Shown here piece after piece: positions 1-36,401 of a DNA stretch of 36,401 nt (position 1 is the first letter of the stretch; each line of letters begins with the position of its first letter). Position numbers and translations under genes: made by a program. The stretch comes from Pseudomonadota bacterium (lineage in GTDB: Bacteria > Pseudomonadota > Alphaproteobacteria > Rhodobacterales > Rhodobacteraceae): the NCBI GenBank assembly GCA_039193505.1, contig JBCCWM010000001.1, positions 1-36,401 on the forward strand, read 5' to 3'. The notes under the pieces are model-generated. The model was not told the DNA's origin, did not search any database, and was given only the letters and a program-made list of their open reading frames with translations.

Positions 1-34
1 CCAATGACACGTCCTGTCCAACAAACCGTCTCAT
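1..34 (-). CDS. IS110-family (DEDD) transposase/recombinase, first 11 codons only
   Basis: ATG at 34 after GGAGG. MRRFVGQDVSL matches the M-x-x-F-V-G-L-D-V-S-L start typical of IS110 transposases, with the first catalytic Asp kept and L changed to Q. Only 11 residues are visible. Confidence 0.6.
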   Translation of the reverse strand, partial: MRRFVGQDVSL

Positions 35-143
35 CCCGTAATCCTCCATGTGGATCCAATACGGGAGCGTCGGCACCTGACCTGTCAGCACGCAAGCGGC
101 AACGGGCGGTGCGAAACGCAGGCCCCGTTACAGCATCTCATTG
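1..143 (-). mobile_element. Left end of an IS110-family (IS1111-like) insertion sequence, truncated by the window edge
   Basis: The minus strand from 143 reads CAATGAGATGCTGTAACGGGGCC, resembling the (C/T)AATGA(G/A)ATG left ends I recall for IS1111/IS4321. About 110 nt later come a GGAGG RBS (43-47) and an ORF starting MRRFVGQDVSL. Confidence 0.6.
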
Positions 144-511
144 CGCGGGTGTTGAGCGAATAGACCAGTTGATTGACCGAAACGGAAGGGTCCGATCTGA
201 GGGTGCCGTGGCCGGTGTTTTGTGCGGGTCTGCGTCTGGCGCCGCGGAGGATCGATCTCGCTCTCGCCCGCCGGTCGCCGGCGTCTTAAGGCCATCTTCT
301 CCGTGCGCTTACCGTGCGCGACACCACCCGGAAGCCTCGGATCGTCCGTCTCGCCGGCGGCGGCTTCGGCACGGCTGCGATCGTGCAAGGGGCCGGCCTG
401 TCAAAGAGCGGCGTCAGGCCCCTCTCGGCAGAGTGCTGCGCAATCGCCCGACGGGCAATGGCTGCCAGGAGCGGTTCGTGACCGAGGGCTCCAAGCATTG
501 GGGTCGATACG

Positions 512-1033
512 CTAGCGGCAGAGACGCTCCGCTTCGGCAAGCGCTGCCGTGAAACCCAGAAGCGAAAACGTGTCTTTCGTCGTGGTCCCGCGAGACGAAA
601 CGGCTGTCAGGGCAGCGTTGACGCCAGCCTTCATGTCGGCAATCAAATCCGCGTCGCGTTCCGGGGTTGCGGGCCAAGCCCACTCCTGGCTGTCGCCCGT
701 GCCGACATTCAGCGCATGCGTTTCGCCTGCGATCTCTACGGTAACGGTCGAGCCATCCTGGAACGGATACCCGCCTGTGTAGCTAACCTCCTTGTCGACA
801 CCTGCCTCAGGGCGGATCGTGACGAAGAGCCGGATCTCCCCCCGCCGCACCGACACCGTCTGCCCGCCCCGAGTGGCCGTGGTCTCGGTCGGTTGCGAGA
901 CGATGTAGCACTCCCGCGGGTCAGCGGGGTTGAACACGCTCCAGTCCCGATAGGCCGCAACACGTTCATTGGTTTGCGCAACGGCCGCGCCTGCTGCGAG
1001 CGCGGCCACTATACCTGCGATCCATCGGTACAT
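512..1033 (-). CDS. Invasion-associated locus B (IalB) family secreted protein
   Basis: Signal peptide MYRWIAGIVAALAAGAAVAQ; DWSVF..ECYIVSQP, YTGGYPF and TKDTFSLLGFTAA motifs; C-terminal Cys. A GGAGG RBS precedes ATG 1033. Confidence 0.85.
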   Translation of the reverse strand: MYRWIAGIVAALAAGAAVAQTNERVAAYRDWSVFNPADPRECYIVSQPTETTATRGGQTVSVRRGEIRLFVTIRPEAGVDKEVSYTGGYPFQDGSTVTVEIAGETHALNVGTGDSQEWAWPATPERDADLIADMKAGVNAALTAVSSRGTTTKDTFSLLGFTAALAEAERLCR

Positions 1034-1220
1034 CTGCCGTCCTCCAGATACTCTCCCGGCTCGAGGGGCCGGTTGCTTGCCTGATGTGCGTACCCTAGCC
1101 AAACTCGTCCCCCTTCATCCAGCATAGCCGCGCAAAAATCGACCTGTGCACCCGTTTTTTGGCGACAATCCTCCACCACCACCTACGTACCATGACAATT
1201 GAGCGCAGGTCAGCGAGGCA

Positions 1221-1796
1221 ATGGACGGCACCGACGAGATCGATGACGAGACGCTCCTGTTGCGGATTGCGGCCCGCGACCGGGACGCCTTTGGCGTGTT
1301 TTTTGGCCGATATGCCGGGCGGGTGAAGGCCTATCTCATCGCTGCAGGCATGCCCGGCGCGGATGCAGACGAAGTTTCGCAGGAGGTGATGGTCGCAGTC
1401 TGGCGCCGCGCTGACAGCTTTGATGCCTCAAAAGCCGGTGCCGCGACCTGGGTCTTCACAATCGCGAGAAACCGCCGGATCGATCTCTTCCGCCGCCGCG
1501 CGCGGCCCGAACCCGACCCGAACGATCCGCTGTTTCAACCGGATCCGGAGCCGAGCGGGCTCGAAACCGTGTCGGCCGCGCAGATCCAGGTGCTGGTGCG
1601 CGGTGCCCTCAGCGGTCTCCCGGAAGAGCAACGCGCGGTGTTGCGCGCTGCCTTTTTCGATGGGCAAAGCCATGCCGAGGTGGCAGAACGTTTGGATCTG
1701 CCGCTTGGCACGGTAAAGTCGCGCATCCGCCTGGCCTTCCGGCATTTGCGCGAGACGTTGGGGGAAGAGGCCGTCGATGCGTTCCGGGATGACTGA
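1221..1796 (+). CDS. ECF sigma-70 factor, Rhodobacter RpoE (ECF11)-like
   Basis: Region 2 (QEVMVAVWRRADSFD..AATWVFTIARNRRID) and region 4 (LPEEQRAVL..SHAEVAERLDLPLGTVKSRIRLA). Confidence 0.9.
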   Translation: MDGTDEIDDETLLLRIAARDRDAFGVFFGRYAGRVKAYLIAAGMPGADADEVSQEVMVAVWRRADSFDASKAGAATWVFTIARNRRIDLFRRRARPEPDPNDPLFQPDPEPSGLETVSAAQIQVLVRGALSGLPEEQRAVLRAAFFDGQSHAEVAERLDLPLGTVKSRIRLAFRHLRETLGEEAVDAFRDD

Positions 1797-1804
1797 GGGG
1801 CTGG

Positions 1805-2806
1805 ATGGCGCTTGACCCGCCGGTTTTGGCGGAGGTCTGGCGCTCCGACCGGATTGAAAGTCTGCACCGCGGACATGCTGTGATCGCAGCCCCCGATGGG
1901 ACCGTCGATGCCGCCTGGGGCGATCCGGACACGCTCATTTATCCGCGGTCCGCGGCCAAGCCGCTCCAGGCCCTGGCGCTGGTCGAGAGCGGTGCTGCCG
2001 AGGCGGCGGGGCTCGGGCCGGAGGAGCTTGCGCTGGCCTGCGCCTCGCACAACGCCGCCGCGGCCCACACGGACCGTGTGCGCGCATGGCTCGCGGCGAT
2101 CGGGCGGGGCGAGGCGGATCTTCTTTGTGGACCGCAGCGGCCGATTGATCAGGCGGCGCGCGAGCGTCTTGACGCCGACGGCATCGCCCCGGACCAGACA
2201 CACAACAACTGTTCGGGCAAGCACACCGGATTTTTAACGCTGTCCAGACACCTTGGCGCCGGCGCCGACTATGTGGACGAGGCGCATCCCGTTCAGCGTG
2301 CTGTCCGTGCAGCGTTCGAAGAAATGGCGGGTGAGGACAGCCCCGGCGCCGGAATAGACGGCTGCTCGGCCCCGAATTACGCATGCACATTGAAGGGCTT
2401 GGCCCGTGCGGCGGCCGGCATGGCAATTCCGAACGGTCACGCGCCGTCGCGGGCAAACGCGGCCCGCGCGCTGGTCGCTGCCATGGCCGCCCACCCGCTG
2501 CTTGTTGCGGGCGAGGGGCGGGCCTGCACGACACTGATGACCGCGGCGGCCGGTCGCGCGGTCGTCAAAACAGGCGCCGAGGGGGTCTTTCTCGGCATCC
2601 TTCCCGAGACGGGCCACGGCATTGCACTCAAGATCGAGGACGGCGCAACCCGTGCAGCGGAGGCCGCCATGGCAGCCCTACTCGTGCGGTGCGGGGTCCT
2701 CGGCCGAGACGATCCCGCGGCCCGCGCACGCCTCGCCGCGCCGATCGAAAACCGCCGCGGCATCCTGACCGGTCATGTACGCGCCGCCGGGACGCTCCTC
2801 CAATGA
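1805..2806 (+). CDS. L-asparaginase, Rhizobium etli-type (class 3)
   Basis: ESLHRG, RSAAKPLQA, NCSGKH, DGCSAP and KTGAEG motifs. Confidence 0.88.
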   Translation: MALDPPVLAEVWRSDRIESLHRGHAVIAAPDGTVDAAWGDPDTLIYPRSAAKPLQALALVESGAAEAAGLGPEELALACASHNAAAAHTDRVRAWLAAIGRGEADLLCGPQRPIDQAARERLDADGIAPDQTHNNCSGKHTGFLTLSRHLGAGADYVDEAHPVQRAVRAAFEEMAGEDSPGAGIDGCSAPNYACTLKGLARAAAGMAIPNGHAPSRANAARALVAAMAAHPLLVAGEGRACTTLMTAAAGRAVVKTGAEGVFLGILPETGHGIALKIEDGATRAAEAAMAALLVRCGVLGRDDPAARARLAAPIENRRGILTGHVRAAGTLLQ

Positions 2807-2977
2807 TGCTCTGGGGCCGTCGGAAGAGCGCCGGGACGGCCGCTCAGCCGGTTTGCAGACCGGGTCAGAGCGGAACCCACCGGTCTGACAGCCTATGCGC
2901 CGAGGGTCTCTGCCCGACCGGAATGAGAGCGCGGAGCTCGCTGCGCCGGCCTGGCCTCTCCTGTCCCGGTGAGTGAC

Positions 2978-3841
2978 ATGGCGCACGCCAATGCGGCCGA
3001 CTGCGCTGCGGGATCCGTCACTGTGTCGCCGGCGCCGCACTTGCCATTCCTCGATCCGCTGCGGCTGAAGCCGCCCGCGCTCTCCCCCCTCGATCCGGCC
3101 GAGTGGGTCGAGATCGATGCAGCCTATGCACCGCAGATGGCGCTCCGCGACCGATTGCTGGCGGAGGAGCCCGACCGGTATGCAGCACTCTTGCGCGAAG
3201 GCGCAGACGCACTCGAGGAGATGACCGACCTCATAACTGCGCATCTCATTTCGCGGGGATATGCGCGCCGCGCCGGCCGGCTCCGTCGACTGGACGGTGT
3301 CGAGATCGATCTGACGCCGACGCCTGTGACGCTCGGCCGCCTCTCGCAGGAGGATTGGCTGATCCTCATGCCGCCAGACGGCACGGGGGAGTATCGCCTG
3401 GAGGGCGGCGCGCTCGTCTTTCCGGCGGGCTGGTCGCTCGGCGACAAGATCGGCCGCCCGCTGACCGCGGTCCACGCGCCGGTTCCGGGCTATGCCGAGG
3501 GACTGGCCCCGCGGGTCAACAGGATCTTTGCGGCCGCCCATCCCGATCGGCCTCTCGTGCGCCACAACTATTCAATCGGCAACGACCTCCTCCCCGCCGA
3601 CACACCGAGCGCGCAACACGCGCCGAATTCGCCCCCGCATCTGCGGGTGGAGCGGCAGACGATCCGCCGATTGCCCCGGACACGCGCCGTCATCTTCGGG
3701 ATCAAGACGATCCTCACCCCGCTCGCTGATCTGCCGCGCGAGGCCCGCGCAGCCCTCGCCGATGTCTACGCCGCCTACTCGCCAGAGATGGCGCGCTACC
3801 GCGATGCGGGCGCGTTCTCTCAGGCCGAGATCCGGGGCTAA
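2978..3841 (+). CDS. DUF3445 / heme-dependent oxidative N-demethylase alpha-subunit-like protein
   Basis: [32 protein letters not shown] and LRVERQT motifs. Start uncertain (GTG 2969 or ATG 2978). Confidence 0.75.
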
Positions 3842-3896
3842 GCCCGACTTCCGCCGCGACGGCGAATGTGCTATCCGACGCGCCCGAGGAGGACGC

Positions 3897-5039
3897 ATGA
3901 CCGCCACAGCTCCGATCACGCCCGACATGACGACAATCCCCCGGCCCGTGCCGAAGGGGGTCAACCTGATCGGCCTGTCGCGCGAAAGTCTGGCGGAGGC
4001 CCTGGCCGAGGTCACGCCGGATCGCCAACTGCGCATGCGCACGGCCCAGGTGTGGGCGTGGCTCTATGTCAAGGGCGCCCGGGACTTTGGCGAGATGACC
4101 GACCTCGCCAAACCGTATCGCGCCCAGCTTGCGGATCGCTTCGAGATCACGCGGCCGGAGATCGTGACCCGCCAAGTCTCCGCTGATGGGACCCGCAAGT
4201 ACCTCCTCAGGATCGCGGGAGGGCACGAGGTCGAGACGGTCTACATCCCCGAAGAAGACCGTGGCACGCTCTGCATCTCGTCGCAGGTCGGGTGCACGCT
4301 GACCTGCTCGTTCTGTCACACCGGCACGCAGCGGCTGGTGCGCAACCTCACTGCGGCGGAGATCGTCGGACAGATCCTCGTCGCACGCGACGACCTCGGC
4401 GACTGGGGAAACAAGGCCGAGGGGAAGCGCGCGGTCTCGAACATTGTGCTGATGGGGATGGGAGAGCCGCTCTACAACACCGATCAAGTGCGCGATGCGA
4501 TGCGGATCGCGATGGACGGCGAGGGTATCAGCCTGTCGCGCCGGCGCATCACGCTCTCGACCTCAGGCGTCGTGCCCGAGATCGCCCGGGTGGGCGAGGA
4601 GATCGGGTGTCTCCTTGCCATTTCGTTCCATGCGACCACGGATGAGGTCCGCGACCGCCTGGTGCCGATCAACAAGAAGTGGAACATCGAGAGCCTTCTC
4701 GACGCCTGCCGCGCCTACCCGCGCCTCTCAAACGCGGAGCGGATCACGTTTGAGTATGTGATGCTGAAAGGCGTCAACGACCGCGATGCCGACGCCCGTC
4801 GTCTGGTGAAGCTGATCGCGGGCATCCCAGCCAAAATCAATCTTATTCCGTTCAACCCCTGGCCCGGTTCACCCTATGAGCGCTCGGACTGGGACCGGAT
4901 CGAAGCCTTTGCCGACATCGTCAACCGTGCCGGCTACGCCTCGCCCGTCCGCACACCGCGGGGTGAGGACATCATGGCAGCCTGCGGCCAGCTCAAAAGC
5001 GCCACCGAGCGGGTTCGCAAGCGCGCCCGCGCTGGGTGA
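3897..5039 (+). CDS. rlmN: 23S rRNA (adenine(2503)-C2)-methyltransferase RlmN
   Basis: Radical-SAM motif [23 protein letters not shown] and C-terminal [13 protein letters not shown] precedes ATG 3897. Confidence 0.97.
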
Positions 5040-5068
5040 AATCAACCGCTCAGAGGCCTGCTCGCTGT

Positions 5069-5455
5069 GCGAAGACGGACCCGGCGCGACCGCCTTTCTG
5101 AGAGGAGCCCTCTTCGACGGAAAGGCAAGATCGCGGCGTCGCTGAACGAGCCATCCCGTGTTCACGGGGATGGCGGCTCAGACGGGAACAGCCCGTTGCC
5201 GTAGGACTGGAACCGCCCGTCGGCGTAGGTGTCTGCGTCGGCGAACGCCTTCAAGTCTTCGGGGAAGCCTGCTGCGAAGCGAAGACGGGTCCGGCATGCG
5301 ACAGTCTCCCTAACGGGAGCCCCCCTCGACGGGGCGGCCAGATCGCAGCTTCGCTGACCGAGCCAGCCCATGTTCATCGGGACGGCGGCTCAAACTGGAA
5401 CCGCCAGTCGGCGTAGGTGTCTGCGTCGGCGAACGCCTCCAAGCCTTCGGGGAAG
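5069..5455. repeat. Imperfect tandem duplication (units 5069-5267 and 5279-5455) that includes the 3' end of the last pseudopilin gene
   Basis: By manual alignment, 5206-5267 vs 5394-5455 match at 59/62. 5069-5164 vs 5279-5376 differ by about 20 substitutions plus a 2-nt indel. The left unit carries an extra 24 nt. Confidence 0.9.
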
Positions 5456-5838
5456 TTGGCCCGCCGCCGCGGCACTCCGTCCGCGCGCGGGGCGACGCCG
5501 GCGATGCCGCCATCCGCGCCGCGCAGGATCTCCCACTCTCCACCGAGAGGCGCGCGGTAGAGCCGCCGAAGATGGCGGAGGCCATTCCCGCGCGGATCGT
5601 CGAGCAATTCCTCCAGCCGCTCGGGCAGGCGGGGCGCAGCGCCGCCCGCCGCCCAGTAGCGGGCAATCGCCGCACGATAGGCCTCCCCCCGGAAGAGGAG
5701 TTCGGCCTCGCGGTCTCGGATCGCCGCGCTCTGCGCTGGAATGAAGGCGGTCTGCGCCGTCAGGCTCACGCCAACCAGAACAGCGAGCGCAGCGACATAG
5801 GTGTAACCCTCAGTTCCAGCTCTCGACATCAGACGCAT
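5374..5838 (-). CDS. Type II secretion pseudopilin-like protein lacking Glu5 (GspK-position analogue)
   Basis: G|YTYVAALAVLVGV prepilin-like N-terminus, REAELLFRGEAYRAAIARY and RHLRRLY. GGAGG precedes ATG 5838. Confidence 0.8.
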   Translation of the reverse strand: MRLMSRAGTEGYTYVAALAVLVGVSLTAQTAFIPAQSAAIRDREAELLFRGEAYRAAIARYWAAGGAAPRLPERLEELLDDPRGNGLRHLRRLYRAPLGGEWEILRGADGGIAGVAPRADGVPRRRANFPEGLEAFADADTYADWRFQFEPPSR

Positions 5839-6223
5839 CGCCGGCTCCTCCTTCAAGCCCATCGGCACCGAAGGACAAGATCTCATAGCCGCCCGAGCGT
5901 CCTGGCGCCCGATAGACATAGGCCGCTCCCCAAGGATCGCGGGGCACGTCCTTGCTGAGGTAGGGACCGTTCCAGGCGGGCTCTCCCGGGTCGCGGCGGA
6001 GCGCGTCGAGACCTTCCTCCGTGGTTGGGAACCGGCCAGTGTCGATCAGGTAACTGTCGAGCGCCGTCATGAAGCTCCGGATTTGGGCGGCGGCCACTGT
6101 CTCCTTCGCGGGGCTGATCCGCTGATAGAGGAGCGGGCCGACAAAGGCCGCGAGCAGGCCCACGATCACCAGAACCACCAAGAGCTCCATCAAAGTGAAG
6201 CCGGCCTCGCCGCGCTGTTTCAT
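5810..6223 (-). CDS. gspG: Type II secretion major pseudopilin GspG
   Basis: G|FTLMELLVVLVIVGLLA, ALDSYLIDTGRFPTTEEGLDAL, WNGPYL..PRDPWG and SFGADG. Confidence 0.93.
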   Translation of the reverse strand: MKQRGEAGFTLMELLVVLVIVGLLAAFVGPLLYQRISPAKETVAAAQIRSFMTALDSYLIDTGRFPTTEEGLDALRRDPGEPAWNGPYLSKDVPRDPWGAAYVYRAPGRSGGYEILSFGADGLEGGAGDASDVESWN

Positions 6224-6224
6224 C

Positions 6225-6605
6225 TCACCACTCCCGGAACGGGATGCCGTCGCGGCCGGTGCCCTCGGACCGGCTTTTCACGTCTTCAATACCACCGCCC
6301 GAGACCTCGATCAAAGCCCAGCCCTGGCCGCGCGGCCCCGTCGGGTCCTCCGGGATAAAGCGCAAATAACGGCCCGAGACCAGATCCTCGAGCGTGTCCG
6401 GATACGTGGCTGTGTCGGCAAAATGATCGTCGAGGGCGCGGCGCATCACAGCCAGGTTCTGGCGGAGCGCAGCCTCCTCCGCCCGCTTGAGCGCGCCTTG
6501 CACGCTCGGCACAGCGAGGGCCGCGACAAGGCCGACAATCAGCACAACGACGAGCATCTCGGCAACGGTGAACCCCGCCTCACCACTCCGCGATTGCGCC
6601 GCCAT
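6225..6605 (-). CDS. GspG-like minor pseudopilin
   Basis: G|FTVAEMLVVVLIVG, EAALRQNLAVMRRALDDHFAD..YPDTLEDLV..YLRFIPEDP and a C-terminal Trp. Confidence 0.85.
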   Translation of the reverse strand: MAAQSRSGEAGFTVAEMLVVVLIVGLVAALAVPSVQGALKRAEEAALRQNLAVMRRALDDHFADTATYPDTLEDLVSGRYLRFIPEDPTGPRGQGWALIEVSGGGIEDVKSRSEGTGRDGIPFREW

Positions 6606-7041
6606 CGAGGGCCTCCCGGTCTGTCTGTGGCCTGAGGTCCCACACATCCTCGCCGTTCCATGTGAGCCCGTCCTGGGTGTAGCCGATCAAGCGCCAGCCA
6701 TCCTCGAGCGCAAAGGGGTTCTCCGGCAGGCGGCGGAGATAGCGCCGCCGGACGATGGTGCCGTCCGCATCCGCAACCTCCACGCCCGAGACCAGATCAC
6801 CCAATGCGCGGGGATAGCCGTTCGCGCTGGCCGCGTCGGCCTCCATCCGCCCGGCGCGCCAGTCAGCGTGAAAGGCGTCGATGGCCGTCCGCGTGGTCCG
6901 CAGCGTCTCGCGGAGGGCGAGTTCCGCACGGCGCTGGACGCTGGTCTCGGCGAACGGCAGGGCGGTGACGGCCAAAATCGACAGGATCGCCATAACAACG
7001 AGGAGCTCGGTGAGCGTGGTGCCCGCCTCTCCGCGGCGCAT
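6580..7041 (-). CDS. GspG-like minor pseudopilin
   Basis: G|TTLTELLVVMAILSILA, ELALRETLRTTRTAIDAF, GYPRALGDLV, YLRRLPENPF, EDVWDL and a C-terminal Trp. Confidence 0.85.
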   Translation of the reverse strand: MRRGEAGTTLTELLVVMAILSILAVTALPFAETSVQRRAELALRETLRTTRTAIDAFHADWRAGRMEADAASANGYPRALGDLVSGVEVADADGTIVRRRYLRRLPENPFALEDGWRLIGYTQDGLTWNGEDVWDLRPQTDREALDGGAIAEW

Positions 7042-7042
7042 C

Positions 7043-9310
7043 TCAGCGCTCCCGCACGACGATCCGCGCATTGCGGAGCGTCGTGTTGGGCGGCAGGTTC
7101 CGTGCGCCCGTGGCACCGACGGCATTGCCGAAAATGAGATAGGAGAGACCAACGCTCTCGCCCCGGAATGTCAGCCGCGCGATCTCCCGGACGGCGAGGC
7201 CCGCGACCTGTGGCGTCAGCTCGATCACGGCCTGGCCGCGTGTCGCGTCGATCTGGAACGGCAGGCTCTGCGGGCTCTCGATCGCCTCGAGCGCGACGAT
7301 GTCGGGGCGGTAGCGGACGATCAACTCCCCCTGCGCCTCGGATGGGAACCCAGCAGCGGTCAGAATGACTGTCGTGGTGCCGCCTTCCTCCATCTGATAC
7401 GCCGCGCGTCCGAAGGAGAGGACAGGCTCCGCCTCAGTTGCCGGCAGGGCCTGGCTCGGTGTCGCTTCGGGGAGCGGCACGCGGCCCGCCGCCGGTGGCA
7501 CGCTGCCCGAGAGATCGAGGCGGATGGTCGGCGCCCCCTCAGTCCCTGGGCGCGCGAGAAAGTCGTTGGGATTGGTGGCGGCAACGCGCACGCCTGTGCC
7601 AGAGTAGAACTCGGCTTCCGCGACCGAGGGCAGATCACGGGTGCGCACGACGCGAGGCGTGAGGGTCAGGATGATGTCGGTGCGGGAGCCCTCACCGTCG
7701 CGGTTGCGAAAGAGCCCACCGACCGCAGGGATGCGCCCCAACCCCGGGACAGAGACCACGTTGTCGCGATCCTCGTCCTGAATGAGACCGCCGATGATCG
7801 CCGTCTCTCCGTCGTCGAGGAGCATTCGCGTCGTGACGTTGCGGGTCGTGATCGAGAACGCAGGCTCATCCGCAGTGCCAAGGTTTTGGCCGATCGCCGA
7901 GACTTCCAGCGCGAGGTCGACGGCAACGGAGGCGTTGAGCCGCACCTCGGGCGTCACAGTGAGCTGGATCCCGACATTGCGCCGATCGAACGTGGTGCGG
8001 CTTTGGCCGGTCGGGTCGATCGTCTCGGCTGAGCGGAGCGGCACCTCCTCGCCGACAAGAAACGAGGCCTCTTTGTTCGAAAGTGCTCTGATCGACGGCG
8101 AGGCGAGGGTGCGCGCATCGACATCCTGCTTGAAGAAGCGCAGCGTGACCGCGGGCAGCGAAAGTGCGGAGGCGCCGAGTGCCGACCCAGCCTCATCGAC
8201 CGGAAAGACATCGTTGAGCGTCAGCGTCGAGGGGGGGATCACGCTGATCTGGCTCCCGAAATCGAGGCCGAGCTGTTCGGACTTGGTGCGGTTGATCTCC
8301 AAAACCTCGACTTCCATCACGACCTCGGCAGGGCGGCGGTCCTGCACCGAGATCAGTTGATCGGCGAGCAGCACCCGCTCGGCCGACGCACGGACGGTCA
8401 CGGTGTTCTCGGCCTCGTCCACAGTGACATTGGCGAGCCCGAGCGTGGTCGCCAACCGCTCCCCCATTGTGAGGGCGTCACCCGATTCGATGAAGAACGT
8501 GCGGACCACATAGTCTTCGTACTCCGCCCGCTTGCCGGGCGTGTCGGGGGCGATGATGACGGAGTTCGCGCCGAAGCGGCGGTAGAACGCGCGGTTCGAG
8601 CGGAGGAGGAGCTCGAAGGCCTGCACGAACTCGACACCGTCCGCGTAGACCGAGACCTCGCGGTCCGCCAGATCGGCATCGAAGATAATGTTGACGCCAT
8701 AGGCGCGGCCAAGGGCGAGCGCCGCATCTTTGAACGCGGCGTTTTGAAAGCTCATCGTCACCGGCGCACCGGTCGTGAGGCGGATCGGCGTCAGGGTGTC
8801 CTCGGCGCGCCGGGTTGCGGCGAGGGTCTGGAGGAGGCGGATCGCGGGCACGTATTCCGGATCTTTGGAGAGTGCGGCCTCCACGAGGTCCGCCGCGCGA
8901 TCTTCGCGCCCGAGGCGCGCGGCCACACGGGCGTCGCGGAAGAGCTTGCGCGCCTGCCCCAGCTCACCCAACCGGTCGAGCTCGTCGCGCAGGATCGTGC
9001 TCTCTGGCAGGATCACCAGCGCCTGGCCGACCTCGCCACGCGCCCGCTCGATGTCGTTCGAGCGCGCCAGCCTGCGGGACCGGTCGAGATAGTGGCGCTC
9101 GGTCGCCTCGACTGCCGAATAGAACCCCTCGCGCAGGGTCGGATTGTCCGGGTCTGCGGCAAGCCCCTGGCGGTAGAAGCCGAGCGCGCCCGCGAAATCG
9201 CGCCGCTCAATCAGGTCCTGGCCCGGCTCGGCCCCGGGGCGCAATGGCTCCGCGCAGCCGCCCGCAAGCAACATCGCGGCCAAAACCGCCGCCCGTATCA
9301 CCTCACTCAC
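7043..9310 (-). CDS. gspD: Secretin (GspD-like) with lipoprotein signal, TPR-like N-terminus and probable cohesin-like C-terminal domain
   Basis: Lipobox LAGGC, then helical repeats and N-domains. The secretin core runs EVVMEVEVLEI, LDDGETAIIGGLIQ, VPGLGRIPAVGGLF, IILTLTPRVV. A Pro/Ala linker and a beta-rich tail follow. Start GTG 9310 is inferred. Confidence 0.85.
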   Translation of the reverse strand: MSEVIRAAVLAAMLLAGGCAEPLRPGAEPGQDLIERRDFAGALGFYRQGLAADPDNPTLREGFYSAVEATERHYLDRSRRLARSNDIERARGEVGQALVILPESTILRDELDRLGELGQARKLFRDARVAARLGREDRAADLVEAALSKDPEYVPAIRLLQTLAATRRAEDTLTPIRLTTGAPVTMSFQNAAFKDAALALGRAYGVNIIFDADLADREVSVYADGVEFVQAFELLLRSNRAFYRRFGANSVIIAPDTPGKRAEYEDYVVRTFFIESGDALTMGERLATTLGLANVTVDEAENTVTVRASAERVLLADQLISVQDRRPAEVVMEVEVLEINRTKSEQLGLDFGSQISVIPPSTLTLNDVFPVDEAGSALGASALSLPAVTLRFFKQDVDARTLASPSIRALSNKEASFLVGEEVPLRSAETIDPTGQSRTTFDRRNVGIQLTVTPEVRLNASVAVDLALEVSAIGQNLGTADEPAFSITTRNVTTRMLLDDGETAIIGGLIQDEDRDNVVSVPGLGRIPAVGGLFRNRDGEGSRTDIILTLTPRVVRTRDLPSVAEAEFYSGTGVRVAATNPNDFLARPGTEGAPTIRLDLSGSVPPAAGRVPLPEATPSQALPATEAEPVLSFGRAAYQMEEGGTTTVILTAAGFPSEAQGELIVRYRPDIVALEAIESPQSLPFQIDATRGQAVIELTPQVAGLAVREIARLTFRGESVGLSYLIFGNAVGATGARNLPPNTTLRNARIVVRER

Positions 9311-9827
9311 CACTGGTCCCACCGAGCCTCAGCGTGCGCCTTATCCCGAGCTCCTCGCTCTCGACCACGACCCCCTCGAGTGTGATGTCCGTCACGACGA
9401 CCCCGCGGAAAAGTGGGTCGCCGCGGACGACATTGTCAACCTCGCCGCCCGTGGTGACCAGAGCCCCGAGCCCGGCGGCCGTCGAGTAGACCCCCATCAC
9501 CCGGATCTGGTCGAGGCGTCGATCAAGGGCCGCGCGCGCGACAGCCTGTGCACTCGGCTGTCGCGGGGGTGAGGGCGGTGGCGTCGGCTCCGTCGCAGGC
9601 GCGGCCGGCTCTGGCCGCGCAAAAAGGTCGCGACCGCCGCCCGATGGAGCCGGGGCGCTGCGCGGACCCACGGTGAGATCGGGCAAGACCAGCGCGACGG
9701 GCACGCGCGGCGCCTCTTCTCCTGTCTCCTCCGCTTTGGGGGGCAAGAGGCGCTGCGCATTGAGACCGAGGAGCACCGCAACCGCGAGGCCGTAGAGCAG
9801 AAGCCGTCCTTGGGTGATCCCAAACAT
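9303..9827 (-). CDS. Membrane-anchored assembly protein in the GspC/PilP position
   Basis: N-terminal TM helix, RDLF motif, Pro-rich linker and a short beta domain; lies directly upstream of the secretin. Confidence 0.65.
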   Translation of the reverse strand: MFGITQGRLLLYGLAVAVLLGLNAQRLLPPKAEETGEEAPRVPVALVLPDLTVGPRSAPAPSGGGRDLFARPEPAAPATEPTPPPSPPRQPSAQAVARAALDRRLDQIRVMGVYSTAAGLGALVTTGGEVDNVVRGDPLFRGVVVTDITLEGVVVESEELGIRRTLRLGGTSGE

Positions 9828-9830
9828 CCC

Positions 9831-10406
9831 TCACACCGATCCGCGGGTCAGGGTCATGAACCGCATCCGAGCCCGAACCCGCGCCCCGAGGGGATCGGAC
9901 GTGATCTCGACTGACAACAGCAACGTGAGGGTGTCGAGCTCTCCCACGAGCTCCAGAAAACGCCGGATCTCGGCGTAGCGCCCCTCAACTGTGAGGTCTT
10001 GGAGGACCGGCACCACGTCGTCCTTTGGTGTGCCGAGACTGTTAGCACCGTGGACGATGCGCGTCCCCGCGGCTTGCGAGAGATCGGAGAACCGACGCAC
10101 CAGGCTCGATCGGTCTGCGCCGACCGCAAGGCGATCGTTGATGTCGCCGACAGAGGCGCTGAGCGCCGCATAGCGCTGAGCAAGGGCTCGTCGTTGCTCG
10201 AGGACGCTGCGCTCAACAGTCAAGCCGGTCAATGCCCGCTGTGCGTGGTCGGCGCGCTCCCGCGCCGGCACGAGCACACCGACCCAAGCAACGTATGCAG
10301 CAAACGCAGTCGCCATGGCGGCCAGCACACCCTGACGCACAACCGGAATGCGCCAATAGGTGATCAAAAGAGCAATCACGGGCGGCCAAACCAGATCGAC
10401 AGCCAT
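9831..10406 (-). CDS. PilO/GspM-like protein
   Basis: TM helix, coiled coil and LTVEGRYAEIRRFLELV motif. Start is ATG 10406 or GTG 10379. Confidence 0.75.
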   Translation of the reverse strand: MAVDLVWPPVIALLITYWRIPVVRQGVLAAMATAFAAYVAWVGVLVPARERADHAQRALTGLTVERSVLEQRRALAQRYAALSASVGDINDRLAVGADRSSLVRRFSDLSQAAGTRIVHGANSLGTPKDDVVPVLQDLTVEGRYAEIRRFLELVGELDTLTLLLSVEITSDPLGARVRARMRFMTLTRGSV

Positions 10407-10506
10407 CGGGCAGCACCGACGCTGCGGTGTTCGGTTGGGAGACGGCCGCGGACCGGTCGCCTCCTCGGCGCGCGGGCGCGATAGAGGGTCTCTTGGACAG
10501 GGTCCG

Positions 10507-11046
10507 TCATCGCGCGACCGCCCTGATGTCATACTGGACCAGACTGTCCTGACCGTCCTGGCGGCGCACCTGTCGCTCCAAGATCACGTCTTCGAGGGCG
10601 TCGAGGGCCTCTATGGCCGTCAGTGCGCCAGGCAACGTCGCCTCGTCGCGACTGAGGAGAGAGAGGGCCAGCGTCCCGCGCTCGACATCGTATGTCAGGC
10701 TCTGAGCCCAGACCGAGGCTGGCAGCGCTCCCTCAAGCGCGTCGAGAAGGGGGGCAAGATCCAAGTGCCGCGTGCCGGCGAGCGCGTTGAGGCGGGAGAT
10801 GTCCGCTGCGAGCTGTCTGATCTCCACCTCGGTCGGAATTGACCCGCTGGCCCTTTCGGCCGCCACAAGCGTTGGTTGGAGCGCGGCGATATGCGCCTCC
10901 GCTTTCTCCGCCCGCCCGGTTTGACGATGCGCCTCGGCAAGGCTCAGCGCCGTGACGGCGCCACCTCCGACAGCGATCGCCCACACACAGGCGGCCACCC
11001 ATCCGGGCCAACGGCGGGAGGGCGCCACGAAACTGCTCTCCGCCAT
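10507..11046 (-). CDS. PilN-like protein
   Basis: TM helix, coiled coil and LLDALEGALPASVWAQSLTY motif. Strong GGGAGG RBS. Confidence 0.75.
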   Translation of the reverse strand: MAESSFVAPSRRWPGWVAACVWAIAVGGGAVTALSLAEAHRQTGRAEKAEAHIAALQPTLVAAERASGSIPTEVEIRQLAADISRLNALAGTRHLDLAPLLDALEGALPASVWAQSLTYDVERGTLALSLLSRDEATLPGALTAIEALDALEDVILERQVRRQDGQDSLVQYDIRAVAR

Positions 11047-11175
11047 GCTCCCTCCCCTGCTCAGCACCCATTCATGCCCAACACTGGGACCGGTTCAAGG
11101 GGCTGCCCCGCGCAAACGGCGGCCCAGTCCATCGGTCCGTCGGCCACGCGCGTGGCGGAGGCCCCGGTCGGGTGG

Positions 11176-11967
11176 TCATCTCGGCGCCAGAGAGAGCGCG
11201 ATGCTGTTCGGATCATCGGGCGACCGGATCTCCGGCTCCGGCAGATCGGACAGCGTATTGCACACAGAGCGGGCGAGCGGCGCTGTGGCGACAAGCGTGA
11301 TCGGGGCGGGCGTGGTGTTGTCCTTGAGGTGCACGGAGCGGACAACCCGGCCGATCCGCCGGGCCGCTTCGCTCTCGTCGGCACCCCAGTCCGAGAACGT
11401 CCGCATCGCGCCTCCGACGTGGGTGCGCACCGACCACCAGCCATCGGGGCACGCGATCACCATGCCCTCTGCGGGCGCGTAGCGCGCCAGGGTCTCGAGG
11501 CGGTGCAGGCGAAACCCGGCCTCCCGCGCGGCGCTCTGGATTGCGGCCACGCGGGCCGCGCTCAAGACCCGGACGAGGAGGTCGGTGCCGGTCTCGGAGG
11601 TCTCCAGACGCTCGACTGTGCAGACGACGCGCTCCGGAGCGCTTCGATGCTCCCGCGCGATGCGAAACCGCACAAGGTCGTCCAGCGCACGGGGCGTCTC
11701 GGGCACATCGGCGAAACTCAACACATCCTCGAGGGCCACGGGGTCGGGCAGCGCGACGGCCGTCCGGACATCCGCCCTGAGCGCCTCGGCCCCGAGACCG
11801 CGCGCCAACGCGGCGAAGGTCGAGCGGAGATCGGTGCCGTCCTCCTGCCAGATCGCCTCGGGCAACCTCGCCGACGCGGATCGGAGGGCACCGCGGCGGC
11901 CGCGGAGCACGGCATGCGCCCTGCGGTGGCCGAAGTAGATGCCGACGGAGCGTCGCGACAGGATCAT
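11176..11967 (-). CDS. PilM/GspL-like cytoplasmic assembly protein
   Basis: ATGA-coupled to the gspE stop. Contains VGIYFG, VALPDPV and AAREAGFRLHRLE. Position between gspE and pilN supports the call. Confidence 0.65.
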   Translation of the reverse strand: MILSRRSVGIYFGHRRAHAVLRGRRGALRSASARLPEAIWQEDGTDLRSTFAALARGLGAEALRADVRTAVALPDPVALEDVLSFADVPETPRALDDLVRFRIAREHRSAPERVVCTVERLETSETGTDLLVRVLSAARVAAIQSAAREAGFRLHRLETLARYAPAEGMVIACPDGWWSVRTHVGGAMRTFSDWGADESEAARRIGRVVRSVHLKDNTTPAPITLVATAPLARSVCNTLSDLPEPEIRSPDDPNSIALSLAPR

Positions 11968-13523
11968 GAGGCGGCAAACGTGACGCGGTCGACTTCGGCG
12001 AGGCTGGATCGCCCTGCCCACGCCTCCGCCAGAGCGGCGTCGCGCAACGGCACCATGCCGCCCGCAAGGGCCGCCTCACGGAGGCGGGCTGCCGGCGCGC
12101 GGGCGATCATCAGGTCCTGGACGTCCGGCGTGATGGCAAGATGCTCCACAATCGCGCGCCGGCCGAGATAGCCGCTCCCAAAGCAGCGGGAACACCCCAC
12201 CGCGGCCCGCCAGAGCGGCGGATCAGCCGGAAGGGCCACTGTGTTGCCGAGCGGACCGGTGGGGGCCGGGGCAGAGGTCGCACAGTCGGGGCAGAGCTGG
12301 CGGATCAGGCGTTGGGCAAACACACCCCGCAGCGCCGCGACCACATCATGGAGATCGATCCCCCAATGTGCAAACCGGCTCACCACATCAAAGGCCGAGT
12401 TCGCATGGACAGAGGCCAGGACCAGGTGACCGGTCAGCGCGGCCTGAACGGCGATCGTGGCGGTCTCGAGATCCCGGATCTCTCCGACCATGATCCGGTC
12501 GGGGTCGTGGCGCAGGATGGCGCGCAGACCGCTCGCGAAAGTCATGCCGGTCTTCTCATTGACTGCGATCTGGACGACGCCCTCGAGCTCATACTCGATC
12601 GGATCCTCAATCGTGATGACCTTCTCGGCCCCCGTCGCAAGCTCTGAGATCGCCCCATAAAGCGTCGTTGTCTTGCCGGAGCCCGTGGGCCCGGTCATCA
12701 GGACAAGACCGTGAGGCTCTCGCGCGCTTTGCCGGAGCGCCGAGAGGATGCCCGGGGCGAGGCCCAAATCGTCGAGCCGCATGCGCTGACCGAGGCGGGA
12801 GAGGTGGGATTTGTCTAGGATCCGGATCACGACGTCCTCACCCCATTGCGTCGGCAGGACAGAGACGCGGAAATCGACATCGCGCCCTTCGATCCGAAGG
12901 CGGAACCGACCGTCCTGCGGCACACGCCGCTCTGCGATGTCGAGATCGGCCATCACTTTGATGCGGCTGACGAGGGCGCTGTGATGGCTTGCGTCGATTG
13001 GGTCGGTGGCGGGATAGAGCACTCCGTCGACGCGATATTTAAGCTCGACGCGGTCGGCCCCGACCTCGATGTGAACATCCGAGGCCTGCCTCTGAAGGGC
13101 GGCCATGAGGATTGAATTCGCGAGCTGCACCATGCCCGACTGATCGGCAAGGCTCTCGAGATCGATGACGTCCTCCCTGCCGCCGGCCTCGCGCACAAGC
13201 TCCGGCTTGAAGCCCGCAGAGACACGGTCAAGGACCCGGCGCGACGTCTCGACCCGGCTCAGTTCGGCCGCAATCGCCTCTGGTTCAGCGACGGCAAGGG
13301 CGATCCGCCGCCCGGTGATCGAGGCCAGCCGGCGCTCAAGCGTGAGGTCGAGCGGGTCGGACACGGCGACGGTCAATGTGTCGCCCGAGGTCGTCAGCGG
13401 CAGGATCGCAAGACGGCTCGCCGTCTCGACAGGCAGCAGCTCAAAGAGGGCCGCATCGGCCGTCACCTCCGCGTGGTAGGGCAGATCGAGCGTTCGGGCC
13501 AATGCTGCGCGGTCCGTGGTCAT
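11964..13523 (-). CDS. gspE: GspE/PulE-family secretion ATPase
   Basis: ASDVHIE, DIAERRVPQDGR, Walker A GPTGSGKTT, LRHDPDRIMVGEIRD, TGHLV and CPDC..CSRC. Confidence 0.93.
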   Translation of the reverse strand: MTTDRAALARTLDLPYHAEVTADAALFELLPVETASRLAILPLTTSGDTLTVAVSDPLDLTLERRLASITGRRIALAVAEPEAIAAELSRVETSRRVLDRVSAGFKPELVREAGGREDVIDLESLADQSGMVQLANSILMAALQRQASDVHIEVGADRVELKYRVDGVLYPATDPIDASHHSALVSRIKVMADLDIAERRVPQDGRFRLRIEGRDVDFRVSVLPTQWGEDVVIRILDKSHLSRLGQRMRLDDLGLAPGILSALRQSAREPHGLVLMTGPTGSGKTTTLYGAISELATGAEKVITIEDPIEYELEGVVQIAVNEKTGMTFASGLRAILRHDPDRIMVGEIRDLETATIAVQAALTGHLVLASVHANSAFDVVSRFAHWGIDLHDVVAALRGVFAQRLIRQLCPDCATSAPAPTGPLGNTVALPADPPLWRAAVGCSRCFGSGYLGRRAIVEHLAITPDVQDLMIARAPAARLREAALAGGMVPLRDAALAEAWAGRSSLAEVDRVTFAAS

Positions 13524-13539
13524 CCTCTGCGTCTCCCGC

Positions 13540-14742
13540 TCATTGCACGACGCCCGAGATGCCGAAGATCGGCAGATAGACGGTCACGATCACGGTCCCG
13601 AGCACAACACCCACGAGGAGGATCATCACCGGCTCGATCAGCGCGAGGACGCGATCGATCCGGTCTTCTGCTGCCCTCTCGTGGATCGCGCCCACCGCGT
13701 CGAGGAGGGAGGGGAGCGCTCCGGCCAGCTCCCCCGCACGGATCATCCCGAGGGTTGTCGGCGGAAGGAGCGCCGTGCCGGCGAGCGCCTCGGCAAGCGC
13801 GCGGCCCTGGCCGATTTCCTGTGCCACGTGCGACAAGCGATCTCGGATCACGGTGTTTGCCATCGCCTCGGCCACAAACTCGAGCGCGGGCCGCAGCGGG
13901 GCGCCGGCGCGAAGGAGCATCGCAAGCATCGCCGCCATCTGTTGGAGCGCCGTGTCCCGGATGATGCGGCCGAGAACAGGGCTCCGGAGCGCTGCACGGT
14001 CGCGGAGCCGCCGCGGCCCGGGCCGCCGCATCGCCGCGCGCCAGAGCGCCGCCAGCGCCAACATCCCTCCCGCACTCGCCGGGATCCAGAAAGGTGCCGT
14101 CTCGACGAGCGCCATCAGAACTTGTGTCGGTGCGGGCAGGTCGGCTCCGAACTCGCCGTAGAGATCGGCAAAGCGGGGCAGGACAAACAGCATCAGCCCC
14201 GCCAACACAACGGCGAGGAGGCCGAGAAGGAAGGTCGGGTAGACCATGGCACGGCGGATCTTGCGCTCGATCTCGGCCCGGCGGGCCAGAAAGGCCTCAA
14301 GCTGCTCCAGAGCATCGGCAAGGCGGCTCGTGCGGTGCCCCGCGCGAAAGGTCGCGCGCGTCAGCTCGTCGAAGACGTCCGCTCTCTCCGCCGCCGCCTC
14401 ATCGAGGGCCAGACCACGCGCCACACCCTGCTCAAGCGAGGCGATCGCCGCGCCGAGACCCGGATCCTCCGGGTGCGCCTTCAAGAGCGACAGCGCCTTC
14501 GCGACCGGCAGGCCGGCCGCAGTCAGATGGCGAAACTCGCTCAAGAACCCGAGAAACGCCTGTTGCGACACGGCGCCGCGACGGAGCCGCGGCAAACCGC
14601 GCCCCCGAAGCGCGCGCGCCTCAACAAGGAGCAAACCCTGCGCCGCCAGATCCCGCCCCAATGCGCGGCGGTCAGGTGCGTCCTCCTGCCCCTCAACCAG
14701 ATCGCCGCTCGGGCGCCGCGCGGTGTAGCGAAACGCCGTCAT
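13540..14742 (-). CDS. gspF: GspF/PilC-family inner-membrane platform protein
   Basis: MTAFRYTA start with GGAGG RBS, two T2SSF repeats, AMVYP..VLPRFADLY and LIEPVMIL..VYLPIF. Confidence 0.92.
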   Translation of the reverse strand: MTAFRYTARRPSGDLVEGQEDAPDRRALGRDLAAQGLLLVEARALRGRGLPRLRRGAVSQQAFLGFLSEFRHLTAAGLPVAKALSLLKAHPEDPGLGAAIASLEQGVARGLALDEAAAERADVFDELTRATFRAGHRTSRLADALEQLEAFLARRAEIERKIRRAMVYPTFLLGLLAVVLAGLMLFVLPRFADLYGEFGADLPAPTQVLMALVETAPFWIPASAGGMLALAALWRAAMRRPGPRRLRDRAALRSPVLGRIIRDTALQQMAAMLAMLLRAGAPLRPALEFVAEAMANTVIRDRLSHVAQEIGQGRALAEALAGTALLPPTTLGMIRAGELAGALPSLLDAVGAIHERAAEDRIDRVLALIEPVMILLVGVVLGTVIVTVYLPIFGISGVVQ

Positions 14743-14806
14743 TTCACGTGGCCTCCGGCCAAACGCACACTGCCACGCCACCTCCCGCGCTAAAGCGACC
14801 AACGCC

Positions 14807-14836
14807 ATTACGGTCCAGCCGCGCACATGCCGTCAA
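14807..14836 (-). promoter_or_regulatory. Possible sigma-70 promoter of the secretion operon
   Basis: TTGACG-N18-CGTAAT, 65-95 nt upstream of gspF. The -10 match is weak. Confidence 0.25.
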
Positions 14837-14862
14837 GCCGCCAGCGCACTCCCCTGCTCAGA

Positions 14863-14917
14863 GCGCCCGCTCGAGGGGCCGCGGGTGGGTGGGTGGGGCG
14901 GCCCCTCGAGCGGGCGC
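14863..14917. repeat. Perfect 20-bp inverted repeat with a (GGGT)3GGG loop
   Basis: GCGCCCGCTCGAGGGGCCGC - GGGTGGGTGGGTGGG - GCGGCCCCTCGAGCGGGCGC, read directly from the sequence. Confidence 0.95.
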
Positions 14918-14941
14918 GGCATCTGCCGCCTGTTCTCCACC

Positions 14942-15754
14942 TCACCCCTCTGAGCGCAGCGTCGGATCCAGCCGGTCCCGCAACCAGTCCCCGGTCAGGC
15001 TGATCGAAAGCGCCAGGCAGAAGATCATCGCGCCCGGAAACAATGTCAGCCACCAGGCGGTCAGCAACCTGTCCCGGCCCTCCGACATGATCTGCCCGAG
15101 TGAGGTCAGCGGGGGTTGAACGCCAAGCCCAAGAAAAGACAGTGCCGTCTCGAGGAGCACTGTCAGCGGCAGGTTCACTGTGAACTGCACCAGAGCCACG
15201 TTGAGGATATTGGGCGCCACATGGACGAGGTAAATCCTCCAGGGCGATGCCCCGAGCGCCCGCACGGCCGTCACATACCCCATCTCCTTGGCCTGGAGCG
15301 TCGCGCCCCGCATAAGGCGCGCATAGACCTCCCACCCGGTGAGCCCGATCAGAAGGAGGAAAAGCGTGAAGGAGTTGTCGAACATCGCCAGCACGAAGAG
15401 CGCCACCACGATGATCGGCAAAGATGCCTGGACATCGATTGCCGCGACAATCACGGCCTCCGTCACGCCGCGCCGCGCCGCCGCGATAATCCCAAGAAGC
15501 GATCCGAGGAGCGCACCGATCAAAGTGCCGACAACCGCCACGATGAGCGTGATCTTCGCCCCGACAGCCAGCCGCACCAAAAGATCCCGCCCACGCGCGT
15601 CGGTGCCGAGAAGATAACCTTCCGAAAGCGGCGCCTCGAGCCGGTTCAAGAGGGAGGTCTGGCGGTACTCATAGGGAGAGACGAGCTCGCCCAAAAGCGC
15701 GAAGAGGACAAAAGCCGCGATGAACGCGAGCGAAAGACGGACTGCCCAGGGCAC
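14942..15754 (-). CDS. Peptide ABC transporter permease (DppC/OppC-like)
   Basis: LLGTDARGRDL, EAA-loop YVTAVRALGAS and LSFLGLGVQPP. Confidence 0.92.
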   Translation of the reverse strand: MPWAVRLSLAFIAAFVLFALLGELVSPYEYRQTSLLNRLEAPLSEGYLLGTDARGRDLLVRLAVGAKITLIVAVVGTLIGALLGSLLGIIAAARRGVTEAVIVAAIDVQASLPIIVVALFVLAMFDNSFTLFLLLIGLTGWEVYARLMRGATLQAKEMGYVTAVRALGASPWRIYLVHVAPNILNVALVQFTVNLPLTVLLETALSFLGLGVQPPLTSLGQIMSEGRDRLLTAWWLTLFPGAMIFCLALSISLTGDWLRDRLDPTLRSEG

Positions 15755-16662
15755 TAGCGCGCTCTGATCCGCGGATCGATCACCAGATACAGGAGATCGA
15801 CCGCCAGATTGGCGAGAACCATCGTCGCAGCGACGGCCAGGACGATGAACTGCACAGTCGCAATGTCCCGCGTGGCGACGGAGCGTACCAGGAGCTGGCC
15901 CACACCGGGCCAGGCAAAGACTTGCTCCGTCACAACCGATCCCGCGATGAGCGCGCCGAGAGACAGGCCAATCAGAGTGACGAGCGGGATGGCCGCATTC
16001 GGCGCCGCATGCGTCAAGAGCCGGCGCACATAGGGGACGCCGCGCGCCTCGGCAGCGCGCATGAAGGGCGCGTTCAGCGTCTCGAGAAGGGACGAGCGCG
16101 CGAACCGCGCAAAACTCCCCATTGCGGCGAGACCGAGAGTGAGCGCCGGAAAAATCACTGCCGCCTCCGCACCGCCGAGAAAGGCCTGGAACACGAGGGC
16201 TGCGGTCAGAATGAGACCGAGACCGAAGAGAAAATTGGGCATGGCGAAGGCAAAGACCGAGAAGGCCATCACGGCGCGGTCAAGCGTCCGACCGCGGTTG
16301 AGGGCCGCGAGCGCGCCGAGCGGCAGCCCGAAGGCCAGTGCGATCAGGAGTGCTGTTCCACCGAGGTGGAGCGTCGCGGGAAGGCGCTCGAGAAACAGCG
16401 TCAAGGCGGGTTTGCCGGTGTGGATCGAATAGCCGAACTCACCTGCAAGAAGGCCTGCGATATAGCTCGTATACTGACGCCAAAGCGGCTGATCGAGGCC
16501 CATCAGCCGTGCATATTGATCAATCACCTCCTGCGGCGCATCCGGCGGGGCGAGCGCAGCCGCTGGGTCGCCAGAGAACCGAATGAAGATGAACACAAGC
16601 GTGACCGTGATCAAAAGAGTGATCACAGCCCGCGAGAGGCGGGACATGACATACCCCGTCAA
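15754..16662 (-). CDS. Peptide ABC transporter permease (DppB/OppB-like)
   Basis: GDPA, GLDQPLWRQY, ERLPATL and TEQVFAWPGVG. TTG start at 16662 after a GGGAGG RBS. Confidence 0.92.
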   Translation of the reverse strand: MTGYVMSRLSRAVITLLITVTLVFIFIRFSGDPAAALAPPDAPQEVIDQYARLMGLDQPLWRQYTSYIAGLLAGEFGYSIHTGKPALTLFLERLPATLHLGGTALLIALAFGLPLGALAALNRGRTLDRAVMAFSVFAFAMPNFLFGLGLILTAALVFQAFLGGAEAAVIFPALTLGLAAMGSFARFARSSLLETLNAPFMRAAEARGVPYVRRLLTHAAPNAAIPLVTLIGLSLGALIAGSVVTEQVFAWPGVGQLLVRSVATRDIATVQFIVLAVAATMVLANLAVDLLYLVIDPRIRAR

Positions 16663-16729
16663 GGTGCCGACCCTCCCAAAAGCGGGCGACGTTGCGACGG
16701 CGGCGCACAGGTGCACCCGCCCGAGTGGA

Positions 16730-16811
16730 GCGCCAAGGCGTCGGTTCGGGCAGGCCCGAACCCGCGCGCTCGCGCGCGGCCTCTGCGGGTCGCAGAGGCG
16801 ACGCCGTCCCC
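16730..16811. repeat. 82-nt four-way-junction (cloverleaf) repeat, copy 1
   Basis: GGCGTCG[GTTCGGGC-AG-GCCCGAAC][CCGCGCGC-TC-GCGCGCGG][CCTCTGCG-GGT-CGCAGAGG]CGACGCC; 74/82 identical to 25706-25787. Confidence 0.95.
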
Positions 16812-16822
16812 AGCCACACGCC

Positions 16823-18460
16823 TCACGCCGATGCCTCCCGAGCCTCTCCGGTGCTTTCCGTTGCAGCACGCGGCACTGCCGCGAGGAGGGCTCTTGTGTA
16901 GCGGTGTCGCGGGGCATCGAACACTTGCGCAGTCGGTCCAGCCTCGACCACACGGCCAGACTGCATCACCATGACCCGATCGGCGACTGCGCGAGCCACG
17001 CGCAAATCGTGGGTGATAAAGAAAAGCGCGAACCCGAACCGCGTTTGAAGATCTCGGAAGAGGTCCAGTATCTGGGCCTGCACGGCCACATCAAGCGCAG
17101 AGACCGCCTCATCGGCAATCAGAACCTCGGGGTTCAGCGCCAAAGCGCGTGCGATGCAGATCCTCTGGCGCTGACCGCCAGAGAATTCCTGCGGCAGACG
17201 TTCGGCCGACTGAGGCGAGAGCCCGGTCAAGGCCAGCAGTTCGGCCGCGCACGTGCGCGCCGCAGCGCGCGGCGTACCATGGATGATCGGTCCCTCTGCG
17301 ATGGCATCCCCGATCCGTTGGCGCGGATTGAGGGCCGACCATGGGTCCTGGAGGACGACCTGCACGCGGCGGCGCAGGGTCCGGAGCGCCTTTCCTTGGA
17401 GCGCCGTAATGTCGCGCCCGGCGAAATGGACGCGCCCGGCATCCGCCGGTTCGAGGCGGAGAAGGAGGCGGGCAAGCGAGGACTTTCCCGATCCGGATTC
17501 GCCGACGACCGCCAGGGTCTCTCCGGCGTTGAGCGTAAGCGAAACGTCATCCACGGCCCGGACGATGCGGCGGCGCCAGGGGGCGCCGGACCGATAGACC
17601 AGAGAGACGCGGGTGGCCTCCATGAGCGGCACGTCCGGCGTGTCTGTCGGCTGGCGCGCGGGCAGCATCGTGGCGGCGAGAAGCGCGCGTGTCTCCGGTG
17701 CTGCAGGCGCACGCAAGACGCGCGCCGCTGGTCCCGTTTCGACGAGCCGGCCGTCTTGCATCACCGCGATCCGATCTGCAATCTTGGCCACCACGCCAAT
17801 GTCATGGGTGATGAAGAGGACAGCGCTCCCCCGCTCCCGCTGCAGCGTGGTGAGAAGGCTCAGGATCTCTGCCTGCGTTGTAACGTCGAGCGCAGTCGTC
17901 GGCTCATCGGCGACGAGGAGCTCGGGCTCGAGGAGAAGTGCGCCCGCGATCACGACGCGCTGGCCCTGTCCGCCTGAGAGTTGGTGCGGGAAGGCGTGGA
18001 AGATGCGCTCAGGATCGGGCAGGCGCACGGCGCCGAGCATCTCGATCACGCGGGCCCGGCGTCCGCCTCGTGGAACGCCATGCACTGCGAGGATCTCTTC
18101 GAGCTGCCGTCCAACCCGCATCACCGGGTCGAGACTGGCGATCGCATCCTGAAAGATCATCGCGATCCGGGCCGAGCGGATCTTGCCCCAGCCTGGATCG
18201 CGCTGTGCCGGCAGAGCCGCCCCGTCAAACGAGAGACTGCCGCCCGTCAGGCGGAGCGCGCGGGGCAGCATGCCGAGGATGGCCTGCGCCACGACCGACT
18301 TGCCCGATCCGCTCTGCCCCACAAGGCAGAGCGTCTCTCCACGCGCAATCTCGAGCGAGACGCCCTCGACCGCCGCAGGTCGGTCGCCGCCCTCAGGGAG
18401 GGCGACCGTCAGATCCTGAACGGACAGAAGGGGCGCGGGAGGCGCCCCATCCGCCGTCAT
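16823..18460 (-). CDS. Peptide ABC transporter ATP-binding protein with two fused ATPase domains
   Basis: Two Walker A motifs ([16 protein letters not shown]) and two signatures (LSGGQ, FSGGQ). Confidence 0.95.
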   Translation of the reverse strand: MTADGAPPAPLLSVQDLTVALPEGGDRPAAVEGVSLEIARGETLCLVGQSGSGKSVVAQAILGMLPRALRLTGGSLSFDGAALPAQRDPGWGKIRSARIAMIFQDAIASLDPVMRVGRQLEEILAVHGVPRGGRRARVIEMLGAVRLPDPERIFHAFPHQLSGGQGQRVVIAGALLLEPELLVADEPTTALDVTTQAEILSLLTTLQRERGSAVLFITHDIGVVAKIADRIAVMQDGRLVETGPAARVLRAPAAPETRALLAATMLPARQPTDTPDVPLMEATRVSLVYRSGAPWRRRIVRAVDDVSLTLNAGETLAVVGESGSGKSSLARLLLRLEPADAGRVHFAGRDITALQGKALRTLRRRVQVVLQDPWSALNPRQRIGDAIAEGPIIHGTPRAAARTCAAELLALTGLSPQSAERLPQEFSGGQRQRICIARALALNPEVLIADEAVSALDVAVQAQILDLFRDLQTRFGFALFFITHDLRVARAVADRVMVMQSGRVVEAGPTAQVFDAPRHRYTRALLAAVPRAATESTGEAREASA

Positions 18461-20010
18461 CCGTCGGACTTCATATAGTACTTGTCGAAGATCGTAACGG
18501 CGGAGTTGCCGGGATCCCAGTCCAGATCGTCGCGCGTCGCATAAGAGACCACGTTCCGCCAGAGATACATGCCGGGCGTCGCGTCCTCCCAGGCCCCGAC
18601 AAGGGCGAGATAGGCCGCCTTCCGCTCCTCGAACCCTTGGGCAAGTTCAAACGCAGTGCCGAGCTCCTCGAATTCGGGCGTCATCTCCCAGGTGCGGTGC
18701 TTTGCGCGCACGCGCGACGATTGCGGTCCCCAGTCCATCCAGAGCGGACGGTACGGATCGCCGGAGAACTCCGAACTCATCGACATGTTGAGGAGGTGGA
18801 ACGGCCGCTCGTAGGCGAGCGAGAAGTTGTCGACCACCTCGATCTTCACATTGATCCCGACATCGCGCCACTGCTCGACCATGAACTCCGCCGCGACCTC
18901 GTAGTTGGGGTAGAACCCGCGCGTGATGTGCCAGGTCAGCTCCTCCCCATCGTAGTCTGTTTCGGCGAGGAGCGCCTTGGCTTCATCCGGATCGTAGGTG
19001 TAGCGCGCCTCGCGGTCCGGGTCGAAATAGGCTCCGTATTCGGGGAAGTTGAAGGGGGCGGGCACAAAGGTGGCCTCGCCCCACAGCGCTTCGACAATGC
19101 CCTCGCGGTCGACCGCGCTCACCATTGCCTTTCGGAGGTTGGCGTCGGTCAACGGGTTGTCGGGCAGGAGCTCCGTGTTCAGCATGTTGAAGGCGAACAT
19201 CGGGTAGTTCTCGATCGATTTCTCCATCACCGTGACACCGGACGTGCCGGCCACCTGCTCCACTTGGTCCGCGGGAACGGAGACGATCACGTCGAATTCG
19301 CCCGAGGCGAGACCCGCGAAACGGGTCGAGAACTCCGGCACGATCTCAAACGTCAGCGAGGCTGCCGGGACCGGCCCGTTCCAATAGGCGTCATAGGCCT
19401 CTGCGACGACGCGAACCGAGGGGTCGAACTCGGTCATGCGGTAGGGCCCAGTGCCGATCGGCATCTGACCGAAGGCCTCGGTGCCGACCTCCTCGTAGTA
19501 GTGCTTGGGCAGGACGAAGCCCAGGGGTGTCACGAGGCGGAAGATGAAGTTCGGATCGGGGTAGGACGTCTCGATCTCCACGGTCAGATCGTCGATGGCC
19601 TCGACGCGCGTGATGCCGCGGGCGTAGCGCGTGCCCCGCGGGGCGAGCGGTTCGGGGCCCCAGAGCCGCTCCGCCGACATGGAGAAGGCGATGTCTTCGG
19701 CGTCGACCACATGGCCGTCATGGAACGTCACGCCCTCGCGGAGGGTCACGCGCCAGATCGTGTCGGACACTTGCTCCCAACTCTCGGCGAGCCAGGGGAC
19801 GAGTTCCGTGCCGTCGGGGTCTTCCCAGCGGTTGCGGCGCACGAGCGTATCGAAGACGTTGGAATGGACGCGTGCGCCTGTCGTCGAGATGCCGATCACC
19901 GGGTCCATCGTCGGCCACAGATTGTCGACGCCGATCTTGATGTCCGGGCGGTCCTCGGCCAGGGCGGGCGCCGCAAGGGCGGTGGCGAGCAGCAGCGGTT
20001 TCAGGTTCAT
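18457..20010 (-). CDS. ABC transporter substrate-binding protein, family 5
   Basis: Signal peptide, LAESWE..LREGVTFHDG, PIGTGPY and YDPDEAKALL. Confidence 0.93.
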   Translation of the reverse strand: MNLKPLLLATALAAPALAEDRPDIKIGVDNLWPTMDPVIGISTTGARVHSNVFDTLVRRNRWEDPDGTELVPWLAESWEQVSDTIWRVTLREGVTFHDGHVVDAEDIAFSMSAERLWGPEPLAPRGTRYARGITRVEAIDDLTVEIETSYPDPNFIFRLVTPLGFVLPKHYYEEVGTEAFGQMPIGTGPYRMTEFDPSVRVVAEAYDAYWNGPVPAASLTFEIVPEFSTRFAGLASGEFDVIVSVPADQVEQVAGTSGVTVMEKSIENYPMFAFNMLNTELLPDNPLTDANLRKAMVSAVDREGIVEALWGEATFVPAPFNFPEYGAYFDPDREARYTYDPDEAKALLAETDYDGEELTWHITRGFYPNYEVAAEFMVEQWRDVGINVKIEVVDNFSLAYERPFHLLNMSMSSEFSGDPYRPLWMDWGPQSSRVRAKHRTWEMTPEFEELGTAFELAQGFEERKAAYLALVGAWEDATPGMYLWRNVVSYATRDDLDWDPGNSAVTIFDKYYMKSDG

Positions 20011-20039
20011 ACTCTCTCTCCTGTCTGGGGATGCGCGGG

Positions 20040-20888
20040 CTATTCCGCCGCGTCGCGTGTCAGCGGCTGGGTGACCATACGGTACGGCCGCTCGTTTCTG
20101 AGATTGGGGATTTGGCTCCGGGCGCGCTCCACCTCCGTGAGGTCGAGCTCCACCGTCACAGTGCCGGTCGCCTCCGGCCCGAGATCGGCCAGGACCTCGC
20201 CCCAGGGCGAGACGATCATCGAATGCCCCCAGGTCTCGCGCCCGTCATTGTGCCGGCCGACTTGGGCGGGCGCGATCATGAAGGCCCCGTTCTCGATGGC
20301 ACGTGCGCGGAGGAGAACCTCCCAATGCGCGCGTCCGGTCGGCACTGTGAAGGCCGATGGCGCGAAGAGGAGCGTTGCGCCGGCCTTGGCGTAGTCGCGG
20401 TAAAGCTGCGGGAAGCGGAGATCGTAGCAGATCCCGAGACCCCAAGGCCCCCAGGGCGTGTCGACCAGCACCGCCTCCTCTCCCGGCGCGTAGCGCTTGG
20501 ACTCGCCCGTCGCCCCGCGCCCCTCGAGAAACACATCGAAGAGGTGGATTTTGTCGTAGCGGGCAACAACGGCACCGACAGGGTCAATCAGCACTGTGTG
20601 GTTGAGGTAGCGCTCCCCCGGCCCTTTGACCGGGGTCGAGCCGATGTGGATCCAGATCCCTCGCGCCGCTGCGATCTCGCGACAGGCCGCGATAAAGGGA
20701 TCGGCGGTCTCATCCGTGATCTGCGTGCGCGCATCTTCGCGGTCGCGGTTCATCATGCCGGCGGCCTCCGGCAGGGCGAGGAGGTCGCACTCCGCCGTTT
20801 CCGCCGCCGCGCGAACTGCGTCGATATTGCCCTGATGGCGGTTCGTCGATGTCATTTGCATCATCGTCAGCTGCAGCGTTGCCTGCAT
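20040..20888 (-). CDS. Carbon-nitrogen hydrolase, Nit1-like amidase
   Basis: Catalytic E-K-C context: LPE, YDKIHLFD, GICYDLRFP. Also PSAFTVPTGRAHWEVLLRARAIENG. Confidence 0.92.
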   Translation of the reverse strand: MQATLQLTMMQMTSTNRHQGNIDAVRAAAETAECDLLALPEAAGMMNRDREDARTQITDETADPFIAACREIAAARGIWIHIGSTPVKGPGERYLNHTVLIDPVGAVVARYDKIHLFDVFLEGRGATGESKRYAPGEEAVLVDTPWGPWGLGICYDLRFPQLYRDYAKAGATLLFAPSAFTVPTGRAHWEVLLRARAIENGAFMIAPAQVGRHNDGRETWGHSMIVSPWGEVLADLGPEATGTVTVELDLTEVERARSQIPNLRNERPYRMVTQPLTRDAAE

Positions 20889-20963
20889 GCTCGGCACCTC
20901 CCTCGCTCAGAGCGGAGTGTATGGCCCGACGGGCCGGCGAAAAGCACAAACATCTTGCCTCTC

Positions 20964-20978
20964 GTCTAAAAAACTAAC
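20964..20978. promoter_or_regulatory. Putative LysR binding box (T-N11-A)
   Basis: AT-rich GTCTAAAAAACTAAC with a GT..AC dyad, between the divergent LysR and C-N hydrolase genes. Confidence 0.4.
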
Positions 20979-20989
20979 ATGTCCGCAGC

Positions 20990-21871
20990 ATGGCTCCGCC
21001 TCGTCGCCTGCCGCCCCTGACCGCGCTCCGCGTGCTTGAGGCGATCCATGAGACGGGCTCCGTCGTGGCGGCGGCGCGGCGCCTCAGCGTCTCGCACTCC
21101 GCCGTCAGCCATCAGGTCAAGCAGCTCGAGGCCTGGGTCGGTCGGCCGCTCTTTGTTCGCCGCGGCCGGTCGCTCGCACTGACTGCGGCGGGGGAGAGCC
21201 TCGCGGGCGTCGTCAACGAGGCCTTCGATTCAATCCGCCATGAGCTCGACCGTCTGCCCGTGCGGGACGCGCGGACAGTGACGGTCTCGGCGCTGCCGGC
21301 GGTGGCGACGCGGCTCCTGCTGCCGGCCGTGCCCGACTTTGCGGCCCGCCACCCCGACATCGCGCTCCACTTGGCGCTGGCCCATGCCGACCGGCCGGTG
21401 ACACCGGCTCCGGACATCGAGATCGGGTTCAAGCCGCGCGAGGCATTGCTTGAGGGCGAGGTCGAGCTTCTGCCGGGCAATGCCGCGCCGGTTGCCGCAC
21501 CGGCCCTCCTCGCCCGCACGGGCAGCGCGGCGCGCCTCCTCGCTGAGGGTCCGTTCCTCGCGGACGAGGATCTCAGGATGTGGCGCCTCTGGGCGGACGC
21601 AAATCCACACTCTGCAACCCAAACGACACCCCCCCTTGTTCTGGAGGGAGCGTTCCTCCTCCAGGAGGCAGCGCTCGCCGGGCTCGGTGTCGCGTTCTGC
21701 CGCACAGCGTTCATGGAGGGAGATCTGGCCGAAGGGCGGCTCATCCGTCTCTCAGATCGCGAGATCGACGCAGACTGGTGCTACCTCCTTCGTACGGCCC
21801 ATGGCAGGCGGGCTGACCCGGATGTGGCGCTGGTGGTTGCGTGGTTGCGCGCCGCGATTGCCGCTCCCTAA
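20990..21871 (+). CDS. LysR-family regulator (GcvA-like)
   Basis: LPPLTALRVLEA..SHSAVSHQVKQLE HTH followed by a LysR substrate-binding domain. Confidence 0.93.
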   Translation: MAPPRRLPPLTALRVLEAIHETGSVVAAARRLSVSHSAVSHQVKQLEAWVGRPLFVRRGRSLALTAAGESLAGVVNEAFDSIRHELDRLPVRDARTVTVSALPAVATRLLLPAVPDFAARHPDIALHLALAHADRPVTPAPDIEIGFKPREALLEGEVELLPGNAAPVAAPALLARTGSAARLLAEGPFLADEDLRMWRLWADANPHSATQTTPPLVLEGAFLLQEAALAGLGVAFCRTAFMEGDLAEGRLIRLSDREIDADWCYLLRTAHGRRADPDVALVVAWLRAAIAAP

Positions 21872-21987
21872 ACCGCGCGGGCGGATACCCGAGTGGCGCC
21901 CGCACCGATGAGCGCGACGCACGGCCAAAGGACGCGGGCGGCACATTCGGCAGTCACGCGCCCGGCCCGGACCCGTCTGGGGTGCCG

Positions 21988-23325
21988 CTACGTGGCTGCA
22001 CGGCCTGCACGCCCAGCGCGGAAGCGCCCGGGATCGAAAGGTGCAGGGTCGACGGAGGTCGTCCGGCCGGTCGCAAGTTCTGCAGCGAGCTGTCCGACCC
22101 CCGGGCCAAGTCCGAAGCCGTGCCCCGAGAGACCGGAGGCGACGGTCAGACCGGTGAGACCGCCGACGGGGCCGATCACCGGCACCTCGTCGGGCGTTAC
22201 GTCAATCATGCCGCCCCAGGCGCCCCGCAAAGCGGCTCCCTTAAGCTGCGGGTAGGTCTCCTTGGCAGAGGTCAGGATGTCCTGGATCAGCCGCGGGTCG
22301 GGCGTCGGGTCGAGGGCACGGGCCGCCTCGAAGGGGCTCAACTGATCAGGCTGCCACCGCCTGTGGCCGAGAGCGCCGAAGAACTCGGGCCCAAGGCGAA
22401 GCTGAAGCATCCGCCATCGCGCGCGGAGCGTCGGCCAAAAGGTCCGGAACTGCGCGAACGCGGCGGGAATCAGGTCGAAGCGCGCCACCCCGCTCCGCCC
22501 GACGGTGTAGCCGCCCTCGGCGCGGGGGCGCACCGCAGCCCGCGCCGTGCCGACCGGCCCCGGCGCGATCGCTGGTGCGGGACCGGTGGCGAGCGCCTGG
22601 CTGCCGACGGCGAGTTGCGCAAGGCCCGCACCAGCGTTCTCAAGAAACGGCCGGCACCAGGCGCCACCGGCGAGGATCACGGACTGGCACGCGATCCGCC
22701 CATGCTCCGTCACGACCCCCGTGATCCGACCGCCGGACTGCTCAAGCGTGCGCACGGCCGAGTGCTCGAAGATGTCGGCCCCAGCCGCGGCTGCATGATC
22801 CGCGAGCGCGCCGACCGCCATGTCGGGCGCGGCATGCATGTCGCCCGGCGTGAAGATCCCGCCGAGGAAACGCCGCCTGTCCTGACCGACATGCGCATCC
22901 GCCTCCGCTGAGGAGAGGACGCGGCTGCCGAGCTGATAGGGTGCCGCATCCTCCACCCACTTTGCGTAGCGCGCCATGGTCTCCTCATCCTCGGCGAGGT
23001 ATGTGACACCCTCGACCTGAAGCCCTGTGCGGCCACCAACCTCCGCCGTCCAACTCTGCCAGTGGCGCCGCGCAATCAGCATCAGCTCCATCTCTCGGAA
23101 GTCGCGCCCCTGGGCCCTGATCCAACCCCAGTTCCGGGAGGATTGCTCACCTGCGACACGGCCTTTTTCGAAGACAACCACCGGCACGCCCCACCGGGCC
23201 AGGATCAGGGCCGCGCTGACACCGACAACGCCACCGCCGATGACGACGACCTCCGTCGCCAACGGCAGTGGCCGTTCGGGCGGCGGTGGAAAAACAGGAC
23301 TGTCAAGGGGCGGCGCTGGGTGCAT
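21988..23325 (-). CDS. FAD-dependent oxidoreductase, DAO/DadA family
   Basis: VIGGGVVG, GEQSSRNWGW, WGGMIDVTPD and SGHGFGLGP. Confidence 0.92.
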   Translation of the reverse strand: MHPAPPLDSPVFPPPPERPLPLATEVVVIGGGVVGVSAALILARWGVPVVVFEKGRVAGEQSSRNWGWIRAQGRDFREMELMLIARRHWQSWTAEVGGRTGLQVEGVTYLAEDEETMARYAKWVEDAAPYQLGSRVLSSAEADAHVGQDRRRFLGGIFTPGDMHAAPDMAVGALADHAAAAGADIFEHSAVRTLEQSGGRITGVVTEHGRIACQSVILAGGAWCRPFLENAGAGLAQLAVGSQALATGPAPAIAPGPVGTARAAVRPRAEGGYTVGRSGVARFDLIPAAFAQFRTFWPTLRARWRMLQLRLGPEFFGALGHRRWQPDQLSPFEAARALDPTPDPRLIQDILTSAKETYPQLKGAALRGAWGGMIDVTPDEVPVIGPVGGLTGLTVASGLSGHGFGLGPGVGQLAAELATGRTTSVDPAPFDPGRFRAGRAGRAAT

Positions 23326-23579
23326 GCGCGAAGCGTGCCGGGTGCGTCGGGCCTTGTAAAGCACACTCCGCCAGCCGTCGTGGGCCTTGCCGCAAATCGG
23401 AGCAATCCACGCCCCGAGAGCCGTCTGACCCCAGCAGCCAGCGGCGCAGACTGTCCCTCGGCACCAAGCGATTTTGGCATGGACCCGTGGTCACTCCGCA
23501 AGACGCGCTCAGGTCACGGACAGAACGCCTGCCTCCGTTTGACCTGCAAGACCCAACTTCAGTGCCGGTTGCGCGCGGC

Positions 23580-24419
23580 TCACCCGGAAAAGAGCACTGG
23601 CACGTTCGTGGTTCGGATCACCTCACGCGTTGCATCGGTGAAAAGGAGGTCGTGGAGCCGGCCATGACCGAAGGCGCCCATCACGATCAAATCCGCACCG
23701 CCCGTCCGAGCCTCCTTCACGATCTGGGCGCCGACTGTATGTTGATCCTGCTTGCGGTGCCAGACGTCAGCGGTCACGCCGTGGCGTGCGAGCATGCGCG
23801 CAAGCTCATGGCCCTCCGTCGCGTCAGCCTCCGTCTCAGACGCGTGGCGCCTGATGGTCAGGATCGTCGTTAGATCCGCCTCTTTCAGGAACCCGAGAGC
23901 GTTGTGGGCTGCGCGGCTCGCCTCCCGCGTTGGCGTCCAACACAGAAGGACGCGCCGCGCTGGGAGCGCGGCGCCACACCCGGCTGGCAGCATCAGAAGG
24001 GGCCGGCCCGTGGCGATGAGGAGATCGTGAAGCTGGCCGATGCCTTCAGCCTGATGCTCGGTCCCAGGCGCGCTGAGGATCATCAGGTCCGACCTCAAAG
24101 CAATGTCAGAGAGCTTCGCCGATATGCTCGACTGGTAGGCCGACACCTCACGCCACTCCGTCCGATCGGCGATCTGGCGGGTTTCCGCCTCGAAGGCAGC
24201 CTTGGTCTCCGCTGCCACGCGCTCCGCGTCAGTGCGCAGCCTGTTGTAGAGTTCTATGTTGATTGCGCCGGCGCCGCCCGGATACAACTCGAAGAGTTGT
24301 TTGACATGGATGCCGATCATGTGGCCGCTGAAGCGCTCGGCCACGCTGACGGCAGATGGTGCGATTTCCGCCGCAGCGCTCGGTGTCGGCAAGACGGTCA
24401 GGATTGTTTTGTACGGCAT
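23580..24419 (-). CDS. Universal stress protein (tandem UspA domains)
   Basis: MPYKTIL start with RBS, WTPTREASRA and ADLIVMGAFGHGRL..TREVI..VPVLFS. Confidence 0.9.
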   Translation of the reverse strand: MPYKTILTVLPTPSAAAEIAPSAVSVAERFSGHMIGIHVKQLFELYPGGAGAINIELYNRLRTDAERVAAETKAAFEAETRQIADRTEWREVSAYQSSISAKLSDIALRSDLMILSAPGTEHQAEGIGQLHDLLIATGRPLLMLPAGCGAALPARRVLLCWTPTREASRAAHNALGFLKEADLTTILTIRRHASETEADATEGHELARMLARHGVTADVWHRKQDQHTVGAQIVKEARTGGADLIVMGAFGHGRLHDLLFTDATREVIRTTNVPVLFSG

Positions 24420-24473
24420 GGCATCCCCCCTCAGACCCGGCGCCGAGAATGGCCGTGACCCGCCGCTGGTGCC

Positions 24474-24487
24474 TTGATTGAGGTCAA
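24474..24487. promoter_or_regulatory. FNR/FnrL/FixK-type binding site
   Basis: TTGAT-TGAG-GTCAA has one mismatch to TTGAT-N4-ATCAA and is centred about 61 nt upstream of the usp ATG. Usp genes are common FnrL/FixK targets in alphaproteobacteria. Confidence 0.7.
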
Positions 24488-24502
24488 GCCGCGCTTTTGC
24501 GC

Positions 24503-24739
24503 TCAAAACGCCCGGAACGTCATCGTCGTCAGGCTGCGCTGAATGCCCTCGATGTCGAGGAGTTGCGCGTCCACATACTTCCCGATGTCCTCGCCCTCCG
24601 GAATGTAGAGCTTCATCAGCAGATCGTAGGTGCCGGAGGTCGAATAGAGTTCGGAGTGGATCTCGCGGTCGAGGATCGCCTCGGCGACCCGGTAGGTCCA
24701 CCCGGGAGTGCACTGAAACTGGATGAAGACACAGGTCAT
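24503..24739 (-). CDS. Lrp/AsnC ligand-binding-domain-only protein (78 aa)
   Basis: MTCVFIQFQC..SELYSTSGTYDLLMK..IEGIQRSLT; no HTH; RBS present. Confidence 0.85.
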   Translation of the reverse strand: MTCVFIQFQCTPGWTYRVAEAILDREIHSELYSTSGTYDLLMKLYIPEGEDIGKYVDAQLLDIEGIQRSLTTMTFRAF

Positions 24740-24798
24740 GATCCCCCCTCTCGCCACTCTGCGGCGCCGCTGCGCCCTGCGCAAGCGCCGAGTATCGG

Positions 24799-25647
24799 TC
24801 AGGGCGACAGCGTCGGGGCGAGGGCGGCCAGCGCGCTGGCCAAGGCGTCCGCGGCAGCGGTGAGCCCAAAGATCCCTTCGGTTTTGGCCAGGGTCCGTTC
24901 CTCCATGTAGAGCGCGCGGTTGAGCTCGATCTGTATGGAATGGCGGTGCTCCGCCGGACGGCCGTGTCGACGCACGATCTCGAAGCCCTTGTAGGGATCG
25001 TTGAGCGCGACCGAATACCCGAGGCCGCGGAAGGTGTCGATGACGCAGTCCCGCATTGATTGAGCGCAGGAGGTGCCATCCCGGTCGCCGACAACAACAT
25101 CGGGGCGCCGAACCGGGCCGTCCTCGGTCGTTCTGTCTCCGCGGCTGCTCATGGAATGTGCGTTGACATGGAGAACGAGCCCATGGTCCGAGTGCGCGGC
25201 CTCGAGGGCACCTGCCAGAGCGTCCTGATAGGGCTGCCAACATGTGTCGAGGCGATGGCGCAGCTCCGCAGGGGAGATCAATCGGTCGTAGACCGGCCCA
25301 GCGTCGCGCATCGCCCGCCAGAGAAGGCCGACTTTGCGCGACAGCGTCTTCGATGTCGGATTGACCGGCCCGTCCCAAGGGCCCGACAACATCGATACAT
25401 CGATGTCGTCTGAGGCCCTGTTGGGGTCGATGTATGCGCGCGGAAAAAGGGCATGGACGAGTGTGACACCGTGCTGCGCGGCTGGGGCAAAGATCTCCTC
25501 GAGATGGGCGTCTTCCGAGCGTCGCAACACCAGTCGATCAATCGAATGTCCAAAATCTGCGGGGTAGATTGAGCCCGAATGAGGGCTGTCGAAGACAAGC
25601 GGTGTGCTTCCTGCGGTCGGCCGCTCGATCCGAACCCAGGGGCTCAT
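24799..25647 (-). CDS. N-formylglutamate amidohydrolase family protein
   Basis: LVFDSPHSG, FPRAYIDPNR, HSM, GDRDGTSC, NDPYKG and IQIELNRALYM. Confidence 0.9.
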   Translation of the reverse strand: MSPWVRIERPTAGSTPLVFDSPHSGSIYPADFGHSIDRLVLRRSEDAHLEEIFAPAAQHGVTLVHALFPRAYIDPNRASDDIDVSMLSGPWDGPVNPTSKTLSRKVGLLWRAMRDAGPVYDRLISPAELRHRLDTCWQPYQDALAGALEAAHSDHGLVLHVNAHSMSSRGDRTTEDGPVRRPDVVVGDRDGTSCAQSMRDCVIDTFRGLGYSVALNDPYKGFEIVRRHGRPAEHRHSIQIELNRALYMEERTLAKTEGIFGLTAAADALASALAALAPTLSP

Positions 25648-25705
25648 GCGGCGCAGGACCTGTCGTGTTGCGTCGCTCTGTGCCGGGTCCAAGCTTTGAG
25701 GTATG

Positions 25706-25787
25706 GCGCCAAGGCGTCGGTTCGGGCGCGCCCGAACCCGCGCGCGGGCGCGCGGCCTCTGCGATCCGCAGAGGCGACGCCGCCCCC
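25706..25787. repeat. 82-nt four-way-junction (cloverleaf) repeat, copy 2
   Basis: All four stems are identical to 16730-16811. The loops are GC, GG and ATC instead of AG, TC and GGT. Confidence 0.95.
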
Positions 25788-25840
25788 GTCGCGCTCTCGA
25801 CTCCCGAGCGCCCGGGATGCCCGAGCGCCGACCGCACCCG

Positions 25841-26833
25841 TCATGCGTCGCGCCAGTGATGGCAGGCCACAGTCCGACCGTCAGGCGTGATCTCGAGGGG
25901 CGGGCGTTCCTGCTGACACAATTCCGAAGCGCGTGGACAGCGTGGGTGAAAGTGGCAGCCCGACGGCGGAGCGAGGGGCGAGGGTATCTCACCCTTGATC
26001 GGCTCGAACGCGCGCTTCCGGTGGTCGAGGCGCGGCGCCTCGGCAAGAAGCGCGCGTGTGTACGGGTGGCGCGGCGCGGCAAAGAGCGCGTCCGTCGGCG
26101 CGGTCTCAACGATCCGTCCGAGATACATGATCGCCACCCGGTCTGCGACGTGTTCGACCACCGAGAGGTCGTGACTGATGAAGAGGTATGTCAGATCCAG
26201 CATTTCGCGCAGGTCCATGAAGAGGTTCAGGACCTGCGCCTGGATCGACACGTCGAGCGCTGCGATGGCCTCGTCGCAGACGAGAAACCGCGGTCGCACC
26301 GCAAGGGCCCGGGCGATCCCGATCCGCTGCCGCTGACCGCCTGAGAACTGGTGCGGGTAGCGGCGCCGGAGGCTGGGGTCGAGGCCCACCCGCCGCATCG
26401 TCTCAGCCACATACTCCCCGACATCGCCATCGATCAGGCCGTGCGCACGGGGCGCCTCGCCGATGATGTCCTCAACCCGCATTCGGGGATTGAGGCTCGC
26501 GAACGGGTCCTGGAAGATCATCTGCACCGCAAGTGTCGCCGCCCGTCGCGCCTTGCCCGAAAGCGCGGCCACATCGGCGCCGTCGAGGACGATCTGACCG
26601 TCGCTTGGGGCGTGAACGCCGGCGACAACGCGTCCGAGGGTCGACTTTCCGCACCCGGATTCGCCAACAAGGCCCAGCACTTCGCCTGTCGCAACGCTGA
26701 GACTGACGCCATCGACCGCGTGCACGGTCTCTTCGCGCACATTGGCGCCGAGCCGCGCCGCGAGCTTACCCGCAAAGTCGAGGCGCCTGGTGAAGCGCTT
26801 TGAGACGTCGCGGATCTCAAGGAGGTCGTTCAC
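25841..26833 (-). CDS. Peptide ABC transporter ATP-binding protein (DppF/OppF-like)
   Basis: GESGCGKS, FSGGQRQR and C-terminal GCHFHPRC..VACH. GTGA overlap with the upstream gene. Confidence 0.95.
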   Translation of the reverse strand: MNDLLEIRDVSKRFTRRLDFAGKLAARLGANVREETVHAVDGVSLSVATGEVLGLVGESGCGKSTLGRVVAGVHAPSDGQIVLDGADVAALSGKARRAATLAVQMIFQDPFASLNPRMRVEDIIGEAPRAHGLIDGDVGEYVAETMRRVGLDPSLRRRYPHQFSGGQRQRIGIARALAVRPRFLVCDEAIAALDVSIQAQVLNLFMDLREMLDLTYLFISHDLSVVEHVADRVAIMYLGRIVETAPTDALFAAPRHPYTRALLAEAPRLDHRKRAFEPIKGEIPSPLAPPSGCHFHPRCPRASELCQQERPPLEITPDGRTVACHHWRDA

Positions 26834-27795
26834 ACCCGAACCTCCAGGAGTGGGTTGTGGCACCGAATCCGTCGCGCCATCGCCTCAACCACATCCGGCG
26901 CCCGCTCGCAGGCGGTTGTGGCATGGCCACAGCGGGCCTTGAAGGCGCAGCCCTGGGGCAGGGCCGCCAGGTTCGGTGTCATTCCCGGGATCTGGCGGAG
27001 GCGCTGGCCGCGCTTGTTGGCGGACGGAACCGAGCCGAGGAGGCCCGCCGTATAGGGGTGCTGCGGGCGATCGATCACGTCATCGACCGTGCCCTGCTCG
27101 ACAATGCGGCCCGCATACATCACTGAGATCCGATCGGCGAGGCCCGCCACCACGGCGAGATCGTGGGTGATCCAGATGAGCGCCGTGCCGGAGCCACGGC
27201 AGAGCTTTTGCGCTTCATGTATGATCTGCGCCTGGATCGTGACGTCGAGCGCGGTCGTCGGCTCGTCTGCGATGATGAGATCGGGCTGGTTGAGGAAGGC
27301 GATCGCAATCGCCACCCGCTGGCGCATGCCGCCGGAAAGCTGATGGGGATAGGCGTGGAGCCGCTCCTCCGGCGAGGGGATCCCGACAAGGCCGAGCGCG
27401 TCGCGCGCTTGGATCCGCGCGGCCGCCTTGTCGGTTGTTCCGTGCGCCTCAAGCGCCTCGATCATTTGTGTGTCGATCCGCAGCACAGGGTTCAGCGTCA
27501 TCATCGGGTCTTGGAAGATCATCGCGATCCGGTTGCCGCGGAGATGGCGGAGCCGCTCCTCCGGCGCGCCCACGAGCTCCTCGCCCTTGAAGGCGATCGA
27601 GCCCTCCACGACTTGGCCCGGCGGGTCGATGAGGCCGATGATCGAGAAGCCGGTGATCGACTTGCCCGACCCGCTCTCCCCCACGAGCCCCATGATCTCG
27701 CCGGGTCCAACGCTGAAATCGACGCCGTCGACGGCCTTCACGGTGCCGGCACGGGTCAGAAAGTGGGTCTTTAGTCCCCGAACCTCGAGTGTCAT
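26830..27795 (-). CDS. Peptide ABC transporter ATP-binding protein (DppD/OppD-like)
   Basis: [24 protein letters not shown] and GCAFKARC. Confidence 0.95.
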
Positions 27796-28709
27796 CGTTT
27801 GAGCCTCGGGTTCAGCACATCGCGGAGGTGGTCGCCGACGAGGTTGATCGAGACGACCGTGATCAGGAGGGCGAGGCCCGGGAAGAGCGAGATCCAATAG
27901 CGCCCCGAGATGATGTACTGCGCGCCGTTGGCGATCAGAACCCCGAGCGACGGCTCGGTCTGGGGCAGGCCCACGCCGAGGAAGGAGAGTGTTGCCTCAA
28001 GACTGATGGCGCTCGCCGTTTGAACAGTGCCAACGACGATCAGCGGCGCGAGGCAGTTGGGCAGGATGTGGCGAAAGACGATCCGCCCGTGGGAGAGGCC
28101 GAGACAGGTGGCGGCCTCCACATACTCCTTTCGACGCTCGACCAGGGCGGAGGCGCGAACTGTGCGCGCGTAATAGGCCCATTGCGCGACGACGAGCGCG
28201 AGGATGATCTTGTCGATCCCCTTTCCAAGGATCGCGATCAGCATCAACGCGACCAGCGCTGCAGGAAAGGAGAGCTGCAGATCGACGACTCGCATGATGA
28301 AGGTCTCGATCCGACCGCCCGCATAGGCCGCCAGCAGCCCCACTGCCATGCCGATCGCCAGCGCGATGAAGCCAGAAGTGATGCCCACGGAGAGGGAGAT
28401 GCGGAGGCCATAGAGGATCGCCGAATAGAGGTCCCGCCCCGCCCCGTCCGAGCCAAGCCACATCGTGTAGCCCGCAAATGCCGCCTCCCCTGGCGGCAGG
28501 CGTGCGTCGAGCACGTCGACTTCGGCCAGATCGTACGGGTTTTGCGGCGTGATCCATGGCGCGAGGAGGGCGAGCACGACGATGGTGAGGAGAACGACCA
28601 GGGCGCCCGTGGCGAGCCGGCTCTCGAAGAACTCCGCCGCAAAGATGCGGAGGGGGGTCTCCTCGCGCGCTGGTGCCGCTGGCGCAAGCGGGGCAGAGAG
28701 CTCGGTCAT
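27792..28709 (-). CDS. Peptide ABC transporter permease (DppC-like)
   Basis: LGSDGAGRDLYSAILYGLRISL, EYVEAA and LSFLGVG. ATGA-coupled start. Confidence 0.93.
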   Translation of the reverse strand: MTELSAPLAPAAPAREETPLRIFAAEFFESRLATGALVVLLTIVVLALLAPWITPQNPYDLAEVDVLDARLPPGEAAFAGYTMWLGSDGAGRDLYSAILYGLRISLSVGITSGFIALAIGMAVGLLAAYAGGRIETFIMRVVDLQLSFPAALVALMLIAILGKGIDKIILALVVAQWAYYARTVRASALVERRKEYVEAATCLGLSHGRIVFRHILPNCLAPLIVVGTVQTASAISLEATLSFLGVGLPQTEPSLGVLIANGAQYIISGRYWISLFPGLALLITVVSINLVGDHLRDVLNPRLKR

Positions 28710-29263
28710 TCGACAAGCTCCCGAAGCGGCCAGGCGTGGAGCGTGACATCCGGGAAGCGGTCTGCCACACGGTCCGCCAGCGTTGGTCCCATGAGCCAGA
28801 TCGGGAAGACGGCCGCCCCGAGGCGAAAGCGCAAGCCCGCCTCGTAGAAGCCGTGGGTGGAGGGTTCCACCTCGACTTCGAACTGGAGGCGCGGACCGGG
28901 CAGGACCGAGGCGTGGCTCGAGCAGCTTCGGCACCAGGCGGACCGGGTTGCTGCGTCGATGTTCCCGACCGGTAGGATCTCCGCCCGCGTCACGACATGG
29001 GCATCCTCGGCAATCGGGAAGGTATCAAAGGCTGTGTCCGAAGCCTCCATCAGCAACAAGAGCGCCGCGTCGCTGAGGAGGAGCCCAGCGCCCGTGTCGA
29101 AGCCGAGCCCGCTCTCAAGCCCGATCGCGTGGCGGCGAAAGGGCGCGCGCCAAGCCCGTTTTGGCTGCCGGCACTTGCTGCAGAAGAGCTCGTCCGGCGC
29201 CGCCTCGAAATAGTCAAAGCCCGCCACCTCCGGCGCGTCGATGCGGTAGAGAAGCTCGGTCAT
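28706..29263 (-). CDS. Hypothetical 185-aa protein with two CxxC motifs
   Basis: Fills the gap between dppB and dppC exactly, with ATGA overlaps at both ends. Contains CSKC and CRSC. Confidence 0.8.
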   Translation of the reverse strand: MTELLYRIDAPEVAGFDYFEAAPDELFCSKCRQPKRAWRAPFRRHAIGLESGLGFDTGAGLLLSDAALLLLMEASDTAFDTFPIAEDAHVVTRAEILPVGNIDAATRSAWCRSCSSHASVLPGPRLQFEVEVEPSTHGFYEAGLRFRLGAAVFPIWLMGPTLADRVADRFPDVTLHAWPLRELVE

Positions 29264-30237
29264 GCGCCTTGATCCTGGAGCCGGACCCGAGGGTCGAGAA
29301 TTGAGTAGAGGATGTCGACGATCAGATTGATCACGACGAACAGGACCACGATCAACATGAGGTAGGCGACCACAACGGGACGGTCGAGCTGCAGAATGGC
29401 GTCGATCAGCAGCTTGCCCATGCCAGGCCAGGCAAAGATCGTCTCGGTCACGACGGAGAAGGCGATCAGAGCGCCGAACTCCAGTCCCATCACAGTGACG
29501 ACTGGGATCATGATGTTTTTCAGCACATGAAGCCCGATGATCCGCCGGGTCGAGAGCCCCTTGGCCCGTGCGAATTTGACGTAGTCTTGCCCCATCGCCT
29601 CGCGCACGCCCGACCGCGTCAGACGGATCGCGAGCGAGATGTTGGTGAGCGCGAGGTTCAGCGCCGGCATGAAGAGGTGCGACAGCCCGTCGAGAGTGAG
29701 GAGCGATGTCTCGACGCCCATCACGCTGACCGTGTCGCCCCGACCCGTGGAGGGCAGCCATCCGAGCTGCACCGCAAAAAGCATGATCAGCATGAGCCCA
29801 ACCCAGAAGGTCGGCAGCGAGAAGCCGAGGATCGAGCCCGCCATGATCGTCTTGCCGGCCACGCTCTCGGGGTAGAGCCCAGCATAGAGCCCAAGCGGGA
29901 TGCCGATCACGACAGAGAGGAAGAGGGCGGAGAACGCAAGCTCCAACGTCGCGGGCATGTGCTGGAAGATGAGGCGGAGCGCCGGTTCGCCGAAAATGAA
30001 GGAGTTGCCGAGATCGCCTTGGAGCGCATTCGTGACGAAGAGCCAGTATTGCTCCCAGATCGGTCGGTCGAGGCCGAGCCGCGCGATGGTCGCCGCGATC
30101 TCGGCCTGATCCGCGTCGGGTGAGACCAGCATGTACACCGGGTCGCCGACCACGTTGACGCCGAAAAAGACGATCAGCGACATCAGGATGACGACGACCA
30201 GGGCCTGGATCAGCCGGCGAATGATAAAGACAGTCAT
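29260..30237 (-). CDS. Peptide ABC transporter permease (DppB-like)
   Basis: LGLDRPIWEQY, PATLELA, DYVKFARAKGL and TETIFAWPGMG. Confidence 0.95.
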   Translation of the reverse strand: MTVFIIRRLIQALVVVILMSLIVFFGVNVVGDPVYMLVSPDADQAEIAATIARLGLDRPIWEQYWLFVTNALQGDLGNSFIFGEPALRLIFQHMPATLELAFSALFLSVVIGIPLGLYAGLYPESVAGKTIMAGSILGFSLPTFWVGLMLIMLFAVQLGWLPSTGRGDTVSVMGVETSLLTLDGLSHLFMPALNLALTNISLAIRLTRSGVREAMGQDYVKFARAKGLSTRRIIGLHVLKNIMIPVVTVMGLEFGALIAFSVVTETIFAWPGMGKLLIDAILQLDRPVVVAYLMLIVVLFVVINLIVDILYSILDPRVRLQDQGA

Positions 30238-30580
30238 GACCCACGCCCCGTTCGGGAACCCCTCGGGAAACGATGAAAGGATTTCCTCACCATGTCGAGG
30301 CGTTCCTGCCCTCCTGACCGGGGCTTCAGCAGTCTTGGTTTATGCGGGCGCGGGGTCTGTGCGCACAGCTTCCGCGCGGCGCCGTCCAGTGCCGCGCGCG
30401 CTACGGCCCCTTATGCGGGGCAGTCGCTCCGATGATCCGTCACGCAGGTTGGGCGGACACCGTCGCGAGTGTTCGAGTGCAATGGGAGGGCCGGCGCCCC
30501 GCATGACGAGCACCCCGTGCTCTTTCGTGCGGCTCGAGGAGACGTCGGCGCGGAGCCCTGCTCCTCATGTCCGGCTGGGT

Positions 30581-30607
30581 GGCCGCGGGCGGGACGCACC
30601 CGCGGCC
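30581..30607 (-). terminator. Stem-loop just after the SBP stop codon (mRNA stabiliser or attenuator)
   Basis: 9-bp stem GGCCGCGGG/CCCGCGGCC, 8 nt past the stop codon. No U-tract on the transcribed strand. Confidence 0.45.
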
Positions 30608-30615
30608 GTTTTGGG

Positions 30616-32193
30616 TCAGTTTTGCACGACGCCCGTGGCGAGCGTGTACTCATCCGTGCGCGCGACGTAGGACAGGCCTTCCTTCGTCGCCCAGGTGTTC
30701 ACCTGGAAATGCGTCGGGATGATCGCGACATTGGCGATTGCCCTCTCGGTTGCCTCCGCCAACAGCGCCTGGCGACCGGCATCGTCGACAGTCGCAAGAG
30801 CCTCTTCGATGAGCGCGTCGACTTCCGCGTCCGAGTGGCGGCCCCGGTTCGAGGAGCCGAAGCCGCGGTCGGCATCGAAGGTGTGGATGAGCGATTTCAG
30901 GGGCGAGGAGGCCTCGCCCGAGCCAGCCCCCCAACCGACGAGGATGAAGCTGAACTCCGGCTGCCCGTCCTCGCCGCCCCGGGAGGCGCGGGAGAAATAG
31001 ACAGAGCGCGGCATCGTCTCGACGCTCGTGTCGATGCCGATCCGCGCGAGCATTTGGCCGACGGCCTCCGCGATCGCTGCGTCGTTGATGTAGCGGTCGT
31101 TCGGCCCGTGGATGGTCATCGCAAAGCCATCGGCATACCCCGCCTCGGCGAGGAGCGCTTTGGCGCCCTCGGGATCATAGGCCTCAGGCTCGAGGTTTTC
31201 GGAGACGCCGAAGAAACCCTCGGGCAGAAGCTGGCCGGCGGAGATCGCAACGCCCTCCATCACCCGCTCCACAATGGCGTCGCGGTTGATCGCCTTGGAG
31301 ATCGCAAGCCGCACGCGCTGATCCATCAGCGGGTTCGTGATCGGGCTGCCGTCCTTGGCCGTGACAAAGGGGCTGTCCTCCCGGAACTGATCCATGTGGA
31401 GGTAGATCACACGGTTCGACACGCCCTGAGACAGCGCGATGCCGTCCGTGTTCTTCAGCGTCTCGATGTCCGTGGTCGGCACACCTGCGATCATGTCGAC
31501 ATCGCCGGCGAGAAGCGCCGCGACGCGGGACGGGCCGGAGGAGATCGCGCGGAGCGTCACCTCGGTCCAGACCGGCTTCTCGCCCCAGTAGTCCTCGTTG
31601 AGCGCCAGCTCAATGGCCTCGCCGGGCTTGTAGGAGACGAACTTATAGGGTCCGGTGCCGATGGCGGCTGTGCCGGCGTTGTAATCCTCAGTCGAGGCGT
31701 CGCACCCGGATGTGTCCGAGACGATGGGGATCGTCGAGACATCATTGGCCATCAGCGGGTAGGGCGCCTCGGTCTTGAAGTGGATCGTGAAGTCGTCGAT
31801 TTTCACGACTTCCTTGCCCTTGGTGTAGGTGCCGAAGCCCGAGGGCGAGTTCGGAACATCGGGCGCCCGCACGAAGGAGCAGACGACGTCGTCGGCCGTG
31901 AAGGCCGAGCCGTCGTGGAAGGTCACGCCCTCGCGGAGCTTGAACTCCCAGGTGAGGTCGTCAATCGGCGCCCAGCTGAGCGCGAGGCCGGGCGTCAGTT
32001 GCTGCCGCTCATCCTGGAGGATCAGGCGGCCAAAGATGTGGCGCGCCAGCGCGTTGTTCGGCCCGAGATTGTGGAAATGCGGGTCGATCGATGTGGGCTC
32101 GGAGGCGAGGCCAATGGTGAGCGGCTCCGCCGACAGCGGGCCTGCGGCAAGCGCCGCCATCAGCACAACGGCACTGAGCGGACGGGTGGTCAT
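30616..32193 (-). CDS. ABC transporter substrate-binding protein, family 5
   Basis: Signal peptide, SIDPHFHN, LREGVTFHDG, GTGPYKF and HGPNDRYIND. Confidence 0.95.
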   Translation of the reverse strand: MTTRPLSAVVLMAALAAGPLSAEPLTIGLASEPTSIDPHFHNLGPNNALARHIFGRLILQDERQQLTPGLALSWAPIDDLTWEFKLREGVTFHDGSAFTADDVVCSFVRAPDVPNSPSGFGTYTKGKEVVKIDDFTIHFKTEAPYPLMANDVSTIPIVSDTSGCDASTEDYNAGTAAIGTGPYKFVSYKPGEAIELALNEDYWGEKPVWTEVTLRAISSGPSRVAALLAGDVDMIAGVPTTDIETLKNTDGIALSQGVSNRVIYLHMDQFREDSPFVTAKDGSPITNPLMDQRVRLAISKAINRDAIVERVMEGVAISAGQLLPEGFFGVSENLEPEAYDPEGAKALLAEAGYADGFAMTIHGPNDRYINDAAIAEAVGQMLARIGIDTSVETMPRSVYFSRASRGGEDGQPEFSFILVGWGAGSGEASSPLKSLIHTFDADRGFGSSNRGRHSDAEVDALIEEALATVDDAGRQALLAEATERAIANVAIIPTHFQVNTWATKEGLSYVARTDEYTLATGVVQN

Positions 32194-32343
32194 GGGTACT
32201 CTCCCTGGTTTGGCGTGTCCCACGGGGGACTTATGGCGCCACAATAGGAGGAGCTTTCGCCAACGCAAAAGGGTTTCCGTGTGGCTTGGTGACCGACCGC
32301 GCTAGATCTGCCCGCGGAAGCGACAGTCGACCGGGGACCGCAG

Positions 32344-33495
32344 ATGAGCACCGCAGCAAAGATCTTGGCCGAACTGATCCGGTTCGAGACGGTCAGCGAT
32401 CGCACGAACCTGCCCCTGCTCGACTGGGTCGAGGCCTATCTCGCTGAGTGGGGCGTCGCCGGGCGGCGCGTGATGGACGCGAGCGGCGAAAAGGCCAATC
32501 TGATCGTGACGATCGGGCCGGCGGATGTGCCGGGTTACGTGCTGTCGGGTCATGTCGACGTTGTCCCGGTCGAGGGCCAGGACTGGACTGTGCCGCCGTT
32601 CGGCGGCGTGATCCGCGATGGGCGGGTCTGGGGACGCGGTGCGTCGGACATGAAGGGGTTTGTGGCGGTGGTGCTGGCCGCAGTGCCGGACATGGTGGCC
32701 GCGCCGCTCGCGCGTCCGCTGCACATTGTCCTTTCCTATGACGAGGAAATTGGGTGCGTCGGAGTGCGGAGCGCGGTCCGTGAGCTTTCGACCTGGCCCG
32801 TGCGCCCGCTCGGGTGTTTTGTTGGGGAGCCGACGGGAATGGATGTTGTTCTCGGGCACAAGGCCAAAGTGGCGACGCGCGCCGTCGTCACCGGGCGGGC
32901 CGGGCATTCCTCCCGCGCGCCGGAGGCGGTCAATGCGGCGGAGTATGCAGCGCGCCTCGCCGTCTGGATTTCGGATCGAGGGCGCGCGCTTGCGGACAAC
33001 GGCGCACGGGATCCCGCCTACGACATCGGCCACACCACAGCACATGTGGGTGTTCTTGCCGGCGGCGTTCAGCTCAACCTGGTGCCTGAGCGGGCTGTGC
33101 TCGACTTCGAGTTCCGAGCGATCGCGGCGGATGATCCGCACGATCTGACAGCCGAAGCGGTGGCCTTTGCGGAGGGCACATTGGCACCGGCGATGCGCCG
33201 CGTGACGACAGAGGCGGGCATCGCCTTCGAGACACTGTCCGAAGCGCCCGGGCTCGACACCCCGCCGGAGACCGGGATCGTGACCTATGCAAAATCGCTT
33301 GCGGGGCGGAACGGCCACCGCAAAGTCGCCTTTGGCACCGAGGCAGGTCTTTTCGCCGAGGCCGGGATCCCGAGTGTGGTGATCGGGCCGGGGGATATCG
33401 CACGCGCGCACAAGGCCGATGAGTATGTCGAGATCGCGGAGCTTGAGGCTTGCGGTCGGTTTCTCTCGCGGCTGGTGGCGGACAGCCGCGTTTGA
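32344..33495 (+). CDS. argE: Acetylornithine deacetylase-like M20 peptidase
   Basis: LSGHVDVVP, GRGASDMKG, YDEEIGC, GEPT, FGTEAG and AHKADEY. Confidence 0.88.
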   Translation: MSTAAKILAELIRFETVSDRTNLPLLDWVEAYLAEWGVAGRRVMDASGEKANLIVTIGPADVPGYVLSGHVDVVPVEGQDWTVPPFGGVIRDGRVWGRGASDMKGFVAVVLAAVPDMVAAPLARPLHIVLSYDEEIGCVGVRSAVRELSTWPVRPLGCFVGEPTGMDVVLGHKAKVATRAVVTGRAGHSSRAPEAVNAAEYAARLAVWISDRGRALADNGARDPAYDIGHTTAHVGVLAGGVQLNLVPERAVLDFEFRAIAADDPHDLTAEAVAFAEGTLAPAMRRVTTEAGIAFETLSEAPGLDTPPETGIVTYAKSLAGRNGHRKVAFGTEAGLFAEAGIPSVVIGPGDIARAHKADEYVEIAELEACGRFLSRLVADSRV

Positions 33496-33513
33496 GCATG
33501 GAGCGTCTTGGCC

Positions 33514-33575
33514 GCCGGGTCCTTCTGGTCGGCGCTCCCACCCGCCCACCCCGCCGCCGCCCAGAAGGACCCGGC
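33514..33575. repeat. 21-bp inverted repeat (one mismatch) with a C3-tract loop, between convergent genes
   Basis: GCCGGGTCCTTCTGGTCGGCG - CTCCCACCCGCCCACCCCGC - CGCCGCCCAGAAGGACCCGGC. Confidence 0.9.
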
Positions 33576-33616
33576 TGACGACGTGTGCGCATCCAGGGTG
33601 GGAGGTCGGTCTGGCG

Positions 33617-35149
33617 TTAAGGCGAGGGCATGTCCGGCCAGGTGGTGTCCTGATCGAGCGGGAAGCTCGGCCGCGGCAGGCCCTCGAACTCCCATCGCGA
33701 GAGGACCGGGCTGGTGAGCCCTTCTGTGTCCACCTCGATCACGCGATCGGGGGAAAACCAGGGACCGAACCCTTCGCGGAAATGTCCGCGCGACTTCACG
33801 ACCACTGTGTGGGCGGCCCCGACGTCAAGGCCGAGCATTTCGAAAAACACGGGATCCGCGGTCTGGGCCCGATCCGAGATCACGACGACATCGATGCCGC
33901 CGATCCGCAAGGCAGCCGTTGGCCCCAGATCCATCTCGCGCCCTGCGGTGATGCCTCGGCGGCCGACAACCTTGCCATCGCCAAGGGCCAGCACGTCGGC
34001 CGAAGCGGTGAAGGGCGTGTCCCAGCGCTCCCAGCTCTGCGCGCCACGGTCGGCGTTGAAGCGCGCCTCGATCTGCGCGCCGAGCCCTGCACTGTGCGCT
34101 TGTGCGGCCAGGGCCGGATCGAAGAACGACCCGTAAAGCACGCGCTCAGCCCCGGCGGAGTGGAGCGCCGTCAGGAGCTCCGTCGTGCGGCCTGAGCCGC
34201 CACCCCCCGGATTGTCGCCCGCGTCCGAGAAGATCATCGGCGCCCGATCTGACGCAAGGCTTAACGCCACCGCGTCCGCGACCGGCGTGAGGGCGCGCTG
34301 AAACTCCTGTCGGCGCCCCCAGGCGAGCTGGGCGAGCTCGCTCGCCAGCGCCTCCGCCGCTGCCCCGTCGCGCCGCGCGGCGACCACTATGGAGAGCGCG
34401 TTGTGCCGCGTGTCGGAGAAGATGAAGTTCCCAAAGATCGAGACATTCAGGATTTCGCCCGACATCTCCGCCTGGCGGCGCTGGCCGAGGTCGATCATCG
34501 CCCCGTAGGGGCCCGCGGCCGTGAGAAGCGTGAGCGAGGGGGGCGTGATCGGGGTGGTCACGAGGGCGGTCACGGGCCGCGTGCCGCTCGCGAGGATGCG
34601 GCGGAGCGAGAAGGCCGCCTCTTCGCCCCGCTCGATCATGTCGACATGTGGGTTGGTGCGGTACCCGACGATCAGGTCTGTGGCGGACACCATCGCAGGG
34701 GAGATGTTGGCGTGGAGATCGAGGGTCATCACGATCACCGCATCCGGCGCTGCCGCCCGGATCCGCGATGCAAGCGTGCCGTCGGGGTCGTCATCATGCG
34801 TTGCGGTCATCGCGCCGTGATTGACGATCAGAACCGCATCGACGGGCTCCGTCGAGCCGAGCACCACCTCCATCCGGGACAAAGCGTCTTCGAAGACGGT
34901 TTCTTCGACGGGCCCGGCCGGGTGGCTGGCTGCAAAAAAGCAGGGCACAGGCGTCCAAGGACCGGTGGCGTCCATAGCGCCGACAAAGGCGGCGAGCTCC
35001 CGCGAGATGGAGGGCACGGGCGCGCGCGCCGCCTCGAGAAGTGCCGAATCCTCGAGCCACGTCAGCCGCTCGAAATCCGCGCGGGACGCGGGGCGGGCCC
35101 AGCGGTTCGATTCGAGCACCATGCCAAGAAGTGCCACGCGTGGCGCCAT
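33617..35149 (-). CDS. M81 / MlrC-family metallopeptidase
   Basis: LESN, NHGAM, TLDLHANIS, YRTNPHVD, DAGDNPGGG and VVKSRGHF. GGAGG precedes ATG 35149. Confidence 0.92.
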   Translation of the reverse strand: MAPRVALLGMVLESNRWARPASRADFERLTWLEDSALLEAARAPVPSISRELAAFVGAMDATGPWTPVPCFFAASHPAGPVEETVFEDALSRMEVVLGSTEPVDAVLIVNHGAMTATHDDDPDGTLASRIRAAAPDAVIVMTLDLHANISPAMVSATDLIVGYRTNPHVDMIERGEEAAFSLRRILASGTRPVTALVTTPITPPSLTLLTAAGPYGAMIDLGQRRQAEMSGEILNVSIFGNFIFSDTRHNALSIVVAARRDGAAAEALASELAQLAWGRRQEFQRALTPVADAVALSLASDRAPMIFSDAGDNPGGGGSGRTTELLTALHSAGAERVLYGSFFDPALAAQAHSAGLGAQIEARFNADRGAQSWERWDTPFTASADVLALGDGKVVGRRGITAGREMDLGPTAALRIGGIDVVVISDRAQTADPVFFEMLGLDVGAAHTVVVKSRGHFREGFGPWFSPDRVIEVDTEGLTSPVLSRWEFEGLPRPSFPLDQDTTWPDMPSP

Positions 35150-35282
35150 AGAAACCTCCGTCGTCGAACCCTTGCGGATCGCTGCACGCTTGAAAAGCCT
35201 CTCTGTGCGGTGCGGCGGGTCGAAGGGTGGATGTCGACCCTCGGAGGCTATTTCAGGGGCAGATGCGCCAGAGGGGAGAAGC

Positions 35283-36221
35283 ATGGACGATCTGAAGGCG
35301 ATCCGCACGTTCTTGACGGTGGCAGACCTGGCCAGTTTTGCGGCGGCGGCCCGGCAGATGGGGACGACACCTGCAACGGTGACGCGGGCTGTGGCGGGCC
35401 TTGAGGCGGCGCTCGGCGTGCAGCTTCTTCTGCGCACCACGCGGCATGTCTCGCTGACCTCTGCGGGCGATGCGTATGCGCGCCGCGTGAAACCGGTCCT
35501 GGCGGCCTTCGATGCCATCGAGGCGGAGCTTCGCGACAGCCAGGGCCCGCTCCGGGGGCGGATCCGGCTCACCGCGCCCATGTCCTTCGGCGTTCGGGTC
35601 ATGCCGCGGATCCTTGCGGATTTTCGTCGTGCACAGCCTGACGTGGAGGTTGCCGTCGTTCTGACAGACGCCTTTGTCGACATCCTCGAAGCGGATTACG
35701 ACCTCGCCATTCGGATCTCTGGCCCACCGAATGACAAGTCGACGATCTGGCGCAAGCTGTGCCTCGTCGAGCGCGTGCTCGTCGCGGCGCCCGGTGCGGC
35801 AGAGGCGACTGCGACCCACCCCGAGGAGTTGCGGCCCGAACGTCTGTTCGCGCATTCCGCGGCGGCACGCGACGAGGACTGGCGTTTGACCGGTGCTGGG
35901 GGCGAGGCTCGGACATTCCGCGCCGGTGCTCAGCTCAGCGCCAACAACGCGGATCTTCTGGTCCAGCTCCTTGCGGCCGAGGATGGTGCGGCGCTGTTGC
36001 CGCGCTTTGCCGCCGGTCCGGCGCTCGCCGCGGGCGAGTTGGTGGAGGTGCTCCCCGGATGGACCGCGCCGCCCCTGTGGCTGACGCTATATTATCCCCC
36101 CTATGAGCGCCTGCCCTCGATTGTGGCGGCGTTCTCGGAGTTTTTTGAGCGCCACATCACCGAGATCGCGCCGCTCGACACCGTGCTCGACGGGACAGCG
36201 GTCGAGGCGGACAGCCGCTAG
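35283..36221 (+). CDS. LysR-family regulator (CrgA-like)
   Basis: MDDLKAIRTF..SFAAAAR..LLLRTTRHVSLT, GRIRLTAPMSFG and YDLAIR. Confidence 0.93.
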   Translation: MDDLKAIRTFLTVADLASFAAAARQMGTTPATVTRAVAGLEAALGVQLLLRTTRHVSLTSAGDAYARRVKPVLAAFDAIEAELRDSQGPLRGRIRLTAPMSFGVRVMPRILADFRRAQPDVEVAVVLTDAFVDILEADYDLAIRISGPPNDKSTIWRKLCLVERVLVAAPGAAEATATHPEELRPERLFAHSAAARDEDWRLTGAGGEARTFRAGAQLSANNADLLVQLLAAEDGAALLPRFAAGPALAAGELVEVLPGWTAPPLWLTLYYPPYERLPSIVAAFSEFFERHITEIAPLDTVLDGTAVEADSR

Positions 36222-36400
36222 CTGTTCAGTCCCGGCATCTGGTGGATCGGATCGACGATGGGTCGATCTGTCTCTGACGTCCAGATCTTGCAGATGCAGT
36301 CGTAAGGTGTGAGGCCGCTCAGCGTCTTGAGACGACGGGCGAAAGTGTAGGCGTCGAGGACGTCCGCGAGATGGCTGCGGAGCTGAGCGTGGCCGTCGTA
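36218..36400 (-). CDS. IS481-family transposase, C-terminal fragment (possibly degenerate)
   Basis: Translates as YDGHAQLRSHLADVLDAYTFARRLKTLSGLTPYDCICKIWTSETDRPIVDPIHQMPGLNS*, the C-terminus I recall for alphaproteobacterial IS481 transposases. Confidence 0.85.
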   Translation of the reverse strand, partial: YDGHAQLRSHLADVLDAYTFARRLKTLSGLTPYDCICKIWTSETDRPIVDPIHQMPGLNS

Positions 36401-36401
36401 G
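36223..36401 (-). mobile_element. Right end of an IS481-family element
   Basis: The terminus TGTTCAGTCCCGGCATCTGGTGG begins with TGT, as IS481 ends do, and lies 1 nt from the LysR stop codon. Confidence 0.8.

Follow-up and report, generated by a model that had tools for sequence, protein, structure and literature searches.

The described systems closest to the element reported here are the GTAG/CGTC-tagged REPs and the REP dimers (BIMEs), with their RAYT transposases. As characterized in the available portion of PMC3733652, these repeats are likewise short, palindromic, lineage-restricted and intergenic, and they lie 3' of genes and are rare between divergent genes. Some tagged REPs are found in frame in repair genes, and the CGTC families are also without a known transposase (PMC3733652, same portion). 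Rickettsia palindromic elements (RPE) similarly represent in-frame palindromic insertions into protein genes, repair genes included (PMC3733652, in part). Finally, MITEs (Correia/NEMIS, ERIC, RUP and YPAL) and the CIR repeats of Caulobacter share with our element a size class of 70-130 bp, a short terminal inverted repeat and a stable fold; CIR is ~110 bp long and consists of two arms with a linker and bears a GANTC motif (PMC2229807, as excerpted).

The window, i.e., the whole stretch of 36,401 nucleotides of DNA that was analysed, contains two copies of an element predicted to fold into a four-way junction. The core of copy 1 spans 69 nt (16737-16805, strand-neutral) and that of copy 2 lies at 25713-25781 (strand-neutral); both belong to a family that we call A and both positions were confirmed. 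In copy 1, a 7-bp closing stem, with its 5' arm at 16737-16743 (+) and its 3' arm at 16799-16805 (+), surrounds three strand-neutral hairpins of 8 bp: hairpin 1 (16744-16761) is an inverted repeat with a 2-nt spacer at 16752-16753, hairpin 2 (16762-16779) has a 2-nt spacer at 16770-16771 and hairpin 3 (16780-16798) has a 3-nt loop at 16788-16790. The core is flanked by asymmetric sequences, the left one ending in CAA (16730-16736, +) and the right one consisting of G followed by a C-rich stretch (16806-16811, +). The original prediction described the three hairpins as abutting, with zero unpaired bases at the junction, only Watson-Crick pairs and either strand able to fold, and this was confirmed by DNA and RNA fold predictions. 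The two DNA strands of copy 1 fold at -33.7 and -33.1 kcal/mol (z -4.0 to -5.4), a value equaled by 0 of 200 shuffled sequences, and either strand also yields the four-way fold as RNA (-54 kcal/mol). The energy model leaves the innermost pair open in hairpins 1 and 2, resulting in 7 bp and 4-nt loops. The two copies had been thought to differ by seven loop bases only: their stems are indeed identical and the seven loop differences are present, but comparison over 82 nt reveals an eighth difference, at flank base 16807.

Each copy is located within a minus-strand ABC-transporter operon, 3' of an ATPase gene. Copy 1 lies between an ABC transporter ATPase gene upstream (16823-18460, -) and an ABC permease gene downstream (15754-16716, -; start taken from the codon model). 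Copy 2 lies between an oligopeptide ABC ATPase gene upstream (25841-26863, -) and an N-formylglutamate amidohydrolase gene downstream (24799-25647, -; start set by comparison with the related genome G002). Elsewhere in the window, local direct repeats at 5086-5455 (120 nt at 78% and 62 nt at 95%) are suggestive of a gene segment that has been duplicated or disrupted, and a cluster resembling type II secretion or type IV pilus systems (secretin, T2SS E, F and M) is found at 7043-14826 beside peptide ABC transporters.

As had been anticipated, the element did not match tRNA, REP or CIR, and the window presented no Rfam match at all (best E-value of 0.5 around copy 1). REPs are single hairpins of 20-40 bp, alone or as spaced dimers, with an unpaired GTAG or CGTC tag (PMC3733652, in the portion available), whereas our element measures 68-79 nt and combines three hairpins with a closing stem. 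Within 8 nt outside the stem, GTAG was found in 0 of 26 copies and CGTC in one of 26. When CGTC occurs in the element it is always paired, within the stem of some family-A copies, unlike the REP tag. The element further differs from REP-RAYT systems by the lack of a RAYT here and by its strong conservation in place. Tandem 'cuckoo' RNAs, a class with a characteristic loop motif, were also considered and rejected, the motif being found in 0 of 26 copies. Unlike RPE, in-frame copies were found in ruvA only and retained perfect pairing across two genera. Unlike MITEs and CIR, the element presents no TA ends, target duplication or GANTC motif (0 of 26), and it adopts a four-way fold rather than a rod or two-arm fold. 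Its terminal inverted repeats are 6-8 bp long as opposed to 15-30 bp for MITEs (PMC3733652, in part), and resemble those of ERIC and RUP, of 7-9 bp (PMC2229807, in part). Within the literature covered, most subscription journals lying outside it, neither this architecture as a repeat class nor a junction encoded in ruvA was found.

The genome holding the window (G000) comprises 4.64 Mb in 617 contigs with a GC content of 65.8%. A sequence-blind scan of this genome identified 19 perfect four-way junctions with arms of at least 6 bp, when each of four genomes simulated with an order-5 Markov model contained none; three-way and five-way junctions were at chance level. Copy number had been proposed as a check, and the total reached 26 elements, 25 of them clear from a relaxed scan and one from a pattern search. 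These are distributed into family A (n=8, the window pair included), family B (n=14) and four singletons. Every copy has a closing stem of 6-8 bp around exactly three abutting hairpins, and the tip of hairpin 1 (GGGC/GCCC) is common to families A and B. All 26 elements are intergenic, including C140:8984. Their flanks are asymmetric, with CAA on one side and G plus a C-rich sequence (GCCC) on the other; with sides assigned by A content, the left flank has A at -1 in 25 of 26 copies and at -2 in 23 of 26. Conservation in place of CAA is not clear (4 of 51 orthologous positions differ), and the interior of family B is found in both orientations relative to the flanks. An outer stem with a CAA bulge was considered, and covariation in it was not clear (the lowest p in five attempts being 0.025). 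The sequencing runs listed as containing the window DNA are marine and include no RNA run, and the presence of puhA and bch genes among the neighbours of the element indicates a phototrophic host within the Rhodobacteraceae. In genome G130 (C5, L315:19028-19100), a short-chain dehydrogenase ORF of apparently normal length contains another perfect four-way junction (6+9+9+7 bp), whose sequence is unrelated; this junction is either due to chance or a further member of the class.

Conservation of the element was evaluated between G000 and its sister genome G001 at 17 of the 26 sites, those for which the G001 locus was in hand. Stems differ at only 5 of 1058 positions, relative to 547 of 3082 positions in intergenic flanks, 469 of 2209 third codon positions and 66 of 185 loop positions, although these orthologue counts may be affected by the mixing of strains in the G001 assembly, which holds two versions of one locus (L012 and L015, 87% and 99% identical to G000). 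Stem divergence is thus 35-fold below that of flanks and loop divergence is twice as high (36% and 18% for loops and flanks, respectively). No two-sided stem change was detected at these 17 sites. Beyond them, the orthologues of C164, only ~4% apart, present one two-sided stem change and the orthologue of C16 presents two single-sided breaks. Single-sided stem breaks in the G001 orthologues of C39, C28, C124:6881 and C16 represent decaying copies. A strain with ~12% divergence (runs X2 and X3) spans copy 1 from both sides and, among the differences listed for the copy 1 core, all are in loops or adjacent to one.

Covariation was also extensive across copies. Indeed, 10 of 28 pairs have changed on both sides in family A (99.6% of cells paired) and 18 of 31 in family B (98.6% paired); in the alignment limited to hairpins 1 and 2, pairing reached 100%, and two-sided changes affect 9 of 16 pairs. 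At the bchH-bchL site of G002, the sequence is different and still fully paired. The proposal of invariant stems therefore applies to the window pair, while stems do change across the family, but on both sides at once. In contrast, the proposal that selection acts on the fold was supported by the covariation of both families and by stem changes being far rarer than loop changes. Judging from these comparisons, the element is kept in place by strong purifying selection acting on the fold. The four-way element is real, strongly selected and outside any described family.

A link to recombination was found at ruvA. In G002 and G004, the part of ruvA that encodes the linker of domains II and III contains a perfect family-B junction, in frame. 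A second genus, represented by three genomes (G130, G171 and G172), has such an in-frame linker junction in each of them. In these five copies, 161 of 161 pairs are Watson-Crick and none is G-U, despite diverged peptides, and synonymous recoding of the linker peptides produced the junction in only 2 of 15000 trials. The linker is 49-54 aa long in carriers of the in-frame junction vs 27 aa in G000 and G001, i.e., 22-27 residues shorter, and the latter two genomes possess a family-B copy just 3' of the ruvA stop codon, ahead of ruvB, in the same orientation as the in-frame copy. Judging from the RuvA/RuvB tree, the ancestor of the genus likely had the junction in frame; G003 would have lost it, and in G000 and G001 it would have been relocated. 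Among the 93 ruvA loci examined (outside the genus, 29 best matches, 40 hand-picked from 117 matches and 19 more), seven carry the junction and 86 do not, including that of G003 in the same genus. The two junction-bearing genera are not recovered as one clade in the RuvA/RuvB tree, which has open forks. A protein search with the RuvA linker returned no match but itself, and ruvA was the only gene found with an in-frame copy of families A or B.

With a family-B model (150 candidates scored per genome), the ruvA copy was the sole match in G004, G130 and G171, the dispersed copy number in G171 and G004 resting on these model searches. The model detected dispersed copies besides the ruvA copy in G001, G002 and G172, and no matches in G003, G120 and G021. 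The single dispersed copy of G172 and one copy of G002 resemble the ruvA copy of their own lineage. Families A and B may plausibly be related, but the kinship is weak. Family-A elements reach 19-42 bits with the family-B model, whichever strand is scored and mainly through their shape, and the similarity of the arms is significant for the window type (p 0.01) and not for six other family-A copies. Among singletons, C164 (bchX-bchY) is similar to family B in its arms (p <0.0005). The copies in and behind ruvA lend indirect support to the element as a candidate site for junction-binding proteins.

Other copies are also adjacent to genes of DNA metabolism. Family A is found between addB and addA in G001 and, in G002, between dnaN and recF, 3' of gyrB and 3' of a uracil-DNA glycosylase gene, while one family-B copy adjoins rnhA. 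Homologous-recombination genes are touched by 3 of 47 sites compared to ~0.33 expected (p 0.005, post hoc), an expectation based on what we take to be 15 such genes. Ordinary metabolic or transport genes make up most of the neighbours. Several additional features were observed at individual sites. The photosynthesis cluster (G000:C30 and C164; L056 and L060) contains three junctions, at bchN-bchB, bchH-bchL and, by Pfam, likely bchX-bchY. One family-B copy (G000:C87, L071:2588-2665) is flanked by rsmI and a UPF0102 (YraN) gene, whose product we presume to be a possible resolvase-like nuclease. A highly conserved intergenic stretch with a terminator (G000:C124, L059:4900-5350) is located upstream of the family-B copy C124:6881 and resembles either a small RNA or a short gene missed by gene calling. 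Finally, a family-A element of G002 (C102, L138:727-910) is split in two halves ~100 bp apart beside a uracil-DNA glycosylase gene, reflecting either an insertion or a misassembly.

Family A is narrowly distributed, as it was found only in G000, G001 and G002, which cluster together in a quick RuvA/RuvB tree (support 84). A search of GTDB with a family-A pattern returned 17 loci. Ten of them fold as junctions and are all located on contigs of the two genus relatives; the other seven do not fold in this way. A family-A model yielded no matches across 150 genomes of the bacterial family (28 candidates scored per genome), and a broader model applied to 11 genomes matched G001 and G002 only. The family-B pattern was found at 4 loci in metagenomes and at none in viral contigs, and plasmids gave a single partial match of 36 bp. 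A structure scan of 400 kb per genome, which has low power, detected no junction in G003 and G004 and one in G130. As the original prediction had proposed to compare filled and empty sites, orthologous sites were inspected and empty ones were found in G002, G003 or G004, several of which consist of overlapping ATGA/GTGA stop-start codons. For instance, copy 2 is present at the orthologous site of G001 and absent from G002, where the flanking genes overlap at ATGA.

These lineage-restricted gains at many sites are consistent with a REP- or RPE-like mobile repeat that is non-autonomous and is mobilized in single-stranded form by some enzyme, the ruvA copy being an old in-frame insertion into a tolerant linker. 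This possibility, which we consider rather unlikely, would also be in line with the asymmetric CAA/GCCC flanks and with the dispersed copies of G172 and G002 that resemble the ruvA copy of their own lineage. Moreover, the CAA side tends to lie on the C-rich, lagging-type strand. Codon skew places it there in 22 of 29 units (p 0.008; 14 of 19 G000 contigs and 8 of 10 private copies in relatives, with C312 reassigned and contigs C30 and C124, where element orientation is mixed, excluded), and synteny with G004, a complete genome, does so in 11 of 14 (p 0.06; not counting three ambiguous cases), a bias that is only suggestive since strand calls are noisy on short contigs. A replication-strand bias is likewise displayed by IS200, IS91 and IS110 in Proteobacteria (PMC3971601, in the portion available). 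Conservation speaks against the mobile repeat, as inert insertions should decay in place and copies of the element do not. The HUH- or IS110-type partner envisaged for it was not recovered either: the Y1 transposase (PF01797) was found in none of the five genus genomes (assemblies 77-99% complete; controls positive in 6 of 14), the sole Y2 HUH match is in a genome without the element, and a GIY-YIG search returned only a UvrC-sized protein. IS110 is present in three of the five genus genomes (G003 included; absent from G002 and G004), which does not fit the distribution of the element, and 10 IS110 loci showed no junction and no linkage, their similarity to the element being at chance level among the matches listed. 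Exact ends of the inserts are unreadable because 10-130 bp of diverged flank lie on each side. Abutting target duplications of 2-5 bp were found in 0 of 26 copies, and a long duplication apparent by eye at two sites was rejected after a scan at the null level. No empty allele was detected among the sequencing runs examined.

The element could also act as RNA. In operon transcripts, a very stable fold of four helices would then stop 3' exonucleases, direct cleavage or, in the RuvA linker, cause ribosomes to pause, and its orientation would be indifferent since both strands fold alike. Its placement is compatible with such a role: all 43 classifiable copies (25 in G000 with two neighbours and 18 in relatives) are 3' of a gene and none lies between divergent genes, compared to 406 of 1173 comparable background spacers (35%), and several separate transporter subunits or bch genes. 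The energy of the RNA fold points in the same direction, and tagged REPs with the same placement have been interpreted as RNA elements (PMC3733652, in part). We nevertheless judge this explanation unlikely. G-U pairs represent only 7 of 1623 pairs (0.4%) in the elements relative to 503 of 5054 (10%) in stable 3' control folds, a count biased by the part of the element set that came from a Watson-Crick scan; they are absent from the coding ruvA copies, where one strand alone is RNA. Copy 1 has no terminator-like U tract, and the flank motif is independent of the direction of transcription, with CAA lying sense in 9 copies and antisense in 11. The near-absence of G-U pairs and the random orientation relative to transcription suggest a function as DNA or on both strands. 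Finally, neutral persistence, in which folded stems are shielded from single-strand damage and corrected by arm-to-arm template switching while loops mutate faster, could account for the rapid loop divergence and the two-sided change at C164, but it appears very improbable, as symmetric correction predicts many two-sided changes where the 17 sites have none with stems 35-fold below flanks, and as it leaves exactly three hairpins and the tie to ruvA unexplained.

We tentatively favour the reading in which the elements imitate Holliday junctions as DNA and are bound by RuvA, the ruvA copy being ancestral and the others having dispersed later, even though it falls somewhat short of probable. Autoregulation by target mimicry is known from ribosomal-protein leaders and from the tRNA-like operator of thrS, where a fold within the gene resembles the substrate of the encoded product. 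These are RNA mimics located in leaders, whereas our element appears DNA-like, is found in a coding linker or 3' of a stop codon and is a putative mimic. RuvA binds junctions with high affinity and independently of sequence, and RuvC protects 5-10 bp of each junction arm (PMC10956419, in the portion available). The predicted fold has the pairing expected of a RuvA substrate, with four fully paired arms and no unpaired base at the branch point. Under the RuvA-mimic reading, the oldest traceable copy would be the in-frame one of ruvA, in the flexible stretch joining domains II and III. The junction would extrude while DNA is transiently single-stranded or underwound, during replication or transcription, and RuvA settling on it may damp or pause transcription into ruvB, i.e., feedback by mimicry. 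In the sub-lineage of G002, G001 and G000, junctions would then have spread to dozens of transcribed gene junctions, both window copies included, where they may have been co-opted as RuvA-dependent pause or loading sites. The bias toward one replication strand suggests that new copies originate through a single-strand, replication-linked step. It is possible, though doubtful, that the ruvA linker DNA thus encodes a mimic of the junction bound by its product, establishing RuvAB feedback, and that its dispersed copies serve as programmable sites on which RuvA lands, forming a class of regulatory DNA defined by structure.

This RuvA-mimic reading is favoured by the exactly four arms, the conservation in place, the covariation and the DNA-like pairing, as well as by the junction in ruvA, the proximity of family A to recombination genes and the consistent exclusion of the classifiable copies from divergent spacers. 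It is weakened by the 86 of 93 ruvA loci without the junction, the two junction-bearing genera not being recovered as one clade, the weak kinship of families A and B, the ordinary neighbours and the decaying copies. Arms of 7-10 bp that are GC-rich also make extrusion from duplex DNA energetically hard, which counts against a mimic. So does the preference of tagged REPs for repair genes and flexible protein regions, with no known link to RuvA in the available portion of PMC3733652, whose supplementary list of intragenic REPs, as available, includes no ruv gene. The mimic and the mobile repeat are compatible and can both hold, with spread by one process and retention through RuvA binding.

Genome-encoded four-way junctions under 35-fold purifying selection are without a described function. 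The conserved copy in ruvA makes an otherwise anonymous repeat testable, by asking whether a recombination protein may control itself, or other operons, by means of a substrate mimic. The same copy gives a starting point for a long-standing question, the accumulation of palindromic repeats in genes of DNA repair.
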